Shown here one piece after another: positions 1 through 64,000 of a stretch of 64,000 nucleotides of DNA. The DNA lies in assembly GCA_026936335.1 (NCBI GenBank), contig JAPMXV010000035.1, positions 1 through 64,000 of the forward strand, in the 5' to 3' direction. Within the stretch, counting starts at the first letter, position 1. Each line of letters begins with the position of its first letter. Source of the stretch: Mantamonas sphyraenae STR306. Lineage: Eukaryota; Protista; CRuMs. A model generated the notes under the pieces. That model was not told the origin of the DNA, made no database searches, and saw nothing but the letters and a program-made list of their open reading frames with translations. The translations under genes were made by a program, and so were the position numbers.

Positions 1-34
<34 letters not shown>

Positions 35-195
35 CCCTAACCCTAACCCTAACCCTAACCCTAACCCTAACCCTAACCCTAACCCTAACCCTAACCCTAA
101 CCCTAACCCTAACCCTAACCCTAACCTAACCCTAACCCTAACCCTAACCCTAACCCTAACCCTAACCCTAACCCTAACCCTAATCCTAACCGTAA
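1..195 (+). repeat. Telomeric repeat (CCCTAA)n = (TTAGGG)n on the minus strand; left chromosome end
   Basis: About 30 tandem TAACCC units with two variant units, degenerating at ~181-215 (taatcctaaccgtaatccc...gccctaaat). Confidence 0.98.
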
Positions 196-488
196 TCCCG
201 CATCCGAAGCCCTAAATGTGGTATGATATCATGGATTATGTGATGAGTCCGGTCTATGTATGGTGAGTTGTGCTTGTGTCTGCTGGCGGGGTGGCTGAGT
301 TGGGTGGTGACATGGGGCAGTGGGGAATGGGTGTGAGTGGAAATGACGCTGGTGAGTGGTCGTCGTCCTGCAAGGCCGTGCAGTCAGCACTTGCGCATCC
401 GCCTTCAACCAAAAGTGTCACCAACACCCACAACACCCTCCACCAGGCCAACACAATCCACATACACTCCACTACCACCACCACCACC

Positions 489-3400
489 ATGGACAAAGAC
501 TACTCAAGCACTCCGAAGCAACAACACACATCCAACACCTACCCAGCGTGCGTTCTGCCTTCCACTCCGTTTTCTGACTGCCCGCTTCTCCCGCTTCCTT
601 GCCCCCTCCATGCCTCTGTCGCTTCCCTGCACTCCTCCCCGGCATCTTCACTTCCCCATCACCACCGCCGCTGCCTTTTCCGCTCTTCTCCGATCCCCTC
701 TCCCCTGTCACTGCCCTCCCCGTTGCCAGTTTCCCCGTCTGCCAATCTTCTCCGTTTTCCCCTCTCTGCTCGTTCCAGCCTCCCTTCACCCCCGCTTCTG
801 CTCTGACGGCGTCCGTTCCGCCTTCCGCTCACCGTTCCTACTTCACCTTGCCCCTGCCCGTCCTCTCCACAGCTACGGGTACATGGTCCCTCCCATGGCT
901 GCCCAAGCGTTTCCGAACATGCTGCCCGCCTCTGGCGTACAAAACCCGTACCAGCACCCACAACCACCCATCATCTGGGTGCCTGTCAACACCTACCCGC
1001 AGCAGCACTCCGCATATGCTCATCAGGGCCACCCATACTACGCCTACCCTCCTCCGCCGCCTCCTCAGCCGCGACAAACCGCCCAGATGCACTTCGCTCA
1101 GCCTCCGTCCCACCCTCCGCCTGCTCAACCCACCACTAACCACAACCGCGTCCCCAAACGCATCAGCCCTGCCTTTGTCGGGATCTCACGGACCACATCC
1201 ACCACCACATCGTCCTCCTCCTCCCACCAGGCCACACGGCAGACCGGAGACAGCGACGACGACGACGCAGACGAGGACACACACACACATGACACCGGCG
1301 ACGTGGAAGACCTGATGTTCCTGAACTTCGGCCACCGTGAACCACGGTCAATCTCCAATAGCTCAGAGTGGATGACCAGCTCAGGGATGGAGGCGTACGA
1401 CGAAGACGGCGACGCAGACGATGCAACCCAGCAGCACGTGGATGACGAGATGGAAACTCAGGGCACACTCAGCTTCGCAGACACTGGTGATGCCATGGAT
1501 GAGGAGAACATGCCGCAAGACGACAGCGACGATGACGCAGACGACATAGAGCAGGAGGAATGGCAGCCGGGTCGCACAAATAGAGGCAGCGCACAACGGC
1601 CCAGAGGCCACATCACCCGTCATGCTGGTCCACAAACGATCAAAGGCGGCGGACAGAGCAGGCTCGGGTTCACGGCTGGCAGTGTCACCGAGACAGGAAC
1701 ATCGAGCACACGGGCAAGGGGGGCCATGAACGGAGACAACGGCGCAGGGAAGAAAGCAGGCGTGGACAAGACGAACAAGTTGCCAGATGGTGTTGTGCGC
1801 AAAGGGTGGACAGGGGGACACAGTGACGAGCGCAGCCAGAGCAACAGGAAGGAGCACACGGCACTGCTGAAGCACATGCACACCCTGGCCACCGAGCATC
1901 CCATCGACGACATCACCGACCTCATGACCCTGCAGGCGCGTGTTGTGGTCTGCCATGGCACCCTGAACACGCTGGTCCGACAGATTCAGCTTGCACTGGG
2001 CAACATTCCCCTCTCCCAGGGCGACATGGCCCTCTGCCTCACCCTTCTCGGCCTTGACATGGATCAACAGGTGTGCGGAATTTCCATTGCCCACGCTGGT
2101 CTGGCCATGGGTGTGACAAAGTCCTGGTTGAAGGTGTGCTGGCTGGAGGAGCCACACGACCACGGCGACCCCAACTACGCCCTCCTCCACCTGCTCATGA
2201 CAGAGATGGACACTCTTGGCGACAGTCCCCATCCCACCACCTGGAAGGAGCACAAGCAGACCCAGTTGTCGCTGCAGGAAGCACGACGCCCTGCTGACAA
2301 CGACAGCGACCCACACTGGACACAATGCGACTACGACCACCACCTCACCACTACCAAGGTGGACAAGTGGCATCCTGATTCTGTGCGCAGTGGTTGGATC
2401 AATGGTCTCAGCGACGAGCGTGGCAGCTGCACGGCGCGGGAGTTCCAGACGCTGCTGGCACACATGAAGGCACGCGCAGCCAAGCACCCTCGCCATCAGC
2501 ATGCACACGAGAACCATGCACTGCGTGAGCTGATCAACAACGGCAGCCTGAACTCCCTGCTGCGACACATCATCCTGGCGCTGGGCAACGTTGGCGTGCC
2601 CCCTGTCGACCTGGCCTTCTTTGTCCGCCTCCTCAGACCACGCCTCACCTACCAGCAGGTGAAAAATGCCATCAGCGACACCCTCATCCGCGGCGTCACC
2701 TCCCTCTCCCTCAAGATCGCCTGGCTCGACAACCCCAAACCCAGCGACGCCACACTGCACACCCTCCTCCACACCCTCATCGACCGCATCACACCCCACA
2801 TCAACACCCGGCCCACCACCACCGACGCCGTCAGCAACCTTGACATCCCCGAGCTTTTCCTGCCTGAGCCCACAGAGGAGGAGATGGCCGTGGAGGATGG
2901 ACTGCCAGATGGCGTTGTGCGCAGTGGCTGGACAAACTGGCGCAAGAGCGTGCGCAGCCACAGCAACAAGAAGGAGCACACGGCACTGCTGAGACACATG
3001 CACACTCTGGCCAACGAGCATCCCATCAACGACATCCCCGACCTCATGACCCTGCAGGCGCGTGTCGTGGTCTGCCATGGCACCCTGACCACGCTCGTCC
3101 GACAGATTCAGCTCGCTCTGGGCAACATTCCCCTCTCCCAGGGCGACATGGCCTTCTGCCTCACCCTCTTCGGCTGTGATATGGATCGACATGCATGCAG
3201 CCATGCCATTATCCACGCTGGTCTGGCCATGGGTGTGACCAAGGCTGGGTTGAAGGTGTGCTGGATGGAGGAGCCACATGACCACGGCGAGCCCAACTAC
3301 GCCCTCCTCCACTTGCTCATGACAGAGATGGACACTCTCGGCAACAGACCCCATCCCACCACCTGGAAGGAGGACAAGCAGACCCAGCTGTGGCTGCAGA

Positions 3401-5211
3401 AAGCACGACGCCCTGCTGACAATGACAGCGACCCACACTGGACTCAATCCGACTACGACCACCAACTCACCACCACCGAGGTGGACAAGTGGTATCCCGA
3501 GTCTGCGCGCAGTGGCTGGAGCAGAGCCAATCACGGCGACGAGCGTGGCAGCTGCACGGCGCGGGAGTTCCAGACGCTGCTGGCACACATGAAGGCACGC
3601 GCAGCCAAGCACCCCCGCCATCAGCACGCACACGAGAACCAGGCACTGCGTGAGCTGATCATCAACGGCAGCAAGATGTCCCTTGTGCGACACATCATCC
3701 TGGCGCTGGGCAACGTTGGCGTGCCACCTGTCGACCTGGCCTTCTTTGTCCGCCTCCTCAGGCCACGCCTCACGTACCAGCAGGTGCAAAGTGCCATCAG
3801 CCTCACCCTCACCCGCGGCGTCACCTCCCTCTCCCTCAAGATCGCCTGGCTCGACAACCCCAAACCCAGCGACGCCACACTGCACACCCTCCTCCACACC
3901 CTCATCGACCGCATCAAACCCCAAATCACCACCCGTCCCACCACCGTTGACGCAGTCAATGCCCTCGACATCCCCGAGCTTGTTCTTCCCGAGCCCACAC
4001 AGGAGGAGATGATGGCCGTGGAGGATGGACTGCCAGATGGCGTTGTGCGCATTGGCTGGACGTGCTGGCGTAAGAGCGAGCGCATGCACAGCAACAAGAA
4101 GGAGCACACGTCACTGCTGAACCACATTCACACTGTGGCCAACGAGCATCCCATCGACGACATCCCCGACCTCATGACCCTGCAGGCGCGTGTTGTAGTC
4201 TGCCATGGCACCCTGTTAACGCTGATCCGACAGATTCAGCTCGCTCTGGGCAACAGTCCCCTCTCCCAGGGCGACATGGCCTTCTTCCTCACCCTTCTCG
4301 GCCATGACATGGATCAAATGGCGTGCAGTGCTGCCATCCCCCACGCTGGTCTGGCCATGGGTGTCACAAAGGCTGGGTTGAAGGTGTGCTGGCTGGAGGA
4401 GCCACACGACCACGGCGACCCCAACTACGCCCTCCTCCACCTCCTCATGACTGAGATGGATTCTCTTGGCGACAGGCCCCATCCCACCACCTGGAAGGAG
4501 CACAAGCAGACCCAGCTGTGGCTGCAGAAAGCACGACGCCCTGCTGACAACAACAGCGACCCACACTGGACACAATGCGACTACGACCACCACCTCACCA
4601 CCACCAAGGTGGACAAGTGGCATCCTGAGTCTGTACGCAGTGGCTGGTGCAGTGCCTCGCCCAGCGACGAGCGTGGCAGCTGCACGGCGCGGGAGTTCCA
4701 GACGCTGCTGGCACACACGAAGGCACGCGCAGCCAAGTACCCTCGCCATCAGTACGCACACGAGTACCATGCATTGCGTGAGCTGATCCGCAACGGCAGC
4801 ACGGTGTCCCTGCTGCGACACATCATCCTGGCGCTGGGCAATGTTGGCGTGCCGCCTGTCGATCTGGCCTTCTTTGCCCGTCTCCTCAGGCCAAACCTCA
4901 CCTATCAGAAGGTTCAACCTGCCATCAGCAAAACCCTCAGCCGCGGCGTCACCTCCCTCTCCCTCAAGATCGCCTGGCTCGACAACCCCAAACCCAGCGA
5001 CGCCACACTGCACACCCTCCTCCACACCCTCATCGACCGCATCACACCTCACATCACCACCCGCCCCACCACCACCGCACTCGTCAACGCCTACCCCATC
5101 CCCCCCTTCACCCTCCCCAAGCGCAAAGACCCTTCCTCCTCCTCCTCCTCCTCCTCCTCCTCCTCCTCCTCCTCCTCCTCCTCCTCCTCCAAACGCCAAC
5201 GCCTCGAATGA
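489..5211 (+). CDS. Subtelomeric tandem-repeat protein (P/Q-rich and acidic N-terminus, 3 x ~375-aa repeats, poly-Ser, C-terminal basic NLS-like motif); unknown family
   Basis: ATG 489 (MDKDYSS...), phase-2 GT-AG intron 548-872 joins it in frame to ORF 337..5211; repeats start at 1780, 2902, 4030; ends PKRKDP-(S)n-KRQRLE*. Confidence 0.85.
1780..5118 (+). repeat. Three direct tandem coding repeats of 1122/1128/~1090 bp
   Basis: Each unit begins (c/t)tgccagatgg(t/c)gttgtgcgc = LPDGVVR; long identical DNA stretches between units. Confidence 0.97.
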
Positions 5212-5241
5212 ACCACCCTTTCATTCACACATCCCTCCCAC

Positions 5242-5430
5242 TCACCCTCCCCTCCCCACCCACCCAACCACCCTCTCCATCACCTCATCCGGCAGTGTCA
5301 CCCACCCTTCCCACCCTCCCTCCTCCACATACTCCTCCATCCCTCCACACGCAAACATCGCCTCCCTCTCCTCCCCATTCATCACCAACGCCACCGTTTC
5401 CATCCATGGCTTCGCACCCTCTTCTCCACG
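5242..5430 (-). pseudogene. 3' remnant of a gene ending in an F-box-like motif, paralogous to the middle of the neighbouring LRR-ankyrin gene
   Basis: ALVMNGEEREAMFACGGMEEY...WVTLPDEVMERVVGW* vs ALVMNASEREVMFEIGGMDGY...WWTLPDEVMDRVVGW at ~6907-7030 (+); no convincing upstream coding sequence. Confidence 0.65.
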
Positions 5431-5631
5431 TCCCCAAACTCCACAAACTCCACGTGCTGCTCCTTGTTCCTCTCCAACAGATTGCAACGCTTCATTGCGA
5501 AAGCCGTTAATTTTCCAGCACGGATGATTGCCATTCATCGCCTGAGCAGTGTAGCGGCTCCTGCAGCCCTGATGCTGTCGTCCTCGAGGTTCAGTGAAAG
5601 AGAGCGCGTCCCAACCCACCGAAAAGCAACC

Positions 5632-7486
5632 ATGTCTGACGCTGCAATCAAGATGTTGTTGGAGAGAGGGGCAAGTGCAGATACCTTGATCCCTTTCATG
5701 CGAGTGGATGAGACCACCGAGGTTGGTACCCCTTTCCCTTTTTGTCTTAGTTTGCCGTTTTGAGAGAGGGTTGTTGACGAAAGCGAAGCTGTGAGGGCCC
5801 ACTTGAAGCTTGTGGACATCCTTTGTGTCCATTCACCACGTAACACGGCCACTTACACAACTAGAAACTCTCATTCACGCGAATCAGCTCTCCTTTCCGG
5901 AACAATATGATGAACTTGAACTGGAAATTCTCCAGCGGTATTTCCAAGCCGAGTCCCACGCCCCGCACATCACAAAGATCAATCTGATGGGCCTGCCATT
6001 GGAAAAGGGCACCGCACAATTGCTGGCAAAGGTCATCAAGGGGTCAAACATAATCTCCGAGCTGGCTGTGGGCGACGAGTGGTACTCGCTGGGGTCGAAG
6101 GACATTGTTGATCTTTCCGCAGCAATAGGGGAAAGCACGTCCATGCGCGACGTCAAAATCTGGACAGATTTGACCAAGGAAGCAGCAGAGAGCATTGGTG
6201 TAGCCATTGCCAAGAGCAGCACACTTGAGAAGCTTGTTTTGGAGCTGGAAGAGAACAACGACGCGCTGGTGAGGCACATCTGCGCAGGAGTCCAAGAAAG
6301 TTCATCCTTCCGATCGCTGAGGATGGTCGGTCCGGGTATGCTCACCGATGCAGCCATGGAAGCCGTGGCTGAGGCACTCGAACGGTGCCAATCGTTGGAG
6401 GTTTTGGAATTTGTCGCCATCGAACCGCTTGAACCAGACGCAGTCACGGTGTTGGCTCGTGGTGTCTCCTGCACGAAGAGTTTGATCTCCTTCGTGGCTG
6501 AGACCGGCGAGGGACTTTCGCCAGAGGACATGGAGGTGCTGGAAGATGCATTGCATGCGAACCGATCATGCATTGAGTTTGTCCTGCTGGATGAACTGAG
6601 TGAAGCGGCAGAAGGGTCTCTGCTGCGCAACCAGCGTGCAGCCGAGGCATTTGTGTTGGCTGCTGCAAAAGGCCAAGTGGAAGTGATGCAACGGTGGCTG
6701 GACTGGGGCGTGAGCATCAACACGAATCCAGATATGCAAACTGCCATCAATGCGGCTGTGAAGAACAAAAGGTTCTCAGCTGTGGCGTGGCTCATCCAAA
6801 AAGGCGCGCACTGCCCAGAGAACGTCCTCGCGAGTGTACGTAGCGAGGGATGGAACCGATCTCATCACTGGGCATGGGACACAAAGGAGGACGAGGCACT
6901 GGAAGCTGCATTGGTCATGAATGCGAGCGAGCGGGAGGTGATGTTTGAGATCGGCGGGATGGATGGGTATGAGGCAACCGCAGAGTGGTGGACTCTGCCA
7001 GATGAGGTGATGGACAGAGTGGTGGGGTGGTTGATGGACAGCGATCCATCGCACCATGAGGTCTCTTGGTGTTGGCGGCACTTTGACATGGTCAAAGAGC
7101 ACGTGCCAGACATGTTTCCGGGAATGCTGTTTGCAGCGTCTAGGAATGGTTATGAAGACGGAGTACGACAGTTGCTGGATGCAGGCATGGACGCAAACAT
7201 CTTGAACAAGTTTGGGTGGACGCCGCTGATGGTGGCAGCCGAGGAGGGTCACTTGCGCTGTGTGCAAAGTTTGCTGGCCGGCGGAGCAGACGTGCACGTC
7301 AAGAGGCCGAACGGGAGGACAGCGTTGACCTCGGCTGTGGTTGAGAAGCATGCGGATGTGGTGGCGGCGCTGGTGATGGCAGGTGCACATCCCGAGTCTG
7401 TTGAAGCCGAACTGGAACGGTACGGGACTGACGATGTGCGCAAGGCACTGTTGGATCCACAGGAATGGACGGGTCGGGAAGGATGA
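5632..7486 (+). CDS. RNI-like LRR + ankyrin repeat protein with internal F-box-like motif
   Basis: ATG 5632, phase-1 intron ~5726-5864; LRR-like units (SSTLEKLVL, CQSLEVLEF), ANK repeats (GWTPLMVAAEEGHLRCVQSLLAGGADV, GRTALTSA). Confidence 0.85.
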
Positions 7487-7559
7487 ACCCCGCAACCAAC
7501 AAAAGGTGGTGATTGAGTACATCCAGGCACACGCAACAAGCCTTCCCCCCCCCCCCCCC

Positions 7560-7640
7560 CTCCTCCTCCTCCCCCAAACGCCAACGCCTCGAATGAACCC
7601 ATACATTCATTCCCACACCCTTCCCACACCTCCTCCATCA
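7560..7640 (+). repeat. Second copy of the 3' end of the tandem-repeat gene (SSSS-KRQRLE* plus 3' flank)
   Basis: ccaaacgccaacgcctcgaatgaacc identical at 5189-5214 and 7574-7599, both preceded by TCC repeats and followed by similar cattc/cacacc flanks. Confidence 0.85.
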
Positions 7641-7744
7641 CCTCATGCGTCCGCTTGTGCACCTGCACGCTGCCTGCTGCACCAAGTCCACCAACCAATC
7701 CGCACCCAATCACCCAACCACCACCACCACCCAACAATCACATT

Positions 7745-9950
7745 ATGCCCTGGACACAATCACCCCTCTCCATGCGAAAGCAGATGGAGAACTACAAATC
7801 CGACCACCCCGACGAGGACGCAGCTCGCTGCTCCTACGCCACCCAACAACACCAAATCGCCCCGTACGCGCCCGAGATCTACAAGAACAACATCGACCAA
7901 ATCAAAATCGAGGTCCTCTCCGGCATCATCATTGCCATTGCCCAGGTCCGTGCTCCTCCGCGCGCCACTCTCACCCAACCTCCTCGCCACCCCTCTCCCA
8001 CGCAACCCGACCCTCTCTCCCTTCCCATGCCCCTTCCCCACGCCCCCTACCCGCGTTTCCCTTCCTTTTCTGCCCCTTCCCGTCCTCTACTCACCCGCCT
8101 CGCCTCCTTCCCAGGTCGCCGAATCAATCGCCTTTGCATTCATCGCCGGTGTCGGCCCGCTCCTCGGCCTACACGCTGCCTGGATCATGGGCCTGGTCAC
8201 CTCCATCCTCGGAAGCCGCAGTGCACTCATCAACGGCGCCACAGGCGTCCGTGCTGTCATCATTGCCCCCTACATCCAGCGCTTCGGAATCGGCATCGCG
8301 TTCTACATCGTCTGCGCCGTGTCCTTCTTCCAGCTCATCGCAGGCCTCCTCCACGTCGCAAAATTCGTTCGCATGGTCCCGCGCTCCGTCATGATTGGCT
8401 TTGTTAACGGTCTTGCCATCATCCTCGCTCTCGGCCAGGTCCGCCAGTTCCGCCTCCCCAACAGCGACCAGTTTCTTCCCACAGATTCCATCCTCTGGAT
8501 GACCTGTATCATCGTCGTCACCGTCGTCGCCATTGTCCTTTGGCCCCGTGTCCCACGCGTTGGCAAGACCGTCCCGCCCTCCCTCATTGCCATCCTCCTC
8601 GCCGTGGCCATCGAGTTTGCTCTCGTCCGACCCCTCGGGTTCCACACACCCACCATCGGCGAGATCTCAAACGTCTCTGGCGGCTTCCCCATCCCCTTTT
8701 TTGCAGATCCCCAGTACGCTGGCAAGATTCCCGACCTCACCTGGGAGGTCGTCCAAAGTTCCCTCGTGCCGGGCTTCATTGCCGCTGCTGCAGGCATGGT
8801 TGAAACCGTCATGACGGTCGAGGTTGTCAACGACATGACCCAGACCGAGAACCCGGAGCCCGACCAGCAGCTCCTTGCTCTCAGTGTCGGCAACTTTATC
8901 GCCGGCATCTTTGGCACCATCGGTGGCGGTGGCACCATCGGCCTCGCCATCATGAACATCAACAACGGTGCAAACGGCTGGTTCCGCATCTCCCAGGTCA
9001 CTGCTGCCTTCACCATGCTCCTCCTCATCCTCGTCGCATCACCCCTCATTTCACTCATCCCCTCCGCTTCCCTCGTCGGCGTCATGGTCATCGTCTGCTG
9101 GTCCACCTTTGAGTGGAACTCCATTGTTCACGTCATCCTCGCCTTTGTGCCCAAGCAGATCCGCGACAAGCACCACTGGACACGCGACCGCAAGATCGGC
9201 CGCAACGACGCCATCGTCATCGTCCTCGTCACCGTCGTCACCCTCGTCGTCGACCTCTTCACCGCCGTCATGTGCGGCGTCCTCTTTACCGCCGCCGCCT
9301 TTGCCTGGAGCTCCTCCGGCGCCTTTGCCCTGGACATCCAGACTCATGACCGTCGCAAAATCATCCACGTCCGCGGCCCGCTCTTTTTCGCCTCTGCCAT
9401 GCGCTTCCAGATTCTCGCCGCACCTGTCGACGACGAGCCAGATATCGATGAGGTTGCCTTTTTCTTTGCCGAATCCTCCATCACCGACTTTTCCGGCATG
9501 CATGCCATGAATCTCATCGCCACAAAGTACCAACACCTCGGCAAGGCCGTTCACGTCTACGACGTCTCCCCCGAGTCCATGCGTGTCCTCGACAAGGCCA
9601 CAAAGCTCACCAGCTTCTCCGTCACCATCTCTGAAAGCGTCGTTGGCGAGCAGGCCCTTTCCGCGCCGCACCATTTCCACGTCGAGGGCCACTCCTCTCC
9701 CACCAGCCCCTCCTCCCCAACCACCTCCCACGCCGCCCTTTCCGCCATCTCTCGACGCACTCGCTCCATTGAAGAGTCCTCCGACATTCTGCGCGCGCGC
9801 GTCACCGGCGACCTCGCTGCACAGAACCTCGTTTCCATGCAAGACATCCCGGCAGGCACACACCACGACCACTCCGACGCCGACTCTTACACCTCCTCCG
9901 ACGGCGAGGGTGACGGCGACGACGTGACGGCCATCCACAATGCAGTTTGA
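7745..9950 (+). CDS. SulP/SLC26 anion transporter with STAS domain
   Basis: EVLSGIIIAIAQ|VAESIAFAFIAG across intron 7946-8114; many TM helices; GFVNGLAII; STAS GPLFFASA...ITDFSGMHAM. Confidence 0.92.
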
Positions 9951-10006
9951 TTCGTGTGATTTTCTTTTTTCCAACTCTCCGAATCCATTGCAGTTCAGTC
10001 TGTCCG

Positions 10007-13000
10007 TCACACCTCTGCCTCTTCCTCCTCCTCATCCCCCTCTCCATCTTCCACGTCATCCAATCGCTTCTTCCTCTTCTTCTTCTTCCCTTCCTTTTCA
10101 CGTCGCTCCATCTTGCGACTCTTTCTGCGCTCCCGCTTCTCCTGCGCGAGTCGTTCCCGCTCTTCCTCCAGCGCTTGCGGTCCCTTTGTCTCCGGTGCAC
10201 GCAGGTCAAACAGCCCAATCAACGCACTCTGCGCACCCTTCTCCTCCGACGACGCCGCCGTCGTCCTTCCTCCTTCTTCCGTCCTCTCTTCCTCATCCTC
10301 GCCCAGCAACCCGCGGTAAAACTCCGCAATGTCGTCCAGGTGGTCTTGATCCACTCCCTCCACCACGTCCAGTTCGATCAGATCCCCTGTTTCCTCCATC
10401 GCCTGCTTGCCCATCGTCAGTCGCCTCTTGCTCAACGTCGCCGATGTTCCTGGCGATGCGTTTGCACGACGCACCGTCGCGCCACGCTGCCTGGGCGTCA
10501 AAGTCATACCCCGCTTCACGCGCACGCTTCCCACCTTTCCCGCTGCCACGCCCGTGCCCTGCCCTCCGTTGTTCATGTACACGCTCGCGCCACGCTGCCT
10601 GGGCGTCAACGTCATTCCGCGCTTCATACGCACGCTTCCCGTCCACGGCTTGTCCGTCGCCGTCTCCGTCTCTCCCTGCACCACTCCCGCCGCCGCCACC
10701 TCCTCCTCTTCGTCCTCCTCCAAAATGGACTGAATGCGCGCAAACATCTCCGCGTCCATCTCCTCCGTGTTCATGATCATGTCTGCCACCTCGTGCACGT
10801 CCTGGTCGCGAAGCAGGCCTTCGTTGCCGTTCACAAGCGTGTTGTATCGCATGCGGGTCGTGTTCACTGCCTTGCGCTCCGTACGCTCGATCTGTTGGTG
10901 CAGCTGCTTTCGCTTCTCCCTGCTGATCGTCTGCACACGCCTGCTGCGGAAGTGGTAGTACAGGCCCACCGCCAGCGTGATCACGTTGAACGTAATCGCC
11001 ACCACCGCAAGCACAATCACTGCCTCCAAACTCGCACGCCCGCCCACAGTCGCAGGGTCTAGCTTGTCGCCCCAAAACAAAAGGCCCGTCAACAGAAGGA
11101 ACAACGAACTCATGAGACTCGCAAACTCCAGGATGTTCGCCCCTCCCGTCGCAAAGGGCCTCGCGTACAGCTGAAACTCCAGACAAAACAGGATCATCAG
11201 GAACGCAGCCACCACCTGGAACACCACGCTCTCTCCAAAGATCACACGGCACATGAACACCAGCCCTTGCGCAGCACAAGCACAACTTCCCAGAAGTAAA
11301 ACTTCTTCTTGTAGCGCAGGTACACAGAGCCCATGCGCCGCTCAAGTCGCTCGGTTTCCAGCCGGTCCCGGTTTGCGTACAGCCGCCAGAACAGGAAACC
11401 CGGAATGCCCAGGCCATACACAATCACAGCCGCGACCGTCACAGGCAGAGCCGCGTACCAATCCGAGTTGAAGCATTCGATGCTCGGCGAAGCGTCCAGC
11501 GAAAACGTCCCATCTGCCTGCTCAGTGCACACAAACATCTCCAGCGCCGTCGGTGTCACCAGCGCATACACAAGCGCCATAAAAAGCATGATTGCGTTGT
11601 ACGTCGAGTCCCAGTTCTTCATCCAGATGGCCCTAAAGTCGTAGTTGAACATGGGGAACACGCTGTCGTCCGCCCCCAGCCGGCGCTGCTTCACGCGCTT
11701 GCGCCACATTCGGTACTCGATGCGAAGTGCATCCATCGCAGACACCATCGCCTGCACCATGCACAGCGTCGCCACCATAATCCATGGCGCAACAAGCTTC
11801 AGGTACCACTTGTCCCAGTACGAAACGTCCACCACGCACTCCGGCGACGTGATTTCCACGTTGAAGTTGAACGTCGAAATCAAATCAAACAACACAACCA
11901 CCTGGTCCGGCCACTGCAGCTCGAACGAACCCAAGAGCGCCATCAGCTGCAGGTTGTTTGTCGCAATGCCCAGGAAACTCAGCTTCTTTGCCTCGGCACC
12001 AAACTTGCGCACGCCAAATGCAAACAGCACCAGCATCGACATGGCAATCGAAAACACAAGCGTCGAGTCGTCTCCGCACGGCCTGCACGTGTTCTGGATC
12101 TTGTAGTACCGCTTTGCGCACAATCCACACAGCCGACCCGTGTATCCGGTCCCGCACGTGGCTTCGCTCGACCCTCCAGGACACGCCTCCGCATTCGTGC
12201 ACTTCAGGAATTGCAGTCCCGCCTGTCCGCCCGAAGTCGCCCAGAATCCGGCCGCCGCCACAGGCTGCGCCGCTCCTCCGTCACATTTTCCTCCTGCAGG
12301 ACACGGTTGGCACGCTGTGTTTGCCTCCGCCGCCGCCGGCCTGAAGAAGCCCACGTTGCACGAGCAGTCGCCCAGCGCCGTGCTCTTTGCAGGTGCTGCT
12401 GACCCAGCCGGGCACACGGTGCACGCGTCTTCGTTCGACGAGTTGGTGTACGAGTTGCTCGCGCAGTCCGTGCACACAAAGTCGACCGTGCGCGCTGTCC
12501 CTGCCGGACAGTCTGCATAGATCGACACAGTCAACGGTTCCGCCAGCACGTCTTCCGTCCCCTGGTACTTGATCACCAGCGAGTACTGCTGGGCGCGCGC
12601 CACCTGGTACGTAAACGTGTACTGCCCGTTGTTGATGCCCAACTGCGTGTCCGACGGCGTAACAACTACCTGAGCGCCGTCCACCACCGCCGTGAAACGC
12701 ACCTGAAAGTCTCCCACCGTTCCCGTCGAAGTCAGCTTGTTGTCAAAAGCATCGATCGCCTGCAGCACAAACTGGTGTGCTCCCGACACGCGCAGCTCGC
12801 TCGGCGTATTCTTTACGCTTACCAGGCCTGGCCCGCTCACGTTGCACTTTCGCGGCAACACAGCTCCAGGCACAACCTGCAACGACAGCGAGCCCCCAGC
12901 CACGTACTCGATGTTATCCACAAACACGCGCACAGAGTACCTCCCCGCTCGCGTCTGCCCAAACACCTCGTTGTGAACCACACTCCACGGCTGCATCTTC

Positions 13001-16000
13001 TCTTCACCGCTCTCCAACAGACTCCTCCCTCCGGCTCCGGCCGCTGTCACGGCCGCTGTTTGCTGGTAAGCAAACTCGACGCGCACTCGACCCGTCGCAA
13101 GATCCAGCGCGTTGCCGAAGCGGTCAAACGTAGATACCACAACCGTGCGAGTCCCTCCTGCCACCAGGTCCGTGTCCAGCCCGCTCACCGTCGTGCCCGG
13201 TACGTGCGGCACTGGCTCGGGCAACATCGTCAACACCATCGGCGAGTTCTGCACAGGGTTCGTCGGCGTGTTGAACGACACCTGGATGCTGTACGATCCG
13301 GCCACCGTGTACGTGTGGTTCATCTTGTACACCCCCGTGCCCAAGTCGTACACTGCCACAGGCAACACCTTGCCGTCCACCAACGCACGTGCGCGGAATG
13401 TCTCCCCGCCCACCGTCCGCTTGTTTCCAAACTGGTCCCGAGCTTGCACATACGCCTCCCCCGTCTTGCCAGCCTCCACGCTGTACGTCACCGCTTGCAT
13501 CCATCTCTCCTCACGCGGCACGGCCACCAAGTCCACAAACGACTGCGCCGCGCGCGCCAAGTCCGGCGACACCACAAGTTGGCCCGCAGTTCCCACCTGC
13601 TCAAACGTACCTTTGATGTCCGCCTCTACAGTCACTGTGTATCTTCCCGCAACCGTTAGATCGGTCGCCACCATGTTGTACACGCCCACCGTCGTTTGCG
13701 CCGTTGTCGTCAACGTCTTTGTCACGTTCCTGCTCGGCAGCGAGTACCGCACCCGGAACACATCGGTGCCCTCCGTGCGCACATTCCCGTATGCATCGCG
13801 AGACACCAACGACACCATCTGCGCTTCAGTTGCCCCTGCCACCAGCCCGTTCGACAGTTGATTCCCAACGATCACGCTCATCGTTGCGTTCAACTCGTTG
13901 TTCACAATCGCCACTTCCAGCCCATTGTTTGGTGCGCGCCCAAGCACACCCATTGGGTCAAACTTCCCGTCTGGAGGCCCCTCTCCACGGAAATCCATCG
14001 CCACGCGTGCGCTGCCAACCTTTGGCCACGACCACCGCATCGTCTCCACCACCGCGCCATTCACCACAGAGCGCACCGCGGCCACGAAAAAGGTCGTTTC
14101 TGCGCCCGTTCCACCACCTATCGCTGGTACAGTCACCCTCAGCTGCGTCGCCATGCCGCTCACCGCCTCGATCGAGTTGCCAAACTGATCCCGGATCTCC
14201 ACCTCGTGCACGTTTTCCACACCGGCCACCGCCACCGCCGTTCCCACTGTAGGCACTGAACGGTACCCACTCCACCTCTGCGTAAACTCCGCCGTGCTCG
14301 GCACCCCTGGAAGCATGCGAAACGTGACCGGCGTGTCTGCAAACTCGGTGACCACGCCAGTGGCCCCGTCACGTACGCTCACACTCAGGTCGTACACGCC
14401 GGCCACCCTCACGCGCATTGGAAGCAGGTAGTTTGACGTCGTGCTGCCCGTCGTGATTGTCTCGTTCACCTCCGTCATTGCTGCATTTCGTGCAATTGCC
14501 CGAAACACAATCTGGCCGTTCGCGCGAAATGGGTTCCCAAACAGATCGCCCACTGTCACGTTCAGCGTCACCAGTGCGTCCACACTCCTGTTCACCTGCG
14601 TATTCAGGTGCAACACGCTGTGGCCGCCGTCAGCGCGCGCACCAACAACCTCGATCGTCTGCTGCCGCACCACAATTGCCGCATTCATCAAAGGATAGAA
14701 CAAGCCTTGCACCATGTTGTACTCGCCCACTTGCGTCAGCGTCGTGTTTCCTTGTAGCAGGCCGCTCCCGTCCACCGTTACGTTGATCGCCGTTGCCGTC
14801 TGTGCCGCCAGCCCGTTCGACGTGCGATATGGCCGCTGAAAAGGAACCACTCCTCCGTTGGTGTACTTGACCACGTTTCCATACCGGTCGCGCATCCTCG
14901 CAAGCCCGCCGATTGGCGAACCTGCGCTCCACTCCAGCTTCCCTGCGTCCCCACCGCCTCCTCCACCACCAGCACCACCAGGATTGCTAAACCGCAGGCT
15001 CATCTCCGTCGTCGTTTCGTTTGCCACGCCTGGTGCAACCGTCACGTTCACCCAGTTGCCCTTCTCCGGCGGTCCGGCAATGTTCCCGCCCGACGGCGGC
15101 CCCAGCGTAAAGTTCAACCGGTACTCGCCCGCCCGTCGCACCGGGATCTCAAATCCAAACACTGCATTGCCCGCCGAAATAAACTTGGTCTCGTTGAAAA
15201 ACACGCGCACCACCGTCCCGTCGTTCCAATCCACAAACGAGATCAGCGGTTGACTCTCCTGCGCCTCCTCCATCAGCACGCGGTTCCCAAATACGTCTCG
15301 TGACACCACCCATAGGTTCACTGTTTGGTCTGCCGTCACCTCGCGCGTCACATTCAGCACTTCAGACTGTTTCGCGTTGGACAAGCCCGTGCTGCGAAAC
15401 TCCAGGTTCGCCTCCACGCCCGTGTACACCCCGCCAAGGTAGACCCGCACTGTGTATGCTCCACGGCGCCATGCCTTGTAGAACAAACGCTGCCCTGCAA
15501 TCGACACTCCAACCAGCCCTGGGTCCGATTCAACCCAAAACTCAAACTCGCTCGGCCCACTCTCTACCCCCACAGAGAACAACGCCCCCGGAGGTGCTCG
15601 GTTACCAAATGCGTCCCTAGCTTTGCACAGAAGCACCGAGGACGTCTGGTTTGCCGCAAGCGTCGTGTTTCCTCCCGTCACCGACGATAGCAAAGCCACA
15701 GCCGGGCCAGGAACCACGCGCACCGAGTCTGCCAGCGTCGCCACAACCTCCACCCCATGCCGGATGGTCATCACTATGTACTCGCTCCCTTGGGGCTCGT
15801 CCGTGCGTGCCGTGTCGCTCAACGTCGAACGTGTCAGGTTGCATCGCAGACCAAGAAGACCTGCTTGCGGCCCGACAACTCGGTACCACTTGCAGTCAGG
15901 CTCGTTCGCCAGCTGGCCCGTAAAATCCTCCTCCACCGCAACGCTAGAGTTTGTCACGTTATTGCCAAACTCGTCACGTAGCTGCAACAGCACAGGCGTG

Positions 16001-19000
16001 AACGGAACTCCTGCCGTCGCCTCGCGCTCAATCTGCATCACAAGCGTCTGACTCGGCACATATGGCGCCGCGTTGCAATGCAACGTCTTGCCACTCACAC
16101 TCAGTGCCCCCACTGGTTCAAACACCCCTGCGCTCGTGTTGCGCATCACACGCACAGTGTGGTCCAACGTACGGTTCACGCGATACTTCAACACAACCAC
16201 ATCCTGGCCAAGCTCCACGCTCGTGGCCACGTACGCTCCGGAAAATACATGCACGTGGCCGTCGCTCACGCGTGTCACCTCAAGCACAAGGCGGGAAATG
16301 ACCAGCGTGCTCTCTGCCGTCCCTGCGCTCACGCTCAACGCGTTGCCGTACGAATCCCGAGGTACGAGCACCACAAAGTTCTCTACACCAACTTCGCATC
16401 GATCCGTGCCACCGCCCGTCACCAACCACTCGCGCTCGTCACTCGTTTCCGCTTGGATCGTCACCGGCACGCTCCCCTGCTGCGGCGTCTGCCCATCCAG
16501 CTCAAACACCAGATTCACACCCGTCACAGCTCGCGTGATGTTCACACGGTACAAAAGCACGCCCTCACCCATGTCGCTAACCGTATAGTTCACAGGCGCC
16601 CCGCTGCTCAACTTGACCGCAGGCATCCCTGGTGCTCCCTGCGTCGTGTACCGCCGGTTGCCAAACTTGTCCCGCCACACCAGCTCCGCCTCGATCAACT
16701 CTCCCGCGTCGCGCGTCAGCGGCAGGTTGTAGTACTGCATCGTCGACGTGTTCACCTGCGCCGCCGCAGGCACAACACGGAAGAACATGGGGTAGCCCAC
16801 CATGTACACCGTCGTTCCGTTCACCGTTGTTTGTGCCTTCATCTTCCACGCTCCCGTGCTGTTCAGCGGCACATAAGACAGACGCACCGTGCCGTTTGCC
16901 AACCCCTGCACCTGTGGCGTCACCTGGAAATACTCCGTTGCTACAGAGTCGTTCACCGGTGTGCCAGGGAGCACAGGCGTAAAGCGATACAGCTCGGGCA
17001 CAAACCGGTTCGCAAGCGCGATGTATGACGACGCACTCGCCAGCCTGTTCCCATACTTGTCTCGCAACACAAGCTTCGTTTCCACCTCTGTCCCTGCAAC
17101 GGTTTCGCCGATGGCAGGTGCCAACGCGGCACTCGTCTCTGCGGCCGCGATCTCCAACGGCGCCACGATCACAGGCAGCGTTCCGTTCTGCACCTCTGTG
17201 CCGTTGATCACAATCCGCAGCATGTAGTTGCCCGCAACAGTCCTCTTGAATCCGGCCACAGCCACGCCCTCGCCTGCATCATTCTGCGCCCCGTGGTTGA
17301 TCCCGCCGTCCAGTGTCCGCTTCCCAGCCACACCCACCAGCTCTGCATATGTGTTTGCAGGCAGCTCAGACGGGTGTTGCAGCGACACCACGTTTCCAAA
17401 CGCGTCACGCAGATGCACAACAAATGGGTTCAGCTCCGCTCCTGCACGCGCCACAGGAGGCACCTCGCTCACGTTGCTGTACACATACGATGTGCTGCCC
17501 ACAGCCACGTTGGGACTCACCTGCACCGACGGCAGGTTTACAGGCACCACCGAGCCACCCATCTTCAGCACCACCGTGTGCAGGCCTGTTTTCAACAGCA
17601 CCGGTGCCGGAAACACCACGTGTCCGTTGTCCTGCGTGCCAGACACAATCACCTGCTCGCTCGCACTCGTCACCTCCAGCTTTGGGTTCAGCGACGTAAA
17701 CGTCGACCCAGAAACAGGTGCATCCAGCGGGTTTCCGTAGATGTCCCGCAGCTGGAAGCGTGCGACGCCTCCCACCGCCACCCCTGCGATGCTGTTCGGT
17801 GCCAGCGTGCTCACCACGCTCGTCAGGGTTTCGTTCACCGCACCCACAATCGTTTGCACTGTCACGATGTCCACCAGCGACTCCACCAACAGCCCAACCT
17901 TGTGTGTCCCTGTGGTTGTCGGCAGTTGGTATTGCAGCCGGTATCGACGCGGCACCACCGACGACAGCGTCTCGATGGCCACAATCGGCAGTGTCTGCGT
18001 CCACTGCGTCTTCTCCTGACTCACGTTAAACAGTGCCACTTCTACATACTCAGGGAGCGATGTGTTGCACTGGCCGTAGCTGTTGTGCGCAACCACATCA
18101 AACTGCCCCACCGAGCCCACCGTGCCCTGCTGCGTCGGCTCTCCAAACACAGTGTACGTGCCGCAAAACAGGTCCAGGTTGTTCACACGCACGTCCACCG
18201 TTTGGCTTGTGTTTGTCATGTTGCCTCCAATGCACACCCCACTACCCGGCAGTTGCATCGTCGTGTTCCAAACAAGCACCTGCGCGCTGTTTGTCAGCGT
18301 CACACGCCCGTCCGTCACATGAAACAGCACAGACACTGCAGGCGTGTTCGGCGGCGTGTTCACATGTCTCTTGTACGGCTCGTCCACAATCACAGGCATC
18401 GAAACGCCACCCACACGCATCCATACGCGCACTCGCCCTTCTTGCAGATTCACTTCCGTCACAAGGCCCTCTTGGCACGAAGCGCTTGCCCCAACCACAA
18501 CCACAAAGCCTGTTTGGTTGCTCGTTGCCACCAGAGTGGAACGCACAGCATACTCCTTCAGCGATTGATGCCCAAACCCCATCACCGCCACTTCTCCGAG
18601 TGCGCGCTCCGTTCCGTTGATGCGCAGGCGCAGTTGCCCCGTGGTTACGCCGTTGTTGGTGATACTCTGCACATCCCAATCCTTTGTTCGCGACGCAGGC
18701 ACAGGGTTGCCCAGCGGCAGGTTTCCAGACGCTGGATCATACACCAGCGAAAGCAGCTTATACGGCCTCTCCAGCGCAGGCGGCCACGCGTAGATCATCG
18801 CCGGTGTTTCCGTCTTGACAATCAACGGGCCTTTGATCGCGCTGTATGGGAAGGTCGGCTGCGCGAGCGCGCGCACAAATGGCGCGCCTACAGCCTTGAA
18901 GTTGTTGCCAAACTGACTGAGGGTTGTCAGAGAGAAATTGCTCACCAGCACAGAGTTGATCGACACCAGCACCATCTTTCCGTCCGATACCACGTTCACG

Positions 19001-21639
19001 TGGCTTTCCTTGTCCTTGTACATGTTTGCGTCCGCGAGGCTCACGCACGAGCTGCTCCGAGAAACCTCCACGTTCACGGCGCTGGTGTTGATGCTCTCCT
19101 GAAAACACACCGATCCCGACGTCGATCCCGTGTGTTGGATCACCACTTGTGCCACCAAGTCGCTGTCCTCCTCGCAACCGTTTGCGAAAAGGCCCACCGT
19201 CAGTGAATTGCGGTACGGCAGGTAAAACTCCATGTCCACCGCGCCCAGATCGCTGCCCATGGTCATGCAACTGTCAGACCCTGGTGATTGCAAGTAGCTC
19301 ACCGAGTTGTTCGTCACCTTGCGCCACGCATCCAGGGACGAGCTCGGGGTCACGCCCAAAAGCTGCAGAAAGTACAGCCGGTCGAACGGATCGAGCGACA
19401 ACTGTTCCGTGGGCCCGCTCACGGGATTTCCGCCGTGCGCAGTGTTTGTCAGAAACACTCTTGCACTTGCAACGGGTCGCGAATCCGCATGATGCATGCG
19501 CCTGTGGCGTACGCCGTGGATCGCAAGCTTGAAATCCGCGCGTACGGCCCTGACAGTCCCCCAGCTTGCATGGCTTCAAACGTGTTGCCACTAAAATCAA
19601 TCCTAAACACTGTCTTGCTGGTGTCGTCCAAATTGACCAGATTCGACGTCTTGTTTCCTGCAGGCGTACGCACCTGCCAGTACGCGTGGTACTTGTTGCT
19701 GATCACACACTGAACACGGAAAAAGACGCCATACAGACCATTCTTGCTCGTACGCACACCAATTTCCACTAACGGATCCGGACTTATGCTCGGTGCCCGT
19801 CGGCATGTTCCTTACGTTGATCCGCAGCGTCGCCGATTTCACTGCGTCCGGGCCGAATTGGACGTAAACACCCGCCGGGTCGGTGAACCCTGCAGTGTTC
19901 TTGAGCTTCTGCGGGTCTCCAGCGTCGATCTGGAGTCGTGCTTGGTCGCCGCCCAGCGCTGTGATGGCCCTGGCAGTAAACGCACGGTTCCACGAGTCCG
20001 AGTTCGTCATGGGCATCTTCCAAACCTCGTCCTCCCCATACAAAGACAAAGAGTCCACGTGCGCTCCCATCAACGATCCAGACCCGACGTTGATGGCGCT
20101 GAAGCGCGCCACACGTGCCCTTTGCACATTTGCCAAGCCCGAGCCCGCCAAGGTGAACCCCACCGAGCCCTTGTCATAGCTCCCTGCCGACCCGGTGTAC
20201 TCCAACAACACTTGCATGTTCTCGTTCGGGCCCACAATCACGGAAAAGTGTTGGCCACGCGCCACGAGGCGCAGGTACAGCCCGTCCGCGGGCGCCACGT
20301 ACCTACAGTTCGACATGTAGTCGTCCATGTTGTGTGTCACCTTTCCCAGACACACGAGAAAGTCGGGGTTGGTTCCAGTGTCACCCAGCTTCCAGATACG
20401 AGCCCCAATGGCATCCACCGCCGCTGTCTGCACCGACATCTGATTGCGCACAAACACCTGTGCCTTGTCCGCCCGCGCCGCTTTGCCTCCGTTTCCCGCG
20501 GAGAACTGCACCACTGCCATCACATCCGTCAGCTCTCCGTCACCAAAAATCATGCTCGCCAATGCTGCGCCTCCGCTCTGGCACTGAACGCCGATCTCTC
20601 CGTCTACGTTGTCAATCGCGAAATCAGACCCCACACGTACAAGCAAGCCCGTAAACCCGCCTGCGACTTGCGAGGTAAAATTCTGATCCACAATGTAATC
20701 CCGTTGCACTGCGATGCACTCGCGTGTCAGCGGTCGGTTACAGGGTTACACGGCGGTTTCTCCGCCTGAAACCGCCGAGCGGGCGTTTCGCGCGCAAAGA
20801 AACGCCCCGCGTCAACGCTTCCCCCGTCTGCCACTGCACACACACCTACCTGTTGCATATGGGAACTGTGGGGCTTGTGGAGTGGTACTGTATGCCACGT
20901 TTGTCACGTGCGTGTCCACATCAAAGAAGCGCAGCCAGTGGTAATAGTCCGGAAAGGTGTACCCGTCCAGGGGAACGCGCATCACACGCACGTTTTCAAA
21001 GTAAAGCTCAAGCACCTTGGTGCTTCCCAGACCCGTAAACGCAATGGACACATTGGCTGGCCCCGACGGGCTCGCAGGCACGTTTGTCCCGTTGTAGTCC
21101 ACCAGCGACGATACAATACGCGGTACCGGATTTGCTCCTGCCTCCGCAAAGGCCACTGTGTTGTCCTTCCACCGAAACTCCACCATCACCGAGTCGTTAA
21201 ACATGCGGAGCTCAAAACCTTGGTTCGGCCACGAAAGCGCTGCACCCTCGATCTTGGGGTACAACGTGAAGCTGATCATCCCACCTGTAAAGTTTGTCGG
21301 CGTAAGAAGCATCGAGGTGTCCGAGTTCTTGGCCCTCACCAAACAGTATCCCATGTGAGAGGCCAGCTGAAACTGCCCTCCACTCTGAGGCATCAGCCAC
21401 TTTGGCACATCCGAGCCTTGTGTGAAACGGCCGCATGTGCTGTTGTCGCAAGCCTTGTATGGCGAGAGCAGAGCCTGACACCCGCCCGCGCAATCCGCTG
21501 TCCCGTTTCCCTGTGGAGGGCACATGCCGCCGCTTCCTTGTTGTCCTTGAGCCTGTACGCCGCCACAAAGGCTTAGGCTCACCGCAAGGAGTGCCGTGCA
21601 CACTACAATCAGGTTCCGTGTGTGGCTCACCACTTTCAT
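10007..21639 (-). CDS. Giant (~3,800 aa) membrane protein: signal peptide, beta-sandwich domains, many filamin/Ig-like repeats, Cys-rich (GCC2/GCC3-like) region, multi-TM domain, cytoplasmic tail
   Basis: Four to five ORFs joined by one intron (~20710-20849) and three apparent frameshifts (~19790, ~19475, ~11265); recurring RDxxGN motif; CPAG/C-x2-C repeats; YFWEVVLVLRK and YARPF TM motifs. Confidence 0.8.
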
Positions 21640-21701
21640 TCGAAGGTTTGTTTGTCTTTGGTGCGACGTCGCGCTGTGCTGCTCATTCACCCCACATCAC
21701 A

Positions 21702-24700
21702 TCATGCTGTCACAAAGAAGGTGCGGATGTTCTTGGGCGTCATCAACAGCTTGGTCGGGTCCACATCGGAACCGTGCAGCATAGTCGCCGGCTGCAACTC
21801 CATCATCTTCACGTGCTCCTCCGGCACCGCATGCGGCGCCTCTGCCACCTTGCCCGTCCTGTCCTGCACCTCCTCCGACGATGCCTGCCACTGCCAGCGC
21901 TGCATGTCTCCAGCGTCCAGCACCGCCGACAGCGAGCGCTCCGAGAGCGACGCCACGCTCGCAAAGCCAAACGTGTCCACCAGGTTCACGTACACCGGAC
22001 GCGACAGCACTGCATGCTCGCCAGCCTCGTACATGTGAAACAGACGCACCACGTTCACGTTGTTGCTTCCGTTCCAGGTCTTGAGCGACAGCAGGTGCAC
22101 GTTGTCCGGCATCTCTGCCTTCAGCGCCGCATACGTAGTCTCATACCCGCTGCCCGACGCAAACAGGTCCTGCTCCGTCACAAACATCGTCGGCTCAAAG
22201 TTCATGCGCAGCGAAGCCTTGTGACGCAGCTCTGCGCTGCGCTCGACCGTGTCCACAATCAGGTTCAGACGCGGGCGCACCATGCTCTGGTCATCCATCG
22301 GCAGCGACTCGCCACGGTTGTCGTCACGACCCTCGCGGCGATGAAGCATCACCTCCAGCTCGCCGTTCTTCTGCAACGACGCACCGTGGCCCCGCTCAGA
22401 CAGCACCGTGAATTGCGCTCCCGCGCTGTTGTTCATGTACACCGTGTTGATCATCGGGTAGTAGTTGCCCGGGATCGGCAGCAGGGCGTCCTTGTTGTAC
22501 ACACGCTTCTGCATCTGGTATCCGTTGTCGTCCGTGTAGTATTCGCTCTGCACGTCCATGTCCGTCACGTAGCGCGTGATCAGCGACCGGTTGATGTCCA
22601 GCGGACCCACACGGTGCTCCACCTCCACTTCGGCCTCCACAAACTCGGCTCCCGGGGCATTCGAGTGCGACGACGGCAGCACAAACATGCGGTACACCTG
22701 GTAGTGAGTCTCGTCAAACTTCTGGAACACCTGCTGCACGAGCGGACCCTGCACCAAGCCCACGCTTGCCACAGGGTTGCCGTTCAGCACAGAATGCGCA
22801 GGTCCGTCAGGGCGGAAGATGTAGTTGCCCGACGCCTGCCCAAACCCGCTGTATGCGTGGTACTCATAGTACTCCTGCGTCAGCTGCACGTTCACGCTGC
22901 TCTTCATGTTGTTCAGGTCGCTGATGAGACCTGTCAACCCGCTGAATGTCGCGTTGTACACGCCGTTCTTCAGCGTAAAGTCACCTGTGCTCGCGCCCAG
23001 GCTCACGCTCTGCACGTCGGCCCACACCGCCTCGCCGTTCTGCGACGTCGCGTGCGCCTCCACCTTGTACGTGGTGTATCCCATCGGCGGCAGCGTCACC
23101 AGGAAGAACAGGTTGTTCAGCTTGTGCGACGACGTGCTCTCGGGCGCAGGCGACAGCTGCGCGGGCACGGCGTTGCCCTGTGCGTCCGTCACCACCACGT
23201 GCTTGGTGTCCGAGCTCACGTTCACCGCCATGTACCGAGTCACAGACCAGCCCAGCGGGTTCTGCAGCACAACAAACTGCGGCTTGCCGAGCACGGGCGT
23301 CACCTTCTTCTCAAAGTACGTGCCCTGCTGCACCGCCACGCTGGCCGGGCTCGATCCACCCAGCAGGGCGTCGATGGCGTCCGATGCCGTCTTGTCTGCT
23401 GCCGCCGTGCCAGCTGCCAGGTGCTCCATGTACATCTCGGCCACGTTGGGGCGTTCCGTACCCGTGATGGCGTCGTGGTGCTGGGCCTCGCCCTGCGCCT
23501 GACGCAGCATGTCCAGGTTTGTAAACATGTCCGGGCTGGCCTTCAGCTTGCCGCCCATCGTGGCTACGGCGTACAGCGAGTCGGCTGTGCGCAGCACGTT
23601 GTCCCGCGAACGAGCGTAGCCCTTGAGCAGGTTGCGCGACGTAAAGTAGCCCGTCCAGAACGACTGTGCGTTGTCGTCGTACGGGAAAAAGTCCGTCGAG
23701 TCGCGCACAGGCCAGCTCAGGTTGGTCTTGTGGATAGCGTCAAAGTAGTCCGACAGCGTTGCGTAGCGCAGGTGGTACTGCGGGTAGTTGGCGTTCATGT
23801 AGTCGATCAGCTTGTCCATGTTGTCAAACATGGCCGTGCTGTTGAAGAACTGAAAGTCGCAGCCAAACGGCCACAGCAGGTGCGGCGTACGGAACCACGC
23901 TGCGCGCTGCTTGATGTTGTCTGCCATCATACTGGCCACATACTGGATGTTGTACTTGTCCAGCGGTGTCGACGGGTTGCGGTTGTCCGGGTTCGGGTCG
24001 TCCGAGCCGTCCCAGTACACGCCGATGTTGAACGGCGAGCAGTAGCTGTACTGGTCCATCAGATGCGTAAAGATCTCCTGCTGCTTGCCAAGCGACGGGT
24101 TGGCGCGCCAGATGAACTGCATGTGCTGGTCTGTCTGCATCTGCGCCTTCTTCTGAAAGTCGATGCGCGAGATGATGTGTGCGTCAAAGCCCGTCATGGC
24201 AAACTGCGTCGGCGTGAACGACGCCGCTCCAAACGGGTCCACCTGGAAGCTGAATCGCGGCGTCACACCAAATGTGTCCTGGATGAACCGGTGGCCCTCT
24301 TCCATCTGATTGATGTCTGCGATGTAGTCCGTGCACGCCTCGTCCTGCATCACCCAACCGCCAATGGTAAATTCCCAGCGGCCTTCGGCAATCAGCTGCT
24401 TCACCTGCTGCTGCTGCTGCTGCGTCGCGTTGCCCCACCAGCGCATAAAGAACGCCCTGTGTGTGTGGTGAGTGTCATCGTGTGTGCCATCCGTGTGTCA
24501 GCTTCCCGTCCGCACAACTTCTTGGTCACGTGGCACGCCTGTACACGCGGTGGAAATGCGCCGCAACCCTTTAGCCACGCACACGCCTCCACACATCCCC
24601 GGCTGGCAGATGAGCCCAGTAGAGCCCACACAGCCTTGTGCCCTCGTCCTCTCTTTCTCTCCGCACACAAACTGCTACAGCAGCCGCGTGGCTTTTGCAG

Positions 24701-25027
24701 GCCAGCGTCATCCATAGCAAAAAAAAGGGAGCAGGATTCGGGGGTTGGCGGAAACGCTAATGTGGCAACGTACTGCTCCACAGACTGGAACTTGCGGCGC
24801 TTCTGCGGGTCATTGGCCAGTTCGTTGACGGCCGTCGTGTAGATGTCCGTCACAAACGTGTCCATGTACCCCTGGATCGTTTCCAGCCAGCCGACGTCGT
24901 CGTGCGAGTGCGGCAGGATAAACACCTCCGTCACCTGGTCGTCCTTCTTGTCCACGGCCTCCGATGCTTGAGCGCCCTGCCAACACAGGCAGGCAACCAC
25001 AATTAGCACGAGGAAGGTCTTGCTCAT
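21702..25027 (-). CDS. Lysosomal-type alpha-mannosidase (GH38)
   Basis: Signal peptide, PHSHDDVGWL, GGWVMQDEA, QVDPFG, FGCDFQF, WTGYFTSR, QHHDAITGT; intron ~24457-24771. Confidence 0.95.
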
Positions 25028-25093
25028 GTTTGAATTGTTTGCTTCTGGCCGCGCGGTGCAAACAACCCCAAAGATTGCTGCGCGCACAGCCGC

Positions 25094-26887
25094 ATGGACA
25101 CCGACACATGCGTGCATTGTGGCCATGCAGTGCCCACGGCAAACATGGCCATGCACGAAATCCATTGTCGAAGGAGATCACAGGGCGCCCGCACAACTCA
25201 AGTCCCGTCGCAACGATCATTTGTCAAATCCGAGCCACGAGACGACAATGATCTCCACAAGGACGCAGACACGACGCCCATGACAACGACGACGGCGACG
25301 ACGGCGACAACCACCACCACCACGACAACCACAACCGAAGCAACTGACACAGCCGACAACGTTGACAACGAACTGGACGCCGGCGCTGGCACAGTCGTGC
25401 ACAACGTTCCGCGACAGCTCGAGGCCATGCGCAACACGGGACTGGTGGGCATGATGGTGGGTGATGTTCGGCGAAAGGCTGGTTATGCGCTCATGCACAG
25501 CAAGGCCTTGGGAGGACTGGAGCTCTGGCGTGACAAACACGGCCCGCAAAGCTTCACTGCGGTTGCCACATGCAAGGGAAGCGGCGACAAGGTGTACAAC
25601 ATACGAGCCGTGTGGACCTCCGAGTCTGTAAAGACTATGAGTACGCAGCTGAGTCACTGTGAGTGCGTTTCATGGAGCCGTGAAGGCTGCGCCACCTCCA
25701 ACGGTGCTCGTGTCTGCAAGCATGTCCTGGCCCTCATGTTCTACCTACAAGCGCTTTGGAAACGCCAGGGCCAGCACGACTACGAGCTATCTGCACACAG
25801 CTTCCTCTCCTCCCTTGCCAGCAGCAGCGGCAGCGTCGCCACCGACGACCGTGGGGTAACACAGGACACCCAAGGTTCCACTCTCAGCAGTGTGGGCGCA
25901 TCCATGGATGTGGAGACCTCTCCAACGCGTACCCGCCGCAAGCGCTCCTCCAATGTGCACACGCTGTCACAGCCGCACGTCCGCAACGCCAAGGACTACA
26001 TCAGCGACATGCAAACTCTGCCTCGACACATCTCTGTACAAAACAGTGCCAACACGGCACCGGTGGCCACCTTGTCCACCCCTCAAGCGCGCGCACGCAT
26101 CCGCTCCGCCCAAGAAAAGGCTCGTGCCCTGCTCCACACTCCGGCCACGACCACACACCCCACGACACAGCAAGACCTACCCGCAGCCACAAACCACAAC
26201 GACACGAACGAAAATCCAGCCGCTCGCCCAGACGTCAAGCGCAAGATGCCATGGACTCTCGTGGCAGACGCTTCCGATCGCAAGCGCGCACGCGCCAACA
26301 CATCCTCCAGCTCCTCGTCCTCATCCTCAAAATCCAACAACAATGACAAGCGCTCTCATGACAAGCCAACCTCCAACAAGAACCTCGTTTTGGGCAACTT
26401 TGGAGTCGGCGAGTATCCAGTCGCCGGCCTGGCCGACATGCGCCGTATCGCTGCCCTTGTCCTTGGAGATTCCGATGCATTCGAGCAGCACTGTGCACGA
26501 GCGGTTGCGTGGCACCGTTCCCGCCTGCAATCTGCCCAGCAAGCAGCTAGCGAACTAGCCTCGTCTCGCTTCTCCTCGTCCTCCCGACCCAATCACACTC
26601 CCACAACAACGACCACAACGACAACCACGACCACATCATCGTCATCCTCCTCCTCCTCCTCCTCCTCCTCCTCCTCTTCTGCATTTCACCGCACGCTGCT
26701 GCGTCGTGCCGGCACCCCGCATGCATCCACACCTGCTTCCCCGGGCTCGCCAGAGTCAGTACATACAGTAGCCGTGAAACATTTGAACATAGCGGAACCC
26801 TCGTCGCCCGAAGTGACCTCGTTTGAGGATATGGAGCGGCTGCTCGAGGCCAAAGTGTTTGACCCGCTGGCTGCGCTGCGACGATGA
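25094..26887 (+). CDS. SWIM zinc-finger protein with N-terminal C2HC zinc finger
   Basis: CVHC-x11-HEIHC at the N-terminus; CEC-x15-CKHVLAL SWIM motif; long low-complexity tail. Confidence 0.75.
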   Translation: MDTDTCVHCGHAVPTANMAMHEIHCRRRSQGARTTQVPSQRSFVKSEPRDDNDLHKDADTTPMTTTTATTATTTTTTTTTTEATDTADNVDNELDAGAGTVVHNVPRQLEAMRNTGLVGMMVGDVRRKAGYALMHSKALGGLELWRDKHGPQSFTAVATCKGSGDKVYNIRAVWTSESVKTMSTQLSHCECVSWSREGCATSNGARVCKHVLALMFYLQALWKRQGQHDYELSAHSFLSSLASSSGSVATDDRGVTQDTQGSTLSSVGASMDVETSPTRTRRKRSSNVHTLSQPHVRNAKDYISDMQTLPRHISVQNSANTAPVATLSTPQARARIRSAQEKARALLHTPATTTHPTTQQDLPAATNHNDTNENPAARPDVKRKMPWTLVADASDRKRARANTSSSSSSSSSKSNNNDKRSHDKPTSNKNLVLGNFGVGEYPVAGLADMRRIAALVLGDSDAFEQHCARAVAWHRSRLQSAQQAASELASSRFSSSSRPNHTPTTTTTTTTTTTSSSSSSSSSSSSSSSAFHRTLLRRAGTPHASTPASPGSPESVHTVAVKHLNIAEPSSPEVTSFEDMERLLEAKVFDPLAALRR

Positions 26888-26927
26888 GGCAAATTGTTCA
26901 CCCTGTGTTGAACCAATCCATCCAACA

Positions 26928-27383
26928 ATGTACAGAAGTCCTTGTTTACTATCTCTCGCGCATCCGTGTCCCCTTTCCACCCGTTTTCCATCACGGTGGA
27001 ATCCCTCCCCGCGCAGTTCTCCTGATTCCGGCCGCAACGATCGACTGACCACCCGCACACGGTCCCTGGACAGGTTTCCCAAAATCCTGGAGATGATGCG
27101 CAAACAAGGTGGGCTCAGTGCAGCCAAGGAAGCCATGGAAGGGCTGAAAACAACCGCGTCTTCGGGTGCAGGTCTTGTCAAAGTGCAGGTCAACGGCCTG
27201 GGGGTCGTCGAGCGCGTCAACATCGACGAGAGCATGCTGTTGCCCGAGAGGAAAGAGGAAGTGGAGGACCTCGTCGTGGCTGCCCTCAACAACGCCAACG
27301 AACAGCTCGAGTCGCAGCGGATGGACGCAATGATGTCCATGTTCACGGGCGGCAACACACACCACAGCGACAAGCCAACGTGA
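26928..27383 (+). CDS. YbaB/EbfC family protein (bacterial nucleoid-associated type) with N-terminal extension
   Basis: ASSGAGLVKVQVNG...VNIDESML...EEVEDLVVAALNNA matches the YbaB/EbfC consensus; start uncertain. Confidence 0.88.
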   Translation: MYRSPCLLSLAHPCPLSTRFPSRWNPSPRSSPDSGRNDRLTTRTRSLDRFPKILEMMRKQGGLSAAKEAMEGLKTTASSGAGLVKVQVNGLGVVERVNIDESMLLPERKEEVEDLVVAALNNANEQLESQRMDAMMSMFTGGNTHHSDKPT

Positions 27384-27409
27384 ACAATCAATCGCCTGAT
27401 TCATTCCCT

Positions 27410-30400
27410 TCAAATCACTCCGGTGTGGCTGCGTTGTTTGCGGTGTCGTTTGTGCAGGTGGTGGTGGTGTTTGCGCTGCGTGACGTGGTGGTGATGATGC
27501 AGCTGGTGGTGCTTCTTCATCACCTGAAGGAAGATGTCTGTGTGCGTAAACTCGCCCACGTTGACCACAATGGAAAACATAAACACAGAGTTGGGCAGCA
27601 GAAACAGCAGGTTGATCAGCGGCGGCACCAGCGACGTCAGAATGGCCCACGGCAGCAGTTCCGACGACGACTCGACCAGCAGCGGGATACACAAACTCAG
27701 CAGCACCGCCTGCATAAACATGAGCGCCTGAAGCGCATGGATCATCAGATTGGGGCTGTTGAACCAGAACAGCTCCTCGTGCTTCTTGGCCGAGTCGATG
27801 TTTGTATGTTCGTCGTCCTTCATCTCTTCGGGCGTCTGCAGGTGTTTAAAGTGGTCAAAGTCATGGTCTGTGATGGCCATGGAGATGGCACGCGACCGCG
27901 TCTCGTTTCCACCCATATCGCCGTCGTCCTCGTCGTTGAACGATCCCTGGTGTCGCATCAGCGCCTTGGCTGCGTTGAAGCGGCTGCCTTCGTGCACACG
28001 TCCAGATCCTCGCATCGGCACCGCCGACTCCTCCACAACGTCGTCGTCCACATCATGCACGTTGTCTGCATGCTCGCTGTCGTCATCGTCCACGCTGCGG
28101 AACGTTACCGTGCCCTTTGGCCTCAATTCGCGAGATTGCGCCAACGTCCCATCTACATCTGCATCCTTGTCAACGGTCACCGACGCGGGCGTAGACGCCG
28201 CCTGGATGCCACTGCTTGCTGTTCCAAGCTTGGCTGCAGACATGGCCGCCTCCTCGGGCACCAGCCGGCCCGTGGCGACCTGGCCGATGTTTGTCACACG
28301 TACAGCCTCTTCACTGCCCAGGTCGTCGGTGTCCCCTGGTGTTACGTCACGTGCATCGTCGATGGTGGGCACAACAAGCTCCTCCTCGTCTCCCTGTGCC
28401 CCATGGTCGATATCCAGAGCCACAACGTCCTGAGCGTCGGTGGTCGCAGGTGCAGACATGGGGCTTGTCAGCTTACTCCTTTTCTGCGCCTTCTTGCTAC
28501 CGCCCTTCTTGGACTTGTTGGCTTGTGCGCGCAGATGCCTGTCCAAGGCAATATCGCTGTGCGTCACCGCAAGAACGGGCCGCATGCTTTCGATTGGCTG
28601 CAGCTCTTCCATCTCGCTGTACTCCATCACAATGATGTCATCCACGTTGGCTTCGATTTCAGACACTGCAATGGAGCCGCTTGACTCGGATGACACGCTG
28701 CCTGTGGACGACCCCGATCGCTGGTCGGATCCACTTGCCTCGCTTCCCTCGCTGCTCCTGCTGCTCCTGCTGCTCCTGCCGCTGCTCCTGCTGCTGCTCC
28801 TGCTCTCGTCATCGGTGGAGCCCGTGTCCGACTCGTCACTGCTGCTGGTGATGCTCGTGATGCGCGAGCGTGACGCAGACGCTTCCAGGCTGCGCAGATC
28901 CGACGCGCTCTTGTTCTTTGGCAGGTGTGTGCCCACCAGACCGTGGCAGTTGCTGTTCTTCACCAGCTTCACACGCACTTTGTTGTCCATGTGCACCAGT
29001 TTGGCGCTGCTCAGCGACGACATGCTTCGCTGCCCCAGCATCGTGTTGCTGCGCGCGCGTGTCAGCGAGCTCGCACTCGTCGACGCTCCTCCCTTGGACA
29101 TCATTTTGCGCATATCCGACATGCTCGACACCTCTCCATCCACCATGGTTGCGGTGCTGCGCTGGCTTGCCATGGCCAGCTTGCGTCCAAACACGGGATC
29201 CTCCATAAAGTCGAACAGCGAGTCAGTCGGCTCCAGGTCCGCCAGGCTGTGATGTGAAGACGACTTGCGCAGCGACGACGAGCTGAACGTGTGCTTCAGG
29301 CCACCCAGACCCTTGGATGCCTCTGTGCTCTGGCTCTTGCGCATACCCTTACGCGCCCCTTTGCCCTTGCGCTTTCCACCGCTCTCATTCGCATCCATCA
29401 GTGCACTGCTACTTGCTCCGCGCTTCAACGATGTCTTGCGGTTGGTCAGCAAGCTAGGGGAAGTCGACCGCCGCCCAAACAGCGAGCCCTTCTTCTTGCC
29501 TCCTTTTTTGCCACCGACATCCTCTTGGCCCTCGTCCACATCGATGTGTCCGTCAGCGTCCACCTCGTCGCCCTCCCCGTCTTGTTCGTCGCCCTCCTCC
29601 TCGGTTGCTTGTGTGTCTGCATCGCTGTCTTGGTCGTCCCCGGTCGCACTGAGGTTGACAACGACTGTGTCGTTGTGGGAGCTCGCGTCTGTGGCCGACT
29701 CAGCCCCTTCCTCCAGCTCGCGGCGTTTGATATTGTTCATGGCCAGGGCGATGACCTGGTCCACGTGGCCGTCGGCCGGTTCCTCTTCTTCCAGGTACAT
29801 GGAGGACATGGCGCTGCTTGTACCTGCAGAAGACGTCGTCTGGTTGGCAACAAAGCTGTCGCTGACGCCGGCGGGATCAAAGGCAAACGACTTTGTGACG
29901 CCAAGGTCGTGGCGCAGCGAGTCCTGTGGAGTGCGTGCAGGATCGTAGAACGATGGATGTCCTACTTGCGAGTCTGCCTTTGCGCGCACAATACTCTTGG
30001 CACTGTGCAGCTTAGGGTCCATGGCCGCAATGTCCCCTACAGGTGTGCTTTCGGGCGGACTCTGTCCTTTGCCTGCACTTTCCGTGTTGCGCTGGTAGCT
30101 CTTGGCGGTTGCCGGGCGCGGGGTGGAGGAGAAGGCAGACATGCGTGTGTTGTTTGCACCTTCACCTACAGAGGACTCGGCACTCATGGGCGGCAGCAAC
30201 TCGAGGCTATCGCGCTCGGAAACTGTGCTGGCCACGTTTTCGCCAAGTTCGGGCAAAGAGTTGAAGGACTGCTGGTGCTGTGCGCTCAGAAGACTTGCGT
30301 GCAAGGGGACGGCGGATTGGGGTGCGTTGCCGTCCTGAAGCCGGATCTTGGTGGTTCCTCCGTGGCTGTGGTGGCGCTTGTGTTCGTGTTTCCGGTTGTG

Positions 30401-31748
30401 GCGACCGTGGCCGTGATGGTGATGGTGATGGTGGTGGTGCCTGTGGTGGTGGCCGTGGTGGTGGTGTCTGTGATGGCCATGGTGCCTGTGCTGACTAGGC
30501 ATGTCCACGGCGACCTTGAGGATGTTTGTACTGATGAGCGAATGAAGGATGCTCACACACTTTTTGTACACGACCACAGAGCCGACAAAGAGGACGACGC
30601 CCATGATGATCATGACCTTCTCCATGGAAAACGTTGTGTAGTACGCCATGGGTATCCAGACGCCGACAAAGGACACGAGAACGACGGCCCAGGCCGTCCA
30701 GTTGAGTTCGATCAGGTCGCTGAAGATTTCTTTTGTGCAGCGCTTGAGATAGGAAGAGAAATTGTAGTCGTGGGGAGCGTGGTTGCGCTTGAGGAATCGG
30801 TAGCGAATGGCCTGGTACTCGTACTTCTTGTGCAGGCGGAAATAGTCGTAATGGTAGGTGGGAGAAAGCACACGGCGCCATGTTGGCACGCCCTGCCAGT
30901 AAATATCAAACTCGGCGATGGCGTGGACGAGGGATTCTGTACACACGGCGGGCGGGAGTGAGTGGAAGGCATACGCAGAGTCAGAGGATGGGACAGGAAG
31001 GTGCCGGAGGCGTACGGCGGGTTGTCTGCTGGAAACGGCCCGGCAGCGAGGAAAAGCGGACTCACCTCGGCTTTCGCCGTCCATCACGGTCCACATGTTG
31101 GAGATGCGCACGACCATGACCATAAAGACGACGACAGAGAGGATGTAGAGGAACACAATGATAAAGAGGAACATGTGCACGACCTCAAAGATGTGTTTGT
31201 CGAAGGAAGAGAGCTTGACGGCGCCGGAGCTCTGAAACACAAAGAGAAAGAAGGACACCAGGCCGAGCATCATGAGCTCTTTGTACAGTTTGTTCAGAGT
31301 TGTTTTGAGATGGTTCTGCCTGTTGACGCGGATGTACTGCGGGCGAGTGCGATGCGTGTGTAGGAGCCGGGTTGCACATCGAAAAAGCAGAGGGTCAGAA
31401 AAGCAGAAGAAAAAAGCGAGGCTTCTTCGGGCGTGCGGACGGGCGCGTAGAGGGACAGGGAGGAAGGGCACGCATCACATACGTTTTCAATGGACGCAGT
31501 GATGTGTTCAAACACAAAGGAGAACACAACTAGGCCCGTGAGAATAAGAAAAAGGGGCAAGACGAGCGCTTGCGAATCGTCGAAGCCATCAAAGATGCCA
31601 CCGCTGGCGGCGAGGAGCTGTGTCACGAACGGAGGTGCGGGTATGTTCCAAGCAGAGTGAGCTAGGGCATAGACAAGAAAACGAGAAGAGAAAGGGTGTG
31701 TGGCGTACAGGGAGCATCCGTTTTGCTTGGGCAGCGAGGCGGAGCCAT
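27410..31748 (-). CDS. MLO-family multi-TM protein with ~900-aa low-complexity loop
   Basis: LNKLYKELMMLGLVSF, HMFLF, YNFSSYLKRC, LFWFNSP motifs; introns ~31662-31708, 31337-31482, 30937-31065. Confidence 0.8.
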
Positions 31749-31888
31749 CGGGGGTTGATGAGATGGTGACGTTGAGCAGAGCACAGGGGTGGTGAGTGGG
31801 GAACACAGCTGTGGGAGTAGGAATTGCAAAGACGCAAATGCAGTGAACGCTGGCGGAAGCAACTTTTGCCCTGGCTGCGCAGAGAAGG

Positions 31889-32917
31889 ATGGTCAAACTG
31901 ACGGAGCATCTTGTGCTGACGCGTGCTCGAGCGGCCAAGCTGGAGACCATCACGTCGCTGAACGCTTGGGGCATGCAGCTGGACGACGTCTCTGTGCTGC
32001 AGAGGCTGCCGAACGTGGAGGTCTTGTCTCTTTCGGTGAACAACATCAGCACGCTGGAACAGTTTGCATCATGTAGGTGACAGTGGGCCACAGAGAAGCG
32101 AGACGTCGACGTAAAGGAGGGGGAAAGTCCGCACCCAGTCCACACACAATGGAGCAGCGTGTGTGCGGGGGGTGGTGTTTGCTCGGCGTGACACCCGACT
32201 AACACACGAGGGGACCGCGCACGCTTTCGGCTGGGGTAACGACGCTTCGGGTGCGTCATGCATGGGACCAACTTGCATGTGTTGTGCGGTGGTGTGTGTG
32301 TGTGTGTGTGTGTGCACGCAGGCACAAAGCTGCGTGAGCTGTACCTGCGAAGCAATGCGGTGGCCGATCTGCGGGAGGTGTCGCACCTGGCAGGGCTGCA
32401 AGAGTTGCGCACGTTGTTTTTGGGCGAGAACCCGTGTGAGGGCAGCTCAAACTATCGTGCGTATGTGCTGTCGAAGCTGCCGCAGCTGACAAAGCTGGAC
32501 GACAAGGAGGTGACGTCCGTCGAACGCGCCGAGGCGGCGGAGCTGACCTTTTCGGACGGCGAGGAAGAGGCGGAGGAAGAAAAAGCGAGTCATAAGCGTG
32601 GAGGACAAGGACGCAGCGAGCGCGGTGGTCTGCGTGTGAACGGAGAGGGGTTTGGAGACTCGGGCCTGTCGTCTTCGTCGTTGAGCGAGCTTCACCAGAA
32701 ACAGGTGAACGTGCAGGTAAGTAGTAGAGAAGAATGAGTGGATGAGGTGGTGTGGGAGACACGTACCAGCTGGCTTGGTAGCTGACGCGGCCGGTCAACA
32801 CAGGAGTCCTCGCGGAACATTCTCTATGCGGTGCTGGCTCTGTTAAACGAGCTCGACGAGGACTGTCTCACAGTGGTTGCGGCAGAGGTGGACAATAGGC
32901 TGCGTTCTGGGCGATGA
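31889..32917 (+). CDS. CFAP410: Cilia- and flagella-associated LRR protein (C21orf2-like)
   Basis: MVKLTEHLVLTRARA...LNAWG...VEVLSLSVNNISTL, LRELYLRSN, ENPC...YRAYVL; C-terminal RNILYAVLALLNELD; two introns. Confidence 0.9.
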
Positions 32918-32972
32918 TGATGGTGTGTGTGTGTGGTGTGCGGGTGCATAGCCACCACAAAAACAAAAAAGG

Positions 32973-34043
32973 ATGAGCGAGGACGCTGCTGTGAGTTCTT
33001 GGATTGCTGTGGCGATGTAGAGCGTAAAGTGGACGCGGGTTGGGTTCTGACGCCACATGTGTGTGTGTGTGTGTGTGATGTGCATGTTTGCGTTCGCAGA
33101 CATACAAGATTCAGACGAACGACGATGAGGTCATCGAGATCAGCAAGGAGATTGTGGCCATGTCGGGCACGATGACGCAGCTGGTTGAGGGTAAGTGGAC
33201 CAGAGAGAGAGAGAGAGAGAGAGAACAATCTCGCGTGATCATACAGACGAGCAGTGCGGAGGGAGAGGCGAACGGTTCAAGGCGCAGCTGACAAACGACC
33301 CCGTTCACAGAATTCGGTTCAGAAGACGCCATCCCGCTGACCAACGTGGACAGCGCCATGTTCAACAAGGTGAGTACAGCTGTGCAAATGGAACGGAGCA
33401 GTGTGGAGAGGCTGTCGGGTAGGCCTGCCGCACATGGTGTGCGTGTGGGCGGCGAAAGTGCAAGAGAAGCCGGAAATTCGGGTGTTTAGATTATGTTCCC
33501 TCTCGGCTTACAAAGAAATCGTACACACACGCGCGTTTGCGGCTTGCCACAGGTTCTGGATTATTGCAACCACAAGCTGGAGACCAAGGATGAGGAGTCC
33601 ACGTACAAGGACGCCCGCCAGGCTCTGTCGTTTAACGAATGGTACGACTTGACGTGTACGGAGGGTGGAGCATATTGAATTGTGTGGCGTGGCTGACCCC
33701 GATACACCACAGGGAGGCTGCCTACCTGGATATCACCATCCCGGAGACGTTCAAGCTGATCACGGCCGCCAACTTCTTGGACATCCAGGATCTGCTGGAC
33801 CTGGGCTGCAAGAAGATTGCCAGCCTGATGAAGGGCAAGAACCGCATGGAGATTCTGGAGACCTTTGGCTACAAGGAGGACTTCCCCGAGTCGGCGTACA
33901 CACGCATCCGCAAGGAGAACCCGTGGCTGCACAACGGTATCAAGGAGGACAAGGAAGAGGAGAAGCAGGAGGAGGGCAAGGGCAAGGAAGAGGAGACCAG
34001 CAGCAGCAGCAGCAGCTCCAACACCGAGGAGAAGGAGGAGTAA
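32973..34043 (+). CDS. Divergent Skp1 paralogue
   Basis: IPLTNVDSAMFNKVLDYCNH, LITAANFLDIQDLLDLGCKKIASLMKGK, IRKENPW; 4 GT-AG introns; acidic C-terminal extension. Confidence 0.9.
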
Positions 34044-34119
34044 GCAGAAACCACGCTCACCATCCCACAAGACTAAACCCAAACTAAAACAAACCCTCTT
34101 GCGGTTCGACCCAACTCTT

Positions 34120-36813
34120 TCATGTGTCCTTGTGGCGCAAATCTTGGCTCAGTCGTTCGGCCAACGACCCAAGGGTGCTGCGGTGACCTTCAGCGGTGTA
34201 CGCGCGTTGGTTGGCCACAAATGGCACGACAATGGGGCGAGGTTGCACGGTGGGAGAGAGAGCACTTGAATGCATGCGTGGCGGCGTTGACAGGCGTTCC
34301 TCAAACTCGTCTTCCTCGGCCAGCACGTTGATCCCCTCTTCTGTGGCGTTGCGTTGGTCGCGCAGCCACCTTCGCCCTGCGTTGAGTCCACTGATGCTCC
34401 CGCTGTCGCTCACGTCGCTTAGGAAACGGCTGCGCCGCAGCCGATTTCGTAGCGGCGATTCGTTGCTTGAGCGCTGGTCCACACTGGGCGATCGCGATCG
34501 TCCCGTGCTGCCCGAACCACTCCCCTGTGCACCCCCGGGCACCAGCGAATCCCCGTGTGGAGACGATACTGAGCGCATGCGGCCCTTGGTGGGGCTGTTG
34601 AGTGAAGACGACGATGATCTGCGCTTGCGCATGCGATATGGGCTCCCACTGCTGCGTCGACTGCCCCGTGTTTCTCCGCTCGCATTTCTTCCAAGGACCG
34701 GCGATCCCGCTCGCCCTGCCTGCTTGGGCGAGGAGGCTTTGCCGTTGTCCGGCTCAACAACCCCATTCTCCGACGCCTCATCAACCATACCCTCCTCTCC
34801 GCGTTGCTGCGAGGTCAAGACGGCCACACGAAGCATGGTCTGCTTTTCTCGTTCTCTGGCCTGCGACACTTGCGCTTCCAGCTCCTTGATTCGCTTGCGC
34901 TGTTTCTCGTTCTCAGCTTGCACGCGCTCCAGCGTCGCATTGGCCTCTGCATCGCTGTGCTCCATCTTTCGTGCCAGTGTCTCAAAGTTTCCGTTGACAT
35001 TTTGCTGCAACCAGGCCAGCTTGGACGTCAGATCCTGCTGGGAAGCCACGTGTGCCGCAAACGCCTCCGAGTTTTCGCCCACAGCCTCCGACCGAGCCTT
35101 TTCCACCATCTTCTGCTCCAGCGCGTCGTTCTTGAACATCAAGTTGATCATTTCGCTGTGTGTCTGCTGGTGCTGCTCCTTCAGCTGTTCGATCTCCATG
35201 CGCAACCTCTTGTTTTCATACTCGAGCTCCTGTACACGGTCGCGATTCGGCTGCTCCACAGCCTCCTTGTTTTCAGAAATGCCCACTACGTCTGTAAAGG
35301 CCACCAACGTGTCGTACTCTGCCTTGATGACCGACAGTAGAAAGCTGTAAGGCGTGTCCATGTCGATGATCGACTGAAACAGGTCGGCAAACACCTGGTA
35401 GCGGATGGGGCATGGACCTTGGTTCTTGGCCCCCTTCAGTTTCAGCGTTTCCATCACTCGGATTTCCATGTCGACCACCCTGGAGCGGAAACGCTGCATG
35501 TGCGCCGTGTCGTACTCTTCCTCCTCCCGGTCGGCCACCGTGAAGAACTGCGACGGGTGCTTGTCCTGGAATGCCCCCTCCTTCTCTGCAAAATCTTCGA
35601 TCCAATCCATAGTCGACGCTGTGGGCTGCAGCAGGCCTACAAGTGAGCCACGGCGCTTGGCCTCTCCCGCTTCCTGCCCGCCTCCGGCCAGGGCTTGCTG
35701 GCGCGATCCCGAGGCCGACTTGGCCTTCTTGTTGTGCTTTGAGGAGGTGGAAGAGGATGTGGATGCCGTGCCGTGGCCGTATCCTGAGCTGGTCTTTGAT
35801 TTGCGCCCCACCACAACGGTGTGTTTGTCGTCCACGTCTCGCTTGAGCGTGCCGATGTGCTTGCCGAACATCTGTGCAGAAAACGAGACGGAACTGGCCG
35901 AGGATTCGTCTGCAGCGCCTTTGGCTTTCGGTGTGCGAGTCTTCTTCGCACTGCGTGGGCGCAGGCTACTCTGGCGAACCTCGCCCAGTTGATGGACCTT
36001 GGTGACGTTGCGAAAGTCGTAGCTGGCGCTGGGCGGACGCGGCGTAGAGCCAGAGCGCACCTGTGCACTGCTGGGCCGCCGTGCGTTTGTGCTGTGGTTC
36101 CACGGAGGATTGGTAGACACGGGGGCGGCCTTGCGCGGTCCTGCACTTTTCGGACGTGCTTCCTTGTCCTGAGCGCCATGCTGCGAGTGTCGCCCAAAGT
36201 GGACATGTGTGAGGAACAAACAGATGTCGAAAGGTGGTAGTCGCATGGCAGATGCAGGTGCGCTGTGCCTGGCCGGGACCAGCGGCCGGTCAGCTCGGCA
36301 ACGGGTGGATTCGCAGCCGGCGCGCCAACATCGCCTCGAGCCACGTGTACAAGTGCAATGGACTGCCTACCCACGGGACAGAAGGTGCGAGAGGCGAGAG
36401 GGGAAACTGTGCGTGGGTCGGTTGAGGAAATTGCGGGCACTCACCAGCGAGCCGTAGTGGATGGTGGCAAATTCCCGGTATCCTGGCAGCTTGTCCAAAT
36501 ACTGTGAGAATTGCGGGATATACGCCGAATACTGTTCAAATGCCTCCACGCTCTTCAGCTTGGCCTGTTCGGCGTCGTCCAGTTGCTCGATGTCCTCCTC
36601 CGCGGCAGCCTTTTGCCGTGCGTGTTTGGCCGACTGAAGAGCGCGGTACTGCAGCGCATTAAAGTCGAGATAGGCAAAGTTGTGTTTCTGCAGCTCTTCG
36701 GACACTGGGTGTTGTGTAGAGCGTGCACGGTTCTGGGAGCGACGCATGCTGGAGGTCGACACTTGTTTGCGCGACCGGGCGCTTGCGCAGCCGCACCCGC
36801 TGCAGATGGCCAT
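34120..36813 (-). CDS. Coiled-coil protein with TSNAXIP1-N-like domain
   Basis: RYQVFADLFQSIIDMDTPYSFLLSVIKAEYD followed by a long coiled coil; intron ~36182-36444; start uncertain. Confidence 0.6.
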
Positions 36814-36999
36814 CGCCCACAAGGTTGTGGACACGCACATCCGTGGCAACACGACGAAAGGGAAGAGTGTGTGGGCGAGATTGTGGAGGGGGTGGGGGAT
36901 CGAATGCGTGGGGACAAAGCTCCGCTCGCACAGCCACCAAAACCAGAAAGTGCGTCCGGTGACACACACACACACAACACACCCCCACGACATTTGCAC

Positions 37000-37038
<39 letters not shown>

Positions 37039-37092
37039 CCACTCTGTTGTCTTGCACGTTGTGCCCATTGCTTATGCACACACACAGCAAGC

Positions 37093-38516
37093 ATGAGCGA
37101 CAAGGTAGGTTCAGCCGCTGGCGTTTTTCCCTCGTGCACAAACTCTGCAACCACGCAGTGACGGGTCGGTGCACAGGCAGGTCGGACGCACACACGAATA
37201 ACCAGGGCCCGGCAAAATCATGGCCGCGGTGTGGATTGTGTCACCGCAGCCTTTGGGTGTGCGTCGCTGTCAGCCGCCGACGTGGTTTGTTTGTTCAGCC
37301 GCCCCGAATTCTCCAGGTGAAACACTCACACCCCAACGCCTCTTCCTCAGGTCAAGCTGCTGTCCAGCGACGAGGTGGAGTTTGAAGTGAGCCGCGCCGT
37401 GGCCGAGATGTCGGGCACTTTGCAGCATATGCTTGCCGGTATGTTACGCCTCGCCTAAACACGGCGCATTTTTTCAGCCACGCTCCGTGCATCCCGACGC
37501 ACGGTGATCACTGCATGTGGCGCGTTTCCCTCACTTGCGAGTTGAGATCATCCTCTGCGTGATCAGCCTTTGTTTCTGCCCCTACGGCGCCGCGTAACTT
37601 TCCCATCATCAACTCACCTCCTCGAGCACCATTTCCTTCCGGCTGCTTCCTGTGCGTCCGCAATGGCCCGACTGCGTCCGAAATCCCGCTGCAGATGTGG
37701 AGGAGAGCGAGGAGGCCATCCCGCTGCCCAACGTCACTGGCGAGATCCTCAAGAAGGTAGGTGAAAAGGAGAGGGAAAGAAGAGGCCCGTCTCCCCGGAA
37801 ACGCGTTTCCCTCTTTCGAAACACGCAAATCGAGCGTGGCCCTCGCGCCACGTCACTCCGTGTGACAGCCACACATGCAATTGTGCGCTCTGTGCACAGG
37901 CCACGTAACCACACACGTATTTCCGTATGGCGAAACGCCGCGTACACAGGGCATGACCTCCATGTACAGCGTGCCTTTGGCCTAGACGCACTCCCCCGGT
38001 TTGCTTCCAACTCACACGAAAATTCAATCGGCCACCCCGTTTTGTCGCCCCTGTGACAGGTCATCCAATACTGCGAGTACCACATCGAGCACCCCACCAG
38101 CGACAGTGGCGATGCCCGCGACGAGAAGTCGCTCGAGTTTGAGCCTTGGGGTATGTGTCGCCTTGCACAACCACCGCTTTTTTTTTTCGCCCTTCCCTTT
38201 GCCCTCTCGCCCCCCGTTTTGTTTTTCCCTCTGCGCATGCTCACGCTCGCCCCGCGCCGTTTCCCGCCCTCGTTGCGCACCACAAACAGACGCCGAGTTT
38301 GTCAACGTGGAGCAGGGCACTCTGTTTGAGCTCATCCTTGCCTCCAACTTCCTGGACATCAAGCCGCTGCTCGACACGACCTGCAAGAAGGTTGCCAGCA
38401 TGATCAAGGGCAAGAGCCCCGAGGAGATCCGCAAGACCTTCAACATCAAGAACGACTTTACACCCGAGGAAGAGGAACAGGTTCGCAAGGAGAACGAGTG
38501 GTGTGAGGAGCGCTAA
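37093..38516 (+). CDS. SKP1: Skp1 (canonical SCF adaptor)
   Basis: [81 protein letters not shown]; 4 introns. Confidence 0.96.
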
Positions 38517-38616
38517 TTTGGCCGTCTCGTGCTGCAACAACAAAACGGGGGACTTTTTGATCATCACGCCAGCCATTCCTCACCCCACACATCCCACCTC
38601 CCAGCACCTGCTCGCC

Positions 38617-40469
38617 TCAAATCGACTGCTGCTGCAGAGCTTGGAGCACTCGCTCTATGCACTCACTGTAGCTCTCGCCAAGAAGGCCGTGGTTCAGCTG
38701 CACGCTCGTTTGAAGATCACTCGCGTACACAGTCTTGTTCTTCTTGCGTTCCACCAGCTCCTTCCGGCGTCGTGCTACTGCCTTTAACTGAGCCCCTCGC
38801 TCCAGACTGTGGTATGCCGGCATCTGCGTGTGCACTGCGCATGCAGGTGCCTCAAACAGATCCAACTGCGGGTGTTGCGCTTCCTCGTCCAGCTCCGGCC
38901 CTTCCTCTACACGCGGGAACATGGGAAACCGTCGCAGCATGGCCAAGTGTGCTGCTCGAGCCTGCTTCGATCGTGCTCGCTTCTCCTTCGCCGCTGCCGC
39001 CGCTGCCTTGCGTTCCCTTTCCTTTTTGTCCTTCTCGCCACCCTCGCCACTCTTGGATGCACTGTTCGCTTCTCCACTCGATTTGCCCTTCTCTGTATGT
39101 TCCCCTTTGCTCTTGTCCCCCTTTCCAGAGCCCTTTGCCCCGTCGCCTTCTACTTCCATCCCGTTCTCCGCCCCACCCTCTGCCACAACCTCCTCCTTCT
39201 TGCCCTTCTTCTCTGCATCCTTGCCTTGAGTCTCGTCTTCTTCCTCCTCCTTCTCGTCGTTGCCGTCTTCGTCTTGCTCCCCCTTGCTGTTGGACCCACG
39301 GCGCCGCCCGCCTCGCCGTCCCCCTCGCCCCGCACCGCTTGAAGCCTTCTTCTCGGTGTCCTCTTCGCCCTCCTCGTCATCGCCTGCATTGTCCTCGTCT
39401 GCGTCCTCTTCCTCGTCGTCGTCATCATCGTCCCCTTCGTCCTCGACATCCATTTCCCCTTTGCCTCCTTTCCCTTGGCCCTTGCTTTTGCCTCCGCTCC
39501 CGCTGCTGCTTCCTTCTCCGCTGCTACTGTTACCCGACAGTTTTTCCAGCCAGTGACGTGTCGGGTGGTGTTCCAGCGTCATGTTCTTGTGCAGGGTTTC
39601 CAGCAGCACTTCCTGCAGATGATGTCGCACCGCAAACAGCATGTACCTTGCCGCATCATCGCTCACTTCCTCCACCCCTTTGCTTGATGCCACTTGCTTC
39701 ATTCTTGCTTTCAGAGGCGCTGCATCCGGCACGTACCGCGGCCGAGAGTACAGGTCGATCGTCCGCCTCTGGAACAGCTGGTCGTTGTAGATCTGCTTCG
39801 TGCCCCAGTTCGGGTGTGTTTCTACAGACGCCCCATACATGTCCGACTGTGTGTGTGTGTGTCCGCCCCGTCCATCCATGTGTCAGCGTCCCAATGTGTC
39901 GCGTGTAGGTGGGGCGTCAAAATGCGCCCTGGCCTCCTTACCCTCTGTCGTTTGCGCACTCCATCGTCTGTACCAGCACCACACAGCCCGGTGCAACGTG
40001 TATATGTGTGCATGTGTGTGTGCAAAACACCTCTGTGTGTCAGTATGCTGTCGTGCACGCACTCACATCTTGCCACCCAGCGCACTCTTCGCGACCCGGC
40101 GCGCGAAAATCGTCCTTGCCTCGCTCCCCGTAGCTGCGTGTCCTTACCTCGCGGCAGCGGGCGTTTCTTGTCACGGCCGTTTGTCACGTGTTCGTCCAGT
40201 GCGCTGCGCAGCTTCACGCTGGCCACATTCACGGGCTCGGAGGCAGAGTGTGCGTTTGCCAGCAGGCCTTTCATCAAGTAGTTGTGCAGCCGGCTCTCCT
40301 CGCCCAGCAGCTGCAGCACAATCGTGTCCAGCTCGGGCTTGGACAGCTGTGCGCTCACATACAACCGCACTGCCGTCCAGTACGTCTCAAACTTTTCCTG
40401 GCCCAGTTCGTTCAGCAGCCGCTGCTTGACGGGCAGCAGAGCCACGCGCTTCGGTCGCTGTCTGCCCAT
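38617..40469 (-). CDS. TADA1: SAGA complex subunit Tada1/Ada1-like
   Basis: KQRLLNELG...YW...LSKPELD...LHNYLMKGLLANA N-terminal motif; histone-fold-like LKARMKQVA...VSDDAARYMLFAVRHHLQEVL; one intron. Confidence 0.75.
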
Positions 40470-40633
40470 TTTGATTTGTTTGTTCCCACTGGCGCACCCG
40501 CAACACACACATCGTATGCAAGAGCCCTCCATTTGCTCGCGCTGCCTGTTGGGGTGTCTCTTGCCTGTGTGCCTGCAGCATGTCAACTGCTCCGTCGCAG
40601 GCACTCGAAAAAACCACACAAGGCCCCGTGACC

Positions 40634-43600
40634 ATGGCAAACGCACTTGCCAACTTGGCCCACCTCGTGGACGCTTCATCCTCGTCTTCATCTTCGTCCT
40701 CGGGCTCGGATGGCTCACGAACAAACGCCACGGGACAGTTCTTCAACGTCGACCTCGAGACCGCCATGGAAAACTCTCTCGCCTTCAACCCCAAGGCATA
40801 CCTGCCCCTGCCCCTGCAGGACACCATGCTGTACATCGAAGCCAACGGTAGGTCCTTCCTTTCACAACCACCCTTTGCAGCAGCCTCGGTCGTACGCATG
40901 AACGGCCCCGCCCTTTTCCCCCCGTCGTTTGTGAAGCAACGCCACAATTTTCCTTCTTCGCCCGCTCTGACACCAACCACCGTTCCCGTGCCCTGCTTCC
41001 TGCACGCTGCCTCTGCACACCTGCGCCTGCCGCCTGTGTCATGACCCGCCACGCACCCACATATCGCCTCCGTGCCGCGCCCCATCGTCCCTTCCCCTCT
41101 CTGCTCCGCAGCCATGTCCACCAACCGACTCTTCACCAAGCCTCCCAAGTCCTCGCGGATCAAGAAACTCGTCGACCAGTACGAGGCCCCCGGCATGAAT
41201 CCCGACATCATGGGCACCAAGTCGCCTCATGTTGTCGCCGCCCTTATGCTCAACTTCCTCCGCGGTCTGCCCGAGCCTCTGTTCCCGCCCAAGGCGGCCA
41301 AACGCATGCTCAAAAAACTCGAGCGTGAGTTTTCCCCTCCGCCCTCACCTTCTCTCCGTCCTTTTCGCCCCGCTGTCCCGTCTCCACCCCATTCCACACA
41401 CGCTGCATCCATCCCAACCTCGCTACTTTGTGCCCCTTCCTCTCCGTGACCCTCTTCACGCCCCTGCTTCCTCTCCTCCCTGCTCTGCGCTGTCGCTCCT
41501 GCCTCGCGGGCTCCGTGAAATGCTCCCGCTCGACGCAACGCGCTCGTTCCAGCCGCGATCGCGCTCCTCCTGCACACTTCCCACTCACACCATGCCTGCC
41601 ACACGCTGCGATGTACACCCCTGCAGAGGAAGACGACAACCGTGTGCGTGCACTGGCCTTCAACGACATCCTGGCACGCAAGGTGCCGGAGCTCAACGCC
41701 ATCGTCATCGAGTCCCTCCTCTACTTCCTCCACAAGATCCTCCTGCGCCAGGGCGAGAACGGCATGGATCTGGAAACCCTTTCCAACCTGTTTGCAGACA
41801 TCTTTGTGCGCACCAAGGACAACAGTGACGAGGCCAAGGAAAACCGACGCACGTGCTTTCGCATCCTCCTCACCCTTCACAAGGTCGTCCTCATGGACCC
41901 CGAGCAACGTGCTGCCATGAGCATCCAGAACGCCTGGCGCACCAGTGTCGCCAAGCGCCAGCTGAAGATGGAACGCGGCGCAGCAGCACGCATCAGCGCA
42001 GTCGCCTGGCTCAAGGTCCGCTTCATGGTCAAGATCCACAACATGCGCCAGGAACGCATCCGCATCAAGCATGAACGCGTGGCCCAGGAGAAGGCCGCCA
42101 TCATCCTCCAGCGCAACATCAAGGGCTACGTCGTCCGCAAGTACTACCAAAGCAGCCTCAAGACAAAGCGTCTCGCTCCCGTCCGCGAGCAGACCATCAA
42201 GGCCCAGGCCCTTGCACGCGGCTTCCTCACACGCCTCCGCTACAAGCGCGGCGAGTTTGGCAAGGAACACAAGGAAGCGGTTCAGGCCGCAACACGCATC
42301 CAGGCCCTCTACCGCGGCAACAAGGGCCGCAAGCTTGCCGAGAAGGTAGAGTACGACCGCGCATGCCAGGTCATTGCCACGCGCGTGCCGGCCATGATTG
42401 AGGGCCGCCGCGCACGCCAGCGTGTCGCAGAGTTGCGCGAGAAGCAGGAGCTCGTACGCAAGGTCACCGTCATCCAGGCTCACGCACGCGGCAAGATGGC
42501 CAAGAAGCGAGCAAACCTGATCCGCAAGAGCAACCAGAAGCGTGAGGAGCGCAACGCTGCACTCAGCATCCAGCGCCGCTTCCGCAAACACCGCGCCACA
42601 AAGTCCCAGGAGGAAGCATCTGTCATGGCCAAGCTGCAGAAGAAGGCAGGCAAGGACAACTTGGTCATTGTGTGTGACAACTGCGAGGAGGATCTGGCCA
42701 CACACCACGACCTCGACACGCACAAGAATTACTGCGCCGTATGCAACGCAATCCTCCATCTGGCCCCGGCCATGAAGGCCAACAAGCGCTTCCGCATCGC
42801 CGATCGCATTCGCCACACCACCATCTCACCTGCTGCAGGCAGTTCGTCCACCGAGCCCTTCACCGCTACCGTCCTCGACTTTGCTAGCCTCGGTCTCACC
42901 CTCATGCCCAAGGGCGTGGGCACGTTTGCCATTCTCCACGAAATCGACCTCAGCAACAACCAGCTCGAGTTCTTGGATGCAGACATTGGCCAGCTCACGG
43001 GCCTGCGCAAGCTGGTGCTCAGCAACAACGAGCTCGCTCGCCTGCCCTCCACCATCGGCAACATGACCTCCCTCCAGGAGTTGGACGTCAACAACAACGC
43101 CATCAGCAGTTTGCCCGAGTCCATCGGCGGCGCCGCACGCCTGCGCGTCCTCGATCTTTCCTCCAACGAGCTCTCGACACTGCCCGAATCCATCGGCGAG
43201 CTGCGCGCCCTTCGCGAGCTCTACGTCCAGGACAACGAACTTACAGAGCTGCCGGGCACCATGCGTCAGCTCCGCAGCCTCGTACATCTCGACGCCTCCT
43301 TCAACGAGCTCTCCGAGCTCTCGCTGGGTGTATGTCGCCTCAAGGCGCTCCAGGTGCTGCTGCTCAACAACAACCGTTTGACATCTGTGGGTGGAAAGAA
43401 CGTGCGCTTCCTCTCCTCCCTGCGTGTCCTCAATGTCAATTTCAATTCCCTTGTGGCTCTGCCCGACGAACTGGAGGAGTGCAAGGCTCTGGAGGAACTG
43501 CACGCCTGCACAAACAACCTGGAAACCCTGCCTGCTGGACTCGCCGAGCTGCCTGCCCTGCTCAAGCTCGAGCTGGACGACAACGACATCGCCAGCGTGC

Positions 43601-44532
43601 CCAACCAGCTTCGCAAACTGGCCAACCAGCTCATCTCTTTCGGCTTTGCCAACAACAAGATCGTGCTGCCCTCGTCGCACAACCACTCGCCCGTGGGTAC
43701 CAAGCTCCAGTACGTGCTGGCGCGCAACCCCAAGCCCCAAGAGGACCTGGAGGCGGAGAAGAAGAAGCAGGAGGCCGAAGAGCAGAGGAAGCAGCAAGAA
43801 CGCGAACAAGAGGAACGCGAGCAGCAGAAGAAGCTGCAAGAGGCCCAAGCTGCCAAGGAGAAGGGAGAAGACGGTGAACGACGTGGCAGCAACATCGCAG
43901 AGACTCTCTTTGGCTGGTTCTCCGGAGACGACGACAAGCAGAGCCAAGCTGCAGCCGAGGCCACCACCACCACCACCAGCACAAGCACAAGCAGTGAGGG
44001 AAGCAACACTCCCACCTCGCAGCAGGTGAGCGACAAGCAGGCTGTGATTGGCGGGGCGGAGCCCATTGACGAAGAGGATGAGGAAGAGGAAGAGGACGAC
44101 GAAGCGGACGAGCAGACGCTCGCCGCAGCGAAGCAGCAGCAGGAGGACGACAAGAACGTCAACGGCTTCTTTGGCCAGTTTGTCGGAGGTGAGGGTGAGT
44201 CAAACGAGAAGCAGGTCAGCCAGGAGGATGTGGAGGAGGAGGTGCCTGTTGCCATGACCCCACAGCAGCTGGTCCCGCCTGTGATCACCACCACGCAGCC
44301 TGTGGAAGAGCCCGTGCAGAGCAGCAACAGCAACAGCAACAGCGCAGGCAACAGCACCACCCCTCGTGGTCGCAATGCACGCCCGGTTCGACGCGCACCC
44401 AACCAGCGCCCAGTGCGCATGGCACCCAATGCAGGTCCCGCTGCTCAAGCACCCGGTGCAGCTGGGGCTGGACGCGGACGTGTGGCTGTGCGTCCAGGCC
44501 AGCGCATTGCCGCTCGACCCGTGCGCCGATGA
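40634..44532 (+). CDS. RhoGAP-like domain + multiple IQ motifs + B-box-like zinc finger + LRR protein
   Basis: PHVVAALMLNFLRGLPEPLFP, ENGMDLETLSNLF; IQxxxRG repeats; CDNCEE...YCAVCNAILH; about 11 LRRs (LDLSSNELSTLPESIG); two introns. Confidence 0.88.
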
Positions 44533-44588
44533 ACAGAAGAATTGGAACATGGAAAAAATCAAGCTTTTGATTGACTGTCTTTGCCTCG

Positions 44589-45962
44589 TCATGGCTGCCC
44601 GTCCAGCCGCTTGCCACCCAGAATCGCCTCCATCACACTCTGTTGGTCGTCCAGATCGTCCATGGCCACAATCGCTTCGCCGTCCTCGTCCAGGTCGGAG
44701 AACAACACCACGCGTACGGGCAACTCCATGGGGTACAGCGACAGCGCGTGTGCCCATCCGCCATCCTTGGCAGACAGCGACGCCTGAGCGTTGTTGTCCT
44801 CTTCCTCCTCGTTGTTCTTGCTCGCTTCGGCACCAAGTACGACAGTGCCGTGCTCCACATGCCATACATCCTCCTCCCGCACAGATTCGGGTACAAACAG
44901 ACTGCGCTCGCGTCGTTTGCGTTTCTTCTCGTCGTAGTCCAGGTACGATACCCGAGCAATCTCATAGTCGGGCACATCCAGCTCGATGGCAAGGCGGCGA
45001 AACAACTCGGCTGTGCCCGCGTTCTTGGGCACGTTGTACAGACGACGCACGGCACTGCCACAGCGAATGCGACACGCAAAGTGTTCGCTGCGCTCCACTC
45101 TTTGCTCTGCCACCTGTGCGTTGCTTGACAACAGCTGCGACGCAACCGAGTCGCGCTTCACTGGCGACACGCTGATCCGTTCCCACCCGCCCAGCAGCCT
45201 GCTTGGCACGCCCGACTCTGCATACTTGCCTGCCGTGAACAAAATGGTGTCGTCGTGGAGAAGCACCTCCTCTGGCATTGCACTCGCCGGGAGTTCGCGG
45301 TGTGGGGCGTCTGGCAGCGTGAAGAAGCCGTGTTCGGCCGTCACCGAGGTCCAGCCAAACGTGTTGCAGAAGTGGGTGCGCACATGGGACAGAGGATACC
45401 CGTTGGCTCGGTACGTACGGTACGTGCGTCCGTGGAGGGTGCATTCGACGTGGAAGCGCAGTAGCAGCGGGCCCTCCCTCTTGCTCTCTTCCCCCGTCTC
45501 GCTTGTCTCCAGCTCACGCATGGAGCTGTTCAGCAGGCTCGCGTGCACCTTTGTATGCAATCTGTGCTGCACCACCACGTCCTTCACTGCCTGCAGGTGT
45601 GCCTGGCGCCACTCGGACGACGACGACGACGACAAAGACAAAGACAAAGACGAAGACGACGCTGTGGATTGCGCCAACGCCAGCAGGCTCTCCTCCTGCT
45701 CAGCACGCACCTTTTCCATCCTCTGTGCAAACCCTGTCGAATAGATGACGCTGTCATTGAGTGATGAAATGGGAGACGCAGCATCGTCGTCGTCGTCGTC
45801 GTCGTCGTGCCCCTCGGTGGTGACCAGATCAGCGAGATCCAAACCACGCCCTGCCCCGTGGTGAAAGTCCTCCTGCTCCTGCAACGACACACGCTCGAGC
45901 AAGTGAAGCAATGTGGCTCTGCTGATGGACACAGAGTCGTCCAACGACGTGGGACCATCCAT
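44589..45962 (-). CDS. Hypothetical protein with ubiquitin-like and PB1-like segments
   Basis: Long ORF; SYLDYD and FSDLDEDGEAIVAMDDLD resemble the PB1 OPCA motif. Confidence 0.55.
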   Translation of the reverse strand: MDGPTSLDDSVSISRATLLHLLERVSLQEQEDFHHGAGRGLDLADLVTTEGHDDDDDDDDAASPISSLNDSVIYSTGFAQRMEKVRAEQEESLLALAQSTASSSSLSLSLSSSSSSEWRQAHLQAVKDVVVQHRLHTKVHASLLNSSMRELETSETGEESKREGPLLLRFHVECTLHGRTYRTYRANGYPLSHVRTHFCNTFGWTSVTAEHGFFTLPDAPHRELPASAMPEEVLLHDDTILFTAGKYAESGVPSRLLGGWERISVSPVKRDSVASQLLSSNAQVAEQRVERSEHFACRIRCGSAVRRLYNVPKNAGTAELFRRLAIELDVPDYEIARVSYLDYDEKKRKRRERSLFVPESVREEDVWHVEHGTVVLGAEASKNNEEEEDNNAQASLSAKDGGWAHALSLYPMELPVRVVLFSDLDEDGEAIVAMDDLDDQQSVMEAILGGKRLDGQP

Positions 45963-46027
45963 TTGGAACCGGAATTGTTTGTGCTGCGCTGACGCCGTCA
46001 GCGAAAAATCCTTTCCAGCAGCAGCAC

Positions 46028-47714
46028 ATGTCGTCCCAGTTTGGCCAGGACGTGTTTGCTGCCAACAAGGAGCAAGGCAAGGGTGCGGAGGATGCATTGT
46101 TGCAGGACATGCTGGAGGAGTCCCAGGACGGCCAGCAGGCGTCCGAGGAGAACGTGGACAACCTCGACCTTGTCGGCGTGCCGGACGGCAGCAAAAAGTC
46201 GGACGGCGCAACCAAGGGCCAGGGCAACGCAGACGAAGCACAAGGCAAGGGCACAGGTGCCAATGGCGACGATGACGACGACGATGACGACGACGATGAC
46301 GAAAGCGACAGCGACAGCGCGACGACGACGACGACGACATTGACATTGTGATGATGGGCGGCGCGGTCGGCGCTGCCGGAGGCGCTGCTGGCGCTGCTGG
46401 CGGCGCTGGTGCGGCAGGGGCGGGCGCAGGCGCGGGTACCAGCAAGTACATTCGACAGGCATTGAACATCAACCTGAAGACAGGTGCAGCCACAGGAGGC
46501 GCGACAAGTACAGGCGCGACGGCTGCGGCCTCTGCTGCGGCGGCAGCTGCCGCCCAGCAGGAGGAGGCCAAGTATCACGATCCCAGTGGTGAGTGCACAC
46601 CGGGCTACATACACTCCTGGCCATTCAGTTGGCCTTGGTTCCATGGCCATGGGAGCCACAGAACGGATGTGGTGCCACCCCGCAGGGTGCGCATGTTCCG
46701 TCGCCGCCCTCTCCCGCTTTCCACTGACACTCACGGCCGCCCGCTCTCCCGGTCCTTCCCCCGGCCCCAACCCACCCCACCCTCCACACGCACCTCACCA
46801 CAGCTCAAATTGTAGGCGTGCGCCGCGAAAACGCGCCCTCCATCACCGAGCTGGACATCGACAGCCTGGCTGAGAAGCCGTGGCGTGTTCCTGGCGCCGA
46901 TCTCAGCGACTACTTCAACTACGGCTTCAACGAGGCCAGCTTCCGCAACTATGTGAATAAGCAGGAAGCGTCGCGTGCAGGGCGCACTGGCCTGCGCAGC
47001 AATGTCAAAGTGTACGACTCGCGTGGAGACATGATGCGGCCCCCTCCCATGGTCAACCCGCAGCAGCCGGGGCGAGGTCCCATGGCTCCCGCTGCCTCCT
47101 TTGCCCAGATCTACGGCAACCGTGGCGGAGGTCCACCGCCCATGGGAGGCCCTCCTGGCCCAGGACAAGGTGGAGGGGGACTCATGGGACGTGTGCCCCC
47201 GCAGATGCAAGGTGCTGGCGGTGGACGTCCAGGCCCGCCTCCAGGCCAGGGGGGATATCCCATGCAGCAAGGAGGACCACCGCTCCATCAACAGCAACAG
47301 CAACCGGGTCAGCAGACACAGTCATCTCAGGCGCAGTCACAGCCATCCATGGGTGCGGGAGGATCAGCCATCCGTCTGACGGGCAACAACACAACATCCA
47401 CCAGTAGCAGCAGCAGCAGCAGCAGCACTGGGAGTGGAGGTGGAAGTGGAAGTGGCGAGGCTCCTCGAGACTCGTCACGTGATCGCTCCCATCGTGATCG
47501 CGACCGTGGAGGCTACGACCGCCACGAACGAGACCGCAGCTATGACCGACACGACCGCGACCGAGAACGACATGAACGCGACCGCGACCGCGACCGCGGA
47601 GGCTACGACCGCCACGAACGCCATCGGGGACGGCGGGAAGAACGTGGCCACGACTCACGCAAACGAGACCGAAGTCCCGAGTACCGGGACAGCCACAAGC
47701 GCAGCAGGCGTTGA
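46028..47714 (+). CDS. FIP1: Pre-mRNA 3'-end processing factor Fip1
   Basis: ELDIDSLAEKPWRVPGADLSDYFNYGFNE Fip1 motif, acidic N-terminus, RD/RE-rich tail; apparent frameshift ~46319, intron ~46589-46815. Confidence 0.92.
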
Positions 47715-47796
47715 TTCCGTGTTGGAGCAGCAGGGGTGATGAAGAAGTGAAGAAAATTCCCATTGTCCATTCAGTGACTTGTCACTCCTCTCATCA

Positions 47797-49077
47797 TCAC
47801 TCATCCCGCACCACTAGCCGTGCAAGTTGTTCGTAGACAATAAAGGTGATGATGGTTTGAGGACCCAGGCGTGTGAACGAGGCCAGGCAGCCCTTGTAGA
47901 AACCCAACGGCCCCTCTGCCTGCATTGTCTGCTTCATGCAGCTCAGCATGCCCGTGTACTGCTTGTTGTGCTTGGGCTGGTTCATAATGCGCGTCTTGGT
48001 CACGTCCACAGGGTTGGTCACCAGCGTTGCAATCAACCCCGCGCCCAGACTCGCTGCAAAATGCGTTGTCAAGTTGTCCTCGAACCACTCGGTGCCCAAC
48101 AGGTACGTCTTGATGATATCATAGCTCGACAGCTGGCCAGCCGTCACCAGCATGGCACGCACCACCGTGGGCGTCGCTCCCTTCCACAGCGCAGTCACGC
48201 CTTCCTCCTTCACCACAGACGACAGTCCATGAAACACATGCCTGTACCGCCGCTGCTCCACGGGCATCCTTGAGTCTGCTTGCATGCGTACCATCACCAG
48301 ATCGGCAGGCACACCCACCACAGAACCCACACTGCCAGCTGCCATCCCTGCCACAATCTTCCACACCAGATTCAGCTGCGCCTCGGGATCCCCGGTCGTC
48401 CCCCGCGCAATCATCTCCTTGATCGGGCCGTACGCTCCGATTCGCGTTGCTGAATACGTTGCTTGGCGCATCAGCGACGCAGAGAGCCCCTGAAGCGCCC
48501 CGAGTAAAAAAGGTCAGTCGCCCATGTCCAGGCTCCTACACTTCTCCAACCACACACACACCCTCCCCACACCCCTCTTTCTCTTGTCGTGCTCCTTTTG
48601 TGCTATCGACACATCTTTCTCTCCCTCTCCATGCCCTCCCAGTGCACGAGGGCAACCTTGCGCTCCGCGGACGACGTCCACTTGCGCCCCGTTCCCGTCC
48701 ACTCACTTCCCACCCGCCTCTCCTACCTTGTACAGCCCCAGCGGCCCGTTCTGGTGCACGATTTCCTTTGCAATGGCCACGGGGCCCAGTTTCCCGGCAG
48801 CGGCAACCTCACCAAGCTCGCCCTGCAGCTGGAGCCGCACCTTGACAAGATCGATTGGGTGCGTGCAAACTGCTGCCGACATTGAACTCAGTCCTCCCAC
48901 CACAAACTGCACAGTTGGCGACACATTGGCTTTTCCAAACGACTGCACCCGTGCATTCACACGTCGTCCCGATGCAACACGCGTCATCACACAAGGTCCA
49001 TGTCAGCACCAGCCAAGCTAGCACCCGGTGCGGCTTTCCCGTGCCTTTCAAACAGGACACACACACACGGACATCAT
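47797..49077 (-). CDS. Mitochondrial carrier (dicarboxylate/2-oxoglutarate-malate type, SLC25)
   Basis: HPIDLVKVRLQ, RQATYSATRIG, PADLVMVRMQAD, PVDVTKTRIMN; two introns. Confidence 0.92.
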
Positions 49078-49210
49078 TCGCCCCTGCCCTCTCTCCCACT
49101 CAGTACAACCGCAAGACCTTGCACACACACACACCACACACGCACGCACCATTGCTTTGCACTGCTGTGGCCGGGGCGGCGCGGCTTCTGCTTTTCGCAA
49201 CTTTCCCAAT

Positions 49211-49781
49211 TCATTCCTCGGCTCCCTTGACCTTCACCGCCTTCACAACCTGCGGGTTGTTCATCAAAAAGTCACACTCGGCATAGGCGTAGCCAATACC
49301 AAAGGCCACCGGCGCCATCAGACCTGCGGCGCGCACTCCGGGGCCGCTTGCTGCGGATTTCAACGTTTCCCGAACGTCCCACGCGTCCACACGCCATCCC
49401 GGCACGCACAAACACACACAAACACACACACACACACCCGTGTCAGCAACTTGCAGCGTTTCTTGGAGCCTGTTCGGCGCCCGCGATGCCGCCCTCGTCG
49501 TCTTTCGACTCGTGCCTGGGGAGTCATGCGTATTTCCCTCCTGACACTCTCTCGCCTCCGGCAGTCCACACACGCACGCCCCGTCGCAGAAACACGCAGC
49601 AGTGCCTTGACACACCCACACGCCACTCACCGCCAGTCACCACCAGAGTCAGGGCACCCGCCAGCACACCCTGACCAAACTTGGTGATCATGTTTTCCAC
49701 ACACGTGTCATACTGGTCCCCCACCGTGTTCTCCCGCTTCTTATCGGGCACGCTGATGTATGTCGCTTCGTTGCTGGACAT
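49211..49781 (-). CDS. MIC10: MICOS subunit Mic10
   Basis: GDQYDTCVENMITKFGQGVLAG and AFGIGYAYAECD match the Mic10 pattern; spliced. Confidence 0.8.
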
Positions 49782-49853
49782 CTTCACCTCGATGCTGTGT
49801 TCTGCTGCACGTCACTGCGCAAGAAACCCAACTTCATTTCGTCCCCACACCCC

Positions 49854-51390
49854 TCACAGCCCCACCTTGCTCAACCATCCCAGCACCTGCTTCGAGTACC
49901 CAGCCTCACCCACGTGGTTGTACAGACCCGCATGCGGCGCTCCTTCGACCAGCCACAGCTTGGTTGGGCCCGCCGCAGACTTGGACATCTCCTCCGTGGC
50001 CGTGTACGGCACCATCTCGTCTGCCTTTCCATGGATCAGCATCAGCGGCGTTGCTTTGAGCTGTGTCACCGCCTCGATGGGCTCCGGAAGTGCCATCTTG
50101 GCCGGGAACGCACGCTGCATCCTCTGTGAGCACGTTTTCCACATGGTCGACGCCCACGCACCGTCCTTGTCCTGTGTGTCTGCCTTCTTCTTCTCGCTGC
50201 TGCCTTTCTTCTTGCCATCCCCGTTTGCCTGCTTGCTCGTCCCTGTGCTGGCCACCGTGCCGTTGCGAAGCTGCGCCACAAAGTCTTGCGCCAAACTGGC
50301 CACGTGCTCTCCCACACACGTTGCCATGCTCCATCCTCGCAGAGCTGCTTCCTTGCCCTCGGCCACAAGCCCCAGTGTCTCATGCTCGTATGTCGCTCGC
50401 TGTCGCATGCGCCACAGAGTGACGTTGATCAGCGCGTCGATAACCTCCTCGGGGAATCGAACATACTTGTGCAGGAATGCGTGCACAGGGTCGTCCTTCT
50501 TGTTCAGTCCTGCAAACTTGCCTGTGTTCAGCGCCGTCGTAAAGGCGTACTTCAGTGCAAGGAAGCGACACTGGAACGGGTTCTCCGCCACCACAGCGTT
50601 CACCTCACCCTTCTTGGCCAACGCGGCCGCCATGATTGACGACGCTCCACCCTGGCTCGACCCAAACAGAACCACTGTGCGTTGGCCGCGCTCACTGCGC
50701 ACCCATCGCACTGCAGACAGCACGTCCTCGTGCTCACGCAGTCCAAGCGTGATCCCTCGCTGACGCCCGTCGCTCAGGCCGTGCTCACGGCAGTCAAACT
50801 GCAGCACGTTGTACCCTGCCTTGTGGAAGTACGCTGCGTGACGCGAAAACTCACGCCTGTCCATGCCTGTCCTCATGCGTGTGTGTGTGTGAGTGTCAAC
50901 GACGACACGATGTGCCGACCCGAAAACCCCCACACCTCGGCCTCCGCAAACACACCTGCTCCGTGGACGCCCACCACCACCTTGCTGCTCGCCTTGGCTG
51001 CTTTGATGTACCATCCTCGCAACGTGCGGTTCGCATTGGCCGACGCAAAAGACACCTCTTCATACGCCAAGCCTTGGTCTGCGCACAGGTGGACGGAAAG
51101 GCGCCGGAAAAGTGTCAGCCGCTGGGTGAAGACGTGGCACCACGTGTCCCGCCCCGCTTTCCAAACACACCTTCCTTCGGGTTGTTCATGTGCACCAGAA
51201 GCTTCTGGAACTTGTGGGTTGCCGGAAACACCTTGAGTGCAGAGGTGTGCGTCGCGTTGTGTGGCGGGTTGTTTGTGCCCTGGTACCACTTGGGCACCAC
51301 GGCTCGTTGGCTGATGTAGAACGCCACAAAGGACGTCGACAGCAGCGCGGCTGCCATGATTGTGCATACGGCCTGCGAACAGCTCACCAT
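49854..51390 (-). CDS. Alpha/beta hydrolase with N-terminal anchor
   Basis: LRGWY, VHGAG, FDCREHGLSDG, GSSQGG nucleophile, IHGKADEMVP, GAPH; two introns. Confidence 0.88.
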
Positions 51391-51461
51391 GGTTGTGTTG
51401 GCGGCGCCTGGGAGACTCTCCCCGCCCCGCTCACCCACACACACCATTTCCTACCCCGACA

Positions 51462-54400
51462 ATGAGCGACATCCGTGTGTTTGTGGTCGTGCATTCCAAC
51501 CATGCGCAGCTGGAAAACGTGCTGCCGTTCCTGCAACGCTTCGGCGGCGTCTGCTTCCTTCCCGACTTTAATACGTTTGGCCACGTGCTCAAGCGTGACT
51601 ACTTTGACCAGCTGGACAATGTGCAGTGTGTCGATTACACGCTGGAAAATCTGGTGCAGGCTGTCGTCAATGCTGCCGGCCAACGCATCGTCTTTGTGCT
51701 CACCGCCAGCTCCAACTATCGCTACGGAGAGTTCCAGAAGCAGCTCTTTGAGCAACTCCAGTCGCTCATGCCCGACCGCATTGCAGACGTATTCGCTGCT
51801 GGCCATTGTATGTATGGTTGCACCAGCTGTGGCCACCACGAACACCGTGTGCCGTACAAGTTTTCTCGCTTCGTCAACGGCACCCTCGAGTACAACACCC
51901 AGGACGTGTTGGAAACACATTGGCCACGATGGTCCAGTGAACAGTCGTCCTCCTCCTCGGGCAAGGTGTTCCGCGTGCTCATCGCCCCATCTGTGGGCCA
52001 GTACAGCTTCTTGATGCGTCCGGGCTTCATGCACAGCCTCCTCGCCTGGAAAGAGCACCCCAATGTGGAGATTGTGGTCAAGCTCCACGGGTTCTGCTTT
52101 CCCACAAACGAAGACATCCAGTTGCACGACGACCGCGTGCACCCATTCCTGGCACTGAGCAGCGTCGAGCAGCAGAACGTCGCCATCCTCAACGCAAACT
52201 TTGAGTGCACCGGTATCCAAGAGCACAACATCTTGCCCTTCCTCGATGCCTGCGATGCCGTCATCACCGATGTCGACTCATCCGTGGCCTTTGAGGCCCT
52301 CTACTTCCACCCGATTGTCGTCATGGCCTTTGAGGACGTTACGGCCGCCACATTGGAGTCGGACTACTTGGACCGCTTGCAAACATTTGCTACACCCGGT
52401 GGGCTGGACTCGTTGCTCCAGGGCCTGGTGGATGAAGAGATAGAGCCGCGCGACTCGCGTGACTTTTTTGCAAGTGTGTACGGCGAAGTGAGTGGCAACG
52501 AACTGCAGCAGATTGTGGAATCACGTGGTTGGATGCGTGAGCTAGCCAATCCCGTGCAGATGGACGTGGATCAGGTGATGGCTGAGGTGAACAAGGCGTT
52601 TGGATACGAGATGATGGTACACGAGTGCATGGCCATCGGCACGCCCATTCTCGATGTGAACGTGCGCATGAGCGAGTTTGTGCAATTGTACGGCCAAGCT
52701 CTGACAAACATTGGCATGCCGCGGGCTCTGTGGCATGTCTTTCGCAACAAACTTGCGGGAACGGTGTTTGATGCCGGCGACTCGTTCCAGTTCGTGGTGG
52801 ACGAAGAGGGCCAGATGAAAGTCGCCGTGTCTGCCTCGGGAGGATTGAAGGCCGAGCAGGATGTGTGGCTCATTGACCACGCCGTGACGTTTGCGTTGGC
52901 CGAGTTGCCCATGATGGTTGCCCAGGTGCCGCAGATTGCAGAACGCATGGAAAGCCTTGTTGGCATCGAGTACGAGCCTGCAGACACGTTTGATGAATCC
53001 CCGCAGACAGAGTTTGAAAGCAGTGCCGAGGAACCGAGCCGTGCCCCGCATCTGGGCGACCTGTGCGAGGCTGCAGGCATTTCCTTGGAAGGCCTGGATC
53101 AGGTGCAGCTGGCCGATACCGACACGTTGAAGGTATGGTGGCAGATGAAGCCATGTCAGGTGTATTTGCGCATCTTTCCATGTTGGAAAGCCTTGATCTG
53201 GACGATCTGCCCGTGCAAAATCTGCGCCAAGCCAACCTGGGTCTCCTGTGCCCCAACCTGGAAGCTCTCAGCCTGTGGTCGTGTCCTGTGCACTCGTTGG
53301 ATGACGTGTGCGAGGCACTGAGAGAGCTACCCTCCCTGAAAGCCCTGTGGCTGAACGACACCCCGTTGTACGCACACTGGTACGGCCAGAGCGACACAGC
53401 GTGCGGCCGTGGGTTCGGCTTCCCTTCTCCCAGCAGCAGCGAGTACACACAACGTATCCTGGAGGCTGCCCCTCAGCTGCAGATCCTGGATCGCTTCCTG
53501 TGTCCAGGATACGGCGAGTGGGCCATGATGCAGGTGCTGGACGGCACTCCCAGCAACAGCATGGTCGATCTGACGAACCGTGGCATCCAGAACATCAATG
53601 ACGCCTTTGTGGCCTGTGTGGCTGCTCGCCATCCCGTGGGATTGGACCTTCGTGGCAACCACCGATTGCAGCTGGACGATGGCAACTTGACGCGGCTGAC
53701 GCAATTGTTGCAGCCACGAGCCTACCTCCTGCGTACGTTGGCCATGGATTGCGATGTGACGCCCTTGGTAAAGGCTTTGCCCGCGTTCCGGGGATTTGCA
53801 AACGGAGTGCACATGCTGCAACCCGATTTGAACGAGGAGGTGTGCAGGCGATACGCCACTCTCGTAGACAACATGTGGAGGCGCGTGGGCAACTTTCGAG
53901 TGCTGGATGCCAGTGCATTCGATGGCACTGGACTGCGCGAAGGATCTCTGCGATTCTGTAGGTTGAACGTGGCCGGTTTTGGGGGGGGGGTGCTCACCGA
54001 CACTCGATGCACACACGCACACTCACATTCACACTCACAATGACACACACACACAGACCTGTTGGACGAGTTTGGCTCGGCCATTGGCCACAGCAAGGAT
54101 GCCAATGTACGTGTAGCAACCGTGCTCCAGGTGGAGACAAACATGGCGTACGGGGTCATGTGGACCACGCGCGACTTGAACGAGCTAGACGTGGTGCTGC
54201 GCGATCATGCGTTTGGCTACCGCGACGAAGTGCCACCCATGCAGCAGGCGGCATTGGAGGTGCTGTGGGGCCATGCAACGGAGGATGAGGTGCAGTCCAT
54301 GCATGGCCTGCTTCAAACCCACCGCCAGAATCTGGCCCAGATCACCGAATCAGCACACGGCAGCACAGCCCCGTCCAAGGCCAAGAGCACATCCACACAC

Positions 54401-55474
54401 ACGTCTGATGAAGGGGACAGAAGCGGAAGCAGCTCCGGCGGCGGCGGAGGAGGGCGCAAGGTGCGTGTTTACACGGATTTGGACCTGGTCAGCAACAATC
54501 TCAACGTGGATGCAGAACGCTACGAGTTTGTGCTGCGATGGCAGGACGCCGAGTGGATCTTTTGCACGCAGGAGTTTTTAGCGTTCCGCAGGCTACGAGA
54601 CAACCAGCTGGTGAACCAGTTTGAGGGCGAGACATGCTTGACCTTCAAGAACAAGCTTGTGGCCACGGTGGAGAGCGGCCTGGGCCAGCCTGCATGGATG
54701 CCAGTCAGCTACGATCTGACAAAGGATTTGGCCTTGTTCGTGGCCGACTTCCAGCAGCGACAGGTGGCTGGACAGGACAACCACTGGATTGTGAAGCCGT
54801 GGAATGCAGCCAGAGGCATCGAAATCACAGTTGTCAACACGTGTGACGCCGTCCTCAAGCTGTCCTCCACCGGACCCAAGATTGTCAGCAAGTACGTGGA
54901 AAGGCCCCTGCTGTTCCGCAAGGCCAAGTTTGACCTGCGCTACATCACCATGGTGGTGCCCAAGGAGGACGGAGACATCGACGTGGTCAATTACCGCATG
55001 TTCTGGATTCGCTGTGCAAACCACGCCTTTTCTTTGGACACGCTGGACGACTACGAAAAGCACTTTACGGTCATGAACTACACACCAGGGGCACATATGA
55101 CCCAGATCCTGTTTACCGACTTTATCGCCGAGCTGGAGGAGGAGAACGGACATGCATTCGACTGGTGGGCGGACATCCAGCCTCGCATCAACAGCGCCTT
55201 TCGCGAATGTTTTGTCGCTGCCACGCGCGCCCCACAGGGAATCGACGTTTCCTCGGGAGTCAATACGCAGTGCCGGGGCATCTACGGCATGGATGTCATG
55301 CTGGACGAGGATCTGCAGCCCATCTTGCTCGAGGTCAACTTTAGCCCCGACTGCATCCGTGCCTGCAACTATGACGGTCATTTTTACGAAAACGTCTTTC
55401 AGGTGCTGTTTACCAGTGATTGGAAGAAGAACGAGGACGTGATGGCTTCTGTGCAGCTGTGCGACGCATTGTGA
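51462..55474 (+). CDS. TTLL12: TTLL12-like tubulin-tyrosine-ligase family protein with N-terminal TagF/TagB-like GT-B domain and LRR insert
   Basis: LWHVFRNKL...FDAGDSF, VWLIDHA, YLLDEFGSAIGHS, WIVKPWNAARG, KFDLRYI, LLEVNFSPDC; intron 53958-54056; apparent frameshift ~53132. Confidence 0.85.
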
Positions 55475-55571
55475 CGAAACTTCATTGTTGGCCGTGAAAC
55501 GATGGCCACTGTGTCGAGGCAGTGGTTGTGCAGAGCCCTTTCGAGTTTTTGCAATGCAATTTGGAATCCAA

Positions 55572-56306
55572 TCAGAGCTCGGTCTTGGCGTGGACGTCGG
55601 CGAGCACAGAAGCTCGGTTTGCAACCACGTTCCAGTCGATGATGGCCAGCAGCATGTCCAGATACGTGCCACGCTCCTTCTGGTGATCCAAATAGTAGGC
55701 GTGCTCCCACACGTCGAGCGTGAGGATGGGCTCAGCAACAGGGAGATCCTGGTTTGCGCTTGTTTCGAGGTGGAATTTTCCGGCCTGCACGTCGAACGTC
55801 AGCCACGCCCATCCACTGCCAAACACACCCAGGGATGCGCGCTTGAGCTTGTCTTTGAGACAAAGGGAGCTCTCGCAGCCCAGGTCGGTGAGGACCTTTG
55901 CGAGCACGGCGTTGTCGCGGTCGAACGTCGTCGGCCCCTTTGCCAGCTGTTCAAAGAAGAGAGCATGGTTGATGTAGCCTCCACCGTTGTTGCACAGAGC
56001 ACGCTTGACGTCCTCCGGAGCGTTGAATGTCTTGCAGCGGCGTACGAGCTCGTAGGCCGGAAGCTGGGCGGCTTCCGGATCGGACACCACCAGCGAGCGG
56101 ATGGCGTTGTTGAACTTTGTGGCGTAGCCCGGGAAATGGCCGTTGTGGTGAGCCAGCATGGTGGATGCAGAGATCCACGGCTCGTGGGCTGCGGCTTCGT
56201 CCTTGCTGAGTTTCTGGACGGAGACTTGGGTCACGTCGACGGCGGAGCAGGCCAGAGCCACTGCGAGCAGCACAAGCACAGTGCGAACGGTCAAGCGAAC
56301 GTGCAT
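55572..56306 (-). CDS. Fe/Mn superoxide dismutase (Mn-type signature) with signal peptide
   Basis: HHNGHFPGY, NNGGGYINH, FGSGWAWL, NQD, DVWEHAYY; hydrophobic N-terminus VLVLLAVALACSA. Confidence 0.92.
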   Translation of the reverse strand: MHVRLTVRTVLVLLAVALACSAVDVTQVSVQKLSKDEAAAHEPWISASTMLAHHNGHFPGYATKFNNAIRSLVVSDPEAAQLPAYELVRRCKTFNAPEDVKRALCNNGGGYINHALFFEQLAKGPTTFDRDNAVLAKVLTDLGCESSLCLKDKLKRASLGVFGSGWAWLTFDVQAGKFHLETSANQDLPVAEPILTLDVWEHAYYLDHQKERGTYLDMLLAIIDWNVVANRASVLADVHAKTEL

Positions 56307-56423
56307 GATGGTCACAACAAGGAGCAATGGAAAAGAAAAGTTGCTGGCGGAAGCGGGAGCTTTTTGTCTTCTACCCCCGACCTTCACGCCAATTCTCCTC
56401 ACACCACTGCGGCTGCCGCCCAC

Positions 56424-58385
56424 TCAGTTGCTGTTGGAGCTGGAGCCCTCCGCCTGGGCCTTCTTGGATTCCGCACGCTTCTTTTCCCTGTTGGCAATGT
56501 TCTTCAGCTCCTTCTTGTCGAGCTCTGCAGTTGCCGGCAGGAACTTGATGCCACCCATGTAGGGCTGCAGCACCGTGGGCACGATCAAACCACGCTGCGG
56601 CTCATCGTCCTGTGTGTGTGTGTGTGTGTGTGTGCAGTGCAATGGCGTAAGCACCGTTGCCGCGCAATCAAAACACATAGTCGCTCTTCACACACGCCGT
56701 TGCAGTGTGCTGTGCAGCGCCCAGCCATGTGTGCCGTGCACGCCCTCACACAATGATGGGGCGTATACACGTAGGCAGGGTCTCAGGGCAATAGGTTTTG
56801 TCCGCAGGCTCGTGGTCATAACACAAACTCGGATCTCAAAGATTATTTGCTAGCATCCTTGACGGGCGGGACGCAACAGCAGCACACGCAACGGCATACA
56901 CAGCAAATCGCATGCACATCCACACACAAACTTACCTCGTTCTCCTTGTAGTCCTCGACAAAGTAGTTCTCGACGATGCAGCACAGCGTGCGCTCGGTGG
57001 CGCACATGGTGCCGTTGAGCATGTGCACATACTGCTTGGCATGCTCGCCCTTCTTCTTGGTGCCCAGGCGCACCTCAAGGTTGCGGGACTGATAGTCGGT
57101 GCAGTTGGAGCACGACACCAGTTCGCGGAAGGTCCCCGTGGTCGGGAACCACGCCTCCAGATCGTACTTCTTGGACGCAGCGTTGTTCAGCTCGCCCGAC
57201 ACAATGTTGATGACGCGGTAGGGCAGCTCCAGGGCCTCGTAAAACTCCTGCGAGGTGTGGATCATCTCCTCGAGCATGTCCCACGACTCGTCCGGGTGGC
57301 ACACAATGAACTGCTCCACCTTTTCAAACTGGTGGATGCGGAAGAGACCCCAAGCGTCTTTGCCGTGCTTGCCAGCCTCTTTCCTGAAGCAGGTGGAGTA
57401 ACCGGCGTAGCGGATGGGCAGCGACTTTTCGTCCATCCACTCGTTCATGTGGAAGGCAGAGATGGGCTGCTCCGACGTGGCAATGAGGTACTTGTCCTCT
57501 GCGCCCTCGGTTTCGTCGTCGTTGGAGGCCGACACGTGGTACAGAGCCTCGTCAAACTCCTCCAGCTGAGCTGTCTTGGCCATCACTGACTTCTTCATGA
57601 AGAAAGGCGGCTGGATGGGAGTGTACTTCTTGCCCACCAACGTGGAGAGACCAAACGAGATCAGGGCCTGGTTGAGCAGCAGACCCGGACCGGTGAGGAA
57701 GTAACCGCGGTGGCCGACCAGGTTTGCACCCCGGTTGCCGTCGTACATCTCCATCATCTGCATGATGTGATGGTGGTCAAACTTCTGCTCGCCTCGAGAC
57801 TCAATGAGCTCCTCACCCCACGTGGCCACAGTCACAGAGTCCTCCTCCTCGTTGTTGGACACCGGCACGTCGTCGGCCACCAGGTTGCCAATCTGACCCT
57901 GGTACTTGAGACGCTCTGCCAGCAGATCCTTGGACACCTCCTTCAGTTCCACCATCTGTGAGGTGTGGTATCGGCATGAACACGTAGGTAGAGGTGTGTG
58001 CACACTCGCGAGTCAGCACAGCTGTCGTGTACGGCCGCGGCAAGTGGAGCGAATGCAAAATCCAAATTCGACGAACTGAACGCTTCTGCGGGCGCCTGCA
58101 GGCGCGGCAGAGTCACACACTGACCTTGGCATCCACCTCGGCAACCTTCTGCATGAGCTCCTCGGGCGGCTCCTCCTTCTTCTTCTTGTACGAGCCGATC
58201 TCCTTGCTGAGGAGACGCTTCTCCTTGCTGGCCTCGCTGGCGTCGAACTCGGCCTTGCGCCAGGCCTCGTCGAGCTCAATCACCTTGTCCACCAGGGACA
58301 CGTCCGCAAAGCGCTTCTCCTGCGACTGACGGATGAGGTCGGGCTCGCCGCCCTTGTCCGCACGGAACAGTTGAATATCAAGCAT
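56424..58385 (-). CDS. SARS: Cytosolic seryl-tRNA synthetase
   Basis: MLDIQLFR, LIATSEQP, FRKEAG...GLFRIHQFEKVEQF, ELVSCSNCTDYQSR, HMLNGTMCATER; introns ~57957-58123 and ~56610-56935. Confidence 0.97.
56725..56860 (-). ncRNA. Candidate intronic H/ACA-like snoRNA in the last SerRS intron
   Basis: Hairpin (56801-56833), ACAAAA (H-box-like), hairpin (56732-56777), ACA, all on the sense strand; folded by eye only. Confidence 0.3.
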
Positions 58386-58563
58386 GAAAGCGAAGTTGTT
58401 CGGGGTGGCTGCCTCGTCGCACGTGGCCACTGCATCATTCAATGAGCCGGCGGAACAAGGGAGGACAGCAAAGCAGTGGATGCCCTGGTTTGTGTTTGCC
58501 GATTTGCATTTGCCAAGGAACCCACGAACCTGAGGAAGTGCCTGCGAAGGAAGAGCCAAGCAG

Positions 58564-60068
58564 ATGGAACGGGAGGTGTTGGCGATAGCCACCGACAGCG
58601 GCACTTGCCTGCTCAACACCAACACGAACGATGCAACCAACATGCGCTCCATGGCACAGATGGTGGTGAGCATGAGCACGTTCCTGAACAGGTGTGTGGT
58701 GGACGAGACGGCACGATTCGTCGGTTGCAAGACGCGCGCTTACACTCGCACCCGAGCACCCACCACGACACACAGTCCAGACGTTGTACACATGCACATA
58801 GGCGATTACGTGGTGACAGTCGTGGACAGGGCTGCGTTTGTTGTGTTTGCCGTGCACAAGGCAAAGCAAGACGACGCACAACGGCAAGCGACAACGGTTC
58901 TGGTGCGTTTCAATGAAAACGACCTCGGCACAGCAAGGACGATGCACTGACGCACTCGCTCGCTCATACACAGAAATGCATGCAGGTGGCACATGTGTGC
59001 AGCAGGCTGTACAAGAGTACGCTGCTGGCGTTGTCCAAGGAGGACAAGAAGAGAACGGAGGAGCTGGTGCACTCGTTCACCGTACAAACAGAGCTCCAGT
59101 TTGACGAGCGCCAACAACGGGGCACCATCGAAGCATTGCAAGAGTTGCACCACGCCTACGTCGAACCTCTCATGCAGCAGGAGGCCACATATGACCAATT
59201 GTGGATGGATGCGTTTGGCTTGTGCAGCGAGCACGCTGGCGTCTTGCGCTGTTGCCTCCTCGATGCACATACAAAGACCCTTCTGGCCACCAGCACCGAT
59301 CTGTGCCAAGACCACACAGCTTCACATATAGATGAGGCCTCTGCGCCCCACTTTCATGCCAACCTCATGCAGGAGGTGTCTGAATTCCTGGAAACGGGGG
59401 ACAAGCTGCGCACCCTGCGAGCCGTGGGTCATTCCGTGGACAACCTCTGCCTAGCCCTGCGTTTGGTTCGTGTCATGGACGCTCCCAGTTGCTTATTATT
59501 GTATCATATCCACGGAGCGATGGCAGAGGAGGCCGACAATCCTCTGGTTGAAAACGACGACGACGACGCTGTGCTGCATGTGCGCTCTGACAGCTTTGCT
59601 CTCACTGAGTACACCCACGACACAGAGGATCCGCTGTTGCGTGCCTTGCACAACACAGCCAAGCTGATTTCCCAGAGCTTTCCGGCCTCCATGAAGACGC
59701 TCCCAAAGGTCCTGCGCTCTGTCTCCTCGCAGCCTCCCGAGCAGGAGTCGTACGACCATAACGAGTCGCTGGCCATGGCCAAAGACAGCACAGGTGGCAT
59801 GGTGCTTGTGCCCACGCGCGCAGCCAACGCAAGCAGTGACGAAGAGGAGGAGGAGGAAGACGAGGACGACGAGCAAGTTGACGACGACAACGGCGACGAC
59901 GAACCTCGCCCGCCTGTGCGCAGTCGCCTTCAAATGGCCAAAGAGGAAGCCATGCTTCCTTCCTCATCCTCCTCATCCTCCTCCTCCTCCTCCTCCTCCT
60001 CATCGTCGTCTTCAAAGGCAAACGCGATCAAACCGCGTCCCCCAATGCAACCAAAACCCCCGTCGTAA
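58564..60068 (+). CDS. Hypothetical protein, possible N-terminal longin/roadblock-like domain
   Basis: Three exons joined by GT-AG introns; LAIATDSGTCLL strand followed by a helix and beta hairpins. Confidence 0.55.
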
Positions 60069-60148
60069 TCCAAAAGCCGACGCAAACAAACACGCAGACT
60101 CACGCATCAGTGAATCCCTCTATTGTAATCTCATCTTCAATCTCTTCA

Positions 60149-61628
60149 ATGCCGACCGACAAGGTGTCTGTATTTTGGGAGGGTCTGCTTCGTGGCGTTG
60201 CTCGCCTGCAGGCAGACGTGACCACTTTGCGCGATTCGGGTGTTTTGGACGACGAATTGGCCGGTGTGGCAGAGGCAGTGGCAAACTTGGACGACGTTTG
60301 CAACACCGTGGCCTCGCAGATCCAGGGTCTGCGTGAGCTGCCGACCCGCAGCGAAAACCTGGCCTTTGAGCTGCAGCAGATTCTTGCGCAGGGCATCAAC
60401 TCGGCGTGGGTGGTCATCCGCGAGATGAATTCTGTGACCAAGGGCGATCTGCGCGCAAGTGCGGCGCTCTACAAGCGCGAAATTGCTCGTTTCAGCGCGC
60501 AGGTGCTGGACACGGCGCGCAACCTGGCCACTGTGGTGTTGCTCGACCAGCATCACAACAAGGATCTGGCTTCCTTTGTGCTGGGAGACGCTCCGGCGTG
60601 GCACAAGTATGTGACCATGTCCGAAAAGGGCACAGAGGCCGTGCAGGAATTGGGCAGCGAATCCTCAGAATCGCCCAGTACGACAAACACCGCCCTTCCC
60701 GAGGAGTTGCCCAGGCGGTGCTCGAAGCCAAGCAGTGCTTGCAAAAGCAGCTGGAAACAAACAAGGAGATCCGCCGTCTGGCCACAGGGCTGCTGGAGCT
60801 GCGCACCCTGCTGCGTACAACGGAAGGGCAGGTAGCCACGTGCGCGCAGGAGCTGACTGAGGCCAAGGCCACAGCTCAGAGGTTGGCCACGGCCATGGCA
60901 ACCGCCGACAAGATGCAGGAACTGGTGGTCAAGCTGGAGGACAAGCTGGCCAAGGCCAAGAAGGCAGGCCTCAAGGACGAGGACGAAGAGGTCCAAGCGC
61001 TGCAGAAGCGCATCAGTACCATCCGCGACCAGCACCACCTGTCTTCCGACGATGCCCTCGGTGCCAGGGCTCGTGAAGAGCAAGTCGCTATTGCGGGGAT
61101 GTTTGTCCGTGAGAAGACGCAGCAACACACGGAGCTCTGCGAGCACCAGACGATTCTGGCCCAACGCATCGACGACCAGCAGGCTGAGCTGGAGCAGCTG
61201 CGCATTGCCGCCGCCGAAGTGACCCAAAAGGCCTCGCTGGTGCTGGCTGAGGCTGCCGGTGCCACTGCGCTCGATGAGGCTGCCGTGGCTCGCCTCAAGA
61301 CCCTCAGCGAGTCGCTGGCACAGGAGCAGGCTTGGGAACAGGTGGAAACCGTGGCCAGCTCATCGTTGGCCTCGCCCTCTTTCTCATCGCCTTCCCCTTC
61401 CCCCTCTTCCTCCTCCTCCTCCTCCTCCTCCTCCTCTTTGCTGACAACGACGGCAAGTCCAGCGAGAATGCACAGAAGGATGAGGACGAGAGCGAGCGCA
61501 TGATCCGCACCTCCAACAGTCTCATGGATCTGACTCTGGGCGATGCACAGACCTCGCACACAATCGACATGCTCAACAGCTTTGTGTTTGTGGACTGGGA
61601 CGACGAAGATGGCTCCGCCACAGGTTGA
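60149..61628 (+). CDS. Coiled-coil hypothetical protein
   Basis: Three overlapping ORFs joined by apparent 1-nt deletions at ~60709 and ~61438; heptad-rich. Confidence 0.6.
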
Positions 61629-61681
61629 AATGAATGAAATCACAGGCCATGAATTGATCCTATCCCCCATGCACCCCACTG

Positions 61682-63275
61682 CTATCGTGTGCCAATGCCA
61701 AATGCACGGTCGAGCTGCCGCCTGCGTACAAAGCCACTGGTGTTGCGTCCGCTGTCCGTCTTGAGCAAACTGTGTGCGAGCTTGACGAGGTCGCGATAGG
61801 CGTCACTCTGGGGATCGAGCAGCTCGAGCTCGGTGGCACACGCTTCGAGCACGTGCTGGCGCAGGATGGCACGCATGAGGTTGTGCTGGACGTTAAAGTG
61901 CGCAAGAGTGCTGCGCCGCACGTGTTCCACATGCAAGTACGCAAAGGTGCGCAGGTAGCGTGATTCGATGGACACACGCCTGCCCACATGCAGGGTCACC
62001 TCGTTGGCAGTGTGCTCGGGCACAGCCAGCGTACGCACCATCTCTGCGCTCAATTCCAGCGGCATCCACCACTGTAGCCACGCCGCCATCCGTGCCTGCT
62101 GCCCCATGTGCTGCTTTCCTGCGGCCCGTCGCATCAGTTCTTGATGCTTCTTGCGTCCATGCTTGCGCATGTCTTTCTCCTTGGCCGCTGCCAGTGTGCG
62201 CACCACCAATCCGATCAAGTGGTCCCTGTATCCGTACACACTCTGCTCCGCCGCCATTTGCGCGTCCTCTTTGCTCTGTTCCAGAAGTTCTCCCAGCTGC
62301 AGCTCCAACATGAGCACATTGTTCATCGTGTACCAAGCGGCAAACACCGCCGCAACCTGCCCGCCCTCCAGTACCGCCTCCAGCCGCTCCACGTCCAACT
62401 CCTCCCGTACCACACGCAACAATGACTTTTGGCAATGAAGCACCGCCAACGATCGCGCACAACTCTCCAATGCGGGCGGCCGGTACGCGCGAGACTGATT
62501 CTGCCACGGCGCATCATCATCCTCACCTTCTTCGCTCTGCTCGTACAAACTTTGCACCTTGGCTAGCTTTGGTATCGATCTGCTCTCCTGCGCAAAGCTA
62601 CTCAGTGCCGCCACAAACCCTTTGCCCGTCTGCTTCCGCGGCCGCTCCTGCTCCGCCTCCCACACAGCTTTGCGAGCCCCGTACGCCTGGTAAGCCTGTA
62701 CAAAAGGAGCGTGGAAAGTGTGCACTGGGTACACGCACCCCTGTGCGTGCCATGCGCACGTTCTTGGTAAACACGTTGCCGTCCTTGGCCTCTTGCGAGC
62801 CCATTTTCCCCTTTGCCCGCTTCTTTGCTCCTCGTGCTTGCCTCTTGCTTCCGCTGCTGCTGCTGCTGCTGCTGCCGCCGCCACTGCTCGTGTGGTTGCT
62901 CCCGACGACTCCTCGCACTTGGCTCCCCTTTGCCCCTCTGTATTTTGTCCGCGCCTGTCGGGCCATGGCGAGCAGCTGCTCCACGTCGTCGTCAAGCAAC
63001 GCTTCCGCCTCCTCCGCCTCTGCTTCCTCGTCCTCTCGCGCCTGCTCTTCCGCTGCACGTGCCTCATCCTCCTGTTTCATGTGTTGCCTGGTGTGGTGTG
63101 TTTCCACAGGGTGTCAGTGTTCACCCCATCGGCCTCTGTCCCACTATGCGCTCGTCACTCACCTCTTCAACGATTTGATCATCCCTGCGTTGTCTGCACA
63201 CACCCGTTCCATCAGCGTTTCCGAGTACACCAGGTTTCCGTGCACACGCACCAATTCATTCAGTAGCGATTCCAT
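61682..63275 (-). CDS. Hypothetical helical protein
   Basis: ATG 63275 (MESLLNEL...), introns ~63089-63162 and ~62696-62738 join ORFs 62598..63107 and 61682..63067 in frame. Confidence 0.65.
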
Positions 63276-63287
63276 GGCCCCAACTGT

Positions 63288-64000
63288 TCACTCCAATGCG
63301 CTGTATCGCGCAGCCGCCTTTTTCTTGGCCACCACCCCGTACTTGTCCGTTGGCAAGATCACATTCTCCTCCTTCACAGAACCCAGCCCCGCTCCTTCGT
63401 TGTGCATCTGCACACGGATGGGTTCCACAATCCCCTGGCCATGTTTGCCCAGGCCCTGGCCCTTTTGCCACCCCATCTGCGCCAACAGCTTGCCTCCCTT
63501 TGTCTCGCTCATTTTCTCGCCGGCCTCCACCTCAACGATGCCACTCCCACTCGCACCACTTGCTCCCTTTGCGTCCATGCCTTTCTTGCGATTGCCCTTG
63601 CCCATTGTGCTGCGCCGCAATCCGCTCGCCAGTTCCGTTTTCCCGTGCAGAATCCGCCGTTCGGCCGCCCGATCCCGCGTGAACCCCGTCGATCGCCTGT
63701 GTGCTTCCACCCATCGCTGTTTGCATCCTTCGATGTTCTCCTTGTGCAGCGACGACTCCACAAGATGCCTCTGCAGCAACTCCCGCGACGCCACTCGCCG
63801 ACGGCACACCAGACACACATACTTGTCCCACACAGCCCCATACTCGCTCCAGTCTGGCTGGGCTGCCACAGCCACCGTGTCCAGCCCCTCGATGTCCTCC
63901 ACACCCACGTTCCATTTGTCAATGTCTGCTTGGCCCCGCCGTTTCCTCCGTCTTTCTTCGTCACCTTCCCCGTCCTCTGCATCCTCCTCCATGCCATCCT
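63288..64000 (-). CDS. RBM5/RBM10-like splicing factor C-terminus (C2H2 zinc finger + G-patch); 5' end lies outside the window
   Basis: CLVCRR...LQRHLVESSLHKEN, RDRAAERR, KGGKLLAQMGWQKGQGLGKHGQGIVEPI. Confidence 0.85.
   Translation of the reverse strand, partial: DGMEEDAEDGEGDEERRRKRRGQADIDKWNVGVEDIEGLDTVAVAAQPDWSEYGAVWDKYVCLVCRRRVASRELLQRHLVESSLHKENIEGCKQRWVEAHRRSTGFTRDRAAERRILHGKTELASGLRRSTMGKGNRKKGMDAKGASGASGSGIVEVEAGEKMSETKGGKLLAQMGWQKGQGLGKHGQGIVEPIRVQMHNEGAGLGSVKEENVILPTDKYGVVAKKKAAARYSALE

What the first reader, a model, noticed from the sequence alone, without database searches (positions are those of the whole stretch)
1780..5118. Telomere-adjacent tandem-repeat protein with conserved scaffold and three focal hypervariable patches per module (candidate programmable recognition system)
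Seen: three ~375-aa units are nearly identical at the DNA level, but differences cluster at the same three spots in both halves. (1) Loop after GW: A TGGHSDERSQ/TNWRKSVRSH/TCWRKSERMH; B INGLS/SRANHG/CSASPS. (2) After G[TS]: A LNT/LTT/LLT; B N-NGSLNS/I-NGSKMS/R-NGSTVS. (3) One helix: A QQVCGISIAH/RHACSHAIIH/QMACSAAIPH; B QQVKNAISDTLI/QQVQSAISLTLT/QKVQPAISKTLS. Variable codons show multi-base non-synonymous changes (e.g. GAC/CTC/AAA, AAT/AGT/CCT) between unchanged neighbours, spaced roughly i/i+3/i+4 as if on one helix face. Known analogy: specificity residues on a constant scaffold characterise TALE, PPR, zinc-finger arrays and LRR immune receptors. Inference: an undescribed modular binder whose specificity is diversified by selection and subtelomeric recombination. 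I recognise no known family.
Basis: partly seen in the sequence, partly recalled or inferred. Interest (0 to 1): 0.88.

Follow-up and report, generated by a model that had tools for sequence, protein, structure and literature searches.

The report
Chromosome-end hypervariable winged-helix-like readers
In the deep-branching protist Mantamonas sphyraenae, nearly every chromosome end begins with a spliced, expressed gene of an undescribed family of about 200 members whose repeated winged-helix-like modules keep a constant frame but are driven apart by selection on one exposed helix face, which looks like a home-grown library of sequence-specific DNA readers, although DNA binding is not yet shown.

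The parts
1..195 (.). Telomere, (TAACCC)n
   Evidence: 32.5 copies
386..5300 (+). Subtelomeric gene cassette (about 3.9 kb in two-unit members; about 4.9 kb here). Head-to-tail copies elsewhere join near the position equivalent to 386; the 3' edge varies between copies
489..547 (+). Exon 1: ATG at 489, 19 codons plus 2 nt
   Evidence: present with the same length in 18 of 18 testable paralogues
548..872 (+). Intron, 325 nt, GT..AG, phase 2, pyrimidine-rich
   Evidence: joint 547->873 at depth 2401 in run X4 only, depth falls inside the intron; donor and acceptor kept in 18/18, 40 of 41 indels not multiples of 3
873..5211 (+). Exon 2, open to the stop at 5209-5211; whole protein 1465 aa by arithmetic
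883..1779 (+). About 300-aa low-complexity N-terminal region: Pro/Gln/Tyr-rich, then Ser/Thr, acidic, then basic. Candidate effector-recruiting region (inference)
   Evidence: 29 of 38 indels in frame; 133 scored copies, 78-86% identity
1780..2220 (+). Module A1; winged-helix-like core at residues 58-126 of the unit
1813..1815 (+). Hypervariable residue 12 in the loop after GW (16 amino acids among 46 other units)
1966..1968 (+). Hypervariable residue 63 at the start of core helix 1 of A
2065..2094 (+). Core helix 3 of A (residues 96-105), putative recognition helix; variable 97, 100, 101, 104, 105
2221..2370 (+). Conserved A-B linker with one predicted helix
2371..2787 (+). Module B1
2398..2412 (+). 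Hypervariable loop 207-211 of B, also variable in length
2548..2553 (+). Variable residues 257-258 at the start of core helix 1 of B
2650..2697 (+). Core helix 3 of B (291-306), putative recognition helix; variable 292, 295, 296, 300
2902..4029 (+). Unit 2 (A2 2902-3342, B2 3493-3912)
4030..5115 (+). Unit 3 (A3 4030-4470, B3 4621-5040)
5116..5208 (+). C-terminal tail: PKRK, poly-Ser spacer of variable length, KRQR. Resembles a bipartite nuclear localisation signal
   Evidence: kept in all 21 intact genes; the NLS reading is from established knowledge and untested

Best explanation
A lineage-specific repertoire of nuclear, sequence-specific DNA-binding proteins. Shown: about 200 two-exon genes sit first inside nearly every chromosome end; the family is spliced and expressed; each gene encodes a disordered N-terminus, 4 (here 6) homologous modules and a basic tail. 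Shown: the module frame is conserved, while a few residues are driven apart by selection and reshuffled by very short-range ectopic recombination. Moderately supported: each module has a winged-helix-like core, and the variable residues form the exposed face of helix 3, plus the helix-1 start and an N-terminal loop; these are the usual major-groove, backbone and arm contacts of winged helices. Inferred: each module reads a few base pairs, 4-6 modules read a long site, and the N-terminus recruits silencing or chromatin machinery, since no catalytic domain is seen. Inferred, weakest step: selection favours breadth of the repertoire, most plausibly against changing foreign DNA (viruses, mobile elements).
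Confidence: 0.6

Rival explanations
1. Variable protein-binding receptors: the same modules use the exposed helix to bind proteins of viruses or intracellular bacteria (or to escape their inhibitors), like LRR or ankyrin immune repertoires.
For: Winged helices in ESCRT-II, cullins and Pol III are protein-contact modules and appear among the hits. The A core is neutral to acidic. A variable LRR-ankyrin-type gene lies next door (scan note s1-579931, unchecked).
Against: Variable positions lack the aromatic residues typical of protein-binding paratopes. The three patches match DNA-contact positions. NLS-like tail.
Confidence: 0.17
2. Sequence-specific RNA binders (ROQ-, LOTUS- or PPR-like logic) acting on foreign or host transcripts.
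For: Roquin ROQ domains are the top, non-significant, Foldseek rows (E 0.5).
Confidence: 0.08
3. A selfish subtelomeric cassette (Y'-like or HeT-A-like) whose protein recognises chromosome ends or other copies to spread or protect itself; the variation would reflect conflict among copies or with the host.
For: Fixed place and orientation at nearly every end, 5' end distal; head-to-tail arrays of about 3.9 kb.
Against: A conserved spliceosomal intron; no poly-A tail or internal telomere repeats at junctions; the only RT match is telomerase; no rve integrase; no nuclease or helicase domain; no hypervariable cis motif in 280-880.
Confidence: 0.1
4. No adaptive specificity: relaxed constraint, mutation hotspots or a template-driven mutator (DGR-like) create the patches.
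For: Third positions at some variable codons are also raised (mean 0.40 at a priori sites). NNT/NNC codon patterns at 101, 296 and 300 superficially recall adenine mutagenesis.
Against: Positions 1 and 2 exceed the neutral ceiling (four-fold mean 0.126, intron 0.096), which relaxation cannot give. Amino-acid variants far outnumber synonymous ones (296: 13 amino acids from 14 codons). Adenines are not specially variable. No DGR-type RT.
Confidence: 0.05

Closest known systems
KRAB/C2H2 zinc-finger arrays and PRDM9 (PMC3126818)
   Same: Tandem modules on a constant frame, positive selection concentrated on putative DNA-contacting helix residues, variable module number, large paralogue repertoire, an N-terminal effector-like region.
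   Different: Module is about 140 aa and helical, with no C2H2 motif; no KRAB, SCAN or SET domain; subtelomeric, one or more genes per chromosome end; protist; DNA binding not shown.
Winged-helix DNA-binding domains (Fur, MarR, ArgR, MecI, forkhead, Hop2 WHD, Cdc6 WHD)
   Same: Predicted three-helix plus hairpin topology over residues 58-126; variable face on the third helix.
TAL effectors and PPR proteins
   Same: Hypervariable polar residues at fixed places in near-identical repeats.
   Different: Those are 34-35-aa solenoid repeats with one base per repeat; here there are few large globular modules with about 8 variable residues each.
Trypanosome RHS proteins (PMC7563717) and Candida albicans TLO/Med2 (PMC5908203)
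   Same: Expanded, recombining, subtelomeric families of nuclear or chromatin-related proteins.
   Different: No sequence similarity or shared domain; I know of no focal hypervariable helix in a repeated module in those families; far more uniform placement here.
Yeast Y' elements and Drosophila HeT-A (from knowledge)
   Same: Terminal cassette shared by most ends, tandem arrays, fixed orientation.
   Different: No helicase, gag or RT; has an intron; no poly-A junction.

Membership tests
Winged-helix domain superfamily | Three-helix bundle followed by a beta-hairpin wing | tested here: inconclusive
Winged-helix domain superfamily | Profile match to a winged-helix family | tested here: not met
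   No Pfam or PDB sequence match above cut-off
Winged-helix domain superfamily | Helix 3 exposed and used for DNA recognition | tested here: inconclusive
   Amphipathic, with the variable face opposite the hydrophobic face; binding cannot be tested with these tools
C2H2 zinc-finger arrays (KZFP, PRDM9) | C-x2-C...H-x3-H 28-aa repeats; KRAB/SET domain | tested here: not met
   No such motif or Pfam hit
C2H2 zinc-finger arrays (KZFP, PRDM9) | Positive selection on the recognition-helix face (works-like feature) | tested here: met
TALE / PPR / LRR solenoid repeats | Short 24-35-aa tandem repeats | tested here: not met
   Repeat periods are about 197 and 375 aa; no Pfam hit
Telomeric retroelements (HeT-A/TART, Athena) and Y' | RT, gag or helicase; poly-A or telomere-repeat junctions; no intron | tested here: not met
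Diversity-generating retroelement | RT, template repeat, adenine-specific variation | tested here: not met
   Only RT match is TERT; no adenine bias
Roquin ROQ domain | ROQ fold and sequence | tested here: not met

The most novel reading that the evidence does not exclude
A new eukaryotic class of modular DNA readers on a winged-helix-like scaffold, with a readable code from helix-3, helix-1 and loop residues to bases. About 400 natural module variants are kept at chromosome ends and reshuffled by gene conversion, as an adaptive anti-viral or chromosome-identity repertoire, and could be re-used for engineering.
Probability: 0.35. Interest if true: 0.93.

Novelty: new variant of a known kind. 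Interest (0 to 1): 0.8.

Why it matters
Large diversified DNA-reader repertoires are known mainly from animal zinc fingers and bacterial TAL effectors. An independent one, on a different fold, in a lineage near the base of Amorphea would show that the strategy arose again. It would also supply hundreds of natural variants from which a recognition code can be read directly. About 3% of this compact genome (roughly 200 x 3.9 kb of 25 Mb) is this one family, placed at almost every telomere, and the genome paper does not describe it in the parts I read. Repeats were masked before gene prediction there, so it may have been hidden as 'unclassified repeat' (inference).

Tried and rejected
No hits: Pfam and PHROGs; PDB sequences; 5.8-billion-protein search with the unit and with the full-length query; profile search of 1.84 billion representatives; ESM Atlas by features and by structure (42; weak winged-helix rows, TM at most 0.54 by target); viral and metagenome contigs; Foldseek PDB and BFVD (33, 46, 65). 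My first guess of a Cro/POU-type all-helical HTH was replaced by a winged helix after the model showed a hairpin after helix 3. A DGR-like mutator, a retroelement origin and a co-varying cis target upstream were tested and rejected. The one RT near a cassette on C3 is TERT (53). I did not seek those letters another way and ran later genome searches with loci 0, so the statistics rest on 52 of about 400 units, biased to those most like unit 1. The spliced model was not joined for any search; exons and parts were searched by reference only. The literature search found no description of the family.

Full report
Source. The window starts with a TTAGGG-type telomere (1-195) and is the left end of contig C35 (375,077 nt) of a 25.06-Mb, 78-contig genome whose C29 is 751,365 nt. 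These figures equal the N50, size, contig number and longest contig published for Mantamonas sphyraenae (PMC10492846), so I take the organism to be that CRuMs protist.

Observation. The three units are in one open frame, starting at 1780, 2902 and 4030. They are 88-90% identical in DNA and 83% in protein, and all the quoted peptides and codons are there. Each unit is two homologous halves, A and B, about 35% identical, so this protein has six modules.

Gene structure. I predicted from sequence a first exon (ATG 489 to 547), a GT..AG intron (548-872, phase 2) and a second exon running to the stop at 5211. Donor and acceptor are kept in 18 of 18 testable paralogues. Indels in the intron are almost never multiples of three (40 of 41), while those in the coding N-terminus mostly are (29 of 38). 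Laying four public runs on 300-2900 showed the joint 547->873 at depth 2401 in run X4 only, with depth falling to 279 in the intron and to zero at 300-386; X1 and X2 cover the intron and lack the joint. X4 therefore behaves as an RNA run, although it is not labelled so. This shows that the family is transcribed and spliced, not that this particular copy is, because reads were accepted at 88% likeness. A biofilm metagenome from another study (X5) also holds pieces of the family, including a helix-3 variant, so the family is not an assembly artefact. The protein is 1465 aa by arithmetic: a Pro/Gln-rich, then acidic, then basic low-complexity N-terminus, six modules, and a tail PKRK-(Ser)n-KRQR that resembles a bipartite NLS and is kept in all 21 intact genes examined.

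Family. The unit finds 406 candidates in the genome (111 scored, 81-87% identity, none with an internal stop). The N-terminus finds 201 candidates (133 scored), the half-module profile 743 and the 5' non-coding part 166. By hand count of those tables, at least 65 left ends and about 61 right ends of the 78 contigs carry a copy, always reading away from the telomere; the paper counts 132 telomere-bearing ends. For right ends I could confirm the distance to the end only for the 16 loci with known contig length. Most genes have two units; this one has three. Some ends carry head-to-tail cassettes of about 3.9 kb; junctions have no poly-A or telomere repeats, and 3' flanks switch into different neighbours. 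Four of 25 genes have an early frameshift or stop; some of these may be assembly errors.

Variation. A codon model on a fixed tree gave 175 sites under purifying selection and 20 with dN>dS, strongest 101 and 296. That test is not safe here, because recombination is extreme: distances in neighbouring segments are uncorrelated and linkage decays within about 40 nt. I therefore used a tree-free test. Neutral diversity is 0.126 at four-fold sites and 0.096 in the intron. Seven codons (12, 63, 101, 104, 209, 258, 296) have diversity of 0.5 or more at both first and second positions, against 0.47 expected even if all codons were neutral. At 101, 296 and 300 the third position stays at 0.24-0.34, and site 296 shows 13 amino acids from 14 codons. 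Sites chosen from the three window units alone reproduce this in the 46 other units. Relaxed constraint or a mutation hotspot cannot explain it; diversifying selection can. Adenines are not specially variable, and the only RT match in the genome is telomerase, which excludes a DGR-like mutator. Part of the A loop difference is a fixed first-versus-later module signature.

Mechanism. Most likely (0.6) these are nuclear sequence-specific DNA binders. Each module would read a few base pairs with helix 3, and four to six modules would give a long site. The disordered N-terminus would recruit effectors, as no catalytic domain is seen. Ectopic gene conversion between ends keeps the frame uniform and shuffles the patches, while selection keeps the repertoire broad (47 different helix-3 signatures in 52 A modules). 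Gene structure, expression, copy number, selection and recombination are shown; the fold is partly shown; ligand and role are inferred. Defence against foreign DNA is my preferred driver, but the genome shows no retro-RT or rve integrase, so no target is in view. Two Spo11/Top6A-like genes exist, which leaves a meiotic role (pairing or hotspot choice) open. No hypervariable cis motif was found in 280-880. Rivals: protein-binding receptors (0.17), selfish cassette (0.10), RNA binders (0.08), non-adaptive variation (0.05).

Comparison. It works like KRAB-zinc-finger and PRDM9 arrays, where positive selection falls on DNA-contacting residues (PMC3126818). It sits like the RHS and TLO subtelomeric nuclear families (PMC7563717, PMC5908203). 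It is a member of none: no zinc-finger, TALE, PPR, LRR, RT, helicase or Mediator signature, and no homolog in any database searched.

Earlier scan notes. The same family was noted at other ends of this genome. One follow-up (s1-578101) judged the winged-helix fold unsupported. With a 52-row alignment I get consistent but sub-threshold support, so I partly disagree. Two others (s1-582068, s1-590284) agree in outline; they are not independent evidence.

Limits and verdict. The feature is real, large, expressed, under focal diversifying selection, and I found no description of it. I class it as a new variant of a known kind (a diversified modular reader on a new scaffold), interest 0.8, with a 0.35 chance that it is a coded, re-programmable DNA reader of a new class.

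Noticed in passing
window 5810-7486 (+): 558-aa ORF with an LRR-like N-terminal part and C-terminal ankyrin repeats (Pfam Ank_2 E 1e-25), directly behind the cassette.
   Followed up: partly
window 7541-7636 (+): Remnant of the cassette's 3' end (82% identical to 5156-5250) after the ankyrin gene: trace of a second, overwritten copy.
   Followed up: partly
window 5257-5391 versus 7033-6908: The cassette's 3' flank is a 72% identical inverted match to coding sequence of the neighbouring ankyrin gene, so the flank seems to derive from an oppositely oriented subtelomeric gene.
   Followed up: partly
G000:C29:75634-103051: Internal, non-telomeric cluster of the same modules in convergent orientation, with much longer open frames (1902, 2172, 3224 aa).
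   Followed up: no
G000:C3:7371-8639 (-): Telomerase (RVT_1 plus Telomerase_RBD in one 963-aa frame) lies about 7-8 kb from a telomere, just behind two cassettes; it is the only RT match in the genome.
   Followed up: partly
G000:C42:660604-661026: Single weak match to protein-primed polymerase family PF03175 (26.3 bits) in a 1048-aa frame; identity not checked.
   Followed up: no
window 11242-19497 (-): 2751-aa ORF with repeated beta-rich domains, a Cys-rich stretch and several C-terminal membrane-like segments: a large surface-receptor-like protein.
   Followed up: no
window about 1560-1660: The basic stretch of the N-terminal region is the most divergent part of it among paralogues (about 80% nt identity; several sites with 2 bits or more), possibly another variable nucleic-acid-binding arm.
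   Followed up: partly
L007 (C52 right end), L017 (C74 left end), L018 (C73 right end): Near-identical units on different chromosome ends (under 2% apart, against about 20% for others): recent whole-unit copying between ends.
   Followed up: partly
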